Sequence record: HM035025 | Reading direction: 5' to 3' (one strand) | Source of the DNA: Shigella phage Shfl2 | Length of the DNA stretch: 64,000 bases | In this document: positions 1-64,000 of the stretch, piece after piece | Numbering within the stretch: the first letter of the stretch is position 1 | How the letters are laid out: each line of letters begins with the position of its first letter | Notes under the pieces: generated by a model | What the model saw: only the letters and a program-made list of their open reading frames with translations | Told to the model about the DNA's origin: nothing | The model's database searches: none | Program-made: the position numbers and the translations under genes

Positions 1-2
1 TC

Positions 3-188
3 GGTGGAATTTATGAATATCGTGTAGTTTGCGATACAACAAATAACACTCCATCAGTAATTGATAGAAATGAGTTTGTTGCAACATTCTACATTCAACC
101 GGCTAGAAGCATTAACTACATTACCTTAAACTTCGTAGCAACTGCTACTGGTGCAGATTTCGATGAGTTAACTGGTCTTGCAGGTTAA
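3..188 (+). CDS. 18: Tail sheath protein gp18, C-terminal fragment (5' end outside window)
   Basis: Open frame from window edge ending ...ADFDELTGLAG, stop at 186-188; sits directly upstream of tail tube gene as in T4. Confidence 0.6.
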   Translation, partial: GGIYEYRVVCDTTNNTPSVIDRNEFVATFYIQPARSINYITLNFVATATGADFDELTGLAG

Positions 189-223
189 TACGGTGCATTC
201 TAAAGGCCTGTTTCGGCAGGCCA

Positions 224-231
224 TATAAATA
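224..231 (+). promoter_or_regulatory. Late promoter (TATAAATA)
   Basis: Exact TATAAATA, preceded by small hairpin GGCCTG-N6-CAGGCC (203-220); 73 nt upstream of gene 19. Confidence 0.5.
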
Positions 232-282
232 CACTATATCCTTAATTCTTTAATTCTATATGCCCTAGGTTAAACATAGGGA

Positions 283-290
283 TATAAATA
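283..290 (+). promoter_or_regulatory. Late promoter (TATAAATA) for gene 19
   Basis: Exact TATAAATA 14 nt upstream of gene 19 ATG. Confidence 0.7.
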
Positions 291-304
291 CTACAGAGGC
301 TAAT

Positions 305-796
305 ATGTTTGTAGATGATGTAACACGAGCGTTTGAATCTGGTGATTTTGCTCGACCTAACTTATTCCAAGTAGAAATTTCTTATCTTGGACAAAATTTT
401 ACGTTTCAATGTAAAGCCACTGCTTTACCAGCTGGTATTGTAGAAAAAATTCCAGTCGGATTTATGAACCGTAAAATTAACGTAGCAGGCGATCGTACAT
501 TCGATGACTGGACTGTTACAGTAATGAACGATGAGGCACATGATGCTCGCCAGAAGTTTGTTGATTGGCAAAGCATTGCTGCTGGGCAAGGGAACGAAAT
601 TACTGGTGGAAAACCAGCAGAGTATAAAAAGAGCGCTGTTGTTCGCCAATATGCTCGTGACGCTAAAACTGTAACAAAAGAAGTCGAAATTAAAGGCCTG
701 TGGCCTACCAACGTGGGTGAACTTCAATTAGATTGGGATTCAAACAATGAAATCCAAACCTTTGAAGTAACTCTTGCTCTCGATTATTGGGAATAA
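305..796 (+). CDS. 19: Tail tube protein gp19
   Basis: 163 aa, MFVDDVTRAFESGDFARPNLFQVEISYLGQNF..., same length and order as T4 gp19. Confidence 0.95.
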   Translation: MFVDDVTRAFESGDFARPNLFQVEISYLGQNFTFQCKATALPAGIVEKIPVGFMNRKINVAGDRTFDDWTVTVMNDEAHDARQKFVDWQSIAAGQGNEITGGKPAEYKKSAVVRQYARDAKTVTKEVEIKGLWPTNVGELQLDWDSNNEIQTFEVTLALDYWE

Positions 797-828
797 AATG
801 AATGGGGAGAAATCCCCATCCTGCTTAA

Positions 829-2453
<1,625 letters not shown>

Positions 2454-2454
<1 letters not shown>

Positions 2455-2687
2455 TGGAAGGTTTAATTGAAGCTATTAAATCAAACGACCTCGTAGCCGC
2501 TCGTAAATTATTTGCTGAAGCCATGGCTGCAAGAACGATTGATTTAATTAAAGAAGAAAAAATCGCTATCGCTCGTAATTTCTTAATCGAAGGTGAAGAA
2601 CCTGAAGACGAGGATGATGACGAAGATAGTGATGATAAAGACGACAAAAAAGACAAAGACTCTGACGAAGACGAGGATGATGAATAA
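2454..2687 (+). CDS. 67: Prohead core protein gp67 with acidic C-terminal tail
   Basis: 77 aa, TAATG overlap with gene 20 stop, C-terminus [29 protein letters not shown]; T4 position of gene 67. Confidence 0.8.
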
Positions 2688-3112
2688 TGCTTCTGATCCC
2701 TGAAACTCATGAATTAGTTCTCGAGAATGTCGAAGCACTTATTCCTGAAGCACAGGGTCGCTTTGACGAATTGTCTTCTGCTTTAAATAAAGACGATATA
2801 AATACAATTGTCGAGAATATGCTTGATGATGAAACTGATTTAGCAGTTGCATTAGCTTCTATTAATGAAAATATGCCGTTAAATGAATTCATTGTTAAGC
2901 ATGTTTCAGCTCGTGGTGAAATTACACGTACTAAAGACCGCAAAACGCGCGAACGTAATGCATTTCAAACCACTGGGCTGTCTAAAGCAAAACGTAGACA
3001 AATTGCTCGCAAAGCTACCAAAACGAAGATTGCCAATCCAGCAGGTCAATCTCGTGCTCAGCGTAAGCGTAAAAAAGCTCTTAAACGCCGTAAAGCATTA
3101 GGATTAAGCTAA
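2687..3112 (+). CDS. 68: Prohead core protein gp68
   Basis: 141 aa, basic C-terminus, start overlaps gp67 stop; T4 position of gene 68. Confidence 0.8.
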
Positions 3113-3750
3113 TGAATGAACCCCAATTACTAATTGAAACTTGGGGTCAACCTGGCGAAATTATTGATGGCGTGCCAATGCTTGAATCTCATGATGGAAA
3201 AGACCTAGGTTTAAAACCTGGTTTATACATCGAAGGAATATTCATGCAAGCGGAAGTCGTCAATAGAAATAAACGTCTTTATCCAAAACGCATATTAGAA
3301 AAAGCGGTAAAAGACTATATCAATGAGCAAGTTTTAACTAAACAAGCTCTCGGAGAATTAAATCATCCTCCACGCGCTAATGTTGACCCGATGCAAGCCG
3401 CTATCATTATAGAAGATATGTGGTGGAAAGGAAATGACGTATACGGACGAGCTCGTGTTATTGAAGGTGACCATGGTCCTGGAGATAAATTAGCAGCTAA
3501 TATTCGTGCCGGATGGATTCCAGGAGTTTCTTCTCGTGGATTAGGTTCATTGACTGACACAAATAAAGGTTATCGTATCGTAAACGAAGGATTCAAATTA
3601 ACTGTAGGTGTTGATGCAGTATGGGGTCCAAGTGCTCCAGATGCATGGGTAACTCCTAAGGAAATTACCGAATCACAGACGGCGGAAGCCGATACAAGTG
3701 CCGATGACGCCTATATGGCTCTCGCAGAGGCCATGAAAAAAGCGTTATAA
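3112..3750 (+). CDS. 21: Prohead core scaffold protein and protease gp21
   Basis: 212 aa, same length as T4 gp21, position between 68 and 22. Confidence 0.93.
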   Translation: MNEPQLLIETWGQPGEIIDGVPMLESHDGKDLGLKPGLYIEGIFMQAEVVNRNKRLYPKRILEKAVKDYINEQVLTKQALGELNHPPRANVDPMQAAIIIEDMWWKGNDVYGRARVIEGDHGPGDKLAANIRAGWIPGVSSRGLGSLTDTNKGYRIVNEGFKLTVGVDAVWGPSAPDAWVTPKEITESQTAEADTSADDAYMALAEAMKKAL

Positions 3751-3753
3751 ATA
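3746..3753 (+). promoter_or_regulatory. Late promoter (TATAAATA) for gene 22
   Basis: Exact TATAAATA 27 nt upstream of gene 22 ATG, overlapping gene 21 stop. Confidence 0.65.
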
Positions 3754-3780
3754 TTATTATCTAAACAACAGGACTACAAA

Positions 3781-4590
3781 ATGCTTAAAGAACAACTGAT
3801 TGCTGAAGCGCAAAAAATTGATGCTTCCGTTGCTCTTGATAGTATTTTCGAATCAGTTAATATTTCTCCGGAAGCAAAAGAAACTTTCGGCACTGTATTC
3901 GAAGCTACCGTCAAGCAGCACGCCGTTAAATTAGCTGAATCTCATATCGCTAAAATTGCTGAAAAAGCAGAAGAAGAAGTAGAAAAAAATAAAGAAGAAG
4001 CCGAAGAAAAAGCTGAGAAGAAAATCGCTGAGCAAGCTTCTAAATTCATCGACCATCTTGCGAAAGAATGGCTCGCCGAAAATAAATTAGCAGTTGATAA
4101 AGGCATCAAAGCCGAACTGTTTGAATCCATGCTTGGTGGATTAAAAGAGCTCTTTGTTGAACACAACGTTGTTGTTCCAGAAGAATCAGTTGATGTTGTA
4201 GCTGAAATGGAAGAAGAGCTGCAAGAACATAAAGAAGAATCAGCTCGTCTGTTCGAAGAACTCAATAAGCGTGACGCATATATCAATTATGTGCAGCGTG
4301 AAGTGGCATTGAGCGAAAGTACTAAAGATCTGACTGAGTCTCAAAAAGAAAAAGTCTCTGCTCTGGTCGAAGGTATGGATTATTCAGATGAATTCTCAAG
4401 TAAATTGAGTGCCATCGTAGAAATGGTGAAGAAGTCTAATAAAGATGAAAGCACTATTACTGAGGGTATAAATACTCCTGATACTGAAGCAGCCGGACTG
4501 AATTTCGTCACTGAAGCTGTAGAAGATAAAGCTGCACCTGGTGCAGAAGATATTGTAAGTGTATATGCGAAAGTCGCATCTCGTTTCTAA
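3781..4590 (+). CDS. 22: Prohead core scaffold protein gp22
   Basis: 269 aa, acidic coiled-coil-like composition (EEEVEKNKEEAEEKAEKK), T4 gp22 length and position. Confidence 0.9.
   Translation: MLKEQLIAEAQKIDASVALDSIFESVNISPEAKETFGTVFEATVKQHAVKLAESHIAKIAEKAEEEVEKNKEEAEEKAEKKIAEQASKFIDHLAKEWLAENKLAVDKGIKAELFESMLGGLKELFVEHNVVVPEESVDVVAEMEEELQEHKEESARLFEELNKRDAYINYVQREVALSESTKDLTESQKEKVSALVEGMDYSDEFSSKLSAIVEMVKKSNKDESTITEGINTPDTEAAGLNFVTEAVEDKAAPGAEDIVSVYAKVASRF
4467..4474 (+). promoter_or_regulatory. Late promoter (TATAAATA) inside gene 22, likely serving gene 23
   Basis: Exact TATAAATA within 3' part of gene 22, 134 nt upstream of gene 23 ATG. Confidence 0.55.
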
Positions 4591-4608
4591 TTTTAAAGGT
4601 TAACACAA

Positions 4609-6174
4609 ATGACTATCAAAACTAAAGCTGAACTTTTGAACAAATGGAAGCCATTACTGGAAGGTGAAGGTTTACCGGAAATTGCTAATAGCAAACAAGC
4701 GATTATCGCTAAAATCTTTGAAAACCAGGAAAAAGATTTCCAGACAGCTCCAGAGTACAAAGACGAAAAAATCGCTCAGGCGTTCGGTTCTTTCTTAACA
4801 GAAGCTGAAATCGGTGGTGACCACGGTTACAATGCTACTAACATCGCTGCTGGTCAGACTTCTGGCGCAGTAACTCAGATTGGCCCAGCTGTTATGGGTA
4901 TGGTACGTCGTGCTATTCCTAACCTGATTGCTTTCGATATTTGCGGTGTTCAGCCGATGAACAGCCCGACTGGCCAGGTATTCGCCCTGCGCGCAGTATA
5001 TGGTAAAGACCCAATCGCTTCCGGTGCTAAAGAAGCATTCCACCCAATGTATGGCCCAGATGCAATGTTCTCTGGTCAGGGTGCTGCTAAGAAATTCCCG
5101 GCTCTGGCTGCTAGCACAGAAACCACAGTAGGTGATATCTATACTCACTTCTTCCAGGACACTGGTACTGTGTATCTGCAGGCTTCTGCTCAAGTAACAA
5201 TTAGTGCAAGCGCAACTGATGCAGCTAAATTAGATGCTGAAATTAAGAAACAAATGGAAGCTGGTGCATTGGTAGAAATCGCTGAAGGTATGGCTACTTC
5301 TATCGCTGAACTCCAGGAAGGTTTCAACGGTTCTACCGATAACCCATGGAATGAAATGGGCTTCCGTATCGATAAACAAGTTATCGAAGCTAAATCTCGC
5401 CAGCTGAAAGCTGCTTACTCTATTGAATTAGCACAAGACCTCCGCGCTGTTCACGGTATGGATGCTGATGCCGAACTGTCTGGTATTCTGGCTACCGAAA
5501 TCATGCTGGAAATCAACCGCGAAGTTGTTGATTGGATTAACTACTCGGCTCAGGTTGGTAAATCTGGTATGACCCTGACTCCGGGTTCTAAAGCTGGCGT
5601 ATTTGACTTCCAGGATCCGATTGATATTCGTGGTGCTCGCTGGGCGGGTGAATCCTTTAAAGCTCTGTTGTTCCAGATTGACAAAGAAGCAGTTGAAATT
5701 GCTCGTCAGACCGGTCGCGGTGAAGGTAACTTCATTATCGCTTCCCGTAACGTAGTTAACGTTCTGGCTTCAGTTGATACTGGCATTTCTTATGCTGCAC
5801 AGGGTCTGGCTACCGGCTTTAACACTGATACTACCAAGTCAGTATTTGCTGGTGTTCTGGGTGGTAAATACCGTGTATATATCGACCAGTATGCTAAACA
5901 GGATTATTTCACTGTAGGTTATAAAGGTCCGAACGAAATGGATGCTGGTATTTACTATGCTCCATATGTAGCTCTGACTCCGCTGCGTGGTTCCGATCCG
6001 AAGAACTTCCAACCAGTAATGGGATTCAAAACTCGTTACGGTATCGGTATCAACCCATTTGCAGAATCCGCTGCTCAGGCTCCGGCTTCTCGCATCCAGA
6101 GCGGTATGCCTTCTATTCTGAACAGCCTTGGTAAGAACGCTTACTTCCGCCGTGTATATGTTAAAGGTATCTAA
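4609..6174 (+). CDS. 23: Major capsid protein gp23
   Basis: 521 aa, same length as T4 gp23; strong highly-expressed-gene codon bias (ctg/ggt/cgt rich). Confidence 0.97.
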   Translation: MTIKTKAELLNKWKPLLEGEGLPEIANSKQAIIAKIFENQEKDFQTAPEYKDEKIAQAFGSFLTEAEIGGDHGYNATNIAAGQTSGAVTQIGPAVMGMVRRAIPNLIAFDICGVQPMNSPTGQVFALRAVYGKDPIASGAKEAFHPMYGPDAMFSGQGAAKKFPALAASTETTVGDIYTHFFQDTGTVYLQASAQVTISASATDAAKLDAEIKKQMEAGALVEIAEGMATSIAELQEGFNGSTDNPWNEMGFRIDKQVIEAKSRQLKAAYSIELAQDLRAVHGMDADAELSGILATEIMLEINREVVDWINYSAQVGKSGMTLTPGSKAGVFDFQDPIDIRGARWAGESFKALLFQIDKEAVEIARQTGRGEGNFIIASRNVVNVLASVDTGISYAAQGLATGFNTDTTKSVFAGVLGGKYRVYIDQYAKQDYFTVGYKGPNEMDAGIYYAPYVALTPLRGSDPKNFQPVMGFKTRYGIGINPFAESAAQAPASRIQSGMPSILNSLGKNAYFRRVYVKGI

Positions 6175-6189
6175 TCTTTGACGATTTAA

Positions 6190-6218
6190 GGGACCTTCGG
6201 GTCCCTTTAGTTGTTTTT
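6190..6218 (+). terminator. Rho-independent terminator after gene 23
   Basis: GGGACC-UUCG-GGUCCC hairpin (6190-6205) followed by T-rich tract. Confidence 0.8.
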
Positions 6219-6222
6219 ATGG

Positions 6223-6230
6223 TATAAATA
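6223..6230 (+). promoter_or_regulatory. Late promoter (TATAAATA) for gene 24
   Basis: Exact TATAAATA 27 nt upstream of gene 24 ATG. Confidence 0.65.
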
Positions 6231-6257
6231 AATCATATAAACCAAAAGGAAAGCGCA

Positions 6258-7541
6258 ATGGCTAAAATCAACGAACTTCTGCGCGAATCAACCACAACGA
6301 ATAGCAACTCAATCGGTCGCCCAAATCTCGTTGCTTTGACTCGCGCTACCACTAAATTAATATATTCTGACATTGTAGCAACGCAAAGAACTAATCAACC
6401 TGTTGCTGCTTTTTATGGTATCAAATACCTTAATCCAGATAACGAATTTACATTTAAAACTGGTGCTACTTACGCTGGCGAAGCTGGATACGTAGACCGA
6501 GAACAAATCACAGAATTAACAGAAGAGTCTAAATTAACTCTCAATAAAGGCGATTTATTCAAATATAATAATATCGTTTATAAAGTATTAGAAGATACAC
6601 CATTTGCTGATATTGAAGAAAGCGATTTAGAATTAGCTCTTCAGATTGCAATTGTTCTTTTAAAGGTTCGTTTATTTTCTGATGCTGCAGTAACAAGCAA
6701 ATTTGAAAGCTCTGATAGTGAAATTGCGGATGCTAGATTCCAGATTAATAAATGGCAAACCGCAGTTAAATCTCGTAAACTTAAAACTGGCATTACGGTT
6801 GAATTAGCACAAGATTTAGAAGCAAATGGATTCGATGCTCCTAATTTCTTGGAAGATTTGCTTGCAACTGAAATGGCGGATGAAATCAATAAAGATATTC
6901 TACAGTCTTTGATTACAGTATCAAAACGCTATAAAGTCACAGGAATTACTGATACTGGATTCATTGATTTGAGTTATGCATCTGCACCTGAAGCTGGTCG
7001 TTCATTATACCGAATGGTGTGTGAAATGGTTTCGCATATCCAAAAAGAATCAACTTATACTGCAACGTTCTGTGTTGCTTCAGCTCGTGCCGCTGCGATT
7101 CTTGCTGCATCAGGTTGGTTAAAACATAAACCAGAAGATGACAAATATCTTTCACAAAATGCCTACGGGTTCTTAGCTAATGGTTTACCGCTTTATTGCG
7201 ATACCAACAGCCCATTAGATTATGTAATCGTTGGCGTAGTAGAAAATATCGGTGAAAAAGAAATTGTTGGATCAATTTTCTATGCTCCATATACAGAAGG
7301 TCTTGACTTAGATGACCCTGAACATGTAGGTGCATTTAAAGTTGTAGTTGATCCAGAAAGTTTGCAGCCATCTATCGGTTTATTGGTTAGATATGCTTTA
7401 TCTGCAAATCCTTATACTGTAGCAAAAGATGAAAAAGAAGCAAGAATAATTGATGGTGGAGACATGGATAAAATGGCGGGTCGTTCAGATTTGTCTGTTT
7501 TATTAGGTGTTAAGCTACCAAAAATTATTGTTGATGAATAA
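6258..7541 (+). CDS. 24: Capsid vertex protein gp24
   Basis: 427 aa, gp23 paralog position and length as in T4. Confidence 0.93.
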   Translation: MAKINELLRESTTTNSNSIGRPNLVALTRATTKLIYSDIVATQRTNQPVAAFYGIKYLNPDNEFTFKTGATYAGEAGYVDREQITELTEESKLTLNKGDLFKYNNIVYKVLEDTPFADIEESDLELALQIAIVLLKVRLFSDAAVTSKFESSDSEIADARFQINKWQTAVKSRKLKTGITVELAQDLEANGFDAPNFLEDLLATEMADEINKDILQSLITVSKRYKVTGITDTGFIDLSYASAPEAGRSLYRMVCEMVSHIQKESTYTATFCVASARAAAILAASGWLKHKPEDDKYLSQNAYGFLANGLPLYCDTNSPLDYVIVGVVENIGEKEIVGSIFYAPYTEGLDLDDPEHVGAFKVVVDPESLQPSIGLLVRYALSANPYTVAKDEKEARIIDGGDMDKMAGRSDLSVLLGVKLPKIIVDE

Positions 7542-7547
7542 AACAAA

Positions 7548-7571
7548 GGGACCTTTCGGTCCCTTTTATTT
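7548..7571. terminator. Bidirectional hairpin terminator between convergent genes 24 and rnlB
   Basis: GGGACC-UUUC-GGUCCC flanked by A-rich (left) and T-rich (right) tracts. Confidence 0.75.
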
Positions 7572-8574
7572 AACTTACCAATTCAATCCAAGCCGGACGA
7601 AGTACATCTTGTACCATTTTAACTAATTCCTTTTTAATCAAAGAAGGATTATCCGCTTGAGTTAGAGTAATACCTTCACGAGAAGTTTCTTCCAAAATAT
7701 CTTGAACAGTTAGTCCCATCACCTTTCCAAAATCTTTTGGACCAATTTCGCCAATTTTAGAAATAACGTTATTTACTCGGTTCAGTGTAACGTAGCAAGC
7801 TAAAATTCCCAGCAATTTATTATCAGCTTCTGACAGCTCAACTTTAGCTTTAATAGGCTTATCAGACTTTTTCTTTTCGCTAAATTTAGAGTTCTTGCAT
7901 TTGATGGCTACACGATTGCCATTAGGCATCCAAGAAGGATAACAAGGTTTCAATACATATCCTTCAGCGGTAAATACTTCACCTTTTGCTTCGGCATTCC
8001 AAACGCATTTATTTGCATCAACTAATCCAGCATGGTCTACTGTAAAATTATAATCCTGGACGACAGAATCTAAATCATTTGGCAATTTAATAAGTTCTTC
8101 AAATTTACCACGACCCAAAAGTGGAGCCATTTTAAATTTGAATGTATTACAGAATGATTCCATCATATAATCATCGACATAAGTCACATCACCACTTTCT
8201 GTAGTAACAATAATGTCAAATACATAAAAATCTTTATCACCATAATCGACATTCTTCTGAATGCCAGGTCCAGCGAATTCGCCGAAGACTTGATAAGATA
8301 CAACTGCCGAAGTTTCCATAATATCTTGTACTGCTTTAATGGAATCAGCGTAATTCTTTAGAATAATTTCATACCCAAAGAAATCTTCAGCAGGAAGAAT
8401 CGGTCCAGTACGTTTAGCACAAGTTGCTTTATCGCGTTCAATAATCAGTGAGAAATTTGTGCCATGAATCTTTTCACGAGCTACCCATTCGCCGCCAGTC
8501 AATCCTAAACTGTAAAGTTTTTCAATGAATTTAGAATTGTAATGATTTTCAAGACTGCTATACTTTTTAAACAT
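7570..8574 (-). CDS. rnlB: RNA ligase 2 (Rnl2)
   Basis: 334 aa, nucleotidyltransferase lysine motif context ([10 protein letters not shown]), same length and position as T4 rnlB. Confidence 0.9.
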
Positions 8575-8583
8575 AATTAATCC

Positions 8584-8862
8584 TCAAAATGTAATTTCTA
8601 ACCAATCACCATCACGTTGATCACTATTGACTTTAAAGCTAAATCCTTCTTTTCTCAGCCAATCACCAATTTCTTCAGTAATCAATTTATCGCGAGCAGT
8701 ACAATAATAACTAAAATATGTTTTACCTTGTTCAGCTGCTTTATTAGCAAGTTCCGAAAAATCTTTAATAAAACACTCTAGCTTAAACTGTTTACTTTTA
8801 AGTGCTTTTTCGCGTAATTGATTAGCAAAAGATTCATTTTCATAAAGATCATACTGTTCCAT
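8584..8862 (-). CDS. Hypothetical protein (T4 24.2 position)
   Basis: 92-aa ORF in compact minus-strand operon between rnlB and hoc. Confidence 0.55.
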   Translation of the reverse strand: MEQYDLYENESFANQLREKALKSKQFKLECFIKDFSELANKAAEQGKTYFSYYCTARDKLITEEIGDWLRKEGFSFKVNSDQRDGDWLEITF

Positions 8863-9064
8863 TTTTCACCTTTTTATTAATATGTCTTTTTCTATAGACA
8901 ACTTTTTCTCGAGTCTCAAATTTATTCTTAGCAGTCATAGCTCGAGCCCATAATACAGCCACTTCTTTCGCCTGTAAGTTCAATTCACGAGCAATTTCAA
9001 TGAATGACTTTCCAGACTCATGAAGAGTAAACACCACAACCTCAGTTCTCATAATCAATCTCAT
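8849..9064 (-). CDS. Hypothetical small protein, possible HTH (T4 24.3 position)
   Basis: 71 aa, overlaps downstream ORF by 14 nt; SGKSFIEIARELNLQAKEV resembles a helix-turn-helix. Confidence 0.5.
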   Translation of the reverse strand: MRLIMRTEVVVFTLHESGKSFIEIARELNLQAKEVAVLWARAMTAKNKFETREKVVYRKRHINKKVKNGTV

Positions 9065-9120
9065 GTTATCGAGTTGGTGCCATTATATACATCATTTTCT
9101 GATTGTGTTTTGTGTGCTTT

Positions 9121-9148
9121 CAAAATGAAGAAAGGGGCCGAAGCCCCT
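9121..9148 (-). terminator. Rho-independent terminator after hoc
   Basis: GGGGC-CGAA-GCCCC hairpin (9133-9148) followed on minus strand by U-rich tract. Confidence 0.7.
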
Positions 9149-9152
9149 AAGA

Positions 9153-10283
9153 TTATGGATAGGTATAGATGATACCAGTTTCTAAAGCAGTTTTATGAAT
9201 GATGTATCCATTGCGCGATTCTTGAACATCAACTTCTGGATAGTCTTTCATCATCTTCTGAAGAGTGTAACGATGCAGATAGTATTTACTATCTGGATCT
9301 TCAGTTTTCCAATCTTTACCTTCTTCGGTCATTTTTTGGATTTCATCCATAACCCACCAACCGCACCAGATATAAGCTGAAGTACGATGTGGAAGAGGAT
9401 GAACATAAGGCAATTCACCTTCTGGTTCTGGAGCAACTTTATCAGTTACCTGAACTTGACCTTCTGCTGTGATAGTTTTGCTATCATAATCAGTAGCAGT
9501 AACAGTTGCAGTAACTTCAATAGTTTGACTTCCAATAGATGATGTATCAACGGTGTATACATTAGTTGACCCTTCTACTGGAGAAGAATCTTTCTTCCAT
9601 GAATATTCGATTTGCGCTTCTTCCGGGGCATCAGTGACATTAGCAGTAAATGTAGCCGAAGCATCTTGCTGAACGTTAATAGAAGGAGGAGTCAATGTAA
9701 CCTGTGGATTCATTGTCTTCTTATTAACAGTCAGTGATACTTCATTAGAAGTAACTTCTTTTGTATCGTAATCTGTCGCTGTTACTTGAGCTACGCATTT
9801 AATTCTTTTTACTCCACTTGTAGTTGGAGTATAGCTAAATGTAGCGGAAGTTGCTTCACTAACAGGAGAGTCATCAACATACCATTGATACGTAGCAGAT
9901 GCGCCTGATGGTTGAGAAGCTAAAGCAGCAGTAAATTCAACAGGAGTTCCAATCGCTCCAGCAGCAGGACTATCAGGAGTTACAGCTAAGGTAGTTGTCT
10001 GTGTCTTATTTTGAACTGTGATAGTTGTAGTAGCTTCTGCTGTTTCAGCATCAGTATCTGGAACTGTGTTTGTTGCAACTACTTTAATAGTCTTTTGACC
10101 GGCAGGTCCTTTTAGTACATAACTAAAAGTTGCTTCAGTTCCATCTTGTGGAACATCGTCTACAGTCCAAGCATATGTAATAGGTCCATCTCCAGTTTGA
10201 CCACTGGGTGTAGCAGTAAACTGCTGAGTCTGATCTATAACTCCAGTAGGTGTTTTAGGAGTTATATCAACTGTAAAAGCCAT
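9153..10283 (-). CDS. hoc: Highly immunogenic outer capsid protein Hoc (Ig-like domain repeats)
   Basis: 376 aa, three T/S-rich beta-type modules then conserved capsid-binding C-terminus; T4 Hoc length and position. Confidence 0.9.
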   Translation of the reverse strand: MAFTVDITPKTPTGVIDQTQQFTATPSGQTGDGPITYAWTVDDVPQDGTEATFSYVLKGPAGQKTIKVVATNTVPDTDAETAEATTTITVQNKTQTTTLAVTPDSPAAGAIGTPVEFTAALASQPSGASATYQWYVDDSPVSEATSATFSYTPTTSGVKRIKCVAQVTATDYDTKEVTSNEVSLTVNKKTMNPQVTLTPPSINVQQDASATFTANVTDAPEEAQIEYSWKKDSSPVEGSTNVYTVDTSSIGSQTIEVTATVTATDYDSKTITAEGQVQVTDKVAPEPEGELPYVHPLPHRTSAYIWCGWWVMDEIQKMTEEGKDWKTEDPDSKYYLHRYTLQKMMKDYPEVDVQESRNGYIIHKTALETGIIYTYP

Positions 10284-10292
10284 AAGTTATCC

Positions 10293-10973
10293 TTATTTTA
10301 ATGTTACGAAAGAAGAGTTGCGTGTTTCACGAATTAGAACTGATCCGTCACGATTAATGTAGTAAATTAAGCTAAATAAAGTTTGGTGTGCCGACGCGTG
10401 TTCAAAACTAGTTGGGTGAGATTTCCAATCCGGAGTTTCAGCAATCCACTGGTAAATCCACCAAGGAACCGTGCAGAATCCTGGATTTTTTCCAATCAAC
10501 TGAAGATTCGGACTAAAGTTTTCCGGAAGAGTAAATACAGACGGCTTTTCAGATTCAATAATCTCAGCTACAGTCTGTTCGAATTTTTCTTCAATAAAAG
10601 GAGTATCTTCAATCAAAACATCGGTATTTTCAGGAATTTTATCCGTTTCTACCACTTCAATTTTAATGTCAGATTTAACCGGAGAATCAATCAGAAGTGC
10701 TGCTTCTGGATTGACTTCTTCATCGTCATATTTTAATCCCTCTGCAGCATCAGCAGCATTAATTAAGTCTTTAATAGATAACCCATCAGTCTCTGGCATA
10801 GGTTCACTAGCGAGCTTCTGGAGGGCTTCTTCAATATCATTAACGATATTATCAAAAGATTTATTCTTTTTGACCTTTATACCAAACTGTTCAGCATATT
10901 CAGCTAATTTAGCTTTAGCTTCTTTATTATCATCAAGAGCCTTCAGCTCTGCAATATAATCTTTATCTATCAT
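10293..10973 (-). CDS. inh: Inhibitor of prohead protease Inh
   Basis: 226 aa, position between hoc and seg-type endonuclease as in T4. Confidence 0.75.
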   Translation of the reverse strand: MIDKDYIAELKALDDNKEAKAKLAEYAEQFGIKVKKNKSFDNIVNDIEEALQKLASEPMPETDGLSIKDLINAADAAEGLKYDDEEVNPEAALLIDSPVKSDIKIEVVETDKIPENTDVLIEDTPFIEEKFEQTVAEIIESEKPSVFTLPENFSPNLQLIGKNPGFCTVPWWIYQWIAETPDWKSHPTSFEHASAHQTLFSLIYYINRDGSVLIRETRNSSFVTLK

Positions 10974-10986
10974 AATATTTCCTCAG

Positions 10987-10994
10987 TATAAATA
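10987..10994 (+). promoter_or_regulatory. Late promoter (TATAAATA) upstream of GIY-YIG endonuclease gene
   Basis: Exact TATAAATA 28 nt upstream of the ATG at 11023. Confidence 0.55.
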
Positions 10995-11022
10995 TAGATA
11001 TATTTATTACTCGGAAAATAGT

Positions 11023-11640
11023 ATGTACCACTTTGTATATGAAACAACAAATCTAATAAATGGTAAAAAGTATATAGGAAAACACTCTACTGATGACTTG
11101 AATGATGGTTACCTTGGTTCCGGTAAGGCAATTCAGCAGGCTATAAAGAAATATGGTGAAAACAATTTCTCTAGAACAATACTAAAAGAGTTTAAAACTT
11201 CCGAAGAAGCGTACATGTATGAAGAAGAAATTATAACTCCTGAAATAATAAAAAGCAAAAATTATTATAATATGAAACCTGGTGGAATTGGTGGAATTGT
11301 TATGACTACAGAGGTTATAGCAAAGATGAAAGAATCTTCCGCTAAGAGATTTGAAAACTCACCGGGCACGGTATTAGGTACAACTTGTTACACTAATGGA
11401 ACTAAAAATATTTTTATTAAGCCTGGAGAACTTGTTCCAGAAGGATTTGTAAAAGGGATGGTTCATCCTAATAGAAAGTCCAGAAAAGGATGTAAAGTCA
11501 AACCGACTACCACAGGAACTTTTTGGGTCAATAATGGTGCAATAAATAAATTAATACAACCAGACGGTATTATTCCCGACGGATTTATTAAAGGTCGTCT
11601 CATGAAAAGAGATTCTAAAGGCAAATTTAGTAAGGCATAA
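11023..11640 (+). CDS. segD: GIY-YIG family homing endonuclease (seg-type)
   Basis: 205 aa; N-terminal GKKYIGKH...YLGSG GIY-YIG-like motif and basic C-terminal region; occupies T4 segD slot between inh and uvsW. Confidence 0.75.
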   Translation: MYHFVYETTNLINGKKYIGKHSTDDLNDGYLGSGKAIQQAIKKYGENNFSRTILKEFKTSEEAYMYEEEIITPEIIKSKNYYNMKPGGIGGIVMTTEVIAKMKESSAKRFENSPGTVLGTTCYTNGTKNIFIKPGELVPEGFVKGMVHPNRKSRKGCKVKPTTTGTFWVNNGAINKLIQPDGIIPDGFIKGRLMKRDSKGKFSKA

Positions 11641-11642
11641 TT

Positions 11643-13151
11643 ATGGATATTAAAGTACATTTTCACGACTTCAGTCATGTACGCATCGATTGTGAAGAGA
11701 GCACGTTCCACGAATTAAGAGATTTCTTTTCGTTTGAGGCCGATGGATATAGATTTAACCCTCGCTTCAGATATGGCAACTGGGATGGACGAATCCGTCT
11801 TTTAGATTATAATCGCCTTCTTCCATTCGGCTTAGTCGGACAAATTAAAAAGTTCTGCGATAACTTTGGCTATAAAGCCTGGATTGACCCACAGATTAAC
11901 GAAAAAGAAGAATTATCAAGAAAAGATTTTGATGAATGGCTTTCTAAATTAGAAATCTATTCAGGAAATAAAAGAATTGAACCACACTGGTATCAAAAAG
12001 ATGCAGTGTTCGAAGGATTAGTTAATCGTCGTAGAATTCTTAATCTTCCAACATCCGCAGGTAAATCTTTAATTCAAGCTTTGCTTGCACGTTATTATTT
12101 GGAAAATTATGAAGGTAAAATTCTTATCATTGTTCCAACAACTGCTTTAACAACTCAGATGGCTGATGACTTTGTTGACTATCGTTTATTCAGTCATGCA
12201 ATGATAAAGAAAATCGGTGGTGGAGCATCAAAAGATGATAAATATAAAAATGATGCACCAGTCGTTGTTGGTACATGGCAAACTGTAGTAAAACAACCGA
12301 AAGAATGGTTCTCACAGTTTGGAATGATGATGAATGATGAATGCCATCTTGCTACAGGAAAAAGTATTTCATCTATCATATCAGGTTTAAATAACTGTAT
12401 GTTTAAATTTGGTTTGTCCGGTTCATTGCGCGATGGCAAAGCTAATATCATGCAGTATGTTGGAATGTTTGGTGAAATATTTAAGCCAGTAACGACTTCT
12501 AAATTAATGGAAGATGGACAAGTAACTGAGTTAAAAATTAATAGTATTTTTCTTCGCTATCCTGATGAGTTCACTACTAAATTAAAGGGAAAAACTTACC
12601 AAGAAGAAATAAAAATTATTACTGGGCTCAGTAAAAGAAATAAATGGATCGCTAAATTAGCTATTAAACTTGCACAAAAAGATGAAAACGCTTTTGTCAT
12701 GTTTAAACACGTATCACATGGTAAAGCTATTTTCGATTTAATTAAAAATGAATACGATAAAGTTTATTACGTATCAGGGGAAGTTGATACCGAAACACGC
12801 AACGTAATGAAAACCTTAGCTGAAAATGGCAAAGGAATAATTATAGTAGCTAGTTATGGTGTATTTTCTACTGGTATTTCAGTTAAAAATCTGCATCACG
12901 TTGTTTTAGCGCACGGTGTTAAATCAAAAATCATTGTATTACAAACAATCGGTCGTGTATTACGTAAGCATGGTTCTAAGACAATAGCAACAGTCTGGGA
13001 CCTCATAGATGATTGTGGTGTTAAGCCAAAATCTGCTAATACGAAAAAGAAATATGTTCATTTGAACTATCTTTTAAAACACGGCATTGATCGTATTCAG
13101 CGCTACGCAGATGAAAAATTCAATTACGTAATGAAAACAGTTAATTTATAA
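11643..13151 (+). CDS. uvsW: UvsW DNA/RNA helicase (SF2)
   Basis: 502 aa, Walker A (PTSAGKS), DECH box, T4 position. Confidence 0.9.
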   Translation: MDIKVHFHDFSHVRIDCEESTFHELRDFFSFEADGYRFNPRFRYGNWDGRIRLLDYNRLLPFGLVGQIKKFCDNFGYKAWIDPQINEKEELSRKDFDEWLSKLEIYSGNKRIEPHWYQKDAVFEGLVNRRRILNLPTSAGKSLIQALLARYYLENYEGKILIIVPTTALTTQMADDFVDYRLFSHAMIKKIGGGASKDDKYKNDAPVVVGTWQTVVKQPKEWFSQFGMMMNDECHLATGKSISSIISGLNNCMFKFGLSGSLRDGKANIMQYVGMFGEIFKPVTTSKLMEDGQVTELKINSIFLRYPDEFTTKLKGKTYQEEIKIITGLSKRNKWIAKLAIKLAQKDENAFVMFKHVSHGKAIFDLIKNEYDKVYYVSGEVDTETRNVMKTLAENGKGIIIVASYGVFSTGISVKNLHHVVLAHGVKSKIIVLQTIGRVLRKHGSKTIATVWDLIDDCGVKPKSANTKKKYVHLNYLLKHGIDRIQRYADEKFNYVMKTVNL

Positions 13152-13164
13152 GGGCTTCGGCCCT
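13151..13164 (+). other. Intercistronic UUCG tetraloop hairpin between uvsW and uvsW.1
   Basis: AGGGC-UUCG-GCCCU immediately after uvsW stop and before the uvsW.1 Shine-Dalgarno. Confidence 0.6.
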
Positions 13165-13176
13165 TTGGAGAAAAAG

Positions 13177-13407
13177 ATGTTACTAGAATTTAAACAATTT
13201 CTTTATGAAGCTTCTATTGATGAATTTATGGGTAAAATTGCCTCTTGTCAAACATTAGAAGGTTTAGAAGAACTTGAAGCTTATTATAAGAAAAGAGTTA
13301 AAGAAACTGAATTAAAAGATACTGATGACATCTCTGTGAGAGATGCTTTGGCAGGAAAAAGAGCTGAATTAGAAGATTCAGACGATGAAGTAGAAGAAAG
13401 CTTTTAA
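13177..13407 (+). CDS. uvsW.1: UvsW.1 small acidic protein
   Basis: 76 aa from first ATG (GGAG 7 nt upstream); the track ORF at 13165 begins on TTG. Confidence 0.65.
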   Translation: MLLEFKQFLYEASIDEFMGKIASCQTLEGLEELEAYYKKRVKETELKDTDDISVRDALAGKRAELEDSDDEVEESF

Positions 13408-13462
13408 ATTAAAAAAGGCCCAACCAAAAAGGAAGGGCCAAAACTATAGACTAAAGGTCACA

Positions 13463-13630
13463 CTATAGCAAAAGTTGTGTTTCATTTAATTGTTCTTCCG
13501 AACTTTCTGAAACTGGTAGTTCTTTAATGTAATTATAACAAGGCCCAGGATGTACAGGACCTTTGTCTGTTTCAACAACCAATGCAGAATCGATTGGAGT
13601 TTTACAGACAACACAAATCTTATCTGACAT
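13463..13630 (-). CDS. Small Cys-rich protein (CxxC...C), T4 uvsY.-2 position
   Basis: 55-aa minus-strand ORF not in the supplied track (below size cutoff): MSDKICVVCKTPIDSALVVETDKGPVHPGPCYNY...; late promoter 25 nt upstream. Confidence 0.45.
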   Translation of the reverse strand: MSDKICVVCKTPIDSALVVETDKGPVHPGPCYNYIKELPVSESSEEQLNETQLLL

Positions 13631-13655
13631 GATTGTCTCCTCTAAATTATATATC

Positions 13656-13663
13656 TATTTATA
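13656..13663 (-). promoter_or_regulatory. Late promoter (TATAAATA on minus strand)
   Basis: Plus-strand tatttata; 25 nt upstream of the 55-aa ORF start. Confidence 0.5.
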
Positions 13664-13883
13664 TAACTCTCATATGCATATCAATGCCCATATCTTTGGA
13701 ATAAAAATATTCATCAAGATATCCGGCAAATTTTCCTTTAATATAAAGTACATCTTCACCGCATGGATGGTCGGCCAGGATACGAATATCCTGACGCTTA
13801 AGATTATGCTTTTTCATTAAGAATTGAATTTCCGTTTCAAATTCTTCTTCATAATTAAAAGCATCATCAATGCTATATCTCAT
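13659..13883 (-). CDS. Hypothetical protein (T4 uvsY.-1 position)
   Basis: 74 aa, start overlaps uvsY stop (TAATG). Confidence 0.6.
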   Translation of the reverse strand: MRYSIDDAFNYEEEFETEIQFLMKKHNLKRQDIRILADHPCGEDVLYIKGKFAGYLDEYFYSKDMGIDMHMRVI

Positions 13884-14296
13884 TATTTTCCAGCCTCAAA
13901 TGCCCGCATGTCTTGAATATGCTTAATAGCAAATCCTCGTGATTTGATAGCATCAAGAGCTCCGCTACAGAAATCTAATAAAATTCCCCAATATTGTAAT
14001 GAAGTATCAACCTTTAAAACATCCTTATCAGCTGATAGAACTGTCTTCATTTCTGATTTCTCGTAACGATCCATACTAAATTCATCACCATCTCCTCGTC
14101 CCGAGTAGTAGTCTAATTTAGCTTTAAGAGCAACTTTTTTCTGTGCGTCAATTCTAAGCATTTCCTTTTTAATACTTGAATGCTTATTAAGCCATTTACT
14201 ATATAACATCACATTATTAGCTGCTTCATACTGTAATTTAGTCGAATCTATAAACACATCTTTCTTCAATTCTTCTTGAAGATCTTCTAATTTCAT
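13883..14296 (-). CDS. uvsY: UvsY recombination mediator protein
   Basis: 137 aa, same length and position as T4 UvsY. Confidence 0.9.
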   Translation of the reverse strand: MKLEDLQEELKKDVFIDSTKLQYEAANNVMLYSKWLNKHSSIKKEMLRIDAQKKVALKAKLDYYSGRGDGDEFSMDRYEKSEMKTVLSADKDVLKVDTSLQYWGILLDFCSGALDAIKSRGFAIKHIQDMRAFEAGK

Positions 14297-14336
14297 ATTG
14301 TTCTCTATTCAATTGTTATTGGATGGACTTAGATTC

Positions 14337-14362
14337 ATTATACCACGTTTATACGTGAAGCA
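14337..14362 (-). promoter_or_regulatory. MotA-dependent middle promoter for uvsY
   Basis: Minus strand reads aaTGCTTCA (MotA box) - 13 nt - TATAAT; box overlaps gene 25 stop. Confidence 0.6.
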
Positions 14363-14761
14363 TTATACTCTGTTACTGGAAGCCAGTTGTAGTTTTATCT
14401 GCTCAATATCATCAGGGTTATCGATGACTGAAAAGCGTATTTCTACTATCAGAGTATAATCATCATAAACCGGTATTACATTAACTGCTAATTTATCAAT
14501 ACGTGGCTCGTAGTTTCTTACTGCGCTTTCAATGTTACGCTCAACAGTATCAGCAGTAAGAGGAGTCATATTCTCAAAAAGCTGATCAGATAAATCGCAT
14601 CCAAATTCTGGGTCAAATGGCCTTGACCCTTTCCTAGTTGTAATAATTCCTAAAAGGCTATTTTTAATTGACCTTAATCCAAGAGATCTAGAAACATCTT
14701 TGTCCCAATCCATTTTCATTTCTGGGTCAATGTCAGAATAAAGCTTATTAATATTTGCCAT
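14363..14761 (-). CDS. 25: Baseplate wedge protein gp25
   Basis: 132 aa, T4 gp25 length and position. Confidence 0.9.
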   Translation of the reverse strand: MANINKLYSDIDPEMKMDWDKDVSRSLGLRSIKNSLLGIITTRKGSRPFDPEFGCDLSDQLFENMTPLTADTVERNIESAVRNYEPRIDKLAVNVIPVYDDYTLIVEIRFSVIDNPDDIEQIKLQLASSNRV

Positions 14762-15387
14762 TACAATAGCTCAAAGAATTCTTTGAGTCCTCTTATTACA
14801 TGAGCGTGAGTTTTTCCACACTCTGGACATTTAATTGGAACAGCCAAATAAACAGTAGGCTTTAAAAGCATATCTTTTATAGCTACAATATCTGACTCTG
14901 TGATGATAGAATATAAATCTTCCAACTCTTTTTCATTTAAGTCTTCAATTGGAATGCTTTCCCCGTTAGCATGAATCGTTTCTATACATGATACTATCAT
15001 GTGGGCTATATTTTTATCATCAAAAATTTTAGGGTAATGGAATTTAATTTTAATGTCACCCAGTGTATACCAGAGGTCTTCTGGTGCATCTATTTGTGTA
15101 TGTAATAGATTTATATGGGTTGGTATTTCAGTTCCACAGGTGCACTTCCAGGAGTTTTCGTGATTAACTTCTCCAAGAGAATGCGCCCATAAATGAATCA
15201 ACAGTAGTTCTGATTCTTGGCGGTTTAAATCTTTTGCATTTGTGCATTCTTTGATTAGCTTTTTAACGATCTCTTCTACTGAACCGTTCTTTTTAGCAGT
15301 AATAAGTTCTAGATATTCTTTAAGAGTAAATGCGCGACAGTTGATTATTTTAGAACCAACTCTCACATCAAATTTGTATTCATACAT
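14761..15387 (-). CDS. 26: Baseplate hub protein gp26
   Basis: 208 aa, Cys/His cluster ([10 protein letters not shown]...[10 protein letters not shown]), T4 position. Confidence 0.85.
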
Positions 15388-15408
15388 ATTTAGCTCCTTT
15401 ATTTATCA

Positions 15409-15416
15409 TATTTATA
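15409..15416 (-). promoter_or_regulatory. Late promoter (minus strand) for gene 26
   Basis: Plus tatttata, 21 nt upstream of gene 26 start; overlaps the divergent plus-strand late promoter. Confidence 0.6.
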
Positions 15417-15420
15417 AATA
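15413..15420 (+). promoter_or_regulatory. Late promoter (TATAAATA) for gene 51
   Basis: Exact TATAAATA 17 nt upstream of gene 51 ATG. Confidence 0.65.
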
Positions 15421-15437
15421 GAATAAAAGGAGCATCT

Positions 15438-16187
15438 ATGGCAAACATTATTCGTTGTAAATTACCAGATGGTGTTCATCGTTTTAAACCATTTACGGTA
15501 GAAGATTATCGAGATTTTTTGTTAGTTCGAAACGATATAGAACATCGGTCACCACAAGAACAAAAAGAAATAATTGCTGATTTAATTGCTGATTATTTTG
15601 GAGACTATCCGAAGACTTGGCAACCATTTATATTTTTGCAGGTATTTGTAGGGTCAATAGGTAAAACTAAAGTACCGGTCACATTTGTATGTCCAAAATG
15701 TAAAAAAGAAAAGACAGTTCCATTTGAAATATATCAAAAAGAATTAAAGGAACCTGTTTTTGATGTAGCTAATGTTAAAATTAAATTAAAGTTTCCTTCT
15801 GAGTTTTATGAAAATAAAGCAAAGATGATTACCGAAAATATTCATTCTGTTCAAGTAGATGAAATGTGGTATGATTGGAATGAAATTAGCGAATCAAGTC
15901 AAATAGAACTTGTTGATGCCATCGAGATAGAAACATTAGAAAAAATTCTCGATGCAATGAATCCTATTAATTTAACATTGCATATGTCATGCTGTAATAA
16001 GTATGTAAAAAAATACACTGATATAGTAGATGTGTTTAAGCTATTAGTTAACCCAGATGAAATATTTACTTTTTATCAAATCAATCACACGCTCGTAAAA
16101 AGTAATTATAGCTTAAATTCAATAATGAAAATGATTCCTGCTGAGCGCGGATTCGTATTAAAACTGATTGAGAAGGATAAACAATAA
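15438..16187 (+). CDS. 51: Baseplate hub assembly catalyst gp51
   Basis: 249 aa, AAAGGAG Shine-Dalgarno, T4 position. Confidence 0.85.
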
Positions 16188-17362
16188 TGAGTATGTTGCA
16201 ACGCCCAGGATATCCAAATCTCAGCGTTAAATTATTTGATAGCTACGACGCTTGGAGTAATAATAGATTTGTTGAATTAGCTGCTACTATTACCACATTA
16301 ACTATGCGGGATTCTCTTTATGGCCGAAATGAAGGAATGCTGCAGTTTTATGATTCTAAAAATATCCATACAAAAATGGATGGAAATGAAATAATTCAGA
16401 TTTCTGTAGCTAATGCAAACGATATTAATAATGTTAAAACACGAATTTATGGATGTAAGCATTTTTCTGTATCTGTAGATTCAAAAGGCGATAACATCAT
16501 TGCTATTGAATTGGGAACTATTCATTCTATAGAAAATCTTAAATTTGGCAGACCGTTTTTCTCTGATGCAGGTGAATCTATAAAGGAAATGCTTGGTGTC
16601 ATTTATCAGGATCGCACGTTATTAACTCCAGCAATAAATGCTATAAATGCTTATGTTCCTGATATTCCATGGACTAGCACATTTGAAAACTATTTGTCGT
16701 ATGTTAGAGAAGTTGCTCTAGCTGTAGGAAGTGACAAATTTGTATTTGTGTGGCAAGACATCATGGGAGTTAACATGATGGACTATGATATGATGATAAA
16801 TCAAGAACCGTATCCAATGATTGTCGGTGAGCCATCTTTAATAGGTCAATTCATCCAAGAATTAAAATATCCATTAGCATATGATTTCGTTTGGTTAACT
16901 AAATCAAATCCTCACAAACGTGACCCAATGAAAAACGCTACTATCTATGCGCATTCATTTTTGGATTCTTCATTGCCAATGATTACTACAGGAAAGGGCG
17001 AAAACTCTATTGTAGTGTCAAGGTCAGGTGCTTATTCTGAAATGACTTATAGGAATGGCTATGAAGAAGCTATTCGTCTTCAAACTATGGCACAATATGA
17101 CGGCTATGCTAAATGTTCTACTGTCGGTAATTTTAACTTGACTCCTAGCGTTAAAATTATTTTTAATGATAGTAAAAACCAATTTAAAACAGAATTTTAC
17201 GTTGATGAAGTTATCCATGAATTATCCAATAATAATTCAGTAACACATCTATATATGTTCACTAATGCAACGAAACTGGAAACAATAGACCCAGTTAAGG
17301 TTAAAAATGAATTTAAATCTGATACTACCACTGAAGAAAGTAGTTCTTCCAATAAGCAATAA
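16187..17362 (+). CDS. 27: Baseplate hub protein gp27
   Basis: 391 aa, TAATG overlap with gene 51, T4 length. Confidence 0.9.
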
Positions 17363-17840
17363 AGAAGTTTCTATTCCTAAAATGGGTCTTAAACATTATA
17401 ACATTTTAAAAGATGTTAAAGGCCCTGATGAAAATTTAAAACTTCTTATTGATTCTATTTGTCCGAATTTGTCACCGGCAGAAGTTGATTTCGTTTCTAT
17501 TCATTTATTGGAATTTAATGGAAAGATTAAATCTCGTAAAGAAATAGATGGCTATACTTATGACATTAATGATGTTTATGTATGCCAAAGATTGGAATTT
17601 CAATACCAAGGAAATACATTTTATTTTAGACCGCCTGGAAAATTTGAACAATTTTTAACTGTGAGCGATATGTTATCCAAATGCTTGCTTAAGGTCAATG
17701 ATGAAGTTAAAGAAATTAATTTTCTTGAGATGCCAGCATTCGTTTTAAAATGGGCAAATGATATTTTTACAACTTTAGCAATTCCTGGCCCTAATGGTCC
17801 AATAACTGGAATTGGCAATATTATTGGATTATTTGAATGA
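17307..17840 (+). CDS. 28: Baseplate hub distal subunit gp28
   Basis: 177 aa, overlaps gene 27 3' end in another frame as in T4. Confidence 0.8.
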
Positions 17841-19609
17841 AAAAGCCACAAGAAATGCAAACGATGCGTAGAAAAGTTATTTCAGATAATAAACCAACAC
17901 AGGAAGCGGCTAAATCCGCTTCTAACACTTTATCTGGGCTTAATGACATTTCTACGAAATTGGATGATGCTCAAGCTGCTTCTGAATTAATTGCTCAAAC
18001 TGTCGAAGAAAAATCGAATGAAATAATTGGAGCAATTGACAATGTAGAAAGCGCAGTGAGTGATACTACTGCTGGTTCTGAGTTAATTGCTGAAACTGTT
18101 GAAATTGGCAACAATATTAATAAAGAAATCGGTGAATCGCTCGGAAGCAAATTAGATAAATTAACAAGTTTACTGGAACAAAAAATTCAGACAGCTGGAA
18201 TTCAACAGACGGGAACTAGTTTAGCCACGGTTGAAAGCGCTATTCCTGTTAAAGTTGTTGAGGATGATACAGCTGAATCTGTGGGTCCTTTATTACCGGC
18301 TCCCGAAGCAGTTAATAATGATCCTGATGCTGATTTTTTCCCGACCCCTCAGCCAGTTGAGCCAAAGCAAGAATCACCAGAAGAAAAACAGAAAAAAGAA
18401 GCATTTAACTTAAAATTATCTCAAGCTTTAGATAAATTAACAAAGACAGTTGATTTTGGATTTAAGAAATCTATTTCAATTACTGATAAAATATCAAGCA
18501 TGCTATTTAAGTACACCGTCAGTGCTGCTATTGAAGCTGCTAAAATGACTGCAATGATATTGGCTGTTGTTGTTGGAATAGACCTTTTGATGGTTCACTT
18601 TAAATACTGGTCAGATAAATTTTCAAAAGCCTGGGATCTATTTAATACGGACTTTACTAAATTCTCTAGCGAAACCGGAACATGGGGTCCTTTATTACAG
18701 AGCATCTTTGATTCTATTGATAAAATTAAACAACTTTGGGAAGCTGGAGATTGGGGTGGATTGACAGCAGCTATCGTAGAAGGACTCGGAAGTGTTCTTT
18801 TTAATTTAGGAGAACTTATTCAGCTTGGAATGGCTAAATTATCTGCTGCAATTCTTCGAGTCATTCCTGGCATGAAAGACACTGCTGATGAAGTAGAAGG
18901 AAGAGCATTGGAAAATTTCCAAAATACTACTGGAGCATCTCTCAATAAAGAAGACCAGGAAAAAGTTGCAAATTATCAAGATAAACGAATGAATGGAGAC
19001 CTTGGTCCGATAGCAAAAGGATTAGATAAAATTGCTAATTGGAAAACTCGTGCATCTAATTGGATTCGTGGGGTTGATAATAAAGAAGCACTGACTACCG
19101 ACGAAGAACGTGCAGCAGAAGAAGAAAAATTAAAGCAACTTTCACCAGAAGAAAGAAAAAATGCTTTAATGAAGGCTAATGAAGCCCGTGCCGCGATGAT
19201 TCGTTTTGAAAAATACGCTGATTCGGCTGATATGAGTAAAGACTCAACGGTTAAATCAGTTGAAGCTGCCTATGAAGACCTTAAAAAACGGATGGATGAC
19301 CCGGATTTAAATAATTCACCGGCAGTTAAAAAAGAACTTGCTGCTAGATTTTCTAAAATTGATGCTACTTATCAAGAGCTCAAGAAAAATCAGCCTAATG
19401 CCAAACCTGAAACTTCTGCTAAATCGCCAGAAGCAAAACAAGTCCAGGTAATAGAAAAGAACAAAGCACAGCAAGCTCCTGTTCAACAAGCATCTCCTTC
19501 GATCAATAATACTAATAATGTTGTTAAGAAAAATACTGTCGTTCATAATATGACACCCGTAACGAGCACGACTGCTCCTGGTGTATTTGATGCGACTGGA
19601 GTTAATTAA
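17837..19609 (+). CDS. 29: Baseplate hub / tail length determinator gp29
   Basis: 590 aa, T4 gp29 length and position. Confidence 0.9.
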   Translation: MKKPQEMQTMRRKVISDNKPTQEAAKSASNTLSGLNDISTKLDDAQAASELIAQTVEEKSNEIIGAIDNVESAVSDTTAGSELIAETVEIGNNINKEIGESLGSKLDKLTSLLEQKIQTAGIQQTGTSLATVESAIPVKVVEDDTAESVGPLLPAPEAVNNDPDADFFPTPQPVEPKQESPEEKQKKEAFNLKLSQALDKLTKTVDFGFKKSISITDKISSMLFKYTVSAAIEAAKMTAMILAVVVGIDLLMVHFKYWSDKFSKAWDLFNTDFTKFSSETGTWGPLLQSIFDSIDKIKQLWEAGDWGGLTAAIVEGLGSVLFNLGELIQLGMAKLSAAILRVIPGMKDTADEVEGRALENFQNTTGASLNKEDQEKVANYQDKRMNGDLGPIAKGLDKIANWKTRASNWIRGVDNKEALTTDEERAAEEEKLKQLSPEERKNALMKANEARAAMIRFEKYADSADMSKDSTVKSVEAAYEDLKKRMDDPDLNNSPAVKKELAARFSKIDATYQELKKNQPNAKPETSAKSPEAKQVQVIEKNKAQQAPVQQASPSINNTNNVVKKNTVVHNMTPVTSTTAPGVFDATGVN

Positions 19610-19617
19610 GGAATAAT

Positions 19618-20712
19618 ATGGCAATTGTTAAAGAAATAACTGCTGATTTAATTAAAAAGTCCGGTGAGAAAATTTCAGCCGGACAGAGTACTAAATCAGA
19701 AGTAGCAACTAAAACATACACTGCCCAGTTTCCAACTGGGCGTGCTAGTGGTAATGACACTACAGGGGACTTCCAGGTAACAGATTTATATAAGAATGGA
19801 TTATTATTTACTGCATACAATATGTCATCTAGGGATTCTGGAAGTCTTAGATCGATGAGATCTAACTACTCTTCTTCATCTTCGAGTATTTTAAGTACAG
19901 CTAGAAACACTATTAGTAGTACAGTATCAAAACTATCAAATGGATTAATATCAAACAATAATTCAGGAACAATAAGTAAAGCTCCTGTGGCAAATATTCT
20001 TTTACCGAGATCTAAATCTGATGTTGATACATCATCACATAGATTTAATGATGTTCAAGAAAGTCTTATCAGCAGAGGCGGAGGTACTGCTACTGGCGTG
20101 TTAAGTAATATTGCTTCAACTGCAGTATTTGGTGCGCTAGAAAGTATAACACAAGGTATAATGGCTGATAATAATGAACAGATTTATACGACAGCCAGAA
20201 GTATGTATGGCGGTGCTGAGAATAGAACTAAAGTGTTTACATGGGATTTGACTCCACGTTCAACAGAAGATTTAATGGCTATTATTAATATCTATCAATA
20301 TTTTAACTATTTTTCTTATGGTGAAACGGGTAAATCTCAATATGCTGCTGAAATAAAGGGGTATTTAGATGATTGGTATCGTTCTACGTTAATTGAACCT
20401 TTATCTCCGGAAGACGCGGCTAAAAATAAAACACTATTTGAGAAAATGACATCGAGTTTAACTAACGTTCTAGTAGTTTCAAACCCGACAATTTGGATGG
20501 TGAAAAACTTTGGTGCAACATCTAAGTTTGATGGAAAAACGGAAATATTTGGCCCATGCCAAATACAGAGCATCAGATTTGATAAAACACCTAATGGTAA
20601 CTTTAACGGATTAGCTATTGCTCCAAACCTCCCTAGTACATTTACTCTTGAGATTACTATGAGAGAAATTATCACGTTAAACCGTGCTTCTTTATATGCG
20701 GGGACTTTTTAA
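19618..20712 (+). CDS. 48: Baseplate tail tube cap gp48
   Basis: 364 aa, T4 position. Confidence 0.9.
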   Translation: MAIVKEITADLIKKSGEKISAGQSTKSEVATKTYTAQFPTGRASGNDTTGDFQVTDLYKNGLLFTAYNMSSRDSGSLRSMRSNYSSSSSSILSTARNTISSTVSKLSNGLISNNNSGTISKAPVANILLPRSKSDVDTSSHRFNDVQESLISRGGGTATGVLSNIASTAVFGALESITQGIMADNNEQIYTTARSMYGGAENRTKVFTWDLTPRSTEDLMAIINIYQYFNYFSYGETGKSQYAAEIKGYLDDWYRSTLIEPLSPEDAAKNKTLFEKMTSSLTNVLVVSNPTIWMVKNFGATSKFDGKTEIFGPCQIQSIRFDKTPNGNFNGLAIAPNLPSTFTLEITMREIITLNRASLYAGTF

Positions 20713-21677
20713 TGTATTCTTTAGAGGAATTTAATAATCAAGCAATAAACGCAGATTTCCAACGTAATAATATGTTTAGCTGCGTTTTTGCGACAACTCC
20801 ATCAACTAAAAGCTCTTCGTTGATAAGTTCAATTAGCAACTTTTCTTATAATAACTTGGGTCTAAATTCAGATTGGTTAGGATTGACTCAAGGCGATATT
20901 AATCAGGGAATTACCACGCTAATTACTGCTGGCACACAAAAACTGATAAGAAAATCAGGGGTTAGTAAATATCTTATTGGTGCCATGAGTCAACGCACAG
21001 TTCAAAGTTTATTGGGCTCATTTACAGTTGGTACATATTTAATTGATTTCTTTAATATGGCATATAACTCATCTGGATTGATGATATACTCTGTAAAAAT
21101 GCCAGAGAATAGATTATCCTATGAAACTGACTGGAACTATAATTCTCCTAATATTCGTATAACTGGGAGAGAATTAGACCCTTTGGTTATTTCATTTAGA
21201 ATGGATTCAGAAGCTTGTAACTATCGTGCAATGCAAGACTGGGTTAACGCTGTTCAAGACCCAGTAACTGGATTGCGTGCTTTGCCGCAAGATGTCGAGG
21301 CAGATATTCAGGTTAATCTTCATGCTCGTAATGGATTACCTCATACTGCTGTGATGTTCACTGGATGCATTCCAGTGTCAGTGAGTGCTCCTGAGTTATC
21401 ATATGATGGAGATAACCAAATAACTACATTTGATGTTACTTTTGCGTATAGAGTCATGCAGGCTGGGTCGGTTGATAGACAAGCTGCGCTTGAATGGCTT
21501 GAATCTGCTGCCATAAACGGTATTCAAAGCGTTCTCGGAAATAGTGGAGGTGTTACTGGACTATCTAATTCGCTTTCACGACTTAGTAGATTAGGAGGAA
21601 CTGCTGGAAGCATTTCAAACATTAATACTATGACGGGAATTGTCAACTCGCAAAGTAAAATATTAGGAGCAATATAA
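20712..21677 (+). CDS. 54: Baseplate tail tube initiator gp54
   Basis: 321 aa, TAATG overlap with gene 48, T4 position. Confidence 0.9.
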   Translation: MYSLEEFNNQAINADFQRNNMFSCVFATTPSTKSSSLISSISNFSYNNLGLNSDWLGLTQGDINQGITTLITAGTQKLIRKSGVSKYLIGAMSQRTVQSLLGSFTVGTYLIDFFNMAYNSSGLMIYSVKMPENRLSYETDWNYNSPNIRITGRELDPLVISFRMDSEACNYRAMQDWVNAVQDPVTGLRALPQDVEADIQVNLHARNGLPHTAVMFTGCIPVSVSAPELSYDGDNQITTFDVTFAYRVMQAGSVDRQAALEWLESAAINGIQSVLGNSGGVTGLSNSLSRLSRLGGTAGSISNINTMTGIVNSQSKILGAI

Positions 21678-21680
21678 CAA

Positions 21681-21711
21681 TGGGGACCTTTCGGTCCCCA
21701 TATTTTTATTT
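21681..21711. terminator. Bidirectional terminator between gene 54 and convergent early ORF
   Basis: UGGGGACC-UUUC-GGUCCCCA hairpin followed by T-rich tract. Confidence 0.75.
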
Positions 21712-21996
21712 ACGGAATGAAATAAAAGCAGCAACTGAAGCAACTAAACTGTCTTCAATATAAACTTCAATTTTTACCGGAGCTTCTGACTCAAATTTAC
21801 CTGTTACTACACCTTGGAAAATGCTTTCAGTCTGCTCTGGCTTTGAAAAATTTTCAGAAGGAAAAATTCCGAACTTTTTATCTGTTCCAAAAATTTTGAT
21901 AAATTCATCATAAACTGCTTCATTAAAAGCATTATCAGCAGGAATAACGCCTTCAACTACAAGTTCTTGACCTAAAAAGCGCAAAGAAGATTTCAT
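21706..21996 (-). CDS. Hypothetical early protein
   Basis: 96 aa, driven by strong early promoter and GAGG Shine-Dalgarno. Confidence 0.55.
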   Translation of the reverse strand: MKSSLRFLGQELVVEGVIPADNAFNEAVYDEFIKIFGTDKKFGIFPSENFSKPEQTESIFQGVVTGKFESEAPVKIEVYIEDSLVASVAAFISFRK

Positions 21997-22004
21997 TTTG
22001 TGTT

Positions 22005-22057
22005 CCTCATGTTATGTCAGTAAAATTACTATAACACAACACGAGGGACTTGTAAAC
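22005..22057 (-). repeat. 53-bp early promoter-leader cassette, copy A (50/53 identical to 37859-37911)
   Basis: cctcatgttatgtcagtaa...caacacgagggacttgtaaac present at both loci. Confidence 0.8.
22028..22057 (-). promoter_or_regulatory. Early promoter (GTTTAC -35, extended -10)
   Basis: Minus strand GTTTAC - 18 nt - TGtTATAGT; the -35 hexamer overlaps the alt stop codon. Confidence 0.65.
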
Positions 22058-24114
22058 TACATCTTGAACTTTTTAGACATTCCGTTGATGTTAACCAAAG
22101 AAGCCAAGATTTGAGAAACTTCGTTTTCCTCTTCTTTTGATTCTTCTACAAGGAATTGATTAAACCCAGCCATTGGACGAACTTCACCAGTTTCCATCAG
22201 ATGATCGCCATCATATACCGATTCTTCTAATTGTTCAGAAGGAGGAACGATTGTGCCTTCGATTAGATACTTGTTATAAGCAGTTTCTTTCATCATGTAC
22301 GTGCTTACTTTATTAATCTTCAACAAAATTCCACGCGGTAAAATAACTTCAGCTTCTGATGGAAATCCTGATAAATGACCTGGAACGATAACTTTGATTC
22401 GCTCAGCCCCTTTAATTACCATACCTACGCTAGTTTCAGCATCTTCATTAGCATATGCAGAATGACTACCCATATGCATTAAATCTTCAGCATCAACGGA
22501 ACCTTCTCCTTCACCAGAAAATACTGCACCGGAATCATCTAGAGCCATATAGTTTTTACCATGCTCACCGAAGATATTTGGTTTAAGCGATGTTGATACG
22601 AAGTTCTTGAAATAGAACATTTTATTTTCAATATTATGACGTAAAGTTTTAAAGGTAACTTCTTGTCCACGGTAAAGTGTAGTTCCCGGAGGAAGAACTG
22701 ATCCTTTGGCGAATGCAGAATCCAGCGTCTCGATGTGTTTAATAGCTCGTTCCATGTATTCTTCACGGGTAGAATCTGGTTTACCCAAGAGGAACGAGTT
22801 CATTTCAACATATGAATCTGCACAATAATCTTCAATTACATCAGACTCAGCCTGAGTCAGTCCTTTTGGAGTTACTTCGGTGCTTGCGTATTCATATGCC
22901 TGAGCAGCAGATTCATTAATCAATTTATAAATGCCATTCATGACAAATTGAATAATAGCTACCTTTTCGTCTGGCGTGGCTTTAGAACCTTTAACTAAAT
23001 CATTGATAATTTTCTTAATAATATCAAAGCTATTAGAAATATTAATGTCAGCGAGATCGCTCAAAATTTTATCGGTTTTATAATCAAAGAATTCTTTATT
23101 CTTTAAATATTCTTGAGAACCTTGATATGTTATATCGCTCTGCAGCTTGATAGATGGATCACGTAAACGTGCATGGGCCAATGCAATATGATTTCGGAAG
23201 CTTTCTAGTTCATAATCATTAGATTTAAAACGAGAAGCACTCCTCATACCACCGATAGCTCCTTTGCCGAAGTTTGAACCAATCTGAATAACGCCAGAGT
23301 TCATTGGTCCTTCTGCTTTATATACCGGAACTTTAGATTCAAACTCTTGATATTTCTTAGCGGCGAAGCTATCACCCTGAAGTGAAGCATCGACAGTAGA
23401 ATATTGAGCTTGTGCTGCTAATCGACGACTAATTTTAGTTTTCTGAATAACAGCTTGATCCGTGCGCTTATCATTTTCTAGAGCAATAGAAGCGGCAACA
23501 GCAACAGCTTTAGGAACAGCATTACCTGTTTTAACGTCTACATAAACATCACCAACCTTTGATTCAACTTTTGTGAATAACTCAGTTGAAATAGGAGGTA
23601 CACCTGGAATGTCTTCTAAATTAGCATTTTTACGATAAACCATAATATATGCATACTTTTTATCATAGTCCCAGATTTCCTTTAAAAGAACATATCGACC
23701 TGCTCCTTTAGTACGTACTAAACGGTCAGCAATAACTTGCATTTGACGAGCAGCGCCATTTGTTTTACTTTTTAGTACGCGGAATAGGCATGCGTCAATT
23801 TTATACTGTTTCATTGTTTGAAGAGCAGTATCAAAAACCGCATTAATGACACCAATTGGATTTCCACCCAAGTTTTTAAGTTTAACTAATGATAGTTTCT
23901 CATTAACACCTATCATTACGATATGCATCATTTTATCGCCTGGCTTAACGTTTTTATTTGTATCACCGCCAGAGGTGTATGTACAAAATCTAAATCCAGG
24001 AAGCACACTTTCTTCACCGGCTTGAATAGCAAAAATTTGAGGTATTTTATGCTTAGGATTTAAGTTAACAACCGGCGCCGAAGCGCCGTCAAATAATTCT
24101 GTAATAAGTTCCAT
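22057..24114 (-). CDS. alt: Alt-like ADP-ribosyltransferase (virion-packaged), paralog 1
   Basis: 685 aa; shares N-terminal region and C-terminal YDGDHLMETGEV motif with adjacent paralog; YRGQ...FVSTSL...EAEVILPRG arrangement. Confidence 0.8.
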   Translation of the reverse strand: MELITELFDGASAPVVNLNPKHKIPQIFAIQAGEESVLPGFRFCTYTSGGDTNKNVKPGDKMMHIVMIGVNEKLSLVKLKNLGGNPIGVINAVFDTALQTMKQYKIDACLFRVLKSKTNGAARQMQVIADRLVRTKGAGRYVLLKEIWDYDKKYAYIMVYRKNANLEDIPGVPPISTELFTKVESKVGDVYVDVKTGNAVPKAVAVAASIALENDKRTDQAVIQKTKISRRLAAQAQYSTVDASLQGDSFAAKKYQEFESKVPVYKAEGPMNSGVIQIGSNFGKGAIGGMRSASRFKSNDYELESFRNHIALAHARLRDPSIKLQSDITYQGSQEYLKNKEFFDYKTDKILSDLADINISNSFDIIKKIINDLVKGSKATPDEKVAIIQFVMNGIYKLINESAAQAYEYASTEVTPKGLTQAESDVIEDYCADSYVEMNSFLLGKPDSTREEYMERAIKHIETLDSAFAKGSVLPPGTTLYRGQEVTFKTLRHNIENKMFYFKNFVSTSLKPNIFGEHGKNYMALDDSGAVFSGEGEGSVDAEDLMHMGSHSAYANEDAETSVGMVIKGAERIKVIVPGHLSGFPSEAEVILPRGILLKINKVSTYMMKETAYNKYLIEGTIVPPSEQLEESVYDGDHLMETGEVRPMAGFNQFLVEESKEEENEVSQILASLVNINGMSKKFKM

Positions 24115-24117
24115 GAT

Positions 24118-26214
24118 TTATCCTTGAACGAACTTGTAAGGCATGTTTGCAATATCTATGCAAGACGCAATAATTCCAAGAGATGATTCTACTTTTTGTT
24201 TAACATTTGATGAAACAAATGATGCAAAGTCAACTCTGTCTTCTATTTCAATATCACCTGTCATTGCAACTACTTCACCAGTTTCCATTAGACGGTCACC
24301 GTCATAAATTACCGATTCGGTGAGTTCTTCGGTGGTCATAACTTCAGCTTGAATGAGTTTTGTATTATTAGACGTGGTTCCGTCATTATTAGAAGCATCA
24401 GTTATTTTATTAACTTTGACCATCAATCCACGTGGTAGAATAACTTCAGCTTCTGTTGCTATTCCGAGACTTCCTGGATATATAACATTAACTTTATGAG
24501 CTCCATCAATTGCCCATCCTATTTGAACTTTAACGTATTCAGGATTTTCTTTATACGCTCTTATTTCGTTTGGATTAATAGTTATTCCTTCTTCATTTTT
24601 ATCAACTGTCAATTCATTACGAGCTTCTGGTTCTAAAAGACCAATACCAGCATGTGTAATTCCAAAACGTCCAAAAATGATAGGAGTTAAAGAAGTAGAT
24701 ACAAAATTTCTGAAATAGAACACTTTATTTTTAACTAGTGCTTCGTATATAGGAGCAGTCATGCTTTGAGCACGATAAACTGTAATGCCTTCTGGTATAC
24801 GGTCACCATTTTCAAAAGCTGAATCTAAGTTATTTATAGCAGATTCAATTTCTTTTTCACTCATTACATCATATCGTTCTGGATTGTAACGACCCAAAAG
24901 AAGATTATTGATGTCAGTATATCCTGAACCACAATACTCTCTAATGCCGCGCTTTTGTGATGGAGTATATTTAGAACCATCACGGGCAATAGTAATATCA
25001 ATCATTGGACCTGCACCAATTCCAGAAAAACTATAAATCATTCGTTTGAGGAATTTAGTTTTTGCTGCGTTCCAGGAATTTTTAGTTATTTCTTCCCAGA
25101 CTTCATCTGGCTGCCCTTTACGAGTTTTATTATGTTTATCAAGCCATTTATCTTTGTATTCTTCAAAGAATTTATTAACAGCTGCTGCGTATTTCTCTAA
25201 ACATTTTATTGAAGTAGTTGGTTCATTTTTAATCGCATTAAGAATTACATCTTTAATTTTTTCAGAAACTTCATTAACCTCACTTTTTGAAAAGAATTTA
25301 TAGTCATAATGAAGTTCATCTGCAGTTCCTTCAGCAATAATTTTTGCTGCTTTAGTTTTAGAAGCTAATGAATTAATTCCAAGCTTCATTTCTTCTGCTT
25401 CGGGAATTAAAGGAGCGGTAGCAGGTTTATTGAAATTAGCTGCGGTAGATTCATACTTCTGGAATAATTCACTTTCAAATCTAGAAGATTCCAATGATTG
25501 ACTTTGCGCAATTGCTCTACGGGAAATTTTAACTTTAACGATTACAGCTTGGTCAGAACGCTTATCATTTTCTTGCGCAATAGATGCTGCAATTGCCTCA
25601 TTTTTAGTTACTTGGGCTCCAGTATCTTTATTGATATAAACATCACCGACTTTCGATTCAACTTTAGTAAAGAGCTCGGTACTAATTTCCGGAACTCCTG
25701 GAATGTCTTCTAGTGATACATTTTTGCGATGTATAAGAATATATGCATACTTTTTATCATAATCCCAGAGTTCCTTAAGAAGGACGTATCTGCCACCTGA
25801 ACGACTACGGATAAGTCTATCAGCAATAACTTGAATTTGTCGAGCTTGACCAGCAGTTTTAGACTTAAGAATACGGAGCATACAGGCATCAATTTTATAC
25901 TGACGCATAGTTTGCATTGCAACAGTAAAAACTGAATTGATATAATTAATTGGGCTTGGACCAAGACCTTTCAATTTAGCAATTGAACCTTTAGCAGTTA
26001 ATGTAAAAGGAACAATATGCATCATTTTATCGCCCATTTTTAAATCGCGATTAGTATCACCTCCAGATGTATAGGTACATAAACGAAAGCCTGGTTGTTC
26101 AATTGCGTCATCAACATGAACTGAAAAAATTTGTGGTATTTTCTTCTTTGGATTTAAGTTTGTAATCGGAAGAGTAGTATCTTCGTCAAATAATTCTGTA
26201 ATGAGTTCCATCAT
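24118..26214 (-). CDS. Alt-like ADP-ribosyltransferase, paralog 2
   Basis: 698 aa, 3 nt upstream of paralog 1; conserved N-terminus (MMELITELFD...), YRAQ...FVSTSL...EAEVILPRG, divergent C-terminal tail. Confidence 0.8.
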   Translation of the reverse strand: MMELITELFDEDTTLPITNLNPKKKIPQIFSVHVDDAIEQPGFRLCTYTSGGDTNRDLKMGDKMMHIVPFTLTAKGSIAKLKGLGPSPINYINSVFTVAMQTMRQYKIDACMLRILKSKTAGQARQIQVIADRLIRSRSGGRYVLLKELWDYDKKYAYILIHRKNVSLEDIPGVPEISTELFTKVESKVGDVYINKDTGAQVTKNEAIAASIAQENDKRSDQAVIVKVKISRRAIAQSQSLESSRFESELFQKYESTAANFNKPATAPLIPEAEEMKLGINSLASKTKAAKIIAEGTADELHYDYKFFSKSEVNEVSEKIKDVILNAIKNEPTTSIKCLEKYAAAVNKFFEEYKDKWLDKHNKTRKGQPDEVWEEITKNSWNAAKTKFLKRMIYSFSGIGAGPMIDITIARDGSKYTPSQKRGIREYCGSGYTDINNLLLGRYNPERYDVMSEKEIESAINNLDSAFENGDRIPEGITVYRAQSMTAPIYEALVKNKVFYFRNFVSTSLTPIIFGRFGITHAGIGLLEPEARNELTVDKNEEGITINPNEIRAYKENPEYVKVQIGWAIDGAHKVNVIYPGSLGIATEAEVILPRGLMVKVNKITDASNNDGTTSNNTKLIQAEVMTTEELTESVIYDGDRLMETGEVVAMTGDIEIEDRVDFASFVSSNVKQKVESSLGIIASCIDIANMPYKFVQG

Positions 26215-26234
26215 ATCCTCTCTAGTGTTTATTC

Positions 26235-26242
26235 TATTTATA
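26235..26242 (-). promoter_or_regulatory. Late promoter (minus strand) upstream of Alt paralog pair
   Basis: Plus tatttata, 20 nt upstream of paralog 2 start. Confidence 0.6.
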
Positions 26243-26247
26243 AAATT

Positions 26248-26265
26248 AAAGGCCCGAAGGCCTTT
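26248..26265. terminator. Tetraloop hairpin AAAGGCC-CGAA-GGCCUUU
   Basis: Perfect 7-bp stem with CGAA loop, immediately after the 62-aa ORF stop on minus strand. Confidence 0.55.
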
Positions 26266-26452
26266 AGTAATCTAGTGGTAAGAGAGTACGATATATTTCA
26301 AACTTTGGTCCTTTTTCATAGGCATCAAATGTTTCTGTAAATTTATTATAAGCGTATGCATCTACAAATTCGAGAATGACTTGTGATACAGAAGTAGAAA
26401 CATCTCCACCTTCTTTTTGAGCAATGACAATTGTTTCTAAGTAAGCTTTCAT
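26264..26452 (-). CDS. Hypothetical small protein
   Basis: 62 aa, start overlaps gene 30 stop. Confidence 0.45.
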   Translation of the reverse strand: MKAYLETIVIAQKEGGDVSTSVSQVILEFVDAYAYNKFTETFDAYEKGPKFEIYRTLLPLDY

Positions 26453-27912
26453 AGACCAGTTACCTCATGAAAATCACCAAATACATCCTCGAATGTATTA
26501 GCTTTAGTTTTATCTTCACGTAAACGAATCGCAATCGGAAGAAATAATTTAACGTAATCAGTGCGGCCATCAGATTTTAACCAACCGTTGCATTCGCACT
26601 CTAGAATTTTTCCAATATAATAATTTTGGTTTTCCATAATGCGAGTACGGTCAAGCTCATGTGATTTTACGCCGGCTTTATCTTTTAAGCCTGAACCAGC
26701 ATTTACTTTAATTTTTCCACACTCTGACTCAAGAATAAATCCACCCGCTTTGGTAGGGTCTTTACGGTGAGGATAAATTCCTACAATTTTTAAATCAACA
26801 TCAATTACTTCTTTAAATTTATAAAGATTTTTTGAACGAGCATTTTCCCATAATCCATCGATATTTTTGAGAATAATACCTTCAAGACCTTGGTCAATAT
26901 ACTTTTTATAAATTACCTTAGCTTCATCTAGGTTATTTACTATCTGGTTTTCAATTAAAATTACTTTATCATAACCTGATGTCATTTGTTCTAGTTTAGA
27001 AAAACGTACATCATATTTCAAACGAAATGCAGGAAGACCGTATATTTCTACCAACGGGACATAATCCCAGACCTGAAACTTCATGCATTTGGCTTCTTTT
27101 TCGGAAATGGTTCCTTTTAAGGATTTATTGGCGATTCCATTAGAAGCAGTACGAGATTCCGCTACTTCGGCGAATTCTTTAGCTTTACTAATTTCAGGAT
27201 AAGCATCAAAAAGAAAATCTAGGCCTTCTGGTTCCTTTTTAACTTGCTCATGGTATACCAATTCGCCATCAATTAACACACCTTCTGGATGAATCTGACG
27301 AGCTTCAGCAGTCATTTTAATTAACTCTTCCTTAAGAAGATCTAATCCTAGATATTCATTACCAGCTCGTGATAAAAGACGAACATCATCTAATTCATCA
27401 CCTCTAACTTCAGCAAAACACCGAGCTCCATCTGCTTTTAACTGCGCAAAGGCTGGAAACTTGATATTCTTATTAATGCCTTTTTCATCATAAGAACTTG
27501 CCAGCATTTGAGGTTGTTCAGGAATTAAACCTGGCCAAACTTTGTTTGCAATAGATACTGAAGCACCGCATTCAAGGTCTCGCATCATCACTCGACGCAA
27601 AACTTCAACATCATCTTTTTTACCGTCAGCAATATATCCAGTCAATTCCTCAATTGCCGCATTTCCAGTCAATTTCCGAGTAGCTAATGTGAATTCAATG
27701 AAGTCAAGCATATCGGTAAGAGTCAACATTCCAAAACTCTGGGTAGCAATACCAGGTTTAGGCCATTTCTTGATATAATACTGTAACCCACGAGAATAAG
27801 TCAGACGATATACTCGTTTAAGCAATTCATTATCTTTATTCTTTTCAAGAATTGCTTGCTTCTGCTTAGTTGAACCAATAGATGCTATTTCATTCAGAAT
27901 TTTAAGAATCAT
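26449..27912 (-). CDS. 30: ATP-dependent DNA ligase gp30
   Basis: 487 aa, same length as T4 DNA ligase, T4 position next to alt. Confidence 0.95.
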   Translation of the reverse strand: MILKILNEIASIGSTKQKQAILEKNKDNELLKRVYRLTYSRGLQYYIKKWPKPGIATQSFGMLTLTDMLDFIEFTLATRKLTGNAAIEELTGYIADGKKDDVEVLRRVMMRDLECGASVSIANKVWPGLIPEQPQMLASSYDEKGINKNIKFPAFAQLKADGARCFAEVRGDELDDVRLLSRAGNEYLGLDLLKEELIKMTAEARQIHPEGVLIDGELVYHEQVKKEPEGLDFLFDAYPEISKAKEFAEVAESRTASNGIANKSLKGTISEKEAKCMKFQVWDYVPLVEIYGLPAFRLKYDVRFSKLEQMTSGYDKVILIENQIVNNLDEAKVIYKKYIDQGLEGIILKNIDGLWENARSKNLYKFKEVIDVDLKIVGIYPHRKDPTKAGGFILESECGKIKVNAGSGLKDKAGVKSHELDRTRIMENQNYYIGKILECECNGWLKSDGRTDYVKLFLPIAIRLREDKTKANTFEDVFGDFHEVTGL

Positions 27913-28178
27913 TGTTCATCCTTTAGAGTTTGGTTTACAGCTCTATTATAAATCAATTCATCATTAAGCTCAGGCAAAGACTTATGATATGTAGTTCTAA
28001 CTTTATTTCCTTGCATCCAGTGCTTGACGTAAATGAAACCTTGCTCTACACATTTTTTAAAAATTCGTTCGTCTTTTTGAGCTCGGAATTCTGGATTGCA
28101 TCTAAAAAATTGATTTACGTGACCGTAATCACGTGTAGTATTACCTTCATTTTCATAAATAGTGTGAACAACAAACAT
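27909..28178 (-). CDS. Hypothetical protein
   Basis: 89 aa, coupled start/stop overlaps in operon. Confidence 0.55.
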   Translation of the reverse strand: MFVVHTIYENEGNTTRDYGHVNQFFRCNPEFRAQKDERIFKKCVEQGFIYVKHWMQGNKVRTTYHKSLPELNDELIYNRAVNQTLKDEQ

Positions 28179-29047
28179 TAGAATGCTCCTTGGAAAATAT
28201 TATCACCACTACCACTAGTAAGTCTATTAAAATACCCTGCATCACCAGGCTTAGTATAACTCCACGTATGAAATGGATTCATATGATACGGGTGTGTATA
28301 ATATGGATTATATGGATGTGTATAATATGGATTATACGGATTAAATCCAGGAGTTCTCCAGGTAGTGTTCCAACGAAAAGAATCGTTTTTAACCATCTTC
28401 TCAATTACATCTTTTATAGCTTTTTCACTATCAAAACTTTCTTTATTTTCCTTCGGTGAAAAAAGCTTATTTTCTACATCATTCCATGTATAAACTCGCT
28501 GCGCAGTTTTTGGAATATTGTCACGCTCTCCTCGAGCCATCCAATAAACAGGAACATTTAATATTTCACTCGCATGATCGCAGTGGTAAGCAAGATCGTC
28601 AATGTAACAAATTACGTTATATTTCTCTTTTGCCTTTTTGAACAACTCTTCTTTTGAAGAATCATGACCACACATCATTACTTCTGAGAAGGCACCAGGA
28701 AAAAGAGCATTCAAATTAAATTGACGATTCAACAGAGCGTCAATAGAATCACCCAATGCTGTAACAGCTACAAAATTATAATCTTCTTTTAATTTGTTAA
28801 TTACACACAGTGCATCTTTATATGGAGACAAATAACGAATAAAATCTGATCGATTATATTTTTCAATTAACTTGACACCAAGTTCTTCATCACAATTAAA
28901 GAGTTTACCCGGAGAAATAAATTTCTCATCTTGGATCATTTTTAAAATATGTTCTAACGGAAGATTATATTTCTGAGCAAAATAAGGAAGGCCTGATTGC
29001 CAGCTTAAACATACTCCATCAATATCAGTCAAAATAGTAGGCTTCAT
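28178..29047 (-). CDS. HAD-superfamily phosphatase / nucleotidase-like protein with C-terminal Pro/Tyr/His-rich tandem repeat
   Basis: 289 aa; N-terminal DIDGV (HAD motif I-like); C-terminus NPYNPYYTHPYNPYYTHPYHMNPFH. Confidence 0.65.
   Translation of the reverse strand: MKPTILTDIDGVCLSWQSGLPYFAQKYNLPLEHILKMIQDEKFISPGKLFNCDEELGVKLIEKYNRSDFIRYLSPYKDALCVINKLKEDYNFVAVTALGDSIDALLNRQFNLNALFPGAFSEVMMCGHDSSKEELFKKAKEKYNVICYIDDLAYHCDHASEILNVPVYWMARGERDNIPKTAQRVYTWNDVENKLFSPKENKESFDSEKAIKDVIEKMVKNDSFRWNTTWRTPGFNPYNPYYTHPYNPYYTHPYHMNPFHTWSYTKPGDAGYFNRLTSGSGDNIFQGAF
28293..28340. repeat. Tandem direct repeat, 2 x 24 bp
   Basis: tgtgtataatatggattata(t/c)gga repeated head-to-tail; encodes the PYNPYYTH repeat on the minus strand. 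Confidence 0.85.
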
Positions 29048-29508
29048 AGAGAGTCTCTTAATAGGTTTAACACATCAATAAATTCAGCTTCGGTTAGTAT
29101 TGTATCATCTTTTGTTAGACCACTAGCCATGCTGTGCTTCAAAACTTTTCCTTTCGAGGCTTGTAATGCATCGCGAAAGCCCTTGTTTTGGAACGCTGCT
29201 TCAAAATATGCATTTGTGTATAATTCTTTCCACGCCGGGGAGTATCTTGAAAACGGAACTCCAATCCAGAAGAGGGTCCCACGGTCCTGAGCTCTTGCAT
29301 AAGACCTTCCAGCTTGTTGGGCGGCAAGCCCGGATAATCCAAATATACGACGTTGTTGTTCAACATTTTTCACCTTGCATCCTTGGAGGAATCCTTCAAG
29401 ACCTCCAAATTGAATACCATCCATGACGAAAGGCCATTGGGCGAAATTGCTTAATGCACATGATGGCCATCTAAAATTGCTTCTAATCTCTAACTCAGAC
29501 ATTTTCAA
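29044..29508 (-). CDS. NADAR (YbiA-like) domain protein, putative ADP-ribose-processing enzyme
   Basis: 154 aa; LSNFAQWPFVMDG...LEGFLQGCKV resembles the NADAR signature FSNFAAWP..VDG...EHYFQAQK as I recall it. Confidence 0.6.
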   Translation of the reverse strand: MKMSELEIRSNFRWPSCALSNFAQWPFVMDGIQFGGLEGFLQGCKVKNVEQQRRIFGLSGLAAQQAGRSYARAQDRGTLFWIGVPFSRYSPAWKELYTNAYFEAAFQNKGFRDALQASKGKVLKHSMASGLTKDDTILTEAEFIDVLNLLRDSL

Positions 29509-29701
29509 TACTTATAATTTCAACATCAGCCCAATGACCATAGCAAGGAAGACGAAATTCAACTGGCCAGTTAGGGTCCTTTTCTAATATAATAGACTGA
29601 ACTTGTGGCTCTTCATATTCATCGGTATACGGACCTTTATACGTTACTTTATATGTGACCTTAATGTACTGAATTCCAAAAATCTTATTAATTATATTCA
29701 T
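29495..29701 (-). CDS. Hypothetical protein
   Basis: 68-aa ORF in compact operon. Confidence 0.5.
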   Translation of the reverse strand: MNIINKIFGIQYIKVTYKVTYKGPYTDEYEEPQVQSIILEKDPNWPVEFRLPCYGHWADVEIISIENV

Positions 29702-29895
29702 ACTAATTCCTTTAATCCATAGATGGGAGATAATTCATCACCCATACGAAGGTCTTCATTTCCATCTACCCAGGAAACAATATAAGCCTCTTTTATTTGA
29801 ATACCACTCCATTTAAATGGAGGTAGAACCTTAGAAATTAATCCAGGTATACCAACTCCCTTTAATTCAACAGTTTGACCCAAAAAGAATTTCAT
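29698..29895 (-). CDS. Hypothetical protein
   Basis: 65-aa ORF, overlapping stop/start. Confidence 0.5.
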   Translation of the reverse strand: MKFFLGQTVELKGVGIPGLISKVLPPFKWSGIQIKEAYIVSWVDGNEDLRMGDELSPIYGLKELV

Positions 29896-30182
29896 TAGAA
29901 CCTCATCTGAAAGCCGTGTGATTTAACATTACCACCGCCAATATCAGAAATGTTAATTTCACTCGCAATTGAAGGGTCAATGTCAATTTCACGATTGAGT
30001 TTAGTGATAGCTAAAGTATCACGCCCATTTACTGTACGGAATTCTAAAGGACATACCACATCAACGTAATTTTTAATCGATTCACTGGTAGGTTGCAAAT
30101 GTGCAGGAAGGTCTTTGGGCGCCTTAGAGAAAACCACTTCACAAAAATTTTTGCGGGTATCAAAATAAGTAGTCATAAACAT
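29895..30182 (-). CDS. Hypothetical protein
   Basis: 95-aa ORF, GAGG Shine-Dalgarno after hairpin. Confidence 0.5.
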   Translation of the reverse strand: MFMTTYFDTRKNFCEVVFSKAPKDLPAHLQPTSESIKNYVDVVCPLEFRTVNGRDTLAITKLNREIDIDPSIASEINISDIGGGNVKSHGFQMRF

Positions 30183-30198
30183 AATATTTTCCTCAGTA

Positions 30199-30214
30199 AG
30201 GGGCCGAAGCCCCT
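30199..30214. other. Intercistronic tetraloop hairpin AGGGGC-CGAA-GCCCCU
   Basis: Same hairpin sequence as at 9133-9148; T-rich tract only on the plus-strand side. Confidence 0.6.
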
Positions 30215-30223
30215 CATTTTATT

Positions 30224-30589
30224 TTAAATATCAAATTCGTTAAGAACTACATCAAAGATTGCTTCGAGATGTTCAGGTTTAGCTCGGTTACTCAGGATAT
30301 GACGAATCCAAGTTTTAACCAGAAGTTTACGATTAACACCGTTCCAGCAAGGATGAGTACCTAAATCACGCTGACGGAAATCATCATCTAATGCAATTTT
30401 GAAGTTGGAACCTTCCATCGTGATTGAAACCGTGATGCCATTTTCAAATCGCATATAAACGTAGTTAGGAGTCATATACTGCTCAATTTCGCATACTGAT
30501 CCATTTTGATGTTTCCAAAGGCAGATGGTATCAATAGAACCTGCAATACCATTAGAAACATATTTACGTTCAAAGTTAATGTAGTTCAT
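30224..30589 (-). CDS. Hypothetical protein
   Basis: 121-aa ORF preceded by early promoter. Confidence 0.55.
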   Translation of the reverse strand: MNYINFERKYVSNGIAGSIDTICLWKHQNGSVCEIEQYMTPNYVYMRFENGITVSITMEGSNFKIALDDDFRQRDLGTHPCWNGVNRKLLVKTWIRHILSNRAKPEHLEAIFDVVLNEFDI

Positions 30590-30615
30590 TTTTATTCTCC
30601 GAGATGTTTAATTGC

Positions 30616-30646
30616 GGTACAGGTATATAATATCATATCCTGTACC
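30616..30646. repeat. Inverted repeat GGTACAGG-N15-CCTGTACC spanning a promoter -10
   Basis: Perfect 8-bp arms flanking tatataatatcatat. Confidence 0.7.
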
Positions 30647-30655
30647 AAAGTAAAC
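30627..30655 (-). promoter_or_regulatory. Early promoter (GTTTAC - 17 nt - TATTAT)
   Basis: Minus strand GTTTAC at 30650-30655, TATTAT at 30627-30632. Confidence 0.6.
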
Positions 30656-30657
30656 AA

Positions 30658-30990
30658 TTATTTTACTACTTTCCAATGCTTCATGTCAAGTTTACCAACT
30701 TTTTTCATCTTCTCAATTAAGCGTTCGGCACGTTGGCGAGCTGTAACATAATACCATTCACCTAATTCATTTTGTTCAATTTTTCCAACGATTACTGTAT
30801 TCAATTCATAAATCCAACCGGTAAAGAAATTATGAACTTGAATTGTAAAGGTGAAATCTGTTCCCATACCTTCTGTTGTTTCTACTTCAATAATATCACC
30901 TTCAACTGCCATTAAGAACCACATAGTTTCATCATATGCACCGTTGAAGCATTTAGTTTTAACCGCAGCGTTCAGATTAATCGTTTTCAT
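30658..30990 (-). CDS. Hypothetical protein
   Basis: 110-aa ORF preceded by early promoter. Confidence 0.55.
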   Translation of the reverse strand: MKTINLNAAVKTKCFNGAYDETMWFLMAVEGDIIEVETTEGMGTDFTFTIQVHNFFTGWIYELNTVIVGKIEQNELGEWYYVTARQRAERLIEKMKKVGKLDMKHWKVVK

Positions 30991-31017
30991 TTTATTCTCC
31001 TTTGTTTGTGTAAGATA

Positions 31018-31047
31018 ATACTATCACAAAGGAGCTATACTGTAAAC
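31018..31047 (-). promoter_or_regulatory. Early promoter (GTTTAC - 18 nt - TGaTAGTAT)
   Basis: Minus-strand match upstream of ORF starting at 30990. Confidence 0.55.
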
Positions 31048-31065
31048 AACTTTATGCAATCTTTG

Positions 31066-31096
31066 GAAAATAAAAAAGGACTCCCGAAGGAGTCCT
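31066..31096 (-). terminator. Rho-independent terminator
   Basis: AGGACUCC-UUCG-GGAGUCCU hairpin followed on minus strand by UUUUUAUUUU. Confidence 0.75.
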
Positions 31097-31100
31097 CAAC

Positions 31101-31277
31101 TTATGCTTTCTGCTTACCAAAACGAGAAGCATCATCTCGAAGAACCGCACGTGCTCGGCGCATGATCTTCTCAACAGTTTGATTGATACGAGAGTTCGAC
31201 CCACGCTTGTAGCCAGCGCGTTTAGAATCACCAACTTTCTTTTCAACTGCTTTCTTTGCTTTAACTTGTTTTGCCAT
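31101..31277 (-). CDS. Small highly basic protein (58 aa)
   Basis: MAKQVKAKKAVEKKVGDSKRAGYKRGSNSRINQ..., Lys/Arg-rich; start chosen at the second in-frame ATG (track ORF extends to 31319). Confidence 0.4.
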   Translation of the reverse strand: MAKQVKAKKAVEKKVGDSKRAGYKRGSNSRINQTVEKIMRRARAVLRDDASRFGKQKA

Positions 31278-31522
31278 TATAAATTCTCTTTTAAATGAAA
31301 ATGCAGGACTTATTGGCATTGCCTGCGCAAGCCCTCAAGGGGAACATAGGTTTTTGGGTATTTAACGACCAGGATAACCATAAACCCGTCATCATTCACA
31401 TTCAAGAGGTACACCATAAAACTGCCGGGGTCTTAAAACTATAATGATTCGTAAATCATTAATCAGACAGTTCGATGGCTCCTCGATTTTAGCTCACACT
31501 AAGGCAGTGAATCTCCAATAAA

Positions 31523-31771
31523 TTACTTCAATGTTACCACAAAGTGACGAACTGCTTTTCGTGCAGCAGAAGCCAAAGGCTTAGCATATTTAAGTTCATC
31601 TTTTTCCTGAAGCTCAGCAGCTAATGCAGTTTGAGCAGGATTCAGATGTTTGAAATAACGCAGGATTTCAAGAGCTTCGGCTTCAACATCAATAGATGCG
31701 CCATAGTTTTCGTGACCATTATTCCATGCGTTTCGTTGCAGTTCAAGAGCGTGTTGTAATTGTTTAATCAT
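31523..31771 (-). CDS. rIII: rIII lysis inhibition accessory protein
   Basis: 82 aa, same length and position (upstream of gene 31) as T4 rIII. Confidence 0.8.
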   Translation of the reverse strand: MIKQLQHALELQRNAWNNGHENYGASIDVEAEALEILRYFKHLNPAQTALAAELQEKDELKYAKPLASAARKAVRHFVVTLK

Positions 31772-31910
31772 TTAAAAATTCTCGTTAGAGATTAAAACCC
31801 GGTAGTCACGTTCTTCTGAATTTCATCTTCTTTCGACAGATCTCTCAGTTGTAGACTACCACATAGAATTGTTCGGTTAACTTATTATTCCGACACCCAA
31901 TTCATATTAT

Positions 31911-31918
31911 TATTTATA
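31911..31918 (-). promoter_or_regulatory. Late promoter (minus strand) upstream of rIII
   Basis: Plus tatttata; 139-nt leader to rIII ATG. Confidence 0.5.
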
Positions 31919-32254
31919 TCACTTATAAAGACACGGAATAGCTTTATAGTGACAGGTAACAAATTTTTGTTTAATTTCCTTTGGCTGCTTAAGACCCAGA
32001 GCTACAAAAGGATGCGGAACGTTTCGAATTTGACCAACTGGAAGAGAAGTCAAATCACCAACTTCGCAGAAACCTTCAGGAACATCAGGACCAACAGAGT
32101 GAACTACACACAGTTCAGGAACTTCACCTTGGACACGTTTACCAATAATAAGTCCTGATTCTGTAACTTCTTCATCACCGGCTTGCGCAGGTTCAGAAAC
32201 TAAAATAACATATTCACCGACAGCACGAATTGGTAGCTGTTGTACTTCAGACAT
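31919..32254 (-). CDS. 31: Co-chaperonin gp31 (GroES analogue)
   Basis: 111 aa, same length as T4 gp31. Confidence 0.9.
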
Positions 32255-32284
32255 CGTTTTTCCTTTTTGTTAACAGATGAATTA

Positions 32285-32309
32285 ATAATAACAAATAATT
32301 CTTAAAGCA
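32285..32309 (-). promoter_or_regulatory. MotA-dependent middle promoter for gene 31
   Basis: Minus strand aaTGCTTTA - 12 nt - TATTAT. Confidence 0.55.
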
Positions 32310-32310
32310 T

Positions 32311-32619
32311 TTATTTACCAATAAATTGGAGCAAATGCTCAACTTTCATACCATTAACGGAAATCAATTTGTCAATAGAAAAACCTCGCCATGCACCAAG
32401 CTCAACATCAAATACTGGAATCATGTCAGTAGATTCTTTCCGAGTAGATTCAGTCAATTTACCAGTTTGCATGGTTGGCATAAAGTCTGCATCACGAGTA
32501 CCTTTCATAGTACGAATAGTACCATCAGACTTTTCAAAAACTACGTTTGAAATACCCATGGACAATTTAGTTTTCAAAATTTCACGAATTGCTACTTTCT
32601 GTTCAGTTGTCAGTTTCAT
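32311..32619 (-). CDS. Hypothetical protein (T4 31.1 position)
   Basis: 102-aa ORF. Confidence 0.55.
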   Translation of the reverse strand: MKLTTEQKVAIREILKTKLSMGISNVVFEKSDGTIRTMKGTRDADFMPTMQTGKLTESTRKESTDMIPVFDVELGAWRGFSIDKLISVNGMKVEHLLQFIGK

Positions 32620-32856
32620 TTATTTACCTATTACAGTTTTAATATGAGTTGTTCCACGTTCTTTAAGAGTGGAAAGCAACTTTTGGCATTTTTCTAAATC
32701 AGATTTCCAACTATACGGCCTATCAATACAAACCCATTCTGACTTATAATACTGTTTCCATTTAGAGAAAAAATATTTCTTATACTCTACAGCAAATGAA
32801 ATGTTCTCGTTAGAATAAGAACTAATTGCTGTGAGCTGTACCAAACGAAATTTCAT
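32620..32856 (-). CDS. Hypothetical protein (T4 31.2 position)
   Basis: 78-aa ORF. Confidence 0.5.
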   Translation of the reverse strand: MKFRLVQLTAISSYSNENISFAVEYKKYFFSKWKQYYKSEWVCIDRPYSWKSDLEKCQKLLSTLKERGTTHIKTVIGK

Positions 32857-33437
32857 TATTCACCACAGAATTCGTTGATATTTTCCCAATTTAACTTATT
32901 CAAGTTTTTCTTAGGAACATTAAACACTTCAATACCCGCATTTCGCAGAATATCATCCCAGCCAGGTTTATTTTTATCGTATGTTTCGCAATAAACCAGC
33001 TTTTTAATTCCAGATTGAGCTATCGCTTTTGCACAATCTGGGCAAGGAGAAAGTGTTACATACATAGTAGCACCTTCAATTGAAGAACCATTTCGCGCAG
33101 CAAACAAAATCGCATTTAGTTCAGCATGAATTTCATTTTTAGACGACCATTCAGAGTGAGCATTACGATGTTCTTTCGCCAAGACAAAACGATCAGTTGA
33201 ACCAAATGATACACATTCAGGCTTATGACCTTGAATGATAGTATGTTTAGGCTTATTCAGCAACCAACCTTGCTCAGCAGCATAATCGCAGCAATTCACA
33301 CCCCCGGCAGGTGAACCATTATATCCGGTAGAAATAATACGTCCATTCTTTTCAATTACCGCTCCTACCTTCCAGGAGCAACATTTTGATTCTTGTGATA
33401 CTAAATATGCAATTTGAAGTACTGTACTCGCTTTCAT
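32856..33437 (-). CDS. cd: dCMP deaminase
   Basis: 193 aa, zinc-binding deaminase motifs HAELNAI and PCPDC, T4 Cd length. Confidence 0.95.
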   Translation of the reverse strand: MKASTVLQIAYLVSQESKCCSWKVGAVIEKNGRIISTGYNGSPAGGVNCCDYAAEQGWLLNKPKHTIIQGHKPECVSFGSTDRFVLAKEHRNAHSEWSSKNEIHAELNAILFAARNGSSIEGATMYVTLSPCPDCAKAIAQSGIKKLVYCETYDKNKPGWDDILRNAGIEVFNVPKKNLNKLNWENINEFCGE

Positions 33438-33772
33438 TTCATAATCACCAGATAAGCAGATTTAGCAGTTTCAACACGATAAATTTCGTGACGAAGTTTA
33501 GTTATACTTTTAATAACAGAACTAATTATATTCTGCCCATCTTTAAAGCGGTTTTTCTTATCAATAAAAATTGCACCAACCATCTTTTTGTGAAGCTCAA
33601 CCGGATACTTCGTCACAATAATAGCATCATACACAGAAGGATGAATACTATTCACTAGAGTATCATTCATTAAAGTTATTCTAATGAACTGTGCTGTTTC
33701 AGAGTCAAGCGCTCTATGATCACCAGTATCATTTTCAAGACAATTATCAATTATATCAGTTAAATTCATCAT
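33434..33772 (-). CDS. Hypothetical protein
   Basis: 112-aa ORF, overlapping stops/starts. Confidence 0.5.
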   Translation of the reverse strand: MMNLTDIIDNCLENDTGDHRALDSETAQFIRITLMNDTLVNSIHPSVYDAIIVTKYPVELHKKMVGAIFIDKKNRFKDGQNIISSVIKSITKLRHEIYRVETAKSAYLVIMK

Positions 33773-34005
33773 AGTACGCCATACACCCTTTGTGCTTCAA
33801 CTAATCCATCAAAATCCAGTTTAAGATGTGTTATTTGATCACCATCACCTGGATTCACAATTACTAATACTGAACGAGGAGTTTCGGTAATAACACGAAC
33901 CGATGTTTCAGGAAATCGTTCAGAAACCTTATTTACCAATTCCTGAGCAAATAGTTTAACTTTTTCTTGGAATTCTTTAACAGTAATTGGTTTTTCACTT
34001 AGCAT
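33769..34005 (-). CDS. Hypothetical protein
   Basis: 78-aa ORF. Confidence 0.5.
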   Translation of the reverse strand: MLSEKPITVKEFQEKVKLFAQELVNKVSERFPETSVRVITETPRSVLVIVNPGDGDQITHLKLDFDGLVEAQRVYGVL

Positions 34006-34526
34006 GTTGATCCCAGCTCCTTACTTTCAACGTTTTTAACTAATTTGACAGAAACTAATTCGGCATCTTGGGTAATCATTACCGGGCCTTCTTCATACTC
34101 TTCAAGATATTCTAGAGCTTTCTTTTTAGCTTCTTCCTTCGTATCAGTTTGAGCATAGATATAGAACATACAACCAGTAATACCTACTACTTTCCACTTA
34201 ATTTCTTTATCAGTTTTAATTTCAAATTTACTGATAGAGTCATCTTTTTGAACTTCTTCGAAAAAATAATATTCTGACATATAAGTAATTGAAAATAACG
34301 GGCTATCTTTATAAGATTCGCCCATTACATCAACAGCTTTATACCAGCAGTCATCAATTTCACGTTTAATGCTAATAACATTTTTCGCAGAATCTATTTT
34401 TACTTTAAATGAATTTTCCCCAATAAACTTGACAATTCGTTTATTAGCCCCGCAAGTTTCATTAAAAATATCTTTATATCCAGCTTTAAAGCGATAAACC
34501 TTATCTTCTTCAAACCATTTGCTCAT
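33999..34526 (-). CDS. Hypothetical protein
   Basis: 175-aa ORF preceded by early promoter. Confidence 0.55.
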   Translation of the reverse strand: MSKWFEEDKVYRFKAGYKDIFNETCGANKRIVKFIGENSFKVKIDSAKNVISIKREIDDCWYKAVDVMGESYKDSPLFSITYMSEYYFFEEVQKDDSISKFEIKTDKEIKWKVVGITGCMFYIYAQTDTKEEAKKKALEYLEEYEEGPVMITQDAELVSVKLVKNVESKELGSTC

Positions 34527-34547
34527 TTCAATTTCCTCATTTGTTTT

Positions 34548-34576
34548 GGTAGAGCTATAATATCACAACTCTACCG
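34548..34576 (-). promoter_or_regulatory. Early promoter (GTTTAC - 17 nt - TATTAT)
   Basis: Minus-strand match in 62-bp intergenic gap. Confidence 0.6.
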
Positions 34577-34588
34577 TAAAGTAAACTG

Positions 34589-34864
34589 TTAAATTGCCTT
34601 GAATTCTGATGTCTGTGATTCAAAACGAATATCGCCTTTGATGACTAGCTCAGCATCAAGACCGAATACGACAATGATATGTGCGGAACCTGGATACAGC
34701 GTAATGGCAATAGAATCAACCTGGTCTGGAAGCAAAGTATTCAATACATGAGTCACTTGAGCATGAATTCGAAGCTCGGCTGCGTTATCAAGCTTTTCAA
34801 ACATATTATTAGCGATAATTTGGCTAAACACTACTTCTACGATTTTAGAATAAGTCGGAAACAT
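34589..34864 (-). CDS. Hypothetical protein
   Basis: 91-aa ORF. Confidence 0.5.
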   Translation of the reverse strand: MFPTYSKIVEVVFSQIIANNMFEKLDNAAELRIHAQVTHVLNTLLPDQVDSIAITLYPGSAHIIVVFGLDAELVIKGDIRFESQTSEFKAI

Positions 34865-34866
34865 AT

Positions 34867-35067
34867 TTACCTCGCATAATTTTCTTCAAGCCAATCAATA
34901 ACATCCAACGCATTATCAAAAGTTGAACCATCTACTTTGTCTTCTGTTTCATAATCAAGAACATCTAAGCCTACTCTTCCATCAACAATAGGCCATAAAC
35001 AAAATAGATATTTCTTTTCTTTTTCAATTTTATCACAAAGACGATAAATCTTTTCTATATTATTCAT
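34867..35067 (-). CDS. Hypothetical acidic protein
   Basis: 66-aa ORF. Confidence 0.5.
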   Translation of the reverse strand: MNNIEKIYRLCDKIEKEKKYLFCLWPIVDGRVGLDVLDYETEDKVDGSTFDNALDVIDWLEENYAR

Positions 35068-35256
35068 AAGTTTTCCATGGTAAAGGCAGTTTAGTTTTCT
35101 TTACTGTTAGTTCAATATCAGGATTCTTTTCTCTTAATTTAAGGCATTCCTCCCAAGCTCTGATTTCACTAGTGAATACACAAAATTGCCCATTACTAGT
35201 ACCGACTAAACCACTATTTACAATAATAATAGCCCAAGTTTCATGATGCCACGCCA

Positions 35257-35257
<1 letters not shown>
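35060..35257 (-). CDS. Hypothetical protein
   Basis: 65-aa ORF, start overlaps pseT stop. Confidence 0.45.
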
Positions 35258-36482
<1,225 letters not shown>

Positions 36483-36485
36483 TTA

Positions 36486-36716
36486 TTATTTCTCAACCAA
36501 TGATTGAATATAATCATGCAGGTCTTTAGATGCTTTACCCCACTTATTTTGGTATTCATTTTTAAGATTAGCCCGAGATTGAGCTAATAAAACATCATTA
36601 GTTGGAGGTAAAGATTCTAACCGTTGAATCTGGCGTCCATAAATCATTGCAGCCATCTCGGATTCATAAATCAATCCTTTGAGATGTTCAAATTGATGCC
36701 ATGAAATCATTTGCAT
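36486..36716 (-). CDS. Hypothetical protein
   Basis: 76-aa ORF. Confidence 0.5.
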   Translation of the reverse strand: MQMISWHQFEHLKGLIYESEMAAMIYGRQIQRLESLPPTNDVLLAQSRANLKNEYQNKWGKASKDLHDYIQSLVEK

Positions 36717-37006
36717 TTATCCTCTTTTAACTCTTGACGATAATAACATATCATAGTTTTCTGATCATGTACATATCGTTTTACATCATTAAGCCAAATG
36801 CGAAATTCCTGGGAATCTTCAAATGGCATACCGACCCAAGCTTTACCATCAATAACTTTAACTTGCCAAGATAGTTTAGCTTCATCATATGACTTTATTT
36901 GTACAGGCCAATTAGGATGAACTGTTTCTTTCTTTACTTCTAGAGGCTTTGTCGAACAACCAACTAGAAGACCAATAGATAATATTACTGCTGATAGTTT
37001 AATCAT
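36707..37006 (-). CDS. pseT.2: Outer-membrane spanin (lipoprotein), Rz1 equivalent
   Basis: 99 aa, signal peptide with lipobox LLVGC (MIKLSAVILSIGLLVGCSTKP), overlaps upstream i-spanin gene. Confidence 0.65.
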   Translation of the reverse strand: MIKLSAVILSIGLLVGCSTKPLEVKKETVHPNWPVQIKSYDEAKLSWQVKVIDGKAWVGMPFEDSQEFRIWLNDVKRYVHDQKTMICYYRQELKEDKCK

Positions 37007-37356
37007 TTAGAAAGGTCCTGGATGTCTTCTGCGAACTTGTTGAAGGAGTTGTTGATTTGTTTTTCAACCAATCCTGGCTTATGAGCCACCACATCCGCCT
37101 TCTTTGCGTCTTTGCGCAGTTTTTCATTTTCACGCTCAATAGCAGCAATTGCCTCACGATTTTTATTATTCATCGCATCAATATAATTATACTGAATTCG
37201 CAAATTATTTAATGCTAAAGCGTTTTCATTGGCCGTTTTTGTAATTTCTACAACAGACGTTTCTAATCTTTCAATTTTATTTTTTAAAATTAAAGAAGTT
37301 CCGCCCAATGCAATTACAATTAATAGCAAGCCTGCTGTCGTATTACTTAATTGCAT
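37003..37356 (-). CDS. pseT.3: Inner-membrane spanin, Rz equivalent
   Basis: 117 aa, N-terminal TM helix (AGLLLIVIALGGTSLIL) then coiled-coil periplasmic domain. Confidence 0.65.
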   Translation of the reverse strand: MQLSNTTAGLLLIVIALGGTSLILKNKIERLETSVVEITKTANENALALNNLRIQYNYIDAMNNKNREAIAAIERENEKLRKDAKKADVVAHKPGLVEKQINNSFNKFAEDIQDLSK

Positions 37357-37853
37357 AAAGTTTTAATAACCTCTATAATATCGTCTTGAGAAAGACCGTT
37401 AATTAAAATATGATGTTCAGCAGGAGATTTAGAAATTTTAAAGCATGCCTCAACATCTTCTGCCATATCTGATGCGCTACGATTTGGATTACTAATTCCA
37501 AGACGATGTTTTCCCGTCAAAGGATTAACGATGATATAGCATTTACAGTTGTTAATATGAACATTAGGTTGAGTTTGATTAATGAACACATCACAATCAT
37601 ATTTCGCAAGCTGATTTTCTAAAAAGACTTTCATCTCCTCAACTGCATCAGGAAGCATATCACGGGCTTGCTCAAGACGACGATTTCGATATTCTTTAAT
37701 GGTCGTTTTCCGCTTGACTTGCTTAGCTAAATCTTTCTTAAGATCGGTGATATATCCAACTCGACGATTTCCTTTAAATACAGAAATCCCATCTGTAGTA
37801 TCACCGTATGCTTCAACGACCATTTCAGTAGTAATAAGCTGTAAATCCATCAT
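37347..37853 (-). CDS. alc: Alc, inhibitor of host transcription
   Basis: 168 aa, position between spanins and rnlA as in T4. Confidence 0.8.
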   Translation of the reverse strand: MMDLQLITTEMVVEAYGDTTDGISVFKGNRRVGYITDLKKDLAKQVKRKTTIKEYRNRRLEQARDMLPDAVEEMKVFLENQLAKYDCDVFINQTQPNVHINNCKCYIIVNPLTGKHRLGISNPNRSASDMAEDVEACFKISKSPAEHHILINGLSQDDIIEVIKTLCN

Positions 37854-37858
37854 AAAGT

Positions 37859-37911
37859 CCTCATGTTATGTCAGTAAGACTACTGTAACACAACACGAGG
37901 GACTTGTAAAC
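37859..37911 (-). repeat. 53-bp early promoter-leader cassette, copy B
   Basis: 50/53 identical to 22005-22057. Confidence 0.8.
37882..37911 (-). promoter_or_regulatory. Early promoter for alc
   Basis: Minus strand GTTTAC - 18 nt - TGtTACAGT; the -35 hexamer abuts the rnlA stop. Confidence 0.6.
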
Positions 37912-37914
37912 AGC

Positions 37915-39502
<1,588 letters not shown>

Positions 39503-39510
39503 AATAAAAT

Positions 39511-39524
39511 GGGCCTTGCGGCCC
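39511..39524 (-). other. Hairpin GGGCC-GCAA-GGCCC between nrdB and denA
   Basis: Perfect 5-bp GC stem followed on minus strand by AUUUUAUU; possible attenuating terminator. Confidence 0.5.
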
Positions 39525-39529
39525 ACTCC

Positions 39530-40699
39530 TTAAAAATATTTTTTAAAACTCATCATAACTTTATCATCAACATCATTATCAATCTGCGCAACAAGGTAAG
39601 ATGACAGTTCTACTTCTTGCGGTGCAGATTGAACATTATCAGAATTAAGATATTCACGAATCCAAGGATACGGATGTTTAACCGGAGCATCAGTAATTGG
39701 GCATGGAAGACCGCACTGTTTCATACGAGATACAGTTAAGTAATCAATAAAGCTCCACATGCTATTTGTATTTAATCCAGGAACATCGCCATCTTTAAAT
39801 AAATGAACTGCCCAGTCTTTTTCTTGACGGTTAACTTCCATGAAAATATCAACTGCTTCTTGTTCACATTCTTGGGCAATTTTAACCCATTCATCACCAT
39901 CAGTGCCAAGTTGAAGTTGACGAATAATATATTGGGTGCCTTTAAGGTGAAGCTGCTCATCACGTGCAATGAACTTCATAATCTTGGCATTACCTTCCAT
40001 GATTTCCATGTTCTTATGGAAGTTAAAGGTACATGCGAAAGATACATAAAAACGAATAGCTTCCAATGCGTTGATTACGTGCAGGCAGAGGTAAAGAGAT
40101 TTCATTAGTGCTCGTTTAGTACATTCAACAACTTTGCCTAACTCTTCTTTACGAAATCCTTCTGATAAAATTCCTTCATAATCTTCAACCGCATTCTGAT
40201 ATTCACGAGTCTTAACTAGAACATCATCGTAATAGCGACCAATGGACTCGGCACGTTTCATAATAGCTTTATCTAATACAATCTCGTCAAATACTTTTGA
40301 CGGATCAGTATAAAGATTTCGCATGATATGAGTATATGAACGACTGTGAATAGTTTCACTAAAAGTCCATGTAGCAACCCATGTATCAAGACTTGGGTCT
40401 GAAATTAACGACATAAGTACAGCAGACGGCGCACGACCCTGAATGCTATCCAAAAGTGATTGATACTTCAGGTTATTAGTAAAAATATCTTGCTGATATT
40501 GAGGAAGCTTGTTAAATTGTGCAGCATCCATCATCAAGTTTACTTCTTCAGGACGCCAGAAAAATGATAATTGCTTTTCGGTTAAATCTTCAAAAACTTT
40601 ATGACGTTGAATATCATAACGCGCAATACCGAGACCTGAACCGAAGAACATAGGTTCTTTTAAAACATCAACTGGATTTGTATTAAAAACTGTGCTCAT
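39530..40699 (-). CDS. nrdB: Ribonucleotide reductase small subunit (intron-less)
   Basis: 389 aa in one uninterrupted frame. Confidence 0.95.
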   Translation of the reverse strand: MSTVFNTNPVDVLKEPMFFGSGLGIARYDIQRHKVFEDLTEKQLSFFWRPEEVNLMMDAAQFNKLPQYQQDIFTNNLKYQSLLDSIQGRAPSAVLMSLISDPSLDTWVATWTFSETIHSRSYTHIMRNLYTDPSKVFDEIVLDKAIMKRAESIGRYYDDVLVKTREYQNAVEDYEGILSEGFRKEELGKVVECTKRALMKSLYLCLHVINALEAIRFYVSFACTFNFHKNMEIMEGNAKIMKFIARDEQLHLKGTQYIIRQLQLGTDGDEWVKIAQECEQEAVDIFMEVNRQEKDWAVHLFKDGDVPGLNTNSMWSFIDYLTVSRMKQCGLPCPITDAPVKHPYPWIREYLNSDNVQSAPQEVELSSYLVAQIDNDVDDKVMMSFKKYF

Positions 40700-40750
40700 A
40701 AATTTTCCGCTTAGTTAATAGATAGTGACTCGTCCGTGAGTCAAATTATA

Positions 40751-43015
40751 TCATAATTTACAGGATGAACAATCTTCAGCTTTTGGAGTTTCTATTTCAT
40801 AATCATCAGTACCAGAACCATCGCGGGTATTATGATAATAGAAATTTTTTCCGCCAAAATACCAAAAATACAAAAGGTCATCAATCATTATTGACATTGG
40901 AACCTTTCCTTTTGGAAAAATCTGCGGGTCATAATATGTATTTGCTGAAGCTGATTGACATACCCATTTAAGCATAATAGCTACCTGCGTAAGATAAGGT
41001 TTATTACCTTTCTTAGCTAATTTCCACGTATAATCATAGAGGTCTATGTTATGCTCAATATTGGGCACGACTTGATTAAAGGAACCCTCTTTTGATTCTT
41101 TAACAGAGACTGGTCCACGTGGAGGCTCGATACCGTTTGTACTGTTAGAAACTTGGGAAGATGACTCACATGGCATAAGTGCTGATAATGTGCTATTACG
41201 GATGCCAAAGAGCTTAAGGTCTTCCCGCAGCGACGACCAGTCACAAACGTATTTTGGAGCTGCGATTTGGTCAATCTTTTTATTGTACCAGTCGATAGGT
41301 AATTCGCCTCGAGACCAACGAGTGTCTGAATAATATTCGCAAGGTCCTTTTTCTTTGGCGAGCTTAATGGATGCTTTAATGAGTCCATACTGTAATCTCT
41401 CAAATAGCTCATGTGTTAAATCGTTAGCGTCTTCATAAGAAGCAAAATTACTTGCCAGCCAAGCTGCATAGTTAGTAACACCTACACCGAGATTTCGACG
41501 CTTTTTAGCTTTTTCTGCTTCAGGAACTGGATATCCTTGGTAGTCCAAAAGATTATCAAGAGCACGAACTTGAACTTCTGCCAATTCATTAATTTTATCT
41601 TGGTCTTGCCAATCAAAGTTATCTAACACAAATGCAGATAACGTACACAATCCAATTTCAGCATCAGGACTATTCACGTCATTTGTTGGAATAGCAATTT
41701 CACAACACAAGTTGCTCTGACGAATAGGTGCCTTTTCACGAATAAATGGAGTATAGTTATTCGTATTATCAATGAACTGTACATAAATCCTTGCTGTTCC
41801 TGAGCGTTCAGTCATTAGCAATTCAAACAGTTCACGGGCTTTAATACGCTTTTTACGAATATTAGGGTCTTTTTCTGCGGCTTCATATAATTCACGGAAA
41901 CGGTCTTGGTCTTTAAAATAAGAATAATAAAGCTCACCACCCATTTCATGTGGACTGAACAAAGTAATGTAGTCGTTCTTTCCAAAACGTTCCATCATTA
42001 GGTCATTCAGTTGAACGCCATAATCCATATGACGAATACGGTTTTCTTCTACGCCTTTGTTATTTTTCAAAACGAGAAGATTTTCAACTTCCAAATGCCA
42101 AATAGGATAATAAGCAGTAGCAGCGCCGCCACGAATTCCACCCTGTGAGCATGATTTAACAGCAGTCTGAAAATGTTTCCAAAAAGGAATAACACCAGTA
42201 TGACGTACTTCACCTGTACCAATCTTAGAACCTTCGGCACGAATCATACCAACGTTAATACCAATTCCAGCGCGTTTGGAGATATATTCAACAATTGAAG
42301 CAGAAGCTTTGTTAATAGACTTCAGCGAATCACCTGCTTCAATAACAACGCATGAACTAAACTGCCGAGTTGGAGTACGACAGCCAGCCATAATAGGAGT
42401 TGGTAATGAAATCTGTCGAGTAGATACCGCTTCATAAAAACGAATAACGTGTTTTAATCTATCAACAGGTTCATCTTGATGCAATGCCATTCCAATAGTC
42501 ATAAATGCAAACTGTGGAGTTTCATAAATTTGACCAGTGGTTTTATCTTTAACGAGATATTTTTCTTTTAATTGCATCGCCCCGGAATAAGTAAATTCCA
42601 TATCCCGCTCGTGCTTAATTTTTGATTCTAAAAATGTAATTTCTTCTGCTGAATATTTTGACAGCAGTTCAGGGTCATATTTACCTTCATTTACACAGTA
42701 AGAAATATGGTCAATAAATGAACGTGGTTCATATTGTCCGTAAACATGCTTACGAAGAGCAAACATTAAACAGCGAGCGGCTACGTATTGATAATCAGGC
42801 TCTTCAACTGAAATAGAATTCGCAGCAGCCTTAATTACAATGGTTTGAATGTCATCAGTGGTCATTCCATCACGGAGATATGATTTAATATTTTCATATA
42901 ATTCATAAGGATCTACAGATGTTCCTTCGGCTGCCCAAGATAAAACTTTAATAATTTTTTGCGGGTCAAAGCTCTGAGAAACACCACTACTTTTGATAAC
43001 ATTAATTAATTGCAT
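40751..43015 (-). CDS. nrdA: Ribonucleotide reductase large subunit
   Basis: 754 aa, ATP-cone N-terminus, T4 NrdA length. Confidence 0.97.
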   Translation of the reverse strand: MQLINVIKSSGVSQSFDPQKIIKVLSWAAEGTSVDPYELYENIKSYLRDGMTTDDIQTIVIKAAANSISVEEPDYQYVAARCLMFALRKHVYGQYEPRSFIDHISYCVNEGKYDPELLSKYSAEEITFLESKIKHERDMEFTYSGAMQLKEKYLVKDKTTGQIYETPQFAFMTIGMALHQDEPVDRLKHVIRFYEAVSTRQISLPTPIMAGCRTPTRQFSSCVVIEAGDSLKSINKASASIVEYISKRAGIGINVGMIRAEGSKIGTGEVRHTGVIPFWKHFQTAVKSCSQGGIRGGAATAYYPIWHLEVENLLVLKNNKGVEENRIRHMDYGVQLNDLMMERFGKNDYITLFSPHEMGGELYYSYFKDQDRFRELYEAAEKDPNIRKKRIKARELFELLMTERSGTARIYVQFIDNTNNYTPFIREKAPIRQSNLCCEIAIPTNDVNSPDAEIGLCTLSAFVLDNFDWQDQDKINELAEVQVRALDNLLDYQGYPVPEAEKAKKRRNLGVGVTNYAAWLASNFASYEDANDLTHELFERLQYGLIKASIKLAKEKGPCEYYSDTRWSRGELPIDWYNKKIDQIAAPKYVCDWSSLREDLKLFGIRNSTLSALMPCESSSQVSNSTNGIEPPRGPVSVKESKEGSFNQVVPNIEHNIDLYDYTWKLAKKGNKPYLTQVAIMLKWVCQSASANTYYDPQIFPKGKVPMSIMIDDLLYFWYFGGKNFYYHNTRDGSGTDDYEIETPKAEDCSSCKL

Positions 43016-43332
43016 AAGTCCTCAACTTGAAAATCGTCTTTAAACAATCGGTTAACTATATGAGCTATTATATCACCATGACACGGCTTTGGTTTACATG
43101 TGCATCCTAGCCTCATTCCACGTAAAGGCTCTAAATGTGCTTTAGTTATTTCTCCGGATTTAATTCGACGTATAAAATCTTTTTTGAATAATTCAATGGC
43201 AGCCTCCCGGCTGCCAGCATCTTTACCGACGTAATTTCCCCAAAATGTACCACGGTGAATATTAACATCAAAGTCGGATTTATATTTATTCACTACCTGG
43301 CATAGACGGCCCGCGCGGTGATAATTCGTCAT
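43006..43332 (-). CDS. Hypothetical protein with Cys/His cluster
   Basis: 108 aa, motif [12 protein letters not shown]; stop overlaps nrdA start. Confidence 0.55.
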
Positions 43333-43561
43333 ATTGTTTTTCCGTTAAAACAGTAATATCATAGTAACAATCTGAAGAAGTTTTAACTGTAGAAATTTTA
43401 TTATCAAAATACTCACGAGTCATTTTATGAGTATAATATTTTTTGCCATAAATGATAATAGGCTGTTCTGGTCCTGGAACTTCTAACTCGCTTGGATTAG
43501 GAAGTGTAAAAAGAACGACACCAGAAGTATCCTTAAATCGTAAAATCATATATCCTCTCAA
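43286..43561 (-). CDS. Hypothetical protein
   Basis: 91-aa ORF. Confidence 0.5.
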
Positions 43562-43572
43562 TTAAATTAAAA

Positions 43573-44433
43573 TTACACCGCCATCTTTCCTTTCAATACA
43601 CCGTGGGACTGATAATCTTTGAGAACGAAATCCCGTGCTGTCATATATTCAGTTAACCAATACATTTGAGTTTCAGTATCGCATTGACTGAATCCATTAG
43701 GCCAATTAATACTGAGTTTGCATAGATCCATAGGAGTTCTATTTAATATCTCTTTGCATTGCTCAATATGGTTAGAATAAATGTGTGTATTACCACCCGA
43801 GAATACCAAATCGCCCGGAACTAGTTCACACATGTCAGCAACAATATGCAAAAGAGCAGCATAACTCGCGATGTTAAATGGAAGACCGAGGAAAACATCT
43901 ACCGAACGTTGATACCATTGGAGGTCAAGGTATCCGTTACGCACATTAAACTGATAGAACATATGACAAGGAGGTAATGCCATCTGCTTGAGTTCAACTG
44001 GATTCCATGCCGACACAATTTGACGCCTATCGTTGGGAAATGTTTTAATACGATTAACAACTTCTACAATTTGATCTACACCACCAAAATCACGCCACTG
44101 TTTTCCGTAAATTGGACCAAGTTCACCGCTATGATAACCTAAGTCTTTGGCCTGGTTTTCGTAGTTTTCATCCCAAATTGTTTTTCCTGCAATTAAAGAT
44201 CCATGAGTACGTTGACGTAAATCATTTACGTTAGTACTTCCTGATAAGAACCACAACAACTCAGAAATACATGCATTCCAGGCGAGCTTCTTAGTCGTTA
44301 CTGCAGGAAAACCTTTAGTTAAATCCCAGCGTAATTTAGTACCGAACAAAGCAATTGTTCCTGTGCCTGTTCGGTCATCAGTTTCATAGCCATTTTCAAA
44401 AATGTCTTTAATTAAATCTTGGTATTGTTTCAT
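43573..44433 (-). CDS. td: Thymidylate synthase (intron-less)
   Basis: 286 aa contiguous; active-site Cys context PCHMFYQF. Confidence 0.95.
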   Translation of the reverse strand: MKQYQDLIKDIFENGYETDDRTGTGTIALFGTKLRWDLTKGFPAVTTKKLAWNACISELLWFLSGSTNVNDLRQRTHGSLIAGKTIWDENYENQAKDLGYHSGELGPIYGKQWRDFGGVDQIVEVVNRIKTFPNDRRQIVSAWNPVELKQMALPPCHMFYQFNVRNGYLDLQWYQRSVDVFLGLPFNIASYAALLHIVADMCELVPGDLVFSGGNTHIYSNHIEQCKEILNRTPMDLCKLSINWPNGFSQCDTETQMYWLTEYMTARDFVLKDYQSHGVLKGKMAV

Positions 44434-44477
44434 TTAGTACCTTATATAAATTATAATACATTTTATGAAGCTAATAA

Positions 44478-44837
44478 TCAATACGGTTTAGCATCAAATT
44501 TTCTTTCGATTTCAGGAGTGAAATATAATTCTTTACCACGTTTGGAAAAACGACCAATAATATGATAATTATTCTCATCAAACGTGATATTACCAATATC
44601 CATAGCTTTCAACCAAATATCGATATTTCTATCTAGTTTTATATCAAAATTCCAATACGGAGAACTATTACCAAAAATACTACAAGCGGATTCAGTGAAA
44701 CAACTGCTATAAATCTTGTCTTTAGGAACTACTAATTGATAGACGCCTTTAATAAACTGAGGACCCTGCCATTTTGGTTGTTTCGCGTCTTTTTCTAATA
44801 GAATAGGGTAATAATTAAAATTCATATTTTCCGCCAC
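44478..44837 (-). CDS. Hypothetical protein located between frd and td
   Basis: 119-aa ORF, no motif recognised. Confidence 0.5.
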   Translation of the reverse strand: MAENMNFNYYPILLEKDAKQPKWQGPQFIKGVYQLVVPKDKIYSSCFTESACSIFGNSSPYWNFDIKLDRNIDIWLKAMDIGNITFDENNYHIIGRFSKRGKELYFTPEIERKFDAKPY

Positions 44838-44845
44838 GTGTTATT

Positions 44846-45675
<830 letters not shown>

Positions 45676-45685
45676 ATTATTTTCC

Positions 45686-45928
45686 TCAAACAGACTTTTT
45701 CACAATTTTCCAATCAGCTTTAAACTGTTCAACGTCAGAATGGTAAATCCAGAATCCTGCGCTTTCTCCATCCTCATAAAGAGGGCATCCATCACATCCA
45801 TCTTCCCATCCCATACCACGTAAAAGATGTTCAGCTTTTTCAACAAGTTCAGAATCTTTACCGATAATATTAAAATACCATTTACCTCTAACTTCTGAAT
45901 CTTTGATGCTCTGGCGTTGTAATCTCAT
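45686..45928 (-). CDS. Hypothetical protein
   Basis: 80 aa from internal ATG downstream of the early promoter (track ORF extends to 46024). Confidence 0.45.
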   Translation of the reverse strand: MRLQRQSIKDSEVRGKWYFNIIGKDSELVEKAEHLLRGMGWEDGCDGCPLYEDGESAGFWIYHSDVEQFKADWKIVKKSV

Positions 45929-45954
45929 TTTTATTCTCCTTAGTTGATAGGGTA

Positions 45955-45984
45955 ATAGTATCACACTACTACCCTTCTGTAAAC
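45955..45984 (-). promoter_or_regulatory. Early promoter (GTTTAC - 18 nt - TACTAT)
   Basis: Minus-strand match; the -35 hexamer overlaps stop of upstream ORF. Confidence 0.5.
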
Positions 45985-46364
45985 TACTTTTTGAAAGTTT
46001 TTCGCAAAAGTTCAATAATTTCATCTACATTGTTTTCGTCTACAATGCAGTGAATTTTTGTTACGCCAGAAACCAGGTCTTTGACTTCATCTTTTTCAGA
46101 AGTCGGTTCTTTATACTCACGAAAACAATGAAATTCGTCTTCGCAAATTTCTAAAAGTCTATCTTTGAGGTAAAAATGCTTTCCATTTGCGCATTCAATG
46201 TGTTTTACTGCTTTATATCCATTAGCGACGGAAACTTCTTTAACTTCAAACCATCCGCCATTATCTCGAATAGCTTTAACGATTGATGAATTAGAACGTG
46301 GGCTATAATTAATAAATGTATCAATAAGTCTTGGAACAAGTTCATACTTTTTGCCAATATACAT
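45984..46364 (-). CDS. Hypothetical protein
   Basis: 126-aa ORF. Confidence 0.5.
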   Translation of the reverse strand: MYIGKKYELVPRLIDTFINYSPRSNSSIVKAIRDNGGWFEVKEVSVANGYKAVKHIECANGKHFYLKDRLLEICEDEFHCFREYKEPTSEKDEVKDLVSGVTKIHCIVDENNVDEIIELLRKTFKK

Positions 46365-46407
46365 TACGTTTCCTCATTTTAATAGGGGCTTGATAGCCCC
46401 TTGATAA

Positions 46408-46638
46408 TTATTGTTCAATCAGTCCCATGTAAAATTCTGCGTCTTCAGAATCCATGCCATCACAATATTCATTAGCCATAAAGCGGGTGAGGTCTTCAAG
46501 AGGACCTTCAATGACAATAGAAAAATTGCAATAATTGGGATCATCGTGAATACTTGTGATACTAAGTTCAGGATAACGATTACGAATAATTTCTTCGATA
46601 TATTCAAAATCAACGATGTCAATATCAACTTTAGCCAT
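46408..46638 (-). CDS. Hypothetical acidic protein
   Basis: 76 aa from ATG preceded by AAGAGGA (track ORF extends to 46701). Confidence 0.45.
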
Positions 46639-46730
46639 ATTATTTTCCTCTTTAATCATCAGCAGTATTGCCGATAGTTGTATAGTACCATGGAAGGACA
46701 AGGATGTAAACCGTTTTGTGAAAAAATTTT

Positions 46731-46761
46731 TGAAATAAAAAAGGGGACCTCTAGGGTCCCC
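46731..46761 (-). terminator. Rho-independent terminator after gene 32
   Basis: GGGGACC-CUAGA-GGUCCCC hairpin followed on minus strand by UUUUUUAUUU. Confidence 0.8.
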
Positions 46762-46783
46762 AATTAATTAATAATATAATCTA

Positions 46784-47692
46784 TTAAAGGTCATTCAAAA
46801 GGTCATCCAGGTCCGTGTCATCAGCACTAGATGAACTGCCAGAGCTTGAGCTCATAAAATCATCTTCAGTTTTTGTATTGAAGTCATCAACATTGAATGC
46901 ATCCAAATCATCAGCAACTTTATCAGCTTTCTTAGCAGCAGTTGCAGCGGCACCGCCCATCACAGCAGTTCCCATAACTTGACCGAATTTAGTATTCAGT
47001 TCTTCAAACGATTTGAATTTATCTTTAGAAGTCATTTCAGAAAGGTCAACCATTTGTTCGAACAGTTCTTTCTGGAAAGATTCATCATCAATGTTTGGAA
47101 TCGCGGATTGATTCAGGAATTTAGATTCATCGTAGTTACTAAAACCAGAAACTTGTTTAACTTTCAGTACAAAGTTAGCACCTTCCCACGGACAAGTTAC
47201 ATCAACCGGAGTTTCACCCATTTCAACATCAACCGCAATCATCGCGTTGATTTTATCCCAGATTTTCTTACCGAAACGATATTTAAATACTTTACCTTCG
47301 TTTTCTGGAGCAGCTGGGTCTTTTACTACAAGAATGTTAGCCCAGTAAGAAGTTTTACGTTTAACAAGGCTGTACTCTTTATTGTCAGTGTTGTACAGAT
47401 CATTTTTACTAATGTATTGACATACTGGACAAGAATCGTAATCACCGTGGGTAGATGAACAGTTTTCAATATACCATTTACCATTTTTCTTGAAACCGTG
47501 ATTTACAAGAATTGCGAATGGTGCTTGTTCATCATTTTTAGACGGAAGAAAACGAATTACTGCTTGACCGTTACCCGCATTGTCGAGTTTCAGTTTCCAC
47601 TCGCCTTTATCTTCAGAAGAAAAACCACCTTTATTTCCAGCCAGTTTAGCCATTTGTGCAGCGAGTTCAGCAGTAGATTTACGTTTAAACAT
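46784..47692 (-). CDS. 32: Single-stranded DNA-binding protein gp32
   Basis: 302 aa, acidic C-terminal tail ([22 protein letters not shown]), Cys/His zinc site context. Confidence 0.97.
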
Positions 47693-47775
47693 TTTTATTT
47701 CCTTTTTAATTTAATTAACAGTTGGTGCTATGACGATGTATGACCTCATAGCTGGTCAGTGAGATAATTATAATC
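47693..47775 (-). promoter_or_regulatory. Gene 32 5' leader / translational operator region
   Basis: Minus-strand leader ends UUAAAUUAAAAAGGAAAUAAAAAUG, the A/U-rich tract that gp32 binds cooperatively in T4. Confidence 0.55.
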
Positions 47776-47783
47776 TATTTATA
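47776..47783 (-). promoter_or_regulatory. Late promoter (minus strand) for gene 32
   Basis: Plus tatttata, 83 nt upstream of gene 32 ATG. Confidence 0.55.
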
Positions 47784-47791
47784 ATAAGCAA

Positions 47792-48445
47792 TTAATACTT
47801 GCAGGATTTCACAGTTTCAATAAAAACTTTTTTAGCTTCCTGTGAATCAATATTTAAAATTTTTCTATAAGCCTTTAACTTTATAGAATAATTATTCCAA
47901 ACTAAATTATCAGTCTGTTCATCATGTTTATCAATTATATTTAAAAACGAATCAAGCAAGATAAACGTCTCAAACGAAATTATGTTCGATTGCAGAAGTT
48001 TAAAAATATAACTTGATTGAACTTTTGGATTATACTCAAAGATTTCTTTAAAAGCAGAAACTTCAACTTTTTTACTAAAATAATAAATGTTGCGAATATC
48101 TTCTTCAAACTTAAATTTAATTTGCTTTAAGCGTCCGATATATTCACGATAAAACACAAGTGCATCAGCGTCAGAGATGTCACCAATCCAAGCATCCTGG
48201 TTAGCAACCAGATTGCTTATAAAGATTAAAGCAAGTTCCTTTAATTTATATTTTTCTGATAACTTCTGGAAAAAATACTTATCCCTTCGCTTTTGATAAG
48301 CGGCATCAGACACCCGCATGCACCAATTATACTTAATTACATCATACTTTCCATTCATATGTTGTTTTATCATTAAGTATAATTTATAAACTGATTTACC
48401 ATCAATGTATCTTTCACCACCAGCAGGCATGCGGAGTTTAATCAT
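47792..48445 (-). CDS. 59: Helicase loader gp59
   Basis: 217 aa, T4 gp59 length and position. Confidence 0.9.
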   Translation of the reverse strand: MIKLRMPAGGERYIDGKSVYKLYLMIKQHMNGKYDVIKYNWCMRVSDAAYQKRRDKYFFQKLSEKYKLKELALIFISNLVANQDAWIGDISDADALVFYREYIGRLKQIKFKFEEDIRNIYYFSKKVEVSAFKEIFEYNPKVQSSYIFKLLQSNIISFETFILLDSFLNIIDKHDEQTDNLVWNNYSIKLKAYRKILNIDSQEAKKVFIETVKSCKY

Positions 48446-48780
48446 AGCAGAAAGTCTAACGTATTCGTTTTTTCACATCTAACAACAGAAGGGCGTAAAA
48501 GATTTTCGTCAATAGCTTCTGACTGAATTTTTTCAATTATACCCGAAGGAATAAATTTAGCAAATTGAGTTTCAGGAATAGAGTTTTCTTCCAAGAATGC
48601 TGTTGTAGCTTCAAGATAACTCATTCCAAACTCTTCTACCATTTTTTCAATAATAAATCCATTTTCTTGACGATCAAGAAGCTTTGCTATTTCATCCTTT
48701 TCTTTCTTAATTGAAAGTTCTTTTTCTGAAAGACCGGTCTCATCGACCGGGCGAATATCATTTAGAGAAAACTGTGTCAT
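48442..48780 (-). CDS. 33: Late transcription co-activator gp33
   Basis: 112 aa from first ATG (track ORF begins on TTG); acidic protein between dsbA and 59. Confidence 0.85.
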   Translation of the reverse strand: MTQFSLNDIRPVDETGLSEKELSIKKEKDEIAKLLDRQENGFIIEKMVEEFGMSYLEATTAFLEENSIPETQFAKFIPSGIIEKIQSEAIDENLLRPSVVRCEKTNTLDFLL

Positions 48781-49027
48781 AAAGTTCAACTACCTCTTCA
48801 GTTTCAGCTTCAAACACATCACGGTTATCTTTATGATATAGAGCCAAAAGACGATTAAACATCTTGCCATCAACACCAAGTTCATCTTTGGCACGAATTC
48901 GAATATCTTTAATCAATTCATTATAACCGGAAATTTTCAGTTTATGATCAGATGCTTCTTTAATAAATTTAGCCAAGTCTTCGCCATGGATAGCTTCATC
49001 AAATTCAACCATTTCTTTTTTAGCCAT
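48758..49027 (-). CDS. dsbA: DsbA, dsDNA-binding late transcription enhancer
   Basis: 89 aa, T4 length and position. Confidence 0.8.
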   Translation of the reverse strand: MAKKEMVEFDEAIHGEDLAKFIKEASDHKLKISGYNELIKDIRIRAKDELGVDGKMFNRLLALYHKDNRDVFEAETEEVVELYDTVFSK

Positions 49028-49035
49028 TATTCACC

Positions 49036-49953
49036 TCAAAATTCATTAATGCTATTAGTTAATTTAGAAAGACCCGCTTTTACAAAATATGAATAAATTT
49101 TGCCACGCGGTGGTAATTTATATGAATTATAGTAATTCACAATGTTTGAAGCAATATTATCAGGAATATAATCAAAATCAATTAGAACTAAATTTTCTTT
49201 ATAACGATTATATTCAGATTCTGTGAGAAGCACCTTAGCTTGCTCACGGTCATTAGCAATAGCTTCAACGATTGAAGTTTTCATTGAAGGAGTTCGTTCA
49301 CCTTCAACTTTGGTAAACCAAAAGTCAGATCGTACTTTAACTGAAGCAACGTTATCCTTTTTGTCGCCTTTAAGGATTTTAGTCATACAATCAATTTCAG
49401 CAGAACCGCTTTTAATTTTAACCCATTTCTTATGCATCGGCGACCATTGCTTAACATTTGGGTATTTGTGAAGCTGTGTAAAGTCACCATCCGATGAAAT
49501 GATTAAAATCTTATGTCCTTCTAAAGAGAACTTTTTAACAAGAACAGCAATATGGTCATCTGCTTCATACTTATCAATATCCATAACAATGTATGGCATA
49601 TAAGCTTTCAATTCATCTATAACTTTATGACTGGATTCAAAATAACCTTCCCAATCCCAAGTAGATTCTTCTCGTGCTTTTCCACGGTTTTTCTTATAGT
49701 AATAAGCGAAATCACGACGCCAGTATCCAGATTTCGCGTTATCGATACACAGTACAATTTTAGTGTATCCAAGAGCTTTTGCTTTTTTGACATTAAACTT
49801 AATTGAGTTCAATATCAAATGACGAACCATTGATAAATTAATTTTTTCTTTATCTGGGAAGTTTACTAGAGCAGTCGAAAGTGCAATTTGACTAAAGTCA
49901 ATTAAGCAGATTCCTTCTTTGTAATCTTCATCCAGCATCATTTCTAAATCCAT
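49036..49953 (-). CDS. rnh: RNase H (5'-3' flap exonuclease)
   Basis: 305 aa from ATG with GAGG Shine-Dalgarno; begins MDLEMMLDEDYKEGICLIDF. Confidence 0.93.
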   Translation of the reverse strand: MDLEMMLDEDYKEGICLIDFSQIALSTALVNFPDKEKINLSMVRHLILNSIKFNVKKAKALGYTKIVLCIDNAKSGYWRRDFAYYYKKNRGKAREESTWDWEGYFESSHKVIDELKAYMPYIVMDIDKYEADDHIAVLVKKFSLEGHKILIISSDGDFTQLHKYPNVKQWSPMHKKWVKIKSGSAEIDCMTKILKGDKKDNVASVKVRSDFWFTKVEGERTPSMKTSIVEAIANDREQAKVLLTESEYNRYKENLVLIDFDYIPDNIASNIVNYYNSYKLPPRGKIYSYFVKAGLSKLTNSINEF

Positions 49954-49982
49954 ATGAACCTCGTTCAATTAGTGAGATTTCT

Positions 49983-50012
49983 ATTATATACCATCCGAAT
50001 CTTAAAGTAAAC
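49983..50012 (-). promoter_or_regulatory. Early promoter for rnh
   Basis: Minus strand GTTTAC - 18 nt - TATAAT. Confidence 0.55.
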
Positions 50013-50015
50013 AAG

Positions 50016-50023
50016 TATAAATA
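50016..50023 (+). promoter_or_regulatory. Late promoter (TATAAATA) for gene 34
   Basis: Exact TATAAATA 34 nt upstream of gene 34 ATG, back-to-back with the rnh early promoter. Confidence 0.65.
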
Positions 50024-50057
50024 CTTATTATTGAAAACACAATAGGAGCCCGGGAGA

Positions 50058-53000
50058 ATGGCCGAGATTAAAAGAAAGTTCAGAGCAGAAGATGGTCTGG
50101 ACGCAGGTGGTGATAAAATAATCAACGTAGCTTTAGCTGATCGTACCGTAGGAACTGACGGTGTTAACGTTGATTATCTAATTCAAGAAAACACAGTTCA
50201 ACAATACGATCCAACTCGTGGATATTTAAAAGATTTTGTAATCATTTATGATAACCGCTTTTGGGCTGCTATAAATGATATTCCAAAACCGGCAGGAGCT
50301 TTTAATAGCGGACGCTGGAGAGCATTACGTACCGATGCTAACTGGATTACAGTTTCATCCGGTTCATATCAATTAAAATCCGGTGAAGCTATTTCGGTTA
50401 ACACTGCAGCTGGTAATGATATTACATTTACTTTACCATCTACTCCAATTGACGGTGATACTATCGTTCTCCAAGACATTGGAGGAAAACCTGGAGTTAA
50501 CCAAGTTTTAATTGTAGCTCCAGTGCAAAGTATTGTAAACTTCAGAGGCGAGCAAGTACGTTCAGTACTAATGACTCATCCAAAGTCACAGCTAGTTTTA
50601 ATTTTTAGTAATCGTCTGTGGCAAATGTATGTTGCTGATTATAGCAGAGAAGCTGTAGTTGTAACACCAGCGAATACTTATCAAGCACAATCAAACGATT
50701 TTATCGTACGTAGATTTACTTCTGCTGCACCAATTAATGTTAAACTTCCAAGATTTGCTAATCATGGCGATATTATTAATTTCGTTGATTTAGATAAACT
50801 GAACCCACTTTATCATACAATTGTTACTACATACGATGAAACGACTTCAGTGCAAGAAGTTGGAACTCATTCCATTGAAGTCCGTACATCGATTGACGGT
50901 TTCTTGATGTTTGATGATAATGAGAAATTGTGGAGATTGTTTGACGGGGATAGTAAAGCACGTTTACGCATTATAACGACTAATTCTAATATTCGTCCAA
51001 ACGAAGAAGTTATGGTATTTGGTGCGAATAACGGAACAACTCAAACAATTGAGCTTCAGCTTCCAACTAATATTTCTGTTGGTGATACTGTTAAAATTTC
51101 CATGAATTACATGAGAAAAGGACAAACAGTTAAAATCAAAGCTGCGGGCGAAGATAAAATTGCTTCTTCAGTTCAATTGCTGCAATTCCCAAAACGTTCA
51201 GAGTATCCACCTGAAGCTGAATGGGTGACTGTCCAAGAATTAGTTTTTAACGGTGAAACTAATTATGTTCCAGTTTTACAACTTGCTTATATAGAAGATT
51301 CTGATGGAAAATACTGGGTTGTACAACAAAACGTTCCAACTGTAGAAAGAGTTGATTCTTTAAATGATTCTACTAGAGCAAGATTAGGCGTGATTGCTTT
51401 AGCTACACAAGCGCAAGCTAATGTCGATTTAGAAAATTCTCCGCAAAAAGAATTAGCAATTACTCCAGAAACATTAGCTAACCGTACTGCTACAGAAACT
51501 CGTAGAGGTATCGCAAGAATAGCAACTACTGCTCAAGTAAATCAGAACACCACATTCTCTTTTGCTGATGATATTATCATCACTCCTAAAAAGCTGAATG
51601 AAAGAACTGCTACAGAAACTCGTAGAGGTGTTGCTGAAATTGCTACGCAGCAAGAAACTAATGCAGGTACTGATGATACTACAATCATCACTCCTAAAAA
51701 GCTTCAAGCTCGTCAAGGTTCTGAGTCATTATCTGGTATTGTAACCTTTGTATCTACCGCAGGAGCTACTCCAGCTTCTAGTCGTGAATTAAATGGTACA
51801 AACGTTTATAATAAAAACACTAATAATTTAGTTGTTTCGCCTAAAGCTCTGGATCAGTATAAAGCTACTCCAACACAACAAGGTGCAGTAATTTTAGCAG
51901 TTGAAAGTGAAGTAATTGCTGGACAGAGCCAAGAAGGATGGGCAAATGCGGTTGTAACGCCAGAAACGTTACATAAAAAGACATCAACTGATGCAAGAAT
52001 TGGTTTAATTGAAATTGCTACACAAAGTGAAGTTAATACAGGAACTGATTATACTCGTGCAGTCACTCCTAAAACTTTAAATGACCGTAAAGCAACTGAA
52101 AGTTTAAGTGGTATAGCTGAAATTGCTACACAAGTTGAATTCGACGCAGGCGTCGACGATACTCGTATTTCTACACCATTAAAAATTAAAACTAGATTTG
52201 ATAGTACTGATCGTACTTCTGTTGTTGCTCTATCTGGATTAGTTGAATCAGGAACTCTCTGGGACCATTATACCCTTAATATTCTTGAAGCAAATGAGAC
52301 ACAGCGTGGTACACTTCGTGTAGCTACACAAGTTGAAGCTGCTGCAGGAACATTAGATAATGTTTTAATAACTCCTAAAAAGCTTTTAGGTACTAAATCT
52401 ACTGAAGCACAGGAAGGTGTTATTAAAGTTGCAACCCAGTCTGAAACTGTGACTGGAACGTCAGCAAATACTGCTGTATCTCCAAAAAATTTAAAATGGA
52501 TTGTGCAGAGTGAACCTACTTGGGCAGCTACTACTGCAATAAGAGGCTTTGTTAAAACTTCATCTGGTTCAATTACATTCGTTGGTAATGATACAGTTGG
52601 TTCAACACAGTCGTTAGAATTATACGAGAAAAATAGCTATGCAGTATCACCATATGAATTAAACCGCGTATTAGCAAATTATTTACCGTTAAAAGCAAAA
52701 GCTGCTGATACAAATTTATTGGATGGTCTAGATTCATCTCAGTTCATTCGTAGGGACATTGCGCAGACAGTTAATGGTTCACTAACCTTAACCCAACAAA
52801 CGAATCTGAGTGCCCCTCTTGTATCATCTAGTACTGCTACATTTGGTGGTTCAGTTTCGGCAAATAGTACATTAACTATTTCTAATACTGGAACGGCAAC
52901 TCGTCTGATTTTTGAGAAAGGACCTCAAACTGGAACTAACCCAGCACAGACGATGACTATCAGAGTTTGGGGAAATCAGTTTGGTGGCGGTTCAGATACA

Positions 53001-53927
53001 ACACGTTCTACTGTATTTGAAGTTGGTGATGAAACGTCTAATCACTTTTATTCTCAACGTAATAAAGCTGGGAATATAACGTTTAGTATCAATGGTACTG
53101 TGATGCCGATAAATGTTAATGCTTCGGGTTCTTTGAACGCGAACGGCGTTGCAACATTTGGTAGTTCAGTTACTGCTAATGGTGAATTCATCAGCAAGTC
53201 TGCAAATGCTTTTAGAGCAATAAGTGGTAATTATGGATTCTTTATTCGCAATGATGCCGCTAATACCTATTTTATGCTCACTGCATCCGGTGATCAGACT
53301 GGCGGATTTAATGGATTACGTCCTTTGGCTATTAATAATGCATCTGGCCAAGTAACGATTGGTGAAGGCTTAATCATTGCCAAAGGTGCTACTATAAATT
53401 CAGGTGGTTTAACTGTTAACTCGAGAATTCGTTCTCAGGGTACTAAAACATCTGATTTATATACTCGTGCTCCTACTGCTGATACAGTCGGATTCTGGTC
53501 AATTGATATTAACGATTCAGCCACTTATAACCAATTTCCGGGTTATTTTAAAATGGTTGAAAAAACTAATGAAGTGACTGGGCTTCCATACTTAGAACGT
53601 GGCGAAGAAGTTAAATCTCCTGGTACACTGACTCAGTTTGGTAACACACTTGATTCGCTTTACCAAGATTGGATTACTTATCCAACAACTCCAGAAGCGC
53701 GTACCACTCGTTGGACTCGCACATGGCAGAAAACCAAAAATTCTTGGTCAAGTTTTGTTCAGGTATTTGATGGAGGTAACCCTCCTCAACCATCTGATAT
53801 CGGTGCTTTACCATCTGATAATGCTACAATGGGGAATCTTACTATTCGTGATTTCTTACGAATTGGTAATGTTCGCATTATTCCTGACCCAGTGAATAAA
53901 ACGGTTAAATTTGAATGGGTTGAATAA
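50058..53927 (+). CDS. 34: Long tail fibre proximal subunit gp34
   Basis: 1289 aa, same length as T4 gp34; internal repeated TATETRRG / ITPKKL-type motifs. Confidence 0.95.
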   Translation: MAEIKRKFRAEDGLDAGGDKIINVALADRTVGTDGVNVDYLIQENTVQQYDPTRGYLKDFVIIYDNRFWAAINDIPKPAGAFNSGRWRALRTDANWITVSSGSYQLKSGEAISVNTAAGNDITFTLPSTPIDGDTIVLQDIGGKPGVNQVLIVAPVQSIVNFRGEQVRSVLMTHPKSQLVLIFSNRLWQMYVADYSREAVVVTPANTYQAQSNDFIVRRFTSAAPINVKLPRFANHGDIINFVDLDKLNPLYHTIVTTYDETTSVQEVGTHSIEVRTSIDGFLMFDDNEKLWRLFDGDSKARLRIITTNSNIRPNEEVMVFGANNGTTQTIELQLPTNISVGDTVKISMNYMRKGQTVKIKAAGEDKIASSVQLLQFPKRSEYPPEAEWVTVQELVFNGETNYVPVLQLAYIEDSDGKYWVVQQNVPTVERVDSLNDSTRARLGVIALATQAQANVDLENSPQKELAITPETLANRTATETRRGIARIATTAQVNQNTTFSFADDIIITPKKLNERTATETRRGVAEIATQQETNAGTDDTTIITPKKLQARQGSESLSGIVTFVSTAGATPASSRELNGTNVYNKNTNNLVVSPKALDQYKATPTQQGAVILAVESEVIAGQSQEGWANAVVTPETLHKKTSTDARIGLIEIATQSEVNTGTDYTRAVTPKTLNDRKATESLSGIAEIATQVEFDAGVDDTRISTPLKIKTRFDSTDRTSVVALSGLVESGTLWDHYTLNILEANETQRGTLRVATQVEAAAGTLDNVLITPKKLLGTKSTEAQEGVIKVATQSETVTGTSANTAVSPKNLKWIVQSEPTWAATTAIRGFVKTSSGSITFVGNDTVGSTQSLELYEKNSYAVSPYELNRVLANYLPLKAKAADTNLLDGLDSSQFIRRDIAQTVNGSLTLTQQTNLSAPLVSSSTATFGGSVSANSTLTISNTGTATRLIFEKGPQTGTNPAQTMTIRVWGNQFGGGSDTTRSTVFEVGDETSNHFYSQRNKAGNITFSINGTVMPINVNASGSLNANGVATFGSSVTANGEFISKSANAFRAISGNYGFFIRNDAANTYFMLTASGDQTGGFNGLRPLAINNASGQVTIGEGLIIAKGATINSGGLTVNSRIRSQGTKTSDLYTRAPTADTVGFWSIDINDSATYNQFPGYFKMVEKTNEVTGLPYLERGEEVKSPGTLTQFGNTLDSLYQDWITYPTTPEARTTRWTRTWQKTKNSWSSFVQVFDGGNPPQPSDIGALPSDNATMGNLTIRDFLRIGNVRIIPDPVNKTVKFEWVE

Positions 53928-53935
53928 GAGGTATT

Positions 53936-55051
53936 ATGGAAAAATTTATGGCAGAGTTTGGACAAGGATATGTCCAAACGCCATTTTTATCGGAAAGTAA
54001 TTCAGTAAGATATAAAATAAGCATAGCGGGTTCTTGCCCGCTTTCTACTGCAGGACCATACGTTAAATTTCAGGATAATCCAATTGGAAGTCAAACATTT
54101 AGTGCAGGTCTTCATTTAAGAGTTTTTGACCCTTCCACGGGAGCATTAGTTGATAGTAAGTCATATGCTTTTTCGACTTCAAATGATACAACATCTGCTG
54201 CTTTTGTTAGTTTCATGAATTCTTTGACGAATAATCGAATTGTTGCTATATTAACTAGTGGAAAGGTTAATTTTCCTCCTGAAGTAGTATCTTGGTTAAG
54301 AACAGCAGGAACGTCTGCCTTTCCATCTGACTCTATATTGTCAAGATTTGACGTATCATATGCTGCTTTTTATACTTCTTCTAAAAGAGCTATTGCATTA
54401 GAGCATGTTAAACTGAGTAATAGAAAAAGCACAGATGATTATCAAACTATTTTAGATGTTGTATTTGACAGTTTAGAAGATGTAGGAGCTACCGGGTTTC
54501 CAAGAAGAACGTATGAAAGTGTTGAGCAATTTATGTCAGCCGTTGGTGGAACTAATAACGAAATTGCGCGTCTACCAACTTCAGCTGCTATAAGTAAATT
54601 ATCTGATTATAATTTAATTCCTGGCGATGTTCTTTATCTTAAAGCTCAGTTATATGCTGACACAGATTTATTAGCATTGGGAACTACTAATATTTCAATT
54701 CGTTTTTATAACGCATCTAACGCATATATTTCTTCAACACAGGCTGAGTTTACTGGACAAGCTGGGTCTTGGGAATTAAAAGAAGATTATGTAGTTGTTC
54801 CTGAAAATGCTGTAGGATTTACGATATATGCACAAAGAACTGCACAAGCTGGCCAAGGTGGCATGAGAAATTTAAGCTTTTCTGAAGTATCAAGAAATGG
54901 CGGCATTTCAAAACCCGCTGAATTTGGCGTCAATGGTATTCGTGTTAATTATATTTGTGAATCTGCTTCACCTCCGGATATAATGGTACTTCCTACGCAA
55001 GCATCGTCTAAAACTGGTAAAGTGTTTGGGCAAGAATTTAGAGAAGTATAA
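53936..55051 (+). CDS. 35: Long tail fibre hinge protein gp35
   Basis: 371 aa, T4 position. Confidence 0.9.
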   Translation: MEKFMAEFGQGYVQTPFLSESNSVRYKISIAGSCPLSTAGPYVKFQDNPIGSQTFSAGLHLRVFDPSTGALVDSKSYAFSTSNDTTSAAFVSFMNSLTNNRIVAILTSGKVNFPPEVVSWLRTAGTSAFPSDSILSRFDVSYAAFYTSSKRAIALEHVKLSNRKSTDDYQTILDVVFDSLEDVGATGFPRRTYESVEQFMSAVGGTNNEIARLPTSAAISKLSDYNLIPGDVLYLKAQLYADTDLLALGTTNISIRFYNASNAYISSTQAEFTGQAGSWELKEDYVVVPENAVGFTIYAQRTAQAGQGGMRNLSFSEVSRNGGISKPAEFGVNGIRVNYICESASPPDIMVLPTQASSKTGKVFGQEFREV

Positions 55052-55056
55052 ATTGA

Positions 55057-55080
55057 GGGAGCCTTTGGGTTCCCTTTTTC
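55057..55080 (+). terminator. Rho-independent terminator after gene 35
   Basis: GGGAGCC-UUUG-GGUUCCC hairpin (one G-U pair) followed by UUUUUC. Confidence 0.7.
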
Positions 55081-55082
55081 TT

Positions 55083-55090
55083 TATAAATA
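55083..55090 (+). promoter_or_regulatory. Late promoter (TATAAATA) for gene 36
   Basis: Exact TATAAATA 23 nt upstream of gene 36 ATG. Confidence 0.65.
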
Positions 55091-55113
55091 CTATTAAAAT
55101 AAAGGGGCATACA

Positions 55114-55773
55114 ATGGCTGATTTAAAAGTAGGTTCAACAACCGGAGGCTCTGTCATTTGGCATCAAGGAAATTTTCCATTGAATCCAGCCGGTGACGAT
55201 GTACTCTATAAATCATTTAAAATATATTCAGAATATAATAAACCACAAGCTGCTGATAACGATTTCGTTTCTAAAGCTAATGGCGGTATTTATCTAAACC
55301 GAGTTACCTTTAATCAGGGTATTCAAGTCCCGGGAGCTGGCAATGGTCTGACCGGGATGTTTGTTGGGCCAGGTGATGGAGCAACTTATGATAATGTTAA
55401 CCTTGATATAATATCTTGGTATGGTATCGGATTTAAATCATCTCAAGGAACAGGACCTAGGACAATTGTTTTTAACGTTCGTGACGGTGAAATTTCGGCC
55501 CGTGGTAATATAAATTCACAGCGTCAGGTGCGAGCCGAAGCCGCAGCGCCCATTGCCGCAAATGACCTTACTAGAAAGGACTATGTTGATGGAGCAATAA
55601 ATACTGTTACGGCAAATGCGAACTCTAGAGTGTTACGATCTGGCGACACTATGACGGGTAACTTAACCGCACCAAACTTTTTTTCGCAGAATCCTGCATC
55701 TCAACCTTCACACGTTCCGCGATTTGACCAAATCGTAATTAAGGATTCTGTTCAAGATTTCGGCTATTATTAA
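55114..55773 (+). CDS. 36: Long tail fibre distal connector gp36
   Basis: 219 aa, T4 position. Confidence 0.9.
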
Positions 55774-55781
55774 GAGGACTT

Positions 55782-58700
55782 ATGGCTACTTTAAAACAAA
55801 TACAATTTAAAAGAAGCAAAACCGCAGGTGCACGTCCTGCTGCTTCAGTATTAGCCGAAGGTGAATTGGCTATAAACTTAAAAGATAGAACAATTTTTAC
55901 TAAAGATGATTCAGGAAATATCATTGATTTAGGTATTGCTAAAGGCGGTCAAATTGATGGAAATGTGACTATTGATGGAACTTTACGCGTCAATGGACCA
56001 ATAAACAACTTTGGAAATTTTTCTACAAGTGGTACTATTACGGCAAGTAATATTGTTTCTGCTACAGTATTCAGATCAACATCCGGTTCATTTTATACAA
56101 GAGCAATAAATGATACTGCAAATGCCCATCTTTGGTTTGAAAATACAAATGGCTCAGAACGTGGCGTTTTATATTCAAAACCACAGTCTGAAAATGAAGG
56201 CGTAATTACAATGCGCGTTCGTCAAGGAACCGCAGCAGGGGCTCAAAATTCAGAATTTCATTTCATTTCTACTGATGGCGGTATCTTCCAGGCACGCAAA
56301 TTAACTGCTTTAACTTCTATTAGTACACCAACTATTAGTGTTAATTTAATTAATCACGATTCTAAAGCCTTTGGACAATATGATTCACAGTCATTAGTTC
56401 AGTATGTTTATCCTGGAACAGGTGAAACAAATGGCGTAAACTATCTTCGTAAAGTTCGTGCTAAATCAGGTGGCACTATGTGGCATGAGCTTTGTACTGC
56501 TCAGACTGGCCAGGCTGATGAAATGTCATGGTGGACCGGTAATACTCCTCAGTCTAAACAATACGGTATTCGTAATGACGGACGAATGGCTGGACGTAAT
56601 AGCCTTGCATTAGGTACATTCACTACAAATTTCCCGTCTAGTGATTATGGCAACGTCGGTGTAATGGGCGATAAGTATCTTGTTCTCGGTGACACTGTAA
56701 CTGGCTTGTCATACAAAAAAACTGGTGTATTTGATCTAGTTGGCGGTGGATATTCTGTTGCTTCTATTACTCCTGACGGTTTCCGTAGTACTCGTAAAGG
56801 TATATTTGGTCGTTCCGAGGACCAAGGCACCACATGGATTATGCCTGGCACTAATGCCGCTTTCTTGTCTGTTCAAACGCAAGCTGATAATAACAATGCT
56901 GGAGACGGCCAGACGCATATTGGGTACAATGCTGGCGGTAAAATGAGTCATTATTTCCGCGGTAAAGGCAAAACTAATATTAATACTCAGGAAGGTGTAG
57001 ACGTTAACCCAGGTATATTGAAGTTAACCACCGGCGGTGAAAGTATTAGCTTTAATGCCGCAACTGGAAGTATTAATTCTACATTAGCTTTTCGTCTTAA
57101 TAAAGGCATAATTATTGATGGACCTGATAATCAGGGATTCCAGTTTAACGCCCCGACGGCTGCAGATGGTACTAGAAGTATATACTGGAACAGTGGTACT
57201 CGCGCAGGTCAAAACAAAAGCCCTGTTACAGTTAAAGTGTGGGGTAATTCATTTAACACATCTGGCGATCGTGCTCGTGAAACGGTTTTTGAAGTAGCTG
57301 ATGGACAAGGTTACCATTTTTATTCTCAACGCGTAGCTCCTGCACCTGGTTCGACTGTCGGGCCTATTCAACTCCGAGTTAATGGTGGTTTATTAACTTC
57401 AGGTAGTATTGTTACTTCTGGTTCTATTACAACCGAATCAAGCTTAGTTGCAAATAATGGATTGTCTGTAAATGGACAAGCTAAATTTGGCGGAACAGCA
57501 AACGCACTAAGAATTTGGAACGCTGAATATGGTGCTATTTTCCGTCGTTCAGAAAGTAACTTTTATATTATTCCAACCAATCAAAATGAAGGCGAAAGTG
57601 GAGACATTCACAGCTCTTTGAGACCTGTGAGAATAGGATTAAACGATGGCATGGTTGGGTTAGGAAGAGATTCTTTTATAGTAGATCAAAATAATGCTTT
57701 AACTACTATAAACAGTAACTCTCGCATTAATGCCAACTTTAGAATGCAATTAGGACAAAATGCTTATATAGATATTGAGGCTTCTGATGGAGTTCGTCCA
57801 ACAGGTTGTGGTTCATTTGCATCTCAGAATGACGTAAACGTCAGAGCTCCAATTTATATGAATATAGAGCGTACTGCTACTTCTGAATACATTCCTATTG
57901 TTAAACAACGGTATGTAAAGGGTGATAGTACTTATTCTATTGGCACCTTAATTTCTCAAGGAGACTTCCGCGTCCATTATCACCAGGGTACTAGTACTAC
58001 CGGCACTGATTTAAGTTGGGAATTCCGTCGCACAGGCGATTTCCGCGCGGCAGGTAAAATTATTGCTGGTGCTGCTACTCTTGGCACTGATGGTAATATT
58101 ACTGGCGGTTCTGGTAACTTTGCTAACCTGAATACCACATTAAATCGTAAGGTAAATTCCGGATTTGTAACATACGGTGCAACGGCCGGATGGTACAAAT
58201 TCGCTACAGTAACGATGCCACAATCCACTTCTACGGTCTTCTTTAAAATAGCCGGTGGTTCTGGATTTAATAGCGGATTATTCACACAATGCAATATTGC
58301 TGAAATTGTTTTACGTACTAGTAATGAAAGACCTGCTGACTTAAATGCTGTATTATATACAAGAACATCTGGACTGTATAGCGCAGCATTTAGAAATATT
58401 GCAGTTAACAATGTCTCTGGAAATACATATGACATTTATGTTTATGCTGGAACATATTGTAATCAACTAGCGTGTGAATGGTCATGTACCGAAAATGCTA
58501 CTGTTAGCGTTATTGGTATTAACTCATCTACACAATCACCTATAGATGCTCTTCCAGATACAGCAGTTAACGGTCAAGTTGCTAATGTTCTTAATAACTT
58601 GGTTGATCGTGGTAAAGCAAAACGTTATGTAGCAGAATCTGAAATTGCTATTAATAACCAAACGGGTCTTCGTATTACGAGTAATTCTGATAGATCAGGT

Positions 58701-59717
58701 TCTAATTCCGTTTTATTTCGAAATGACGGTGGAAGCTTCTATATTTTACTGACTGACAAAAACTCTTCAGACGGCGATAATAAAGCAACTGAAGGCGATT
58801 GGAATGGAAAACGACCGTTTTCAATCGATATGACTGCTGGTACTGTTCGTCTTGGCGAAAATACTTCTTTTGATAAAGATATTACTATTAATGGAAACAT
58901 TAATTCACGAGTTAAAGCTGCCGGACAATGGAGTGTTAGCTTTTCTGCTATTTCAGATGTGACTCGCGACAATTCTGCATTCTTAGCGAATACGGGTGGC
59001 ATTTCCAAGACAAGTCAAGCTTATTACCCGCTATTTTCTGGATACAGTTTTTTAACTGACGCGGGTTATCTTCAATCGTTTGAGTTTGGATGGTTAGGTG
59101 TTTCTGGTACTTGGCGCCAAGGCATTATTCGCATGCGTGGTGACAACCCATCGGGGCAACAGGCTCGTTGGACTTTTGATATGGACGGAACATTTTATGC
59201 TCCTATACTATCATGCGGATCTGCGAGAGCATTCGGTGTCAATACATCAAATGGTCTCGGTGGAAATAGTATAACATTTGGTGATAGCGATACTGGTATT
59301 AAGCAAAATGGCGATGGATTATTAGACATATATGCGAACAACGTACAAGTATTCCGTTTCCAAAACGGTGATTTGTACTCATACAAAAATATAAATGCTC
59401 CAAACGTTTATATTCGTTCTGATATTCGTTTAAAATCCAACTTTAAACCTATCGAAAATGCACTTGATAAAGTTGAAAAACTTAACGGTGTCATTTACGA
59501 TAAAGCTGAATACATCGGTGGAGAGGCAATTGAAACTGAAGCGGGTATTGTGGCTCAAACGTTACAAGACGTTTTACCAGAAGCTGTCCGTGAAACAGAA
59601 GACAGCAAGGGTAATAAAATACTCACTGTTTCTTCTCAAGCCCAGATTGCTCTTCTGGTTGAAGCTGTGAAAACACTTTCTTCTCGTGTAAAAGAACTTG
59701 AATCTAAACTTATGTAA
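55782..59717 (+). CDS. 37: Long tail fibre distal subunit gp37, T2-type with C-terminal intramolecular chaperone domain
   Basis: 1311 aa; conserved N-terminus [13 protein letters not shown]...; C-terminal ~110 aa [32 protein letters not shown]... resembles the autoproteolytic chaperone domain of phage fibre/endosialidase proteins. Confidence 0.9.
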
Positions 59718-59719
59718 AA

Positions 59720-59735
59720 GAGGGCTTCGGCCCTC
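59720..59735 (+). other. UUCG tetraloop hairpin GAGGGC-UUCG-GCCCUC between genes 37 and 38
   Basis: Perfect 6-bp stem; no downstream U-tract, so probably a partial terminator or RNA-stabilising structure. Confidence 0.55.
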
Positions 59736-59747
59736 TAAGGATTTTTA

Positions 59748-60539
59748 ATGGCAATTGTAGGTGTTCCTGGCTGGATTGGTGAATCTGCCGTGAATGAAAC
59801 AGGACAGCGTTGGATGGATGCTGCAATGAGAGCAGTTCGTGTTTCAGTTCCCGGTTGGATGAGTTCAATGGCTGGGCAATCTAAAGAAGTATATTATAGC
59901 GTTGGTGCTAGCAATTCTTACAATAAAGACACACTAATAAATTGGATAAAAGCCCAAGGCAGTACTCCTGTTGTTATTACTATTACAGGAAATATTGTTT
60001 CTCAATCTACTGGTGTTCCATGCTTAGATTTTCCTAGCTCATTAACTAATGCGTATGTTACCTTAAATATTAATAGCGGGGTTCATGTATTAGGTCGGGG
60101 AGGAAATGGCGGAAGTAACTCTGCTGGTGGAGCAGGAGGAACTGCAATAAATAACGGAATTGGAACTCGTTTAAGAATAAACAATAATGGTATTATTGGT
60201 GGTGGCGGCGGTGGCGGCGCAGGTGCTAGATACAATCCTTTCCCTCAAATGGATATGAAATTTGGCGGCGGAGGAGGTCGTCCATTTGGTGCTGCCGGTG
60301 CAGCCGGTGGCGGCGCAGCGGCAGCATCTGCCGGTACAATTTCTGCTCCTGGTAAAGGCACTGTTTCTGGTGTTCACCATGGAGGAGATGGTGGAGATTT
60401 GGGAGCTGCTGGCAAATCTTCATATATTCAAGGTGGTACTGGAGGAACTGTTCACTCGGGTGGTGCTGCGGGCAAAGCTGTTACTGGTAATGCTCCAACT
60501 TGGACTAAAGTTGGTACAATATACGGTTCAAGAGTATAA
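59748..60539 (+). CDS. 38: Receptor-recognising adhesin gp38 (T2/T6 type)
   Basis: 263 aa; conserved N-terminus MAIVGVPGWIGESAVNETGQRWM, glycine-rich tracts (GGGGGGGAGA, GGGGGRPFGAAGAAGGGAAAA) separating variable segments, C-terminus YGSRV. Confidence 0.88.
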   Translation: MAIVGVPGWIGESAVNETGQRWMDAAMRAVRVSVPGWMSSMAGQSKEVYYSVGASNSYNKDTLINWIKAQGSTPVVITITGNIVSQSTGVPCLDFPSSLTNAYVTLNINSGVHVLGRGGNGGSNSAGGAGGTAINNGIGTRLRINNNGIIGGGGGGGAGARYNPFPQMDMKFGGGGGRPFGAAGAAGGGAAAASAGTISAPGKGTVSGVHHGGDGGDLGAAGKSSYIQGGTGGTVHSGGAAGKAVTGNAPTWTKVGTIYGSRV

Positions 60540-60570
60540 TTTTGAATAAATATCCTTAAAAGGAGGGTCT

Positions 60571-61227
60571 ATGGCAGCACCTAGAATATCATTTTCGCCC
60601 TCTGATATTCTATTTGGTGTTCTAGATCGCTTGTTCAAAGATAACGCTACTGGGAAGGTTCTTGCTTCCCGGGTAGCTGTCGTAATTCTTTTATTTATGA
60701 TGGCGATTGTTTGGTATAGGGGAGATAGTTTCTTTGAGTACTATAAGCAATCAAAGTATGAAACATACAGTGAAATTATTGAAAAGGAAAGAAATGCACG
60801 CTTTGAATCTGTCGCCCTGGAACAACTCCAGATAGTTCATATATCATCTGAGGCAGACTTTAGTGCGGTGTATTCTTTCCGCCCTAAAAACTTAAACTAT
60901 TTTGTTGATATTATAGCATATGAAGGAAAATTACCTTCAACAATAAGTGAAAAATCACTTGGAGGATATCCTGTTGATAAAACTATGGATGAATATACAG
61001 TTCATTTAAATGGACGTCATTATTATTCCGATTCAAAATTTGCTTTTTTACCAACTAAAAAGCCTACTCCCGAAATAAACTACATGTACAGTTGTCCATA
61101 TTTTAATTTGGATAATATCTATGCTGGAACGATAACCATGTACTGGTATAGAAATGATCATATAAGTAATGACCGCCTTGAATCAATATGTGCTCAGGCG
61201 GCCAGAATATTAGGAAGGGCTAAATAA
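60571..61227 (+). CDS. t: Holin t
   Basis: 218 aa, single N-terminal TM segment (VAVVILLFMMAIVWY) and large periplasmic domain, T4 holin length. Confidence 0.93.
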   Translation: MAAPRISFSPSDILFGVLDRLFKDNATGKVLASRVAVVILLFMMAIVWYRGDSFFEYYKQSKYETYSEIIEKERNARFESVALEQLQIVHISSEADFSAVYSFRPKNLNYFVDIIAYEGKLPSTISEKSLGGYPVDKTMDEYTVHLNGRHYYSDSKFAFLPTKKPTPEINYMYSCPYFNLDNIYAGTITMYWYRNDHISNDRLESICAQAARILGRAK

Positions 61228-61500
61228 TTATTTGTTCGTATACATCTCTAGATATCGATATACACCCTCAAAACCCTCGTTGAATTCGTCGATGAGGGTT
61301 TTCTTATCTTCTTGAGTTAATTCAGAAACAATTTTACGGAATGAATTCTGATTTAACTTTCTACCTTCATGCGTTACTCCAATCTCATTCAGAAATGCAA
61401 TAAAATTAGCACGATTCTCAACAATATCTTCTCTGGAAAATTTAATCAAAATAGACGCAACAGTAATAATTTCACGAACTGTATCAATATTTTTATTCAT
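61228..61500 (-). CDS. asiA: Anti-sigma-70 protein AsiA
   Basis: 90 aa, T4 AsiA length; convergent with t, no intergenic space. Confidence 0.9.
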   Translation of the reverse strand: MNKNIDTVREIITVASILIKFSREDIVENRANFIAFLNEIGVTHEGRKLNQNSFRKIVSELTQEDKKTLIDEFNEGFEGVYRYLEMYTNK

Positions 61501-61512
61501 TAACTATACCAC

Positions 61513-61665
61513 TCAATTAGTTGACTTTGTTATAATATCATCAGACGCTTGATTTGTAAACTGGTCTGTGTTATTTTCTTCAAAAATTTTTTCTACGAAT
61601 TCCTTGAACGACTTACGTTCCTGAGCTACATTATGCTCGATTACTTTTTCAAGATTATGACTCAT
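61513..61665 (-). CDS. Possible 50-aa ORF translationally coupled to arn
   Basis: Not in the track (below size cutoff); ATG overlaps arn stop (ATGA); MSHNLEKVIEHNVAQERKSFKEF...; contains the asiA early promoter. Confidence 0.3.
   Translation of the reverse strand: MSHNLEKVIEHNVAQERKSFKEFVEKIFEENNTDQFTNQASDDIITKSTN
61532..61561 (-). promoter_or_regulatory. Early promoter for asiA
   Basis: Minus strand GTTTAC - 18 nt - TATTAT, about 30 nt upstream of asiA ATG. Confidence 0.6.
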
Positions 61666-61940
61666 TCGAAATAATCTTCAATTTCATAATCATGGACGTA
61701 AATCATTATAGTTTTTAATACATCATCAATACTTTTTCCTGGAGCTGGAATTACGTAAAAATATCCTGCTTTTGAAAGGTCTTTATAAGTTCCAATCAAG
61801 AAATCATTATTCTCGAGATGTAATTCTTCAACTAATTCATTAACAATTGAGTGGTATAAATTTGGTAGAAACTTATATAGCTTTTCTAGAATATCAATTT
61901 TGATTGTGTATTGAACCACAGACTGAGAATCAATAATCAT
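61662..61940 (-). CDS. arn: Arn, anti-restriction protein (McrBC inhibitor in T4)
   Basis: 92 aa, acidic, T4 Arn length and position between asiA and motA. Confidence 0.7.
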   Translation of the reverse strand: MIIDSQSVVQYTIKIDILEKLYKFLPNLYHSIVNELVEELHLENNDFLIGTYKDLSKAGYFYVIPAPGKSIDDVLKTIMIYVHDYEIEDYFE

Positions 61941-62023
61941 AGACCTTCCCCTTATGTTTCTGTTTACGATTAGAATCTTTAAACGCTTTCTTCTTATCTT
62001 TATGAACAGAAGCTTTATTAAAA

Positions 62024-62242
62024 TTATGTTTTGCGACTAAATTGTTCATAGTGCTGAATTACCTCTCTCAAACATTTGCATGTGAATGAAAACTTTTTAG
62101 CTACACCACATTCAAATATGTGTTCTCTTAAATCACGTGTATCAGTATATCCCATCTCAACGATAAAATGCCGTATTAGATTTTTATCTTTATCATTGAG
62201 AGAATTAAAATAATCGGATTTTGAATTAATTTCCCTGGCCAA
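62024..62242 (-). CDS. Hypothetical protein
   Basis: 72-aa ORF. Confidence 0.5.
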   Translation of the reverse strand: MAREINSKSDYFNSLNDKDKNLIRHFIVEMGYTDTRDLREHIFECGVAKKFSFTCKCLREVIQHYEQFSRKT

Positions 62243-62522
62243 ATTGAATCACCTTCAGTTGACGTTTTAATTCTTTTATCATTTCTTCGTTCATCACAAT
62301 ATAAAGATCGCGTAAAGCAGGTTTTAGCATTCCATTTACTGGAGAACTAAATGGACATACATAATCTTTTCCTACAAGCTTTTTGGTAAATTCCATATCA
62401 CAAAATTTAAATGCTGGCTCATTCGCATAAATTCCCCAATTAGTTGACATCATTTTATTGGCATATTCCAGTGCCTGGATTTGATTCATAATTCCATCGA
62501 TTTGAAACTTTTTAATATTCAT
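62226..62522 (-). CDS. Hypothetical protein
   Basis: 98-aa ORF. Confidence 0.5.
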   Translation of the reverse strand: MNIKKFQIDGIMNQIQALEYANKMMSTNWGIYANEPAFKFCDMEFTKKLVGKDYVCPFSSPVNGMLKPALRDLYIVMNEEMIKELKRQLKVIQFGQGN

Positions 62523-62983
62523 TAGTAAAGGTCCTCAGAGTAAAGTTCTTTTTCACTACCACCACGTTCAATACGTACTTGTCCAGCGTAAGTTGCAATA
62601 ATCATTGCTTCTTCACGTGTCCAATAATTACTATATTGGTCAATAAACCCTTGGTCATCATCACAAACTTGTTGAGTAACTAATTGAGGTTTAACTACAT
62701 CTAAAACTTCTGCCATATCTTTAGAATAATGACGAGCACCTGGAATAACAAGAGTTCGTCCATCTTTTAATTTAAAACGGTTGGCTGCGCAAACAATCCG
62801 TCGTTGATACTTTTGGTTTTTATCCCAATATGCAGTCTGCCAACAGATTTCAGGAACTTCTTTCAGAATATCTTCTTCTGTGCATTTATAACCATGCGCT
62901 TTAAATTTTTCAACAAGACTTTCTGGAGTTTCACGAGATAAAGGAACATTCAGCATTTTTAAACGATTAATAAATGGGTTCAT
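62522..62983 (-). CDS. Hypothetical protein
   Basis: 153-aa ORF, stop/start overlap with neighbours. Confidence 0.5.
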
Positions 62984-63309
62984 TTAAACCATCCTTTAAT
63001 ACGTTGCCACAAAGTTTTCTGCTGAGCTTTGTTAACACCAATTGAACGAATAACCGGTTGAGATTCCTGGAATTCTTTATAATCGGCAAGGTAAATTTCA
63101 TAAGCTGCATCTGTAAAGGAACTTATCGCTGCCATGAAATTATTGCGAATACCTACTGGAGCATCTTTACTTTCACGAATAATCATGTATTTGCCAGTCT
63201 TAATCTTTACGATGGTTCCAAGATAAGCTCCATGGTACCAGATATCCCACCCCTCTTGAGTGGGTTCTGCACAACGACGAAGTTCATTGATAATTTCTAA
63301 CTTGTTCAT
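62980..63309 (-). CDS. Hypothetical protein
   Basis: 109-aa ORF. Confidence 0.5.
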
Positions 63310-63319
63310 TATTTATTCC

Positions 63320-63955
63320 TCACAGTTCAGATGCTACGGTGATTACTGCTTCAATGTTTTCTGCCGAACGTTTAATGTCAAGATACACATTACCGTTTTT
63401 AGCGATTTTACATGACATTCCGATATCAGTAAATTTCTGAATATGATGTTCCATCATTTTGTATCCAAAAATTCGCATGTTTCCATTGTTGTTAATTTCA
63501 AAATTGCGAATTCCATGAGTGCGTTTTTCTAAAATAGCGAGATAGTTACTGCGATAAGTTTCAACTTTTTTAAGAACAAATCCATTTTCATCTAAAAGTT
63601 TTAACATGAAGTCTTTATCTTCTTCCATATCAGAAGTAATCTCGCGAGCTTTACGAGTTGCTCGTTTTTTCAGTAGTTCCGGAGCATTTTCCTGTGCGTA
63701 TAAAGTTGCTGCATTTGAAATAATATCCTGAGCTTCACCAGTAATGATTAATCCATCACCAGATTTCTCCACCAGGCCTTTTTTAATCAATACCCCAATA
63801 TTACTATTAACTACTGCGTTACCTAAATCTGGATGCACCTCACGAACTTCTGCAGCTGTAATGAAATCTTTCTTAGCAATGGTAATTAAAATCGCAGCAG
63901 TTTTTTCATTCAGAACATCGTTAGAAGCTTTGATGATGTAAGTTACTTTAGACAT
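63320..63955 (-). CDS. motA: MotA middle-transcription activator
   Basis: 211 aa, T4 MotA length; basic linker KKRATRKAR between two domains. Confidence 0.9.
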   Translation of the reverse strand: MSKVTYIIKASNDVLNEKTAAILITIAKKDFITAAEVREVHPDLGNAVVNSNIGVLIKKGLVEKSGDGLIITGEAQDIISNAATLYAQENAPELLKKRATRKAREITSDMEEDKDFMLKLLDENGFVLKKVETYRSNYLAILEKRTHGIRNFEINNNGNMRIFGYKMMEHHIQKFTDIGMSCKIAKNGNVYLDIKRSAENIEAVITVASEL

Positions 63956-64000
63956 TTTCTAATCTCCGTAATTCTGTATCAGTAGTTGATAGTTGTATAG

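Follow-up and report, generated by a model that had tools for sequence, protein, structure and literature searches.

Two Alt-family ADP-ribosyltransferase genes in tandem at the alt locus of Shigella phage Shfl2 and their relation to the alt region of phage T4

The Alt protein of phage T4 (gpAlt, NP_049811) is an arginine mono-ADP-ribosyltransferase that is packaged in the phage head at ~40 copies and injected with the DNA. The gene is expressed late (PMC9697503), processing of the protein has been mapped to ITE-6 and LTE-619, and the 'E577A' variant is inactive. T4 also carries alt.-1 and alt.-2 (NP_049810 and NP_049809), which its annotation treats as a partial alt duplication of old date, and alt paralogues had already been noted by Nolan et al. 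(2006). T4 ModA and ModB belong to the same ART clade as the Alt pair reported here (PMC5512222), but are described as early, non-packaged, single-domain proteins of ~200 residues that are encoded at another locus and lack an N-terminal module or propeptides. The C3-like and binary toxins (Vis, Certhrax, VIP2, C3bot and iota/CDTa/BECa) share the ART fold, the NAD-binding Arg, the STS motif and a (Q/E)-x-E ARTT loop with the phage enzymes, at only 14-20% sequence identity. The phage enzymes possess in addition a phage-specific N-terminal module, a helical linker, and propeptides that a protease removes, and would be delivered by the virion, whereas the toxins are secreted.

We analysed a window of 64,000 nucleotides from Shigella phage Shfl2 (HM035025), a Tequatrovirus phage, and found an Alt locus with two members on the same strand. 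A preliminary description of this DNA had reported two tandem ORFs of 685 and 698 residues with a 3-nt gap, and these are present as claimed. The pair, referred to below as copy A and copy B, is flanked by gene 30/alt.1 on one side and alt.-3/gene 54 on the other, with a late promoter motif in front. The features of the locus are as follows.

26247..26266 (-): terminator-like hairpin TAAAGGCCTTCGGGCCTTTA with T-run, directly before the late promoter motif
26235..26242 (-): T4-type late promoter motif TATAAATA, by sequence match
24118..26211 (-): copy A, alt orthologue, 697 aa from the second ATG
25497..26211 (-): copy A N-terminal module, ~238 aa, Pfam PF26846 (Tevenvirinae_ADPRT)
26194-26202 (-): ITE-6 of copy A
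24367..25016 (-): copy A catalytic cassette, Dhakavirus type
24118..24324 (-): copy A C-terminal end, with LTE-632 site, propeptide and stop codon
24316-24324 (-): predicted gp21 site LTE-632 of copy A
22057..24114 (-): copy B, second Alt paralogue, 685 aa
23401..24114 (-): copy B N-terminal module, aa 1-238, AF2 pLDDT 82.9
24097-24105 (-): ITE-6 of copy B
22077..23766 (-): copy B segment deleted in T4, ~1.69 kb, 9-nt overlap at the junction
22222..22869 (-): copy B ART domain, Pfam match aa 416-620
22222-22230 (-): predicted gp21 site LEE-631 of copy B
22057..22221 (-): copy B C-terminal propeptide and stop codon, 54 aa, low AF2 confidence
22056-22028 (-): sigma-70/T4-early-like motif of alt.-3
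21706..21996 (-): alt.-3, DUF5498, 96 aa (PMC11618068)
21680..21701 (.): terminator-like hairpin, bidirectional, separating alt.-3 from gene 54, which converges on it

The longest ORF of copy A, 24118..26214 (-), encodes 698 residues from an upstream ATG at 26214. The true start is probably the second ATG at 26211, as both the T4 annotation and the ITE-6 numbering agree with it and a GAGG sequence lies 5 nt away from it, compared with 2 nt from the 26214 ATG. The two genes are separated by a TAA-atc-ATG spacer of 3 nt, and a TAA-NNN-ATG junction is kept across genera. The last codons of copy A (CAAGGA TAA) hold a Shine-Dalgarno-like sequence for copy B.

On the minus strand, exactly 20 nt separate the late promoter motif TATAAATA from the 26214 ATG. 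This distance had been given correctly in the preliminary description, but the motif was assigned to the distal copy; it is located upstream of the first, ligase-proximal gene. The motif occurs 18 times within the window against 8.8 expected, and is found at the identical position in T4, JoYop, ECML-134 and L004, with CATAAATA taking its place in the Dhakavirus NC-G. The adjacent hairpin, kept in all five of these phages, has a terminator-like sequence and would close the upstream alt.1/ligase unit; promoter, hairpin and RBS are all conserved at the alt locus. Neither a terminator nor a conserved promoter was found between copy A and copy B, in keeping with the earlier proposal that both genes stand behind one late promoter motif. 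The unit probably ends with alt.-3.

Both proteins matched the Alt family as had been proposed. Copy A matches PF03496 at 128.8 bits (2e-37) and copy B at 72.8 bits (3e-20), against a cutoff of 23.4, and phrog_802 matches residues 1-696 of copy A (1e-272) and residues 1-685 of copy B (5e-256). PF26846 is on record for all close homologues. The predicted catalytic residues are R480 (24772-24774), STS 505-507 (24691-24699) and E587-A-E589 (24445-24453) in copy A, and R482 (22669-22671), STS 507-509 (22588-22596) and E587-A-E589 (22348-22356) in copy B. Their surrounding motifs YRAQ/YRGQ, FVSTSL and EAEVILPRG could be located in both copies as described; loss of the R-S-E residues from one copy, which would have spoken against the earlier reading, is not seen. 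Among 21 homologues R482, S507, S509, E587 and E589 are invariant. In alignments with C3cer and BECa, the phage YR and ExE motifs fall on the catalytic YR and Q/ExE of these toxins. Comparison of the ART fold by AF2 and Foldseek was made for copy B, and its model retrieved Vis, Certhrax, VIP2, C3 and CDTa at probability 1.0 (Vis: 5.6e-8, TM 0.67 on target). Judged by profile and motif order, both copies are mono-ADP-ribosyltransferases of the R-S-E clade. Counted from the upstream ATG, E577 of T4 Alt would correspond to the second of the two Glu residues in ExE.

At the sequence level, both copies retain ITE-6 and an L-x-E equivalent to LTE-619 of T4 Alt. E6 and E631 are invariant and an (L/I/M)-x-E is present in all homologues. 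Both processing junctions of copy B have low AF2 confidence, which is consistent with exposed cleavage sites. The predicted mature forms comprise residues 7-632 (70.2 kDa) for copy A and residues 7-631 (69.1 kDa) for copy B. The LME sequence earlier favoured as the processing site does not correspond to the mapped T4 site, LTE-619 being 11 residues upstream of it. The copy A propeptide (65 aa) is of T4 type and contains YDGDRLMETGEV, and that of copy B contains an invariant YDGD.L.ETGE motif.

Aligned by BLASTP, copies A and B are 42% identical over 718 columns (E 5e-159). Identity is distributed unevenly, at 53-75% over the N-terminal ~240 residues, 10-20% for the linker, 40-53% across the ART core and ~30% for the tail, which agrees with the similar N-terminal half and differing linker and tail noted before. 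A further comparison of the two copies gave 36% for the ART core and 13-15% for the linker. The shared motifs listed at that time (MELITELFD, KIPQIF, YKIDAC, RYVLLKE.WDYDKKYAYI, EDIPGVP.ISTELFTKVESKVGDVY and YDGD(H/R)LMETGEV) were all found in both proteins. The N-terminal modules, 68% identical, evolve in concert, and the ART, linker and tail regions track orthology across genera: the ART core is 58% identical between copies B of different genera, compared with 36% between A and B of one genome. The third residue before ExE is kept as F/Y in the B lineage (Phe in copy B) and is I, P or Q in the A lineage, including T4 Alt. Copy B is under strong purifying selection, with a dN/dS of 0.044 at dS 0.30 between the window and JoYop (0.05 for the ART part, 0.014 for the N-terminal module).

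Copy A shares its locus, promoter and RBS with T4 alt. The N-terminal 245 residues are ~100% identical between the two proteins (92-100% for the DNA of the module) and the tails 95%, whereas the linkers are 35% and the ART cores 64% identical. The catalytic cassette is 82-97% identical at the nucleotide level to phage NC-G and 33-82% to T4. On these alignments copy A is a mosaic, a Dhakavirus-type catalytic allele flanked by T4-type ends. T4 Alt resembles both copies in domain order, R-STS-ExE, ITE-6 and an L-x-E aligned with LTE-619; it differs from copy B in overall sequence (42% identity), in an unrelated linker and in lacking the aromatic ARTT residue.

The assumption that T4 has a single alt gene does not hold in this simple form. 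T4 alt.-1 and alt.-2 are 95% and 98% identical to copy B residues 1-56 and 62-116, respectively, and phrog_23015 and phrog_15247 match copy B at 2e-40 and 3e-38. They occupy the same position after alt with the same 3-nt junction, but are without an ART domain, in contrast to the intact and constrained copy B. The sequence relationship identifies them as a decayed remnant of the copy B gene, carrying a 1-nt frameshift (one A lost in an A-run) and a deletion of ~1.69 kb.

Copy B was found as an intact ORF at 95-100% identity in ~395 public phage records, mostly annotated 'Alt-like RNA polymerase ADP-ribosyltransferase (x2)'. Tequatrovirus examples of the pair include Shigella phage A2, KarlGJung, RB3, RB27, RB32 and T2. 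The 5-kb locus of annotated pairs is 97-98.4% identical to the window in DNA, with protein identities of up to 99.9% (copy B) and 99.6% (copy A), and nothing substantive differs. Dhakavirus (NC-G/JS10) and a divergent metagenomic relative carry the tandem pair as well; its presence in Dhakavirus indicates that the pair is old, and the paralogues have been distinct since before the Tequatrovirus/Dhakavirus split. Approximately 3/4 of sequenced relatives have an intact second gene and ~1/5 of Tequatrovirus records are of the T4 remnant type; a few phages carry natural single-gene A/B hybrids, which use either N-terminal module interchangeably. T4, the remnant-type records and the hybrid-gene phages all lack an intact pair, so copy B is dispensable on laboratory hosts. 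The pair is therefore the usual, already annotated state among T4 relatives and known in kind, rather than a special duplicated effector pair as first suggested. Two full-length copies in reference T4-like genomes, with known identical function, had been named as evidence against that suggestion; such genomes are indeed routine, but no known identical function goes with them.

We consider both copies likely to be functional paralogues of Alt, which is packaged in the head and co-injected with the DNA, and their targets are probably distinct. A single transcript from TATAAATA would span both copies, probably continue through alt.-3 and stop at the 21680-21701 hairpin, and copy B would be translated by coupling through TAA-atc-ATG and the AAGGA within the last copy A codons. 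Four parts make up each protein: a conserved N-terminal module of ~240 aa, a linker that is helical, the ART domain with R-S-ExE, and a propeptide at the C-terminus. If they behave like T4 Alt, both may enter the prohead core and be trimmed by the gp21 protease after ITE-6 and L-x-E (LTE-632 in A, LEE-631 in B), and the ~70-kDa mature enzymes may then be co-injected with the DNA and modify host proteins by ADP-ribosylating their arginines at the expense of host NAD+. Because the ART domains are 36% identical, the linkers unrelated and the ARTT loops different, different target sets seem most likely; the earlier proposal of different targets is plausible given how strongly the linker and catalytic parts have diverged. 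The aromatic ARTT residue of the B lineage, also seen in C3/iota-like toxins, would by analogy fit a different specificity.

The common architecture, processing motifs and arginine-type ExE signature would also suit a redundant dosage copy that is packaged, injected and directed at the same host targets (RNA polymerase alpha and others) to provide more enzyme, and T4 and the hybrid-gene phages thrive on one enzyme. We regard this as unlikely: the ART cores of copies B are more alike across genera than those of A and B within one genome, their linkers show no relationship and the ARTT residue is not the same in the two. Homogenisation throughout, as in the N-terminal module, would be expected of a pure dosage copy. 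Our literature search found no study of copy B function or biochemistry and no report of copy B in virion proteomes; the latter would suit a late, unpackaged enzyme acting in the producing cell as ModA/ModB do earlier. This is less probable still, as copy B retains the whole constrained N-terminal module, interchangeable with that of copy A in natural hybrids, along with the two gp21 sites and a conserved motif in the propeptide.

The lower Pfam score of copy B could indicate a pseudo-enzyme or a purely structural protein of the head core without ADP-ribosyltransferase activity; with R, STS and ExE all invariant, the ART segment constrained and the fold matching active toxins, we judge this very improbable. 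A recent, lineage-specific duplication and diversification of a single T4 alt, as the tandem arrangement and similar N-terminal half might suggest, is rejected with near certainty on the basis of the distribution of the pair in ~395 records, Dhakavirus and the metagenomic relative, the cross-genus orthology of ART, linker and tail, and the decayed remnant in T4.

As a sequence feature the locus is ordinary, the same two genes being annotated in hundreds of T4-like genomes. Injected ADP-ribosylation is known almost wholly from T4, which holds only a stump of the second gene. A tentative wider reading, to which we give somewhat less than even weight, is that two distinct ADP-ribosyltransferases are injected by the majority of natural T-even phages and that T4, the laboratory model, lost the second. 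Copy B, whose aromatic ARTT loop is canonical, would then hit a target set other than that of Alt, possibly a defence or translation factor. The alt locus would then be a modular effector platform, in which packaging ends (an N-terminal module kept uniform by gene conversion and a C-terminal propeptide) surround linker-plus-ART cassettes exchanged even between genera. If two enzymes are indeed injected, textbook accounts of host 'alteration' at injection are incomplete. Comparison of A-only, B-only and hybrid phages could reveal whether injected effectors diversify against host targets or defences, and how far head-packaging signals tolerate exchange of cargo, which bears on T4 heads as protein-delivery vehicles.

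The AF2 model of the copy B N-terminal module has a weak resemblance to the GNAT (acyl-CoA N-acyltransferase) fold. No Pfam or PDB profile match to GNAT was obtained for this module even at E 10, and it lacks the acetyl-CoA motif A (Q/R-x-x-G-x-G/A). A K-x-x-G-x-A loop is located at the topologically expected place, its last position being Glu in distant members.

Two adjacent minus-strand ORFs from the ORF listing make up the Alt locus.

24118-26214, minus strand: longest ORF of copy A, the upstream, ligase-proximal alt orthologue (698 aa)
22057-24114, minus strand: ORF of copy B, the second Alt paralogue (685 aa)

The two genes are separated by a 3-nt spacer (TAA-atc-ATG), and a BLASTP comparison of their products gives E 5e-159, with 42% of 718 columns identical. 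When both are aligned together with T4 Alt, the identity is 53-75% over the first ~240 residues, 10-20% over the next ~190, 40-53% in the catalytic core and ~30% in the tail, with the motif YDGD(H/R)LMETGEV common to copies A and B. The ORFs, the BLASTP match and the alignment thus confirm the preliminary description of two same-strand genes with a similar N-terminal half and catalytic core and a divergent linker and tail. The pair is flanked on one side by T4 tail and baseplate genes (tape measure gp29, gp48 and gp54) and alt.-3, and on the other by alt.1, DNA ligase and 30.1-30.3. The gene 30.2 homologue (28178-29047) encodes 289 aa, compared with 278 aa in T4, and contains an in-frame tandem repeat, NPYYTHPY-NPYYTHPY, close to the C-terminus.

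The T4 annotation places alt.-1 and alt.-2 after alt (682 aa) and attributes both to an old duplication of that gene's first part. Here, alt.-1 matches residues 1-56 of copy B at 95% identity and alt.-2 matches residues 62-116 at 98%, compared with only ~60% for copy A. The T4 DNA aligns to window positions 24138-23767 and then skips to 22076-21994, with a 9-nt overlap, which indicates a deletion of ~1.69 kb; one A has furthermore been lost from an A-run, splitting alt.-1 from alt.-2. The protein identities, the deletion and the lost A mark T4 as the carrier of a wrecked copy B, and by this comparison alt.-1 and alt.-2 are the remains of exactly that gene.

A total of 395 phage records, RB3, RB18, RB27, RB32 and T2 among them, have copy B at a protein identity of at least 95%. 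Six records match at 80-95%, five of them phages with an A/B hybrid gene, and all others fall below 60%. The T4-type remnant occurs in roughly a fifth of records, as judged from hits sampled at even spacing among the 500. The 3-nt junction recurs in the pairs of JoYop (where A is T4-type), of NC-G, a Dhakavirus (694 and 707 aa), and of a divergent metagenomic relative (697 and 694 aa). Many Tequatrovirus genomes match the 5-kb locus at 97-98.4% identity; 341 of the 543 matching phage records span at least 80% of it, the majority annotated 'Alt-like RNA polymerase ADP-ribosyltransferase (x2)'. Alt paralogues were also listed in RB49, 44RR and T4 by Nolan et al. (2006). On the distribution of the pair and this earlier listing, the duplication is old, common and already annotated; the suggestion that it is unusual fails against hundreds of records, the Dhakavirus pair and the existing 'x2' label.

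Both proteins match the Pfam ADPrib_exo_Tox model (copy A 128.8 bits, copy B 72.8 bits; cutoff 23.4 bits) and, end to end, PHROG 802 ('Alt-like RNA polymerase ADP-ribosyltransferase'), while no NCBIfam model matches either copy. Across 21 aligned homologues, the catalytic Arg, the two Ser of STS and the two Glu of ExE never vary (R482, S507, S509, E587 and E589 in copy B numbering). A direct sequence search of the PDB with copy B gave no match at E 0.01 or better. The profile of the 21-homologue alignment retrieves C3cer, BECa, Certhrax, CDTa and Vis from the PDB, and the catalytic YR and Q/ExE of these toxins align with the phage YR and ExE motifs. An AlphaFold2 model of copy B (pLDDT 72.9) was matched by Foldseek, with a probability of 1.0, to Vis toxin, Certhrax, VIP2, C3 and CDTa. 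Pfam, PHROG 802, the invariant residues and the copy B fold together support the proposed assignment of both genes to the Alt family of ADP-ribosyltransferases (ART). The T4 Alt variant E577A has been reported as catalytically dead (PMC11404850), and E577 corresponds to the second Glu of ExE only when numbered from the upstream (first) ATG. Numbering in T4 Alt is indeed mismatched, with E577A counted from the first ATG, and ITE-6 and LTE-619 from the second. Between the window and JoYop, copy B has a dN/dS of 0.044 at dS 0.30 (N-terminal module 0.014, ART 0.05); copy B is, as far as its sequence tells, a working gene.

The ART cores of copies A and B are 36% identical, and their linkers are unrelated. 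Three residues ahead of ExE, the B lineage has Phe or Tyr in every genus sampled, and the A lineage, to which T4 Alt belongs, has Ile, Pro or Gln. This is the ARTT-loop position at which C3- and iota-like toxins are known to hold their substrate-recognising aromatic residue, matched by the B lineage and not by the A lineage. The ART divergence, the unrelated linkers and the ARTT residue are clues that copies A and B may differ in specificity.

A comparison of DNA identities along copy A reveals that the N-terminal module (26211-25497) is 92-100% identical to T4 alt and ~55% to NC-G, the catalytic core (25016-24367) is 82-97% identical to NC-G (L007 2595-4679) and 33-82% to T4, and the tail (24365-24118) is T4-type again, at ~50-80% identity to NC-G. 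Protein identities agree with this pattern, the ART core being 94% identical to that of the NC-G gene. By these identities copy A is an inter-genus mosaic, with T4-type ends around a Dhakavirus-type ART core. A tblastn search with the copy A allele found 315 records at 90% identity or above and 211 in the 60-80% band; the latter are mostly the T4-type allele at ~70%, with the NC-G/AnYang matches (~66%) falling there too. The alt position is, on these matches, polymorphic among phages.

In Tequatrovirus as in Dhakavirus, the N-terminal modules of A and B (25497-26211 and 23401-24114) of one genome share 66-68% identity, compared with 46-47% between genera for A-to-A and B-to-B alike. For the linker, ART and tail, B-to-B identity between genera is 45, 58 and 63%, as opposed to 13-15, 36 and 38-43% for A-to-B within a genome. 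The N-terminal modules show concerted evolution, being closer within than between genomes, and the other parts follow orthology, a pattern characteristic of gene conversion superimposed on the old duplication. Several database proteins (including P0003, P0004, P0005 and P0007) change from A-type to B-type after ~55, ~105, ~195 or ~225 residues. Such chimeras could be artefacts of read-archive assembly; however, in ECML-134, SCS4 and Yersinia phage PST, all complete isolate genomes, one such hybrid gene alone fills the place between alt.1 and alt.-3. Hybrid genes were located at:

L005 (ECML-134) 2501-4561: hybrid alt gene
L003 5001-7055: hybrid alt gene

Single hybrids in place of the pair imply unequal recombination between the N-terminal modules of the paralogues. 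What keeps the pair of interest is a second enzyme that the model phage T4 lacks, in a locus that visibly shuffles catalytic cassettes. Literature searches, virion proteomics included, found no functional, proteomic or biochemical study of copy B.

The N-terminal module is rare (73 clusters among 1.84 billion proteins) and nearly always located ahead of an ART. As it is conserved and interchangeable, we infer that it could be the head-association part of the protein. A search for fusions to non-ART cargo yielded four proteins without a Pfam ART match. Degenerate ART-like motifs were seen by eye in P0180, in P0187 and in P0182, a protein of 1142 aa that extends into a long additional C-terminal region; none were seen in P0183 (541 aa), which may carry a different cargo. 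Modelled alone, the module reached a pLDDT of 82.9 and a pTM of 0.81. A resemblance to GNAT is unproven: a K-x-x-G-x-A loop lies at the place expected for GNAT and is not conserved in distant members, and sequence-profile searches with the module gave no support for GNAT.

The signals around the pair are as follows.

26266-26247: terminator-like hairpin upstream of copy A, followed by TATAAATA and then GAGG
26235-26242, minus strand: T4-type late promoter motif TATAAATA, 20 nt ahead of the ATG at 26214
21680-21701: next terminator-like site, a bidirectional hairpin beyond alt.-3

ATGATG opens alt in both T4 (L001 4497-4567) and the window (26209-26214). As T4 shares ATGATGGAA and its alt is annotated from the second ATG, with GAGG 5 nt from that ATG, the true start of copy A is most likely 26211, giving 697 aa. 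The order hairpin, TATAAATA, GAGG is kept in T4, JoYop, ECML-134 and L004, while NC-G has CATAAATA instead. No terminator-like site was found on the minus strand between copies A and B. The conserved TATAAATA and the uninterrupted junction bear out the earlier reading of a single late promoter ahead of the pair, and in T4, alt belongs to the late genes (PMC9697503). A second exact TATAAATA, with no other nearby, lies within copy A (24831-24838, minus strand), 717 nt ahead of the copy B start, and might be taken as a promoter of copy B's own. It is probably a chance occurrence, since the A genes of T4, JoYop, L004 and NC-G lack it, NC-G although its ART is 94% identical to that of copy A. Under the single promoter, copies A and B would be co-transcribed, and copy B translation may be coupled to copy A via AAGGA-TAA-atc-ATG. 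A sigma-70/T4-early-like motif (TTTACA-17-TATAGT with TG, 22028-22056) overlaps the copy B end and is spared by the T4 deletion. [quoted passage not shown]

In T4 heads, gp21, the prohead protease, cuts Alt after ITE-6, taking off six residues, and after LTE-619, taking off 63, as mass spectrometry has shown (PMC5694885; PMC9026906). The second of these sites is the LTE of EELTE|SVIYDGD, 11 residues ahead of the LME that the preliminary description took as the gp21 site; that placement was off by this distance, and LME, which does fit L-x-E in the window, is F-x-E in some homologues. It may represent a secondary cut within the released propeptide. The predicted sites are ITE-6 and LTE-632 in copy A, and ITE-6 and LEE-631 in copy B, with predicted mature sizes of 70.2 kDa and 69.1 kDa, respectively. 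Both site Glu are invariant, the motif stays (L/I/M)-x-E in 21/21 homologues, and both cleavage junctions have very low confidence in the copy B AlphaFold2 model. Copy B would, we infer, be packaged, cleaved and injected. YDGD.L.ETGE is invariant right after the C-terminal protease site (22180-22221 and 24271-24315), within the propeptide that T4 Alt loses and where model confidence is low; it resembles a short motif for binding or for a second cleavage.

Follow-up and report, generated by a model that had tools for sequence, protein, structure and literature searches.

An early promoter nested in a putative SD-hiding hairpin upstream of alc, and its second copy at alt.-3, in Shigella phage Shfl2

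In bacteriophage T4, the RBSs of genes e, soc, 49 and I-TevI are buried on transcripts that arrive from upstream, and a promoter located within the hairpin gives rise to translatable RNA (Uzan & Miller 2010, PMC3014915). RBS-sequestering hairpins are also associated with two free-standing homing endonuclease genes, mobE of phage Aeh1 and segB of T4 (cited in PMC3014915). The PeSL cassettes of T4-type phages consist of an early promoter (TTTACW-N17-TAYWAT), an SD and a start codon, with a terminator stem-loop located 5′ of an AT-rich region and the promoter (Arbiol 2010, PMC2839356; Comeau 2014, PMC4122927). Here, we describe a pair of nearly identical early promoter cassettes in a 64,000-nucleotide stretch of DNA from Shigella phage Shfl2 (HM035025; referred to below as the window), in which the promoter spacer and the leader are predicted to pair and to bury the SD of the gene downstream.

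Copy A occupies positions 22004–22057 of the window and copy B positions 37858–37911, both on the minus strand. The shared block extends from the G of GTTTAC to the end of GAGGA, is identical at 51 of 54 positions (three mismatches) and is flanked by dissimilar sequences; over 22005–22057 the identity is exactly the 50/53 reported in a preliminary description of this DNA. Each copy occupies an entire intergenic gap. Copy A fills the space between the stop codon of an Alt-like paralogue of 685 amino acids (22057–24114, minus strand), which reads into it, and the SD of a 96-aa ORF (21706–21996, minus strand) that we recognize as the homologue of T4 alt.-3. Copy B is entered by transcripts of rnlA (gene 63; 37915–39039, minus strand) and serves alc, the gene of an inhibitor of host transcription (37347–37853, minus strand), for which the T4 annotation uses the second ATG, at 37850 in the window. 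The preliminary description had thus named both downstream genes correctly. Of the two upstream genes that it gave, rnlA stands; the other is not alt itself but an additional full-length paralogue of alt, which survives in T4 as the remnants alt.-1 and alt.-2 (95–98% identity). T4 alt is more closely related to the other paralogue of the window, at 24118–26214 (70% identity). The gene order of the window, which derives from a Tequatrovirus closely related to T4, is collinear with that of T4 (54, alt.-3, alt, 30 ... pseT, alc, rnlA), and 1.5 kb of it is 99.3% identical to Shigella phage SH-2 and Citrobacter phage CrRp10.

The transcriptional context of the two copies is as follows. A late-promoter box, TATAAATA, is found at 26235–26242 (minus strand) 5′ of the alt gene at 24118–26214, and is a likely source of late read-through RNA entering copy A. 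A bidirectional intrinsic terminator at 21680–21701 (both strands), between alt.-3 and gene 54, closes the alt.-3 unit; no terminator was called in our scan between the upstream genes (the alt paralogue and rnlA) and the cassettes. In T4, alt.-3 and alc belong to the early RNA/early protein class, alt is late, and rnlA is transcribed early and translated late (PMC9697503 and its supplement); middle promoters have been mapped 5′ of T4 rnlA (Table 1 in PMC2988021).

The −35 element of copy A, GTTTAC, is located at 22052–22057 (minus strand), its first G being the last base of the TAG stop codon of the upstream gene (22059–22057), and the extended −10 element, TGT TATAGT, is at 22028–22036 (minus strand). 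In copy B, GTTTAC (37906–37911, minus strand) begins 3 nt past the rnlA TAA (37917–37915), and the extended −10 element, TGT TACAGT, is at 37882–37890 (minus strand). As had been proposed, the −35 element thus overlaps or adjoins the stop codon in both cases. The promoters, TTTACA-17-TATAGT in copy A and TTTACA-17-TACAGT in copy B, score 10/12 and 9/12, respectively, each with the TG present, and both have the features that define T4 σ70-dependent early promoters, i.e., the −35 element, a spacer of ~17 bp, TGn and TAnnnT. Since, in addition, the genes downstream are of the early RNA/early protein class in T4, the identification of these sites as an early promoter plus leader is well founded. 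The sequences 5′ of the −35 elements are the coding ends of the previous genes and contain some A-runs (aaaaagttcaag; aaaaaatttatccc) that lie outside the shared block. The SD in the leader is GAGGA (22008–22004 in copy A, 37862–37858 in copy B). Judging from the position of the −10 elements, transcription is predicted to start near 22021 (copy A) and 37875 (copy B), which corresponds to ~123,064 and ~136,300 in T4. No promoter features are annotated at either site in the T4 GenBank records, and neither a T4 transcription-start map nor the alc/alt.-3 hairpin was found in the searchable literature. We also considered leader mini-ORFs of five codons that overlap the start codons (AUG AGG AAC ACA AAA UGA; AUG AGG ACU UUA UGA) and rejected a functional role for them because they are missing from other lineages.

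The window contains 10 early-promoter-like sites of the form GTTTAC-N16-18-TAnnnT. Copies A and B match each other at 51 of 54 positions, the runner-up pair at 34 of 54 and the median pair at 25 of 54, so that the identity far exceeds what the promoter consensus accounts for, as had been suggested earlier. No match to the 54-mer with three or fewer mismatches occurred in 100 dinucleotide-preserving shuffles. The genome-wide search for further copies that had been advised was carried out with blastn: the 54-mer is present at 995 places in 498 GenBank phage records (~2 per genome), the records listed being T4 relatives, for the most part Tequatrovirus. T4 itself has both copies, 53/54 identical to each other, and the repeat as such is therefore ordinary. 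In seven genomes whose two copies were read, one consensus describes both loci, and every variant is confined to a single locus. We reject the possibility that gene conversion is still ongoing within the genus, since the variants in these seven genomes are private to one locus; the two copies look like the outcome of one old duplication that has been maintained by selection, with conversion no longer active.

The spacer that directly follows the −35 element (GUCCCUCGUGUUGUG) and the leader (CAUAACAUGAGGAC) together form an inverted repeat, a feature that was overlooked in the preliminary description. The 5′ arm of copy A, GUCCCUCGUGUUGUGU, is at 22034–22049 (minus strand), within the promoter spacer, and is present only in RNA that originates from upstream promoters; the 3′ arm, ACAUAACAUGAGGAAC, is at 22002–22017 (minus strand) and includes the SD GAGGA. 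In copy B, the corresponding arms are AAGUCCCUCGUGUUGUGU at 37888–37905, again in the promoter spacer, and ACAUAACAUGAGGACUU at 37855–37871, again with the SD GAGGA (both minus strand). Read-through RNA is predicted to fold into a main stem of 14–17 bp and an apical stem of 4–5 bp, or about 20 bp altogether, with free energies of −26.5 (A) and −29.0 (B) kcal/mol and z scores of −4.96 and −4.50 relative to 200 dinucleotide shuffles, none of which (0/200) gave a fold as stable. The four-nucleotide SD core (GAGG or GGAG) is paired in full to the spacer in both window copies. The first bases of the extended −10 element of copy A end the main stem and the remainder is apical in the read-through RNA; the main arms flank the predicted +1 and the greater part of the −10 hexamer. 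RNA initiated at the nested promoter would begin between the arms, and its 3′ arm would therefore have no partner: RNA from the predicted +1 has a calculated energy of only −1.8 (A) and −5.0 (B) kcal/mol with z scores of ~0 and is essentially unstructured. Accordingly, the calculated cost of opening the SD is 11.5 (A) and 7.8 (B) kcal/mol in read-through RNA versus 1.8 and 1.1 kcal/mol in RNA from the cassette's own promoter. Accessibility was assessed by opening energies, since a weak local 5-bp pairing in its own transcript makes the simple unpaired probability misleading for copy A. All three differences between copies A and B fall in the −10/apical region, outside of the main stem arms.

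Folding of the shared leader, one of the checks suggested earlier, thus shows that the leader alone is nearly unstructured and that together with the spacer it forms a hairpin of ~20 bp. The idea that a shared leader coordinates translation was half right: the leader provides only the 3′ arm, and the 5′ arm is the promoter spacer. As for the suggested RNA processing signal, nothing in the leader points to a processing or trans-acting signal, and no Rfam family matched the cassettes. Pairing between the spacer and the leader helps explain why the spacer, the −10 element and the leader are conserved as a single block.

On the basis of these folds and the comparisons below, we propose, with a probability of roughly 0.6, that an early promoter nested in an SD-hiding hairpin gates translation of alc and alt.-3, and that the second copy is derived from alc. 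A strong σ70-type early promoter would lie inside a hairpin formed by its own spacer (5′ arm) and by the leader with its GAGGA (3′ arm). Read-through RNA coming from the alt paralogue or from rnlA would contain both arms and form the ~20-bp helix, hiding the SD, so that alt.-3 and alc would be poorly translated from it. RNA initiated at the nested promoter would begin inside the loop, lack the 5′ arm and be translated freely. Synthesis of Alc and Alt.-3 would in this way be tied to the few minutes of early-promoter firing despite ongoing middle and late read-through. Both the start site and the translational block are inferred. In the ancestor of Tequatrovirus, the alc cassette would have replaced the original alt.-3 promoter through short-homology recombination or gene conversion between GTTTACAAG and ACATGAGGA; the joint requirements of promoter, pairing and SD may have kept both copies nearly unchanged afterwards.

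Regions 5′ of alc were collected from other T4 relatives and from IMG/VR contigs. The same layout, i.e., a stop codon followed by GTTTAC, the 5′ arm, the −10 element in the loop and a 3′ arm that ends in the SD, is kept in Dhakavirus (VR5), LQ5, Gelderlandvirus, Karamvirus, Moonvirus, Jiaodavirus, Winklervirus and Bragavirus, as well as in unclassified IMG/VR contigs (L123, L129 and the L133-L137 group); all told, about a dozen further lineages related to T4 have the SD-burying design at alc. In all cassettes compared, the upstream stop codon is 0–4 nt away from the −35 element. The arms vary by lineage yet stay complementary (TCTCCTCATG/CATGAGGAGA, TCTCCATTTGG/CCAAATGGAGA, CCGTTTGG/CCAAACGG, ATCCTCATCAG/CTGATGAGGAT and AACCTCTCATTTT/AAAATGAGAGGTT). 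At 5′ positions 13–17, counted from the −35 element, pairs alternate between A-U, G-C, U-A and C-G from lineage to lineage. Three or four of the four SD-core bases are paired to the spacer in each of the 16 non-Mosigvirus-like sequences (16/16). Since the basal 5 bp (CUCC/GGAG) must complement any SD, covariation can be judged from the inner stem only. When arms were swapped between groups, the mean energy changed from −20.2 kcal/mol for native hairpins to −12.6 kcal/mol for the between-group chimeras.

These conclusions come from folds of individual sequences, tabulated by position from the −35 element, and from the arm-swap test. RNAalifold applied to a MAFFT alignment of the alc cassettes returned no consensus structure, as the positions of the arms do not line up from one lineage to the next. 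A covariance model built from the Karamvirus, Moonvirus and Gelderlandvirus cassettes matched every alc cassette, the two copies of Tequatrovirus and, in the window, the promoter at 31047; its alignment was not used for counting pairs, as the Tequatrovirus arms were mis-registered in it and reverse strands were matched too. The promoter at 31047 has an upstream stem-loop/terminator, unlike copies A and B. A scan of IMG/VR for the 14-mer ACATAACATGAGGA retrieved chance matches for the most part and ~10 real cassettes.

Within Tequatrovirus, the 3′ arm is invariant in the copies read, and most changes in the 5′ arm preserve pairing: G16A replaces a G-U pair with A-U (L132, L140 and L161), and C15T replaces C-G with U-G (L140). 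Two variants break a pair, namely G16T in T6, which creates a U-U mismatch, and C12A in L139. The G-U pairs of the Tequatrovirus stem, and the preservation of pairing by G16A and C15T, point to RNA of the minus strand, and not to DNA, as the form in which the repeat acts. The arrangement is not universal. RB69-like phages (NHEP10 and L130) have a different type of promoter at alc, without an SD-sequestering stem, which indicates that the device is dispensable; in an Acinetobacter phage, the hairpin around the −10 element at alc leaves the SD uncovered, and in an Aeromonas phage, the whole arrangement is absent from alc.

Comparison of the two loci in related phages, which had also been recommended, revealed that the cassette is widespread at alc and that the SD-burying copy 5′ of alt.-3 is restricted to Tequatrovirus among the lineages sampled. 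In all the sampled homologues outside of Tequatrovirus, alt.-3 has a different promoter type, the spacers of which contain a small covarying hairpin of their own (GCACaaggaaGTGC, CCACaaggatGTGG, ACACAtggaTGTGT) with no SD-complementary arm. Since the outgroup alt.-3 promoter differs while alc keeps its cassette, alc probably had the SD-sequestering cassette first, and alt.-3 acquired it later. The left-hand boundary of the shared block is GTTTACAAG and the right-hand boundary ACATGAGGA, both of them motifs that are common to the alc cassettes and the outgroup alt.-3 cassettes, and past GAGGA, T4 alt.-3 retains alt.-3-type sequence (AACACAAAATG). Most likely, then, the alt.-3 copy is a conversion tract, with alc as the presumed donor and short-homology recombination or gene conversion as the presumed mechanism. 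The notion of gene conversion or of a transferable promoter-leader unit, put forward when the repeat was first noticed, is thus backed by the difference in promoter type at alt.-3 in the other sampled lineages and its constancy at alc.

Exchange of cassettes seems to be common within the early-promoter family. The VR5 leaders of alc and alt.-3 agree throughout their last 28 nt, although their spacers differ. The alc cassette of VR5 is present four times in that genome; in JS98 and IME08, the best match to it lies at alt.-3, and an 88% match, with an anti-SD stretch after the −35 element, is located 5′ of an unrelated gene of Karamvirus PG7 (PG7_108). Such sharing fits the published view of early-promoter (PeSL) cassettes as recombination substrates (PMC2839356, PMC4122927). 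It also lends some weight to an explanation without any RNA function, according to which a strong early promoter with its RBS, a member of the PeSL/early-promoter family, was copied recently and the complementarity is incidental: cassettes have clearly been shuffled among loci, as the matches in VR5, JS98/IME08 and Karamvirus indicate, cassette exchange is described in the PeSL papers (PMC2839356, PMC4122927), and T4-type early promoter-leaders share the motifs GTTTAC, TGn-TAnnAT, CTTAC and (A)TGAGGA in any case. We consider this explanation unlikely, since covariation is at odds with coincidence alone and with the copy simply being recent. The alc hairpin is kept with co-varying arms in about a dozen lineages, swapping the arms costs ~7.6 kcal/mol on average, and in the sampled Tequatrovirus copies the 3′ arm does not vary and changes on the 5′ side are mostly of the kind that leaves pairing intact.

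The hairpin could also serve the upstream gene as a terminator or as a 3′-end stabilizer, in the manner of the terminator half of a PeSL. RB49 PeSL stem-loops do terminate (PMC2839356), the copy A hairpin is annotated as a rho-independent terminator in OL960581 (WebGeSTer), and CUUUAU follows copy B. Yet there is no U-tract after copy A (ACACAAAAUG) or after the alc hairpins of other lineages, the tail of copy B reads CUUUAUGAUG, and our scan calls neither site. The 3′ arm invariably coincides with the SD of the downstream gene, a feature that termination would not require, and a canonical terminator is already present after alt.-3. Taken together, this makes the terminator explanation distinctly improbable.

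Cleavage of the ~20-bp helix by RNase III or another nuclease would split the cistrons and inactivate the downstream one, and its outcome would equal that of gating, i.e., alc and alt.-3 inactivated on read-through RNA. Stems of 16–20 bp are within the range of RNase III substrates, and a stem of this length with a single bulge is what is predicted here. Such a site is nevertheless very unlikely because the stems are just 9–11 bp, which is too short, in several lineages (VR5, L129, KP17 and the L133-L137 group); the lack of an Rfam match also speaks against it.

Finally, the inverted repeat might act as DNA, either as a cruciform or as an operator bound by some regulator of early promoters, such as one involved in their shut-off. 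Early promoter shut-off is incompletely understood (PMC3014915, PMC2988021), the repeat brackets the −10 element, and several other early promoters, including one of an Acinetobacter phage, have inverted repeats at the −10 element that do not involve the SD. In the window, early promoters at 34586, 30655 and 45984 are of this kind, with hairpins around the −10 element and the SD uncovered, so a contribution at the DNA level is conceivable, and selection for promoter-spanning hairpins may partly differ from translational gating. As the explanation of the cassettes studied here, action as DNA is highly improbable: the arms are wholly different from lineage to lineage, unlike what a conserved binding site for a protein would show; G-U pairs are mismatches in DNA and become C-A on the opposite strand; loops of 14–18 nt disfavor cruciforms; and the 3′ arm follows the SD. 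Equally hard to credit is translational coupling, whereby ribosomes ending the upstream gene would open the hairpin and allow alc and alt.-3 to be translated from read-through RNA solely when the upstream gene is being translated: although the stop codon is always 0–4 nt from the −35 element, which would bring terminating ribosomes near the 5′ arm, genome compaction alone would yield equally tight spacing, and the SD-pairing bases start 11–17 nt downstream of the stop codon's first base, at or past the limit of what a ribosome would be expected to melt while terminating.

The reading that we favor, in which a nested early promoter supplies the only readily translatable RNA of alc and alt.-3, may be an instance of something broader. 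T4-type phages may possess a general class of gates embedded in early promoters, in which the spacer is the anti-SD strand and immediate-early proteins such as Alc can be translated only from RNA of the cassette's own promoter, their synthesis ending once early promoters shut down; the class would be represented at alc in about a dozen lineages, recur elsewhere (31047 in the window; PG7_108) and spread by cassette conversion. We regard this generalization as tentative, its chances being slightly short of even.

The timing with which T4 early proteins are shut off has so far been only partly explained. If the proposed gate is real, it provides a cis-acting reason for early proteins to stop being made when early promoters are shut off, despite middle and late read-through. 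It would also mean that the promoter spacer, commonly deemed to be free sequence, can be under selection at the RNA level. The alt.-3/alc pair offers a concrete and datable case of a regulatory cassette copied from gene to gene in T4-type phages. In practical terms, the structural coupling of promoter and RBS matters for re-engineering of alc and alt.-3, for moving T4 early promoters to other contexts and for terminator annotation. The parts worth following up are the conserved hairpin and the copying of the cassette to alt.-3.

How do the cassettes compare with known systems? The T4 early promoter consensus (UP/−35 GTTTAC/TGn/−10; Hinton 2010, PMC2988021) is matched by both copies at the −35 element, the 17-bp spacer, TGn and the −10 element; it leaves the 51/54 identity and the complementarity of spacer and leader unexplained. 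With PeSL cassettes, the copies share a compact intergenic block of early promoter, SD and start codon that is repeated in the genome, with related copies at several loci; PeSLs have been implicated in short-homology recombination and cassette exchange. Unlike in PeSLs, the stop codon touches or abuts the −35 element, no upstream stem-loop or terminator is called, and the stem-loop encloses the −10 element and ends in the SD. Moreover, PeSL exchanges move ORFs, whereas at alt.-3, only the promoter core was apparently replaced. As with mobE and segB, an RBS in a T4-type phage would be hidden by a hairpin on read-through transcripts; the mobE and segB hairpins, however, limit the expression of selfish endonucleases and are not built around an early promoter.

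The closest resemblance is to the gates of T4 e, soc, 49 and I-TevI. In both cases, an SD or AUG lies in a stable helix on RNA initiated upstream (a predicted helix here), a promoter inside the structure produces its own transcript without the 5′ strand (from a predicted start site here), and the structure is kept in related phages. The T4 gates have been demonstrated experimentally, whereas that of alc and alt.-3 is predicted from sequence and folds. The T4 hairpins enclose late promoters (TATAAATA), which delays translation until late in infection; no TATAAATA box is present inside either cassette, the nested promoter being of the early σ70 type. The cassettes would thus be a variant, rather than a plain member, of the T4 group, and the predicted logic is reversed, with translation limited to the early period. 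We found no account of such an early-promoter gate for either alc or alt.-3 in the searchable papers, a body of literature that excludes the older work on T4. What appears to be new is an early-promoter version of the e/soc/49/I-TevI device, set within the early-promoter (PeSL) cassette family and with a putative gating function.

In Dhakavirus VR5, the leaders of alc and alt.-3 (comparison sequences L131 and L144, respectively) share identical last 28 nt before the ATG and have different spacers. The VR5 cassette occurs at four places within the VR5 genome and has an 88% match at an unrelated locus of Karamvirus PG7 (L170). Judging by these sequence matches, early promoter-leader cassettes seem to be exchanged between loci as well as between genera.

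Outside Tequatrovirus, alt.-3 promoters (upstream regions L111-L115 and L144-L160, from other lineages) carry a small covarying hairpin within the spacer, for example, GCACaaggaaGTGC or CCACaaggatGTGG. A sequence similar to these spacer hairpins, CCACAtggagTGTGG, was observed in the window at ca. 39066-39093 on the minus strand, just upstream of rnlA. It is flanked by a MotA-box-like ATGCTTC and by TACTAT, and the composite element could be a middle promoter absent from lists.

The leaders of both window copies of the cassette also contain 5-codon mini-ORFs (minus strand, 21994-22010 in copy A, in front of alt.-3, and 37849-37864 in copy B, in front of alc). Each starts at the AUG of cAUGAGGA, and its UGA overlaps the true start codon (AUGA). 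Since no conservation of these mini-ORFs was found in other lineages, they are probably incidental.

Directly adjoining copy A is a deletion in T4. The window encodes two full-length Alt-like ADP-ribosyltransferases in tandem (22057-24114 and 24118-26214, minus strand), and the gene at 22057-24114 is reduced in T4 to the fragments alt.-1 and alt.-2, which implies that T4 bears an internal deletion of ~1.7 kb. The T4 product of the gene under copy A, Alt.-3, is uncharacterised and dispensable. With C-terminally extended mutants of Alt.-3, T4 evades CmdTAC defence (PMC11618068), so when and how strongly alt.-3 is expressed may bear on the escape from defence. Between alt.-3 and gene 54, a GGGACCTTTCGGTCCC hairpin forms a bidirectional terminator (21680-21701); hairpins of this family are repeated in the window at 6190-6220 and 7548-7578.

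Three further early-promoter-like sites of the window, all on the minus strand, lie within strong hairpins, which include the -10 element or enclose it and leave the SD uncovered (GTTTAC at 34586, -19.3 kcal/mol; at 30655, -20.1 kcal/mol; and at 45984, -17.1 kcal/mol). The z-scores of these hairpins against mononucleotide shuffles range from -3.2 to -5.0. The alc promoter from one Acinetobacter phage (L168) resembles these sites.

The minus-strand early promoter at 31047 (within 30990-31100) has the full layout of PeSL cassettes of T4-type phages, with a GAGGACTCCTTCGGGAGTCCTTTTTT terminator and an AT-rich stretch followed by GTTTAC. The sub-threshold Rfam Atu_C8 match at 31062-31145 overlaps this terminator and is probably due to it. 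The promoter possesses an SD-sequestering hairpin of its own (arms CUCCUUUGUG/CAAACAAAGGAG) and precedes a 110-aa ORF (30658-30990, minus strand) that, judged by position, is probably the homologue of T4 30.8. The covariance model built from alc cassettes matches this promoter in the window and the corresponding place in T4 (L001, 18266-18311).

What the first reader, a model, noticed from the sequence alone, without database searches (positions are those of the whole stretch)
28178..29047. HAD-like nucleotidase ORF with a Pro/Tyr/His-rich C-terminal repeat encoded by a 24-bp tandem DNA repeat
Seen: the ORF starts with DIDGV (HAD motif I-like) and ends with NPYNPYYTHPYNPYYTHPYHMNPFH. The underlying DNA at 28293-28340 is a 2 x 24 bp direct repeat with one mismatch. 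Inference: a recently expanded, slippage-prone repeat appended to an enzyme domain; such aromatic/His-rich tails can mediate metal binding or protein interaction. The enzyme assignment rests on a single motif.
Basis: partly seen in the sequence, partly recalled or inferred. Interest (0 to 1): 0.4.

Follow-up and report, generated by a model that had tools for sequence, protein, structure and literature searches.

The report
Phage phosphatase with repeat-variable tail
This ORF is the T4-type phage gene 30.2, a conserved HAD-family, nucleotidase-like phosphatase. Its disordered C-terminal tail changes length between phage isolates by gain or loss of a 24-bp in-frame repeat; the enzyme is ordinary, but relatives' tails carry a short peptide motif also found in an unrelated phage protein that likewise sits next to DNA ligase.

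Summary
ORF 28178-29047 (-) encodes 289 aa starting MKPTILTDIDGV. 28293-28316 and 28317-28340 are 24-bp tandem copies with one mismatch, the top-scoring tandem repeat in the window. One correction: the ORF runs 29 residues past the repeat.

The window is a Tequatrovirus and the ORF is the orthologue of T4 gene 30.2, within alt-30-30.1-30.2-30.3. Residues 1-195 are a HAD phosphatase: all four motifs are conserved (D8/D10, T96, K132, D150-D151), the model is confident, and there are 121 PDB fold hits. The nearest family is NT5C deoxyribonucleotidase, but membership is borderline and no activity is known.

Residues 221-289 are predicted disordered. The 8-residue unit occurs in 1, 2 or 3 copies in natural isolates. 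About 57 GenBank phages carry two copies, so this is a stable allele in a slippage-prone tract, not an artefact or a private recent expansion. The tail is under weaker but real constraint. Family-wide it is Trp/Pro-rich, not His-rich, so metal binding is unsupported.

Unexpected: many relatives' tails end in GIEY[LW]YN[QR]PT. That motif also occurs in an unrelated ligase-adjacent family in Salmonella phage 7-11-like viruses. It may be a docking motif; it is degenerate in this window.

The parts
28178..29047 (-). CDS, orthologue of T4 gene 30.2 (289 aa; stop codon at 28178-28180)
   Evidence: ORF list. Synteny and 90-94% protein identity with T4-type 30.2. PHROG 420, E 3e-88.
28463..29047 (-). 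HAD phosphatase domain, residues 1-195: Rossmann-like core plus helical C1 cap (about residues 16-86)
29018..29026 (-). HAD motif I, D8-I-D10 (nucleophile and general acid/base Asp)
   Evidence: Invariant in 99 homologues; lies at the end of strand 1 in the model.
28388..28429 (-). Helix, residues 207-220, linking the domain to the tail
   Evidence: AF2 secondary structure, pLDDT about 89. The corresponding helix is 194-223 with pLDDT about 94 in homologue P0042.
28181..28387 (-). Predicted intrinsically disordered tail rich in Tyr/Pro/Asn/Thr/Trp, residues 221-289
   Evidence: pLDDT 37-60. Composition. dN/dS 0.15-0.41. Hypervariable or absent in homologues.
28286..28341 (.).
   Evidence: Copy number is 1 in D5505, 2 here, 3 in BYEP01, and 2 plus 9 bp in RPN226.
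28217..28246 (-). Degenerate copy (G268-DAGYFNRL-T277) of the family's C-terminal motif G-[IL]-E-Y-[LWY]-x(1-3)-[QR]-P-T
   Evidence: Alignment of Tequatrovirus alleles: T4-type GGIEYLYNRPT against T2-type and window GDAGYF-NRLT. The motif is conserved in about 17 of 58 long tails.
28205..28216 (-). SGSG: a second small in-frame repeat (6 bp x 2); a single SG in SH-1, SH_GT and others
29044..29508 (-). Upstream neighbour 30.3 = AdfN (NADAR); its stop overlaps the 30.2 start (ATGA)
   Evidence: Pfam PF08010, E 1.7e-69. PMC11825919. Overlap.
27909..28178 (-). Downstream neighbour 30.1 (DUF3045); its start overlaps the 30.2 stop (TAATG)
   Evidence: Pfam PF11243, E 5.6e-63. Overlap.
26449..27912 (-). 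Gene 30, ATP-dependent DNA ligase, the conserved neighbour of 30.2 homologues
   Evidence: Ligase lies within 0-2 genes in 6 of 6 distant loci.

Best explanation
The ORF is the orthologue of T4 gene 30.2. Residues 1-195 form a Mg2+-dependent HAD-superfamily phosphomonoesterase with a helical C1 cap. Its nearest relatives are the NT5C 5'(3')-deoxyribonucleotidases, so it most likely dephosphorylates a (deoxy)nucleoside monophosphate or a similar small phospho-metabolite within the phage's DNA and nucleotide metabolism module (inferred; no assay exists). One helix follows, then a disordered tail of about 70 residues. The tail's length changes between isolates by replication slippage or unequal recombination at short in-frame repeats. 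The 24-bp unit seen here in two copies exists in 1, 2 and 3 copies in nature (shown). In relatives, the tail most plausibly acts as a flexible tether presenting a short C-terminal docking peptide, GIEY[LW]YN[QR]PT, to an unknown partner (inferred). In this window's T2-type allele that peptide is degenerate (GDAGYF-NRLT). Here the repeat is best read as tolerated length variation in a linker, not as a functional module in itself.
Confidence: 0.55

Rival explanations
1. The tail is an essentially functionless, relaxed appendage. The repeats are slippage noise, and the reading frame is kept only because ribosomes must reach the 30.2 stop to couple translation into 30.1.
For: 41 of 99 homologues lack a tail, and the tails are unalignable between genera. 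There is frequent indel variation. KMB42 is viable with a truncated tail. The 30.2 stop and 30.1 start overlap as TAATG. The tail's dN/dS is several-fold higher than the domain's. The canonical motif has decayed in the T2-type allele carried by this window.
Against: Tail dN/dS is still 0.15-0.41, below 1. TWRTPGFNPYN and NIFQGAF are invariant across the full-length Tequatrovirus alleles sampled. A 10-residue motif is conserved across genera and in a second protein family despite synonymous divergence.
Confidence: 0.3
2. One reading: the His- and aromatic-rich repeat is a metal-binding module appended to the enzyme.
For: The window's distal tail has 4 His and 9 Tyr in 64 residues, and each repeat unit contributes one His.
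Against: His is depleted in distal tails family-wide (0.62x relative to the domain), while Trp (3.4x), Pro (3.3x) and Thr (2.2x) are enriched. His positions are not conserved even among Tequatroviruses, where H and Q exchange in HPYQTHPFQ against HPYHMNPFH. The region is predicted disordered. HAD enzymes bind their Mg2+ through motifs I and IV, not through tails (established knowledge of the superfamily).
Confidence: 0.04
3. gp30.2 is the unidentified T-even-specific factor that AdfN (gp30.3) needs for full anti-DarTG1 activity, or it processes an ADP-ribose-derived product.
For: 30.2 overlaps 30.3 by ATGA. PMC11825919 proposes that an extra phage factor is needed for AdfN function. Alt (an ADP-ribosyltransferase) and AdfN flank the cluster.
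Against: Among six diverse 30.2 loci, PF08010 is adjacent in only two, one of which is a 91-aa fragment. 30.2 is therefore far more widely distributed than AdfN and tracks ligase instead. The paper mapped resistance to 30.3 alone.
Confidence: 0.06
4. gp30.2 is a nucleic-acid end-processing phosphatase (for example a 3'-phosphatase) that prepares nicks for the adjacent ligase, like the HAD domain of T4 Pnkp.
Against: The model has a large helical C1 cap over the active site. In the HAD superfamily that is typical of small-molecule enzymes, whereas Pnkp-type polynucleotide phosphatases are capless (established knowledge). The sequence affinity lies with NT5C through the cap itself. T4-like genomes already encode Pnkp (PF25109 genes).
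Confidence: 0.05

Closest known systems
NT5C family: cytosolic and mitochondrial 5'(3')-deoxyribonucleotidases (cdN/mdN; Pfam PF06941) and bacterial homologues such as 3bwv
   Same: HAD core with DxDGV motif I, T, K and DD motifs, and a four-helix C1 cap of similar length. Profile-profile match through the whole cap. Invariant or near-invariant W16, F43 and Y64 align with cdN F18, F44 and Y65; I recall these as base- and sugar-contacting residues but could not verify that here. Similar size (about 195 aa).
   Different: Below Pfam's threshold. Only the N-terminal half aligns at profile level. Carries an extra helix plus a disordered tail that NT5C proteins lack. Substrate untested.
Dtm_PBS1 (A0A223LEB8), the dTMP phosphatase of Bacillus phage PBS1
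   Same: A phage-encoded enzyme with an mdN-like fold despite low sequence identity, shown to be a Mg2+-dependent dNMP phosphatase that reshapes the nucleotide pool (PMC12697855). It is the best functional analogy.
   Different: Not recovered among the top 50 viral fold matches. It serves dU-DNA synthesis, which T4-like phages do not perform. No tail was reported.
T4 polynucleotide kinase/phosphatase (Pnkp) HAD domain
   Different: Pnkp's phosphatase is capless and acts on polynucleotide 3' ends; gp30.2 has a C1 cap.
Salmonella phage 7-11 gp042 family (phrog_38244, function unknown)
   Same: Shares the peptide GIEYWYNQPT in a Gly/Pro-rich, probably disordered context, and lies next to an ATP-dependent DNA ligase gene.
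   Different: No HAD domain: it has a helical N-terminus and a CPxCG..GAH[FY]C knuckle instead. The phage family is unrelated (Grimontviridae). There is no DNA similarity outside the motif.
Short linear motifs on disordered tails of replication proteins, such as clamp-binding C-terminal peptides of T4 gp43, gp33 and gp55 (recalled, not tested)
   Same: A short conserved peptide at the end of a variable, disordered segment, shared by unrelated proteins.
   Different: The sequence is unlike known clamp- or SSB-binding motifs, and no partner has been identified.

Membership tests
HAD (haloacid dehalogenase-like) superfamily | Motif I, DxD, at the end of strand 1 | tested here: met
   D8 and D10 are invariant in 99 homologues; strand 4-7 precedes them.
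HAD (haloacid dehalogenase-like) superfamily | Motif II, Thr/Ser at the end of strand 2 | tested here: met
   T96 is at least 90% conserved, at the end of strand 91-96.
HAD (haloacid dehalogenase-like) superfamily | Motif III, conserved Lys | tested here: met
   K132 is invariant, immediately before helix 133-142.
HAD (haloacid dehalogenase-like) superfamily | Motif IV, acidic DD or DxxxD at the end of strand 4 | tested here: met
   D150-D151 are invariant in 37 sequences and at least 90% conserved in 99, at the end of strand 145-150.
HAD (haloacid dehalogenase-like) superfamily | Rossmannoid HAD fold | tested here: met
HAD (haloacid dehalogenase-like) superfamily | Mg2+-dependent phosphoryl transfer through an aspartyl-phosphate intermediate | not testable with these tools
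   Needs an enzyme assay.
NT5C 5'(3')-deoxyribonucleotidase family (PF06941) | Scores above Pfam's gathering threshold | tested here: not met
   No Pfam hit for the query at E<=1. 24 of 99 homologues hit NT5C only weakly, best E 1.2e-4. P0022 scores 12.1 bits against a cut-off of 24.8.
NT5C 5'(3')-deoxyribonucleotidase family (PF06941) | Homology detectable at profile level, including the specificity-determining cap | tested here: inconclusive
   HHalign gives probability 88%, E 3e-6, over 97 columns (motif I, cap, motif II), but the C-terminal half is not aligned and the NT5C alignment was patchy. PDB profile hit to cdN at E 0.08.
NT5C 5'(3')-deoxyribonucleotidase family (PF06941) | Aromatic residues that sandwich the nucleobase (cdN F18/F44/Y65, from memory) | tested here: inconclusive
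   W16, F43 and Y64 align to them and are invariant or at least 90% conserved. The role of the cdN residues could not be verified in the paper library.
NT5C 5'(3')-deoxyribonucleotidase family (PF06941) | dNMP phosphatase activity | not testable with these tools
   No published assay of gp30.2 was found.
T4 gene 30.2 orthologous group (PHROG 420) | Sequence membership and synteny between 30.3 and 30.1/ligase | tested here: met
   PHROG 420, E 3e-88, residues 1-275. 90-94% identity to the T4-type protein. Same gene order as T4T.
Short linear docking motif on a disordered tail | Conserved short peptide within non-conserved, disordered sequence, recurring in unrelated proteins | tested here: met
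   for the family. In this window's allele the motif is degenerate.
Short linear docking motif on a disordered tail | A defined binding partner | not testable with these tools
   No complex prediction or interaction data were available. A monomer AF2 model gives pLDDT about 54 at the motif.

The most novel reading that the evidence does not exclude
GIEY[WL]YN[QR]PT is a portable docking peptide that recruits otherwise unrelated accessory proteins to one hub of the phage DNA replication and repair machinery. Those proteins are the gp30.2 phosphatase in T4-like Straboviridae and the zinc-knuckle gp042 in 7-11-like Grimontviridae. The hub could be the ATP-dependent DNA ligase that both are encoded beside, or a shared enterobacterial host factor. 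The repeat-driven length changes and the motif decay seen in T2-type alleles such as this window's would then be evolutionary tuning or loss of that tether.
Probability: 0.2. Interest if true: 0.7.

Novelty: new variant of a known kind. Interest (0 to 1): 0.4.

Why it matters
Gene 30.2 is one of roughly 100 T4 genes with no assigned function (PMC11825919). It is strongly conserved (dN/dS about 0.05) and sits beside DNA ligase across all T4-like phages examined. Showing that it is a complete, NT5C-like HAD phosphatase gives a directly testable biochemical hypothesis: a phage dNMP phosphatase that, with T4 thymidine kinase and dNMP kinase, could form a substrate cycle or clear an unwanted nucleotide. 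The tail is a clean natural example of in-frame copy-number variation in a disordered linker. The motif shared with an unrelated ligase-adjacent protein offers a handle for finding a new interaction hub in phage replication. For the specific finding as written, though, the content is mostly ordinary: a known phage ORF, an enzyme assignment already made by some annotators, and a modest repeat polymorphism.

Tried and rejected
- **Direct sequence searches.** Pfam and NCBIfam give nothing for the query. phmmer against the PDB gives nothing meaningful.
- **Literature.** No paper on gp30.2 function was found. The other '30.2' text hits were a DOI and an HPLC gradient time.
- **cdN/mdN residue roles.** I could not verify them in the library, so they are marked as recalled.
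- **AdfN-cofactor idea.** Disfavoured by gene co-occurrence, 2 of 6 loci.
- **30.2-30.1 fusion as a functional link.** Only one real fusion exists (P0012, on a short contig). The phiR1-RT-type extensions are not DUF3045.
- **Nucleic-acid-level role for the repeat.** Promoter-like sites are at chance (9 found, 8.1 +/- 2.7 expected), there are no terminators, and the RNA fold z-score is -1.7.
- **Motif docking back onto the HAD domain.** A second AF2 model with a canonical-motif homologue leaves it at pLDDT about 54.
- **Recent DNA transfer of the motif between the two families.** Rejected: flanks are 24% identical and 3 of 10 third codon positions match.
- **Other carriers of the motif.** None among the other ORFs of the window. 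None beyond the two families in IMG/VR or metagenomes, and none in 185,579 bacterial and archaeal genomes.
- **Ligase adjacency within 7-11-like phages.** This is conserved synteny and counts as one observation. One relative (P0172) has the motif gene without an adjacent ligase.

Full report
**1. The observation**

The minus-strand ORF 28178..29047 encodes 289 aa beginning MKPTILTDIDGV. 28293-28316 and 28317-28340 differ at one base. Tandem Repeats Finder extends the array to 28286-28341 (period 24, 2.3 copies, score 98). It is the highest-scoring tandem repeat in the 64-kb window; the only others score 59 and 57.

In codon register the unit encodes P-Y-N-P-Y-Y-T-H twice (residues 237-252), and the two copies differ only at two synonymous sites. 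One detail of the finding is wrong. The protein does not end at ...HMNPFH; it continues for 29 residues (TWSYTKPGDAGYFNRLTSGSGDNIFQGAF).

**2. What the locus is**

The region matches 652 phage records, almost all Escherichia, Shigella or Yersinia Tequatroviruses, at up to 97.6% identity. The T4T annotation gives the gene order alt, alt.1, 30 (DNA ligase), 30.1, 30.2, 30.3, identical to the window. The ORF is therefore the orthologue of T4 gene 30.2, annotated 'hypothetical protein' in T4. It belongs to PHROG 420, of unknown function (E 3e-88).

The genes are chained by start/stop overlaps: ATGA between 30.3 and 30.2, TAATG between 30.2 and 30.1. The upstream gene 30.3 is AdfN, a NADAR ADP-ribosylglycohydrolase that counters DarTG1 (PMC11825919). 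No paper on the function of 30.2 was found.

**3. The enzyme domain**

The query has no Pfam or NCBIfam hit. An alignment of 99 homologues nevertheless shows all four HAD motifs:

| HAD motif | Residues | Conservation |
|---|---|---|
| I | D8-x-D10 | invariant |
| II | T96 | at least 90% |
| III | K132 | invariant |
| IV | D150-D151 | at least 90% |

**4. Is it a nucleotidase?**

Evidence in favour:
- A profile of the family hits only one PDB sequence family, mouse cytosolic 5'(3')-deoxyribonucleotidase, at E 0.08.
- HHalign against an NT5C alignment gives 88% probability (E 3e-6) over 97 columns covering motif I, the whole cap and motif II.
- NT5C is the most frequent weak Pfam hit among members, 24 of 99.
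- The deoxyribonucleotidases (3bwv, cdN, mdN) have the best rmsd and target-normalised TM-scores.
- W16, F43 and Y64, invariant or nearly so, align with cdN F18, F44 and Y65. I recall these as nucleoside-contacting residues but could not verify that here.
- A phage precedent exists. Dtm_PBS1 has an mdN-like fold at 16% identity and is a proven Mg2+-dependent dTMP phosphatase (PMC12697855).
- Many phage proteins named '5' nucleotidase' share the fold, and some GenBank annotators already.2 orthologues HAD hydrolase or deoxyribonucleotidase.

My verdict is that this is a HAD phosphatase (about 0.95). A nucleotide substrate is the best guess (about 0.55) and is untested.

The domain is under strong purifying selection (dN/dS 0.01-0.08). 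Its homologues lie within 0-2 genes of an ATP-dependent DNA ligase in 6 of 6 diverse loci, whereas AdfN is adjacent in only 2 of 6. That argues against an obligate AdfN partnership.

**5. The tail and the repeat**

After the domain comes a helix (207-220), then residues 221-289 with pLDDT 37-60. A second model, of a homologue from a Klebsiella phage, shows the same layout.

Among homologues, 41 of 99 have no tail. The rest have tails of 35-148 residues that cannot be aligned between genera. Distal tails are enriched in Trp (3.4x), Pro (3.3x) and Thr (2.2x) and depleted in His (0.62x), so His-mediated metal binding is not a family property.

Within Tequatroviruses the tail is a hotspot of in-frame indels:

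| Variant | Phage(s) | Protein length |
|---|---|---|
| 24-bp unit, 1 copy | D5505 | 279 aa |
| 24-bp unit, 2 copies | this window | 289 aa |
| 24-bp unit, 2 copies | SH-1, SH_GT | 287 aa |
| 24-bp unit, 2 copies plus an extra 9 bp | RPN226 | 290 aa |
| 24-bp unit, 3 copies | BYEP01 | 295 aa |
| HPY once or twice | T4 against T6 and PM105 | 278 against 281 aa |
| SG once or twice | SH-1 against this window | 287 against 289 aa |
| 46-bp out-of-frame duplication, truncated tail | KMB42 | 253 aa |

An 85-bp probe across the duplication finds 59 records, about 57 at the two-copy length and 31 identical. The duplication is thus a real, inherited allele of one sub-lineage. It is neither an artefact nor private to this phage, but the tract is demonstrably slippage-prone.

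Tail dN/dS is 0.15-0.41: relaxed relative to the domain but still constrained. 20 of 21 sampled alleles remain in frame, although translational coupling to 30.1 could contribute to that. Nothing suggests a DNA- or RNA-level role for the repeat.

**6. An unexpected motif**

About 17 of 58 long tails, from several genera, carry G-[IL]-E-Y-[LWY]-x(1-3)-[QR]-P-T roughly 8-12 residues from the C-terminus. T4 has GGIEYLYNRPT.

A 36-position profile of this region was searched against 1.84 billion representative proteins. It returned only two hits at E<=1e-3: a family member, and P0169 (E 1.9e-4), a 152-aa non-HAD phage protein containing GTGIEYWYNQPTS. Its homologue in Salmonella phage 7-11 (Grimontviridae), gp042, contains GGIEYWYNQPTA and lies directly after, and overlapping, the ATP-dependent DNA ligase gene.

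In that family the motif is the best-conserved element, present in 8 of 10 members that otherwise share about 35-50% identity. It follows a CPxCG..GAH[FY]C knuckle and a Gly-rich linker. Ligase is adjacent in 7-11, L040, L044 and in the loci of P0174, P0177 and P0178, but not in P0172's. Because these phages are syntenic, this counts as one independent observation.

Degenerate back-translated pattern scans find the strict motif only in these two families in IMG/VR (8 hits) and in metagenomes (2 hits), and nowhere in 185,579 prokaryotic genomes. At the DNA level the two families share nothing beyond what the peptide forces: flanks are 24% identical and 3 of 10 third codon positions match. The peptide is therefore conserved or convergent, not recently transferred.

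This is the signature of a short linear motif. Its partner is unknown, and ligase or a shared hub is only a hypothesis.

In the window's own T2-type allele the motif is degenerate (GDAGYF-NRLT). In the 21 alleles sampled, the T2-type group also shows the most repeat variation. This is compatible with relaxed constraint after motif decay, but it is speculative.

**7. Verdict**

The feature is real. The enzyme assignment is right at superfamily level and plausible at family level. The repeat is a true polymorphic in-frame tandem duplication in a disordered linker.

As written, the finding is a moderately ordinary property of a known but uncharacterised T4 gene. The motif shared with an unrelated ligase-adjacent protein is the one element that could lead somewhere new.

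Noticed in passing
window 29044-29508 (-): Gene 30.3 = AdfN, the NADAR ADP-ribosylglycohydrolase that neutralises the DarTG1 defence (Pfam PF08010, E 1.7e-69; PMC11825919). It is full length here, unlike the frameshift-truncated RB69 allele, so this phage is predicted to be DarTG1-resistant. The internal out-of-frame ORF 29139-29366 (-), 75 aa, corresponds to T4's annotated 30.3'.
   Followed up: partly
window 27909-29508 (-): 30.3, 30.2, 30.1 and 30 are chained by start/stop overlaps (ATGA at 29044-29047, TAATG at 28176-28180, a 4-nt overlap at 27909-27912). This suggests translational coupling, which could by itself select for keeping the 30.2 tail in frame.
   Followed up: partly
L034:1489-1860 (Salmonella phage 7-11 gp042); L040:7939-8343; L044:3259-3663; proteins P0169-P0178: A small phage protein family (phrog_38244, function unknown). 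It has a helical N-terminus, a CPxCG..GAH[FY]C zinc-knuckle-like segment, a Gly-rich linker and the peptide GIEYWYNQPT, and is encoded directly after the ATP-dependent ligase in 7-11-like phages. The peptide is shared with gp30.2 tails of T4-like phages.
   Followed up: yes
L013 (Escherichia phage vB-Eco-KMB42, OR539221): A 46-bp out-of-frame tandem duplication within the 30.2 tail truncates the protein to 253 aa. It is either a natural tail-less variant or an assembly error, and shows the tract also undergoes larger duplications.
   Followed up: partly
L030 (Escherichia phage vB_EcoM-RPN226, OL770073): Besides the extra 9-bp PYN unit in 30.2, this record annotates 30.1 as two small ORFs and a shortened 30.3, suggesting frameshifts or sequencing errors in the neighbouring genes.
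   Followed up: no
protein P0012 (302 aa, metagenomic): An in-frame fusion of the 30.2 HAD core with a DUF3045 (gp30.1) domain (Pfam E 8e-15). It is a single case on a 1.4-kb contig, so only a weak hint of a 30.2-30.1 functional link.
   Followed up: partly
proteins P0065, P0068 (Yersinia phiR1-RT type) and P0084: Some 30.2 homologues replace the Trp/Pro-rich tail with other C-terminal extensions: a segment of about 110 aa that looks globular, and a Cys-rich end (…CVGCSKEG…CGGAPWCCP). Neither matches any Pfam family.
   Followed up: partly
window 3971-4011 and 36433-36472: Two other weak tandem repeats (21 bp x 1.9 and 21 bp x 2.0; TRF scores 59 and 57).
   Followed up: no
L025, L026 (distant T4-like loci): In Shewanella and Acinetobacter T4-like phages, the 30.2 homologue sits in a block with Pnkp (kinase plus HAD phosphatase), dCMP deaminase, a NUDIX protein (in the Acinetobacter phage) and ligase. 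This is consistent with a nucleotide and DNA-end metabolism module.
   Followed up: no

Follow-up and report, generated by a model that had tools for sequence, protein, structure and literature searches.

Shigella phage Shfl2 carries an orthologue of T4 adfN that very probably encodes a NADAR enzyme countering DarTG1

Does a short open reading frame near the DNA ligase gene of Shigella phage Shfl2 encode an enzyme that reverses ADP-ribosylation, or does an altered core motif mark its product as catalytically dead? We examined this question in a 64,000-nucleotide stretch of the phage genome (sequence record HM035025), which we call the window. An earlier sequence-only reading had assigned a 154-amino-acid ORF to the NADAR (YbiA-like) domain family, and had proposed that its product either serves as a counter-defence enzyme that reverses modification by DarT toxins or is a pseudo-enzyme. 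The gene, 30.3, is already known, as evident by its NADAR placement in 2012 and by the experimental demonstration of an anti-DarTG1 enzyme in 2024-2025. According to later papers that cite the work (PMC11543638, PMC11125620), the bioinformatic study of De Souza and Aravind (2012) counted the gp30.3 proteins, under the name ‘phage NADARs’, among the members of the NADAR superfamily.

The ORF exists as described. Both the ORF list and the sequence of the window place it on the minus strand at 29044..29508, where it spans 154 amino acids if read from a TTG codon, and both strings quoted by the earlier reader (LSNFAQWPFVMDG and LEGFLQGCKV) are found within it. The likely start requires correction. 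Translation most likely begins two codons inside the TTG at 29508, with the ATG at 29502, to give a product of 152 amino acids, because this corresponds to the annotated T4 start and because residues mutated in the literature then fall at E36 and K43. The resulting gene, adfN, and its junctions with its neighbors are as follows.

29044..29502, minus strand: adfN (gene 30.3) coding sequence, 152 amino acids plus stop, from the ORF list, the T4 alignment and the PF08010 match
29495..29502, minus strand: stop of 30.4 (TGA) and start of adfN (ATGTCTGA) in an 8-nucleotide overlap, read directly from the sequence and alike in T4
29044..29047, minus strand: stop of adfN and start of gene 30.2 in a 4-nucleotide ATGA overlap (translational coupling), read directly and alike in T4

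Gene order in the region is that of the T4 reference record, namely alt, alt.1, 30 (ligase), 30.1 (DUF3045), 30.2, 30.3, 30.4, 30.5, 30.6, 30.7 and 30.8. All of these genes are on the minus strand, with DNA ligase gene 30 at 26449-27912. The earlier placement of the ORF downstream of DNA ligase therefore holds in plus-strand coordinates only, and in the direction of transcription adfN lies upstream of gene 30. Scans of positions 26000-33500 yielded 26 promoter-like sites compared with 27.6 in shuffled sequence, and five terminator-like sites compared with 4.6. With no excess of either kind, these scans say nothing about the transcription unit of adfN. The sole other gene related to ADP-ribosylation among the ORFs examined (24118-33437) is alt. 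This orthologue of the Alt ADP-ribosyltransferase (24118-26214, minus strand; 698 amino acids versus 682 in T4) matches PF03496 with E = 2.1e-37 and shares its strand with adfN, at a distance of ~3 kb.

Sequence identity and the shared location between 30.4 and 30.2 identify the ORF as the orthologue of T4 gene 30.3. Its product is identical to T4 gp30.3 (NP_049816) at 149 of 152 residues (98%) in an ungapped alignment, and the differences are L80I, I104F and I125M, the last of which is two residues from H123. At the DNA level, mean column identity to T4 is 99%. The match to the Pfam family Phage_30_3 (PF08010) covers profile positions 1-138 of 138 at 232 bits (cutoff 36), and its E-value of 1.7e-69 places the ORF far above chance. 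The surrounding 2.2 kb is ~97% identical to many Tequatrovirus genomes (e.g. vB_EcoM_G9062), and phage W143 encodes a protein identical to AdfN of the window.

Homologues of AdfN are widespread. Searches with tblastn detect the protein in 1509 phage records, with at least 80% of the query covered in 1502 and at least 95% identity in 593, from phages of Escherichia, Klebsiella, Shigella, Aeromonas, Acinetobacter and Vibrio. Nucleotide differences fall largely at third codon positions, both in comparison to T4 (11 of 13) and in comparison to Gaprivervirus phage P896 (60 of 95), and this bias indicates purifying selection in the adfN frame.

A second frame within the gene, 30.3′ (29139-29366, minus strand), is open for 75 amino acids in the +1 frame of adfN and matches Pfam DUF2883 (E = 4.8e-51). 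It is also open in T4, in Tequatrovirus and in Gaprivervirus P896; neither Serratia phage 4S nor Aeromonas phage 31 keeps it open. In the comparison with P896, non-synonymous changes account for 30 of the 37 altered codons in the 30.3′ frame; for the 30.3 frame across that span, the count is 12 of 34. Given these mostly non-synonymous changes and the closure of the frame in distant homologues, nothing indicates that 30.3′ is selected as a second product.

Several peculiarities of the database entries for this family were encountered. The PHROGs match of AdfN is to phrog_652 (‘unknown function’), a profile of 296 positions of which AdfN spans only 126-272, which suggests that longer or fused family members exist. 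Many gp30.3 entries are shortened, or are chimeras with an additional match to DUF2883 (the 30.3′ frame), Gp30.7 or Gp30.8. These entries look like natural adfN frameshifts or deletions, as in RB69, and the phages concerned may be sensitive to DarTG1. In Aeromonas phage 31, gene 30.3 is flanked by vs.6 and tRNA-Arg within a cluster of tRNA genes, away from ligase, so its neighborhood varies among T4-like genomes. The records of Serratia phage 4S (MW082584.1) and Acinetobacter phage AB1I1M-1 label a 30.3 homologue and a 30.2 homologue, respectively, as ‘DNA ligase’, and these labels look like annotation errors that have spread from neighboring gene 30. Most phage records still name adfN ‘hypothetical protein’, which could become ‘AdfN, NADAR-family DNA ADP-ribosylglycohydrolase’.

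The relationship of AdfN to NADAR proteins is not apparent when the single sequence is used as a query. No match to Pfam NADAR (PF08719) was obtained even at E <= 10, with only Phage_30_3 returned, and a phmmer search of PDB sequences gave nothing significant beyond one chance match (E = 1.4). Profiles and structure were therefore required. We assembled 89 diverse gp30.3 family members from the protein database (89-90 sequences in the alignment), and 35 of the 89 match PF08719 at E <= 1, the best at 1.5e-7. Thus the comparison with the NADAR/DUF1768 profile that had been suggested for this protein fails with AdfN alone and succeeds through its family. The direct check is a false negative, since Pfam assigns these proteins to a model of their own, Phage_30_3, apart from NADAR.

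An HMM built from the family has YbiA (2b3w) as its sole match among PDB sequences (E = 0.0058), and it aligns LSNFA..DG..EGFLQslK with FSNFAAWPIKVDG..EHYFQAQK of YbiA. The NADAR/YbiA signature cited by the earlier reader is therefore sound. Similarly, hhalign of the family alignment against YbiA of E. coli MG1655 yields a probability of 93.9% and E = 1.6e-7 over 90 columns. The predicted structure also bears out the proposed fold. In a model whose underlying alignment left out the T4 sequence, residues 3-151 of AdfN form a core with the YbiA/NADAR arrangement of a helical core and small flanking sheets, including a last strand at 120-123 and a helix at 138-151. NADAR homology is confirmed by both profile and fold, and the case illustrates that true remote homology can be recovered by a careful reader from a short motif.

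The fold raises the question of whether the residues needed for catalysis are in place. The relevant sites in the window are these.

29443..29457, minus strand: codons for A16-L17-S18-N19-F20, the N-terminal NADAR signature (FSNFA in YbiA), invariant and aligned by hmmsearch and hhalign
29374..29397, minus strand: codons for E36-G37-F38-L39-Q40-G41-C42-K43, with the catalytic Glu and phosphate-binding Lys (E-x6-K), from family conservation and the literature
29134..29136, minus strand: codon for H123, the last-beta-strand His characteristic of phage (gp30.3-type) NADARs, invariant and at the end of predicted strand 120-123
29050..29091, minus strand: codons for the C-terminal helix (residues 138-151), intact, from model secondary structure and the full-length T4 alignment

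Work on other NADARs provides a guide to these positions. The key residues are a Glu and a Lys seven positions on, corresponding to E88/K95 in the E. coli C7 NADAR and E43/K50 in PnNADAR (Schuller et al., 2023, PMC11543638), which contact ADP-ribose at its distal ribose and phosphate (PMC11543638). A third residue, on the last strand, differs by subfamily: YbiA-type NADARs have Glu, those associated with DarT1 have Asp, and phage NADARs have His (PMC11543638; PMC11125620). In the alignment of 89-90 gp30.3 sequences, the invariant residues are P13, A16-L17-S18-N19-F20, F25, E36-G37-F38, Q40, Q50, A61, H123, L136 and T137, and K43 is at least 90% conserved. The AdfN counterparts of the NADAR Glu, Lys and last-strand residue are E36, K43 and H123. 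The AdfN of the window is also full-length (152 amino acids) without a frameshift. It is not a truncation of the RB69 type, and the start of its helix 138-151 coincides with the site of the RB69 frameshift (gene position 411).

As had been noted from the sequence, the Glu-His of the NADAR core is indeed Glu-Gly in AdfN, where the E36-G37 pair is invariant in the gp30.3 family. This difference from the E-H of YbiA is a reason to consider that a His-to-Gly change after the core Glu ended catalysis, and that the protein merely binds ADP-ribose or DarT. It could also be argued that E36A and K43A in T4 AdfN weaken rescue in vivo without abolishing it (PMC11825919); a C-terminal truncation weakens rescue as well. 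However, the invariance of G37 in 89 diverse family members makes Glu-Gly a fixed family feature rather than a sign of decay, and the Glu, the Lys at +7 and the last-strand residue that are important in NADARs (PMC11543638) are all present. That study does not name the YbiA His after the core Glu among the catalytic residues. [quoted passage not shown] A catalytically dead AdfN in the window is therefore exceedingly improbable.

Homology to YbiA also invites the proposal that the protein is a housekeeping N-glycosidase that acts on riboflavin-pathway intermediates rather than on DNA. This seems extremely unlikely, given that the last-strand Glu that defines YbiA-type proteins is an invariant His in the gp30.3 family. 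Moreover, the phage phenotype is specific to DarTG1, and phage NADARs are nearest to the DarG1 type rather than to the YbiA type (both PMC11825919).

The earlier suggestion of a counter-defence enzyme that reverses DarT ADP-ribosylation is supported by experiments with the 98%-identical T4 orthologue. Resistance of T-even phages to DarTG1 was mapped to gene 30.3, which was renamed adfN for anti-DarT factor NADAR (Johannesman et al., Nat Commun 2025, PMC11825919). On deletion of adfN, T4 and T2 no longer form plaques on DarTG1 hosts, and RB69, whose own allele is cut short and inactive owing to a frameshift at gene position 411, is rescued by ectopic AdfN(T4) (PMC11825919). Purified AdfN strips ADP-ribose from DarT1-modified DNA and the E36A variant does not, and AdfN(T4) does not counter the thymine-specific DarTG2 system (PMC11825919). 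Likewise, the T4 phage NADAR hydrolyses guanine-ADP-ribose on DNA and not thymine-ADP-ribose (2024 Toxins, PMC11125620). The Methods of the latter paper give the T4 gp30.3 construct as residues 1-208 versus the 152-amino-acid T4 gene product, a discrepancy that could stem from the use of another accession or from a mistake.

We consider it very likely that the window gene encodes a functional AdfN that removes guanine ADP-ribose installed by DarT1 and so counters DarTG1. The window allele itself possesses orthology, synteny, an intact frame, conserved catalytic residues, the NADAR fold and evidence of purifying selection. Its enzymatic activity and anti-DarTG1 phenotype are taken from the T4 protein, and we infer that the two alleles behave in the same way.

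By this mechanism, a host carrying the DarTG1 toxin-antitoxin defence would use DarT1 to ADP-ribosylate guanine (N2) in infecting phage DNA, and the modification would block phage replication. AdfN would then hydrolyse the guanine-ADP-ribose bond to restore unmodified DNA, thereby permitting the phage to replicate. E36 would contact the distal ribose and K43 the diphosphate, with H123 predicted to sit where other NADARs have their third catalytic acid. The protein could be viewed as a phage-borne, orphan copy of the DarG1 antitoxin, in the form of a minimal, single-domain enzyme with the NADAR fold.

The same activity might extend to guanine ADP-ribose in RNA, or to the products of other guanine-targeting ADP-ribosyltransferases, as an additional rather than an exclusive role. 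In vitro, the T4 phage NADAR also clears RNA of G-ADPr, less efficiently than a DarG1-type NADAR (PMC11833690), and it acts on ScARP-modified oligonucleotides (PMC11125620, PMC12945103), which indicates that its activity is independent of the toxin that made the mark. The possibility of a broader role was also raised by the authors of the genetic study themselves (PMC11825919). Its breadth has limits, however, as evident by the lack of activity of the T4 phage NADAR on cytidine-ADPr in the study that detects guanine-ADPr hydrolysis in vitro (PMC12945103), and by its failure against DarTG2. On balance, such a wider role is possible, if rather unlikely.

Another candidate substrate is provided by the phage itself. 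The Alt-type gene at 24118-26214 resides in the same cluster as adfN, and AdfN might accordingly be imagined to regulate the phage's own ADP-ribosylation by reversing Alt modifications. However, the T4 record lists Alt as an ADP-ribosyltransferase of RNA polymerase, i.e. one directed at protein, whereas all characterised NADARs, including that of T4, act on base-linked ADP-ribose (PMC11543638, PMC11125620, PMC12945103). The location of 30.3 among tRNA genes in Aeromonas phage 31 also demonstrates that this neighborhood is not fixed. We therefore give the reversal of Alt modifications almost no credence. This proposal, the pseudo-enzyme and the YbiA-type riboflavin glycosidase were rejected on residue, phenotype and substrate evidence.

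Removal of DarT1-installed guanine ADP-ribose by AdfN appears to depend on its setting. The T4 phage NADAR fails to rescue DarT1 toxicity in uninfected cells (PMC11125620), and AdfN(T4) rescues non-T-even phages only weakly, with full activity only in T-even infection (PMC11825919). These two observations indicate that the mechanism includes a further T-even factor. One might look for this factor among the translationally coupled neighbors, with gp30.2 or the small gp30.4 as candidates.

The neighbor gp30.2 is itself of interest. Its orthologue in the window (28178-29047, minus strand), whose ATG overlaps the adfN stop, is annotated ‘hypothetical’ everywhere; it has no Pfam match, and its PHROG is without an assigned function. 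In the family alignment, D8, D10, A97 and K132 are invariant, and T96 and D150-D151 are conserved (invariant or at least 90%), which corresponds to the four HAD phosphatase motifs. Residues 1-200 yield a confident AF2 model that matches 118 PDB chains at E <= 0.001, and the best 50 of these 118 matches are HAD-superfamily proteins, including 5′(3′)-deoxyribonucleotidases. From its motifs and modeled structure, gp30.2 is predicted to be a previously unannotated HAD-superfamily phosphatase with the HAD fold. Its C-terminal 60-90 residues, which have a high content of Pro, Tyr and Asn, are predicted to be disordered and form the most variable part of the family. In the window, this tail (28178-28330, minus strand) contains, compared with T4, 10 inserted residues that duplicate an adjacent motif (NPYYTHPY NPYYTHPY).

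The proposal that a coupled neighbor potentiates AdfN draws on the ATGA and ATGTCTGA overlaps and on the near-identical distributions of gp30.2 and gp30.3, as the former is present in 1437 phage records versus 1509 for the latter, with a near-identical spread of genera across Straboviridae. However, 30.2 is not adjacent to 30.3 in either of two distant genomes, being two genes away in Serratia phage 4S and missing from the immediate 30.3 neighborhood in Aeromonas phage 31. Co-distribution is explained equally well if 30.2 and 30.3 are simply near-core genes of T4-like phages. We therefore judge it improbable that gp30.2 or gp30.4 is the T-even factor. If true, 30.4-30.3-30.2 would constitute a functional module for the repair of ADP-ribosylated DNA.

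The closest known system is AdfN(T4) itself. The window AdfN shares with it the gene position, the overlaps with 30.2 and 30.4, residues E36, K43 and H123 and the intact C-terminal helix, and differs by three conservative substitutions (L80I, I104F, I125M). More distant is DarG1, as represented by the proteins from E. coli C7 and G. lovleyi (PDB 8bat; Schuller et al., Mol Cell 2023, PMC11543638). AdfN lacks the N-terminal extension of DarG1 (152 amino acids versus 219 in 8bat) and has His in place of the DarG1 catalytic Asp. It is also an orphan, as evident by its neighbors 30.2 and 30.4 and the absence of an adjacent darT, and T4 AdfN cannot substitute for DarG1 in uninfected cells (PMC11125620, PMC11825919). 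By analogy, AdfN would work like DarG1 yet falls outside the DarG1 (BC4488-type NADAR) subfamily.

YbiA (2b3w) and the Phytophthora nicotianae NADAR (8bau), both of PF08719, share 14-20% sequence identity with AdfN in structural alignments. Relative to YbiA, AdfN carries His instead of the last-strand Glu and Gly instead of the His after the core Glu, and its role in phage counter-defence differs from that of either protein. Finally, AdfN(Bas32) and AdfN(Bas60), from T5-like and Vequintavirinae phages, are likewise phage NADARs that counter DarTG1 with specificity for guanine (PMC11825919). By their description in that study, they are set apart from the T4-type protein as members of other NADAR clades that were independently acquired and are active without the T-even context.

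Follow-up and report, generated by a model that had tools for sequence, protein, structure and literature searches.

The frd-td interval of Shigella phage Shfl2

The stretch of DNA considered here, referred to below as the window, comprises 64,000 nucleotides of Shigella phage Shfl2 (HM035025). Between its genes for dihydrofolate reductase (frd) and thymidylate synthase (td), the open reading frame list of the window confirms a minus-strand frame at 44478..44837 that opens with GTG and encodes 119 aa. Over positions 43500-45500 the closest record is Escherichia phage PinkRuby (99.1%), and the window is a Tequatrovirus (T-even) segment. The frame corresponds to the gene td.1 of related phages, and the features of the locus are as follows:

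44846..45430, minus strand: frd (dihydrofolate reductase), upstream neighbour of td.1, 194 aa
44837, minus strand: alternative GTG start of td.1, giving 119 aa
44478..44825, minus strand: coding sequence of td.1 (PHROG 1928), giving 115 aa when read from the ATG at 44825
44434..44477, minus strand: td.1-td spacer of 44 nt, from the td.1 stop to the td start
43573..44433, minus strand: td (thymidylate synthase), intron-less, downstream neighbour of td.1, 286 aa

The ATG at 44825 is more likely to be the start of td.1 than the GTG at 44837, because td.1 of phage T6 is annotated from the same ATG, because homologues align from this position, and because phage F2 has no upstream GTG yet keeps the ATG and the GGCGGA that precedes it. 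In addition, no Shine-Dalgarno-like sequence precedes the GTG in the window sequence.

With this start, td.1 lies 20 nt from frd and 44 nt from td. The 44-nt spacer holds, on the minus strand, an AAGG Shine-Dalgarno-like sequence for td and a TATAAT hexamer, together with an AGCTTCA motif resembling the MotA box of T4 middle promoters; a sigma-70-like match at 44481..44453 overlaps it. From these elements we infer a putative promoter for td within the spacer. The spacer is kept in T6, RB32 and TadeuszReichstein; in F2 it measures only 13 nt, and T4 lacks it.

The td gene of the window (43573-44433, minus strand) is continuous over its 286 codons and lacks the group I intron with I-TevI that is present in T4, T6, ACG-C40, fPS-2 and Melville. 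Presence of the intron is uncorrelated with presence of td.1, and a tie between the two was rejected because T6 and Melville carry both.

td.1 as a coding gene and its existing annotation

To judge from sequence conservation, td.1 is a genuine protein-coding gene under selection. Its protein matches phrog_1928 with an E value of 9.5e-36, residues 8-115 aligning with profile positions 2-125 of 126, and a tblastn search found the gene in 587-588 phage records, in one place per record. The window and T6 copies differ at 13 codons synonymously and at none nonsynonymously, and comparison with the more distant F2 copy gave 28 synonymous and 8 nonsynonymous codon differences. The 119-aa minus-strand frame pointed out in the preliminary description of this DNA is thus real, as attested by the frame list, the PHROG 1928 match and the signature of selection, with the shorter 115-aa product being the likelier one.

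The gene is not new. It bears the name td.1 in the GenBank records of T2H and T6 (AY262132 and AY262134; protein ABI48938), and the T2 protein of 115 aa is 100% identical to that of the window. The RB32 orthologue is RB32ORF229c, whose GenBank entry is marked 'flanked by 9 bp repeat'. These copies resemble that of the window in their position between frd and td and in the flanking 9-bp repeat, with no substantive difference, so both td.1 and the repeat are already on record in GenBank annotation, and td.1 is an ordinary accessory gene. A literature search by gene name, GenBank accessions and flanking repeat found no paper discussing td.1 and no experimental data on it.

Distribution in Tequatrovirus and in other genera

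At a threshold of at least 90% protein identity, td.1 is held by 361 records, including T2, T6, RB14, RB27 and RB32. A 41-nt probe across the T4 junction, in which frd and td are fused, matched only 32 records, namely T4 strains together with RB55, RB59, vB_EcoM_112, HY03, SG1, G28, F1, FN, JEP6, FL12, FL18 and G2133, whose junctions are nearly identical to that of T4. Insert sizes were also sampled in 60 of the 513 records that match a 500-bp T4 junction probe, with the span of the match as read-out; among the 58 usable records, about 70% carry the 416-bp segment with td.1, about 20% a 206-bp segment described below, and about 7% the fused junction. The order frd - td.1 - td is the majority arrangement in Tequatrovirus, and T4 is the exception.

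Outside Tequatrovirus, seven genera have a homologue of td.1 immediately downstream of frd:

Kanagawavirus (ZX14)
Mosugukvirus (PM2)
Jiaodavirus (KP17)
Marfavirus (VAC36)
Gelderlandvirus (Melville)
Moonvirus (CF1)
Winklervirus (Kc304)

Among these seven, overlap of the frd stop and td.1 start codons is usual. The distant homologues show 28-46% identity; in the comparison with the neighbouring genes, identity to the window copies is 31-46% for td.1, 43-56% for Frd and 71-79% for Td, so that td.1 appears to have diverged to an extent comparable to Frd. The closest relative outside Tequatrovirus was found in a 32-kb metagenomic contig of a T4-like phage, in which td.1 is 63% and Frd only 48% identical; the order there is frd - td.1 - paralogue - 69-aa ORF - td, with overlaps at all junctions. 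Counting genera and this contig, the site after frd is occupied by td.1 in at least eight lineages.

Within Tequatrovirus, the most divergent copy of td.1 is that of F2 (87-88% nucleotide identity). In this phage a longer frd, of 205 aa, shares 11 nt with td.1 (294-911 and 901-1248 of the F2 stretch), the left copy of the 9-bp repeat is missing, and the compact arrangement resembles that of the other genera.

A tandem paralogue and a variable slot

In six of the seven other genera, and in the metagenomic contig, a paralogue of td.1 with 113-124 aa lies in tandem between td.1 and td. The two proteins share motifs and match each other in blastp with values down to 1.5e-14; the paralogue differs by an insertion of about 20 residues after the QxKW motif. 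No paralogue was found elsewhere in the 64-kb window. The coordinates of the paralogues, each in its own stretch, are:

2817-3176, 2808-3155, 2790-3143, 2809-3156, 2787-3134 and 2814-3188: paralogue ORFs in six genera
4332-4673: paralogue in the metagenomic contig

The interval between frd and td thus varies in content: it may hold td.1, an unrelated 68-aa ORF, both of these plus the paralogue, or nothing. The 68-aa ORF (orf68, PHROG 9550) is encoded by the 206-bp allele, with an ATGA joint to frd and a TAATG joint to td. About 135 records contain it at an identity of at least 90%. In the Tequatrovirus sample about 20% of records have it, and it is also present in Dhakavirus. Examples of the allele, again in the coordinates of each stretch, are:

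850-1056: orf68 allele of ACG-C40
2750-2956: orf68 allele of fPS-2
about 6214-6420, minus strand: orf68 allele of JS98

In JS98 (Dhakavirus) orf68 is unannotated, and its protein is 97% identical. ACG-C40 and JS98 are 97-100% identical over the cassette, together with some 30-50 nt of either flank, and only 60-85% identical further out, a recombination footprint that suggests recent exchange of the cassette between genera. Because of this footprint, exchange of cassettes at the frd-td site is possible. Distant homologues of orf68 (about 42% identity) occur in phAPEC8-like (Phapecoctavirus-type) phages. In RB49 the interval holds unrelated ORFs of 30 and 89 aa, and no remnants of td.1 were found in the frd-td gaps of RB69, JS98 or RB49.

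In VAC36 and in the metagenomic contig, orf68 coexists with td.1 and the paralogue. Since these genes coexist in some phages and alternate in others, the T-even alleles seem to be reduced, each in its own way, from a slot with room for up to three genes.

The T4 junction

In T4 (NC_000866), frd lies at 145109-145690 and td ends at 145112, so that the two genes overlap by 4 bp (ATGA). The preliminary description had stated this overlap correctly: it is 4 bp long and there is no ORF between the genes. An orthologue at this site in T4 and close relatives was what would, by that description, have refuted its reading; close relatives carry the gene, and T4 itself does not. Alignment of the junction with T4 and other T-even phages, as the preliminary description had proposed, shows that T4 is without 416 bp between 9-bp repeats. 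The features concerned are:

44844..44852, minus strand: left (frd-proximal) copy of the 9-bp direct repeat TAAATGAAA, containing the frd stop TGA
44428..44436, minus strand: right (td-proximal) copy of the repeat, containing the td start ATG
44437..44852, minus strand: segment of 416 bp missing from T4, consisting of td.1, its spacer to td and a single copy of the repeat

In a three-way alignment of the window, T4 and T6, exactly 416 bp were missing from T4, and removal of these in silico from the window gave the T4 junction without a single mismatch in the stretch that was compared. The repeat makes the segment equally placeable at 44428-44843. Similarity between the two copies extends to 13 of 15 bases, and they form the only direct repeat of at least 9 bp at a spacing of 416 bp in the 64-kb window, with a chance probability per endpoint of 1.4e-4.

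As to the allele from which the T4 junction could have arisen, a td.1-positive phage with flanks close to those of T4 exists in TadeuszReichstein (96.5%). The frd/td backbone of T4 is only 86-87% identical to the window and 95-96% identical to ACG-C40, which bears orf68, and the orf68 allele could also yield the T4 junction via a 5-bp AATGA repeat. The same ATGA overlap is found in RB69 (Mosigvirus; 6384-6387 of the RB69 stretch), with the same core TATAAATGAAACAATACC and flanks 66-75% identical to T4. Because RB69 shares the fused junction, td.1 would have been lost at least twice, or the fused allele would have spread by recombination.

A second difference between T4 and its relatives lies on the other side of frd. 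An 81-aa ORF at 45430-45675 (minus strand) abuts the start of frd, and tblastn gave no match for it in T4 138-148 kb; the gap between frd.1 and frd in T4 is a 71-nt remnant, the ends of which resemble the start and end of the 81-aa ORF. RB32, C40, TadeuszReichstein, fPS-2 and F2 have this ORF, annotated there as hypothetical. T4 thus seems to have undergone a second deletion of its own beside frd.

Predicted fold and conservation of the Td.1 protein

AlphaFold models were obtained for Td.1 (pLDDT 78, pTM 0.74) and for the paralogue (pLDDT 88, pTM 0.78). The two have in common an N-terminal strand, a beta-meander, a single helix and, at the C-terminus, a long hairpin bearing the sequence GRFxKxG. 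An alignment of 17 sequences of the family, including paralogues, revealed the motifs QxKW, G[IV]Y and GRFxKxG....F, all present in Td.1. Residues Q16, W19, G27, G91, F93, K95 and G97 are invariant, and L9, Y29, R92 and F102 are nearly so; there is no Asp, Glu, His, Cys or Ser among these residues. The pI of Td.1 is 8.5, and aromatic residues make up 17% of the protein.

The preliminary description held that no function can be read from the sequence, and this is borne out: searches of Pfam, NCBIfam and PADLOC gave no match for Td.1 or the paralogue, with Pfam examined for Td.1 up to an E value of 10. The profile and structure searches that it had also proposed were productive only in part, yielding the match to PHROG 1928 and no functional family. 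A sequence-profile search of the PDB returned only a non-significant match to transthyretin/HIUase (E 0.26), which was not used. Foldseek against the PDB with the Td.1 model gave nothing significant, and a search of BFVD returned only uncharacterised proteins of T4-like phages. HMMER against 1.84 billion representatives found only 51 proteins, almost all of 95-148 aa. Four very long matches among repeat proteins (SprB, Ig, CarboxypepD_reg) were set aside as spurious, each being a multi-stretch match summed from weak beta-strand similarities.

The agreement of the two models, together with the lack of an invariant residue typical of catalysis, favours a non-enzymatic, OB-like binding module. 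For the general statement that Td.1 is a small non-enzymatic binding protein, the chances appear about even. Somewhat more tentatively, the models suggest an OB-like beta-barrel with one helix, in which the aromatic and basic GRFxKxG hairpin would be the conserved element. Suitable OB-fold proteins for comparison are RPA14/RPA32, Stn1-Ten1, Teb1, SSB, PriB and S1 domains; neither Pfam (to E 10) nor the PDB profile search gave a sequence-profile match of Td.1 to an OB-fold family. The favoured binding targets would be nucleic acid or a protein partner in the nucleotide-precursor machinery, but the probability given to a specific link of Td.1 to nucleic acid or to the dNTP-synthesis complex is low. 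More doubtful still is the idea that td.1 and its paralogue constitute an unrecognised family of OB-like subunits or regulators acting with the Frd/Td machinery, or of proteins that bind frd-td mRNA or single-stranded DNA; if this were true, sixty years of T4 genetics would have missed the family solely on account of the deletion of td.1 in T4.

Possible function, origin and probable loss of td.1

Evidence from the distribution and from the T4 junction points to a history in which td.1 would have been inherited along with frd and td. The family appears restricted to T4-like phages and to occupy the frd-td gap across the Tevenvirinae, and the ancestral order would have been frd - td.1 - td, as in the window. 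T4 and its closest relatives would then have lost td.1 by a deletion of 416 bp between the two copies of the repeat, through recombination or replication slippage, and this deletion would have fused frd and td to give the ATGA overlap. That td.1 is ancestral and was lost in T4 is the simplest reading because of the synteny across genera. Classical T4 rII deletions are deletions between short direct repeats. In deletions of this kind in T4, one copy of the repeat and the intervening DNA are likewise gone and the junction is exact; unlike T4 deletions such as those in rII, the loss of td.1 is deduced from natural variants rather than directly observed. The identity of the gene and its deletion in this manner seem very likely on the sequence comparisons, and the account as a whole, joining inheritance of td.1, its loss in T4 and a small binding module, is considered likely.

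Td.1 is probably expressed with Frd and Td from a common early transcript, since the start of td.1 overlaps the stop of frd in most other genera. Against this, td.1 of the window is spaced from its neighbours by 20 nt and 44 nt, and promoter-like hexamers lie in the spacer before td.

A different reading of the function is that td.1 is a counter-defence or host-takeover factor whose adjacency to frd and td is incidental. Small, dispensable and variably present early genes are typical of phage accessory and anti-defence genes, and td.1, being small, located in the early region, dispensable and variably present, fits this description; it has tandem paralogues, and the slot is taken in some phages by an unrelated small ORF, which Phapecoctavirus-type phages possess as well. 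However, td.1 matches no known family in Pfam, NCBIfam or PADLOC, and its position after frd is strictly conserved, with overlaps of start and stop codons across genera. The conserved position and the overlaps argue for a functional or regulatory coupling of td.1 to nucleotide metabolism, and a role in counter-defence is regarded as distinctly unlikely. In either case, td.1 can be dispensed with under laboratory conditions, and its presence varies among T-even phages; the preliminary description had called it accessory, which agrees with its absence from T4 and with the varying content of the frd-td gap.

With regard to the history, T4 might have acquired its fused junction by homologous recombination (gene conversion) from a phage already lacking td.1. 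RB69 offers an identical junction core, exchange of the orf68 cassette is documented at the site, and the frd/td region of T-even phages is mosaic, with td 73-94% identical where td.1 is 87-97% identical. The flanks of the T4 junction, though, are identical over about 40 nt on each side to those of T-even phages bearing td.1 and not to those of RB69 (66-75%). Moreover, gene conversion only moves the deletion to another lineage, where it is still required. We consider this route highly unlikely for T4.

The preliminary description had proposed the opposite history, that of an accessory gene inserted into a tightly linked gene pair. In its most specific form this would be a recent insertion of a mobile cassette, with the 9-bp repeat as a target-site duplication and the ATGA overlap of T4 as the ancestral state. 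The exact direct repeats at both edges of the segment are what a target-site duplication would leave, the site is empty in both T4 and RB69, the orf68 cassette has been exchanged between genera (C40/JS98) at the same site, and the note on the 9-bp repeat in the RB32 record may imply the same reading. Yet the repeat is expected with or without an insertion, because it is made of functional sequence contexts, those of the frd stop and the td start. F2 carries td.1 yet no left repeat, and its frd runs into td.1 in the manner of other genera. The same site is occupied in at least eight lineages with a divergence similar to that of Frd, no genome has more than one copy (588 places in 588 records, and no further paralogue in the window), and td.1 has no transposase or endonuclease domain. 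A MITE or transposon was rejected on copy number and on the geometry of inverted repeats, as the sole inverted repeat near the ends has a complementarity of 78% and runs into the direct repeat rather than lying inside it. With about 360 records carrying td.1 against 32 with the fused junction, and with synteny in seven genera, the claim of an insertion is not sustained; a recent one appears very unlikely indeed, and deletion in T4 is preferred.

If td.1 is ancestral and was deleted in T4, the textbook ATGA overlap of frd and td would be a derived feature of the T4 lineage, found also in RB69, rather than the norm among T-even phages. T4 lacks at least two small genes adjacent to frd that are kept by most relatives, which calls for caution in the use of T4 as a reference. 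The result defines td.1 as a conserved family inside a cluster of genes for nucleotide precursors; current understanding of phage biology is unchanged by it.

Almost certainly wrong is the reading of td.1 as a free-standing homing endonuclease, which takes support from a GenBank label in the BASEL phages TadeuszReichstein, FriedrichMiescher, WilhelmHis and KarlGJung and from presence/absence polymorphism amid conserved genes in a region rich in such elements (I-TevI, MobE, SegG), and which is contradicted by the lack of a Pfam match up to E 10, of any invariant acidic residue, His or Cys, and of any nuclease in the structure searches, by a length of 115 aa that is below that of known T4 free-standing GIY-YIG and HNH enzymes, and by a stable synteny across genera with divergence tracking Frd. 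It was rejected for want of a GIY-YIG, HNH, LAGLIDADG or PD-(D/E)XK motif. The genes mobE (between nrdA and nrdB) and segG share with td.1 the presence/absence polymorphism between conserved genes of nucleotide metabolism; unlike them, td.1 has neither a nuclease motif nor a nuclease fold and has long been in place across genera rather than occurring sporadically.

Other product names given to td.1 in some GenBank records, besides 'putative homing endonuclease', are 'putative glucose-1-phosphate adenylyltransferase' and 'reductase'. In VAC36, the 68-aa ORF is named 'flagellar biosynthesis protein' and a 31-aa ORF 'DNA-directed RNA polymerase'. These names, for td.1 and for the VAC36 ORFs alike, look wrong, being without support in profile searches; doubtful names occur among the records MZ501106, MZ501066, MZ501113, MZ501089, MN580668, PP526941 and MZ571829.
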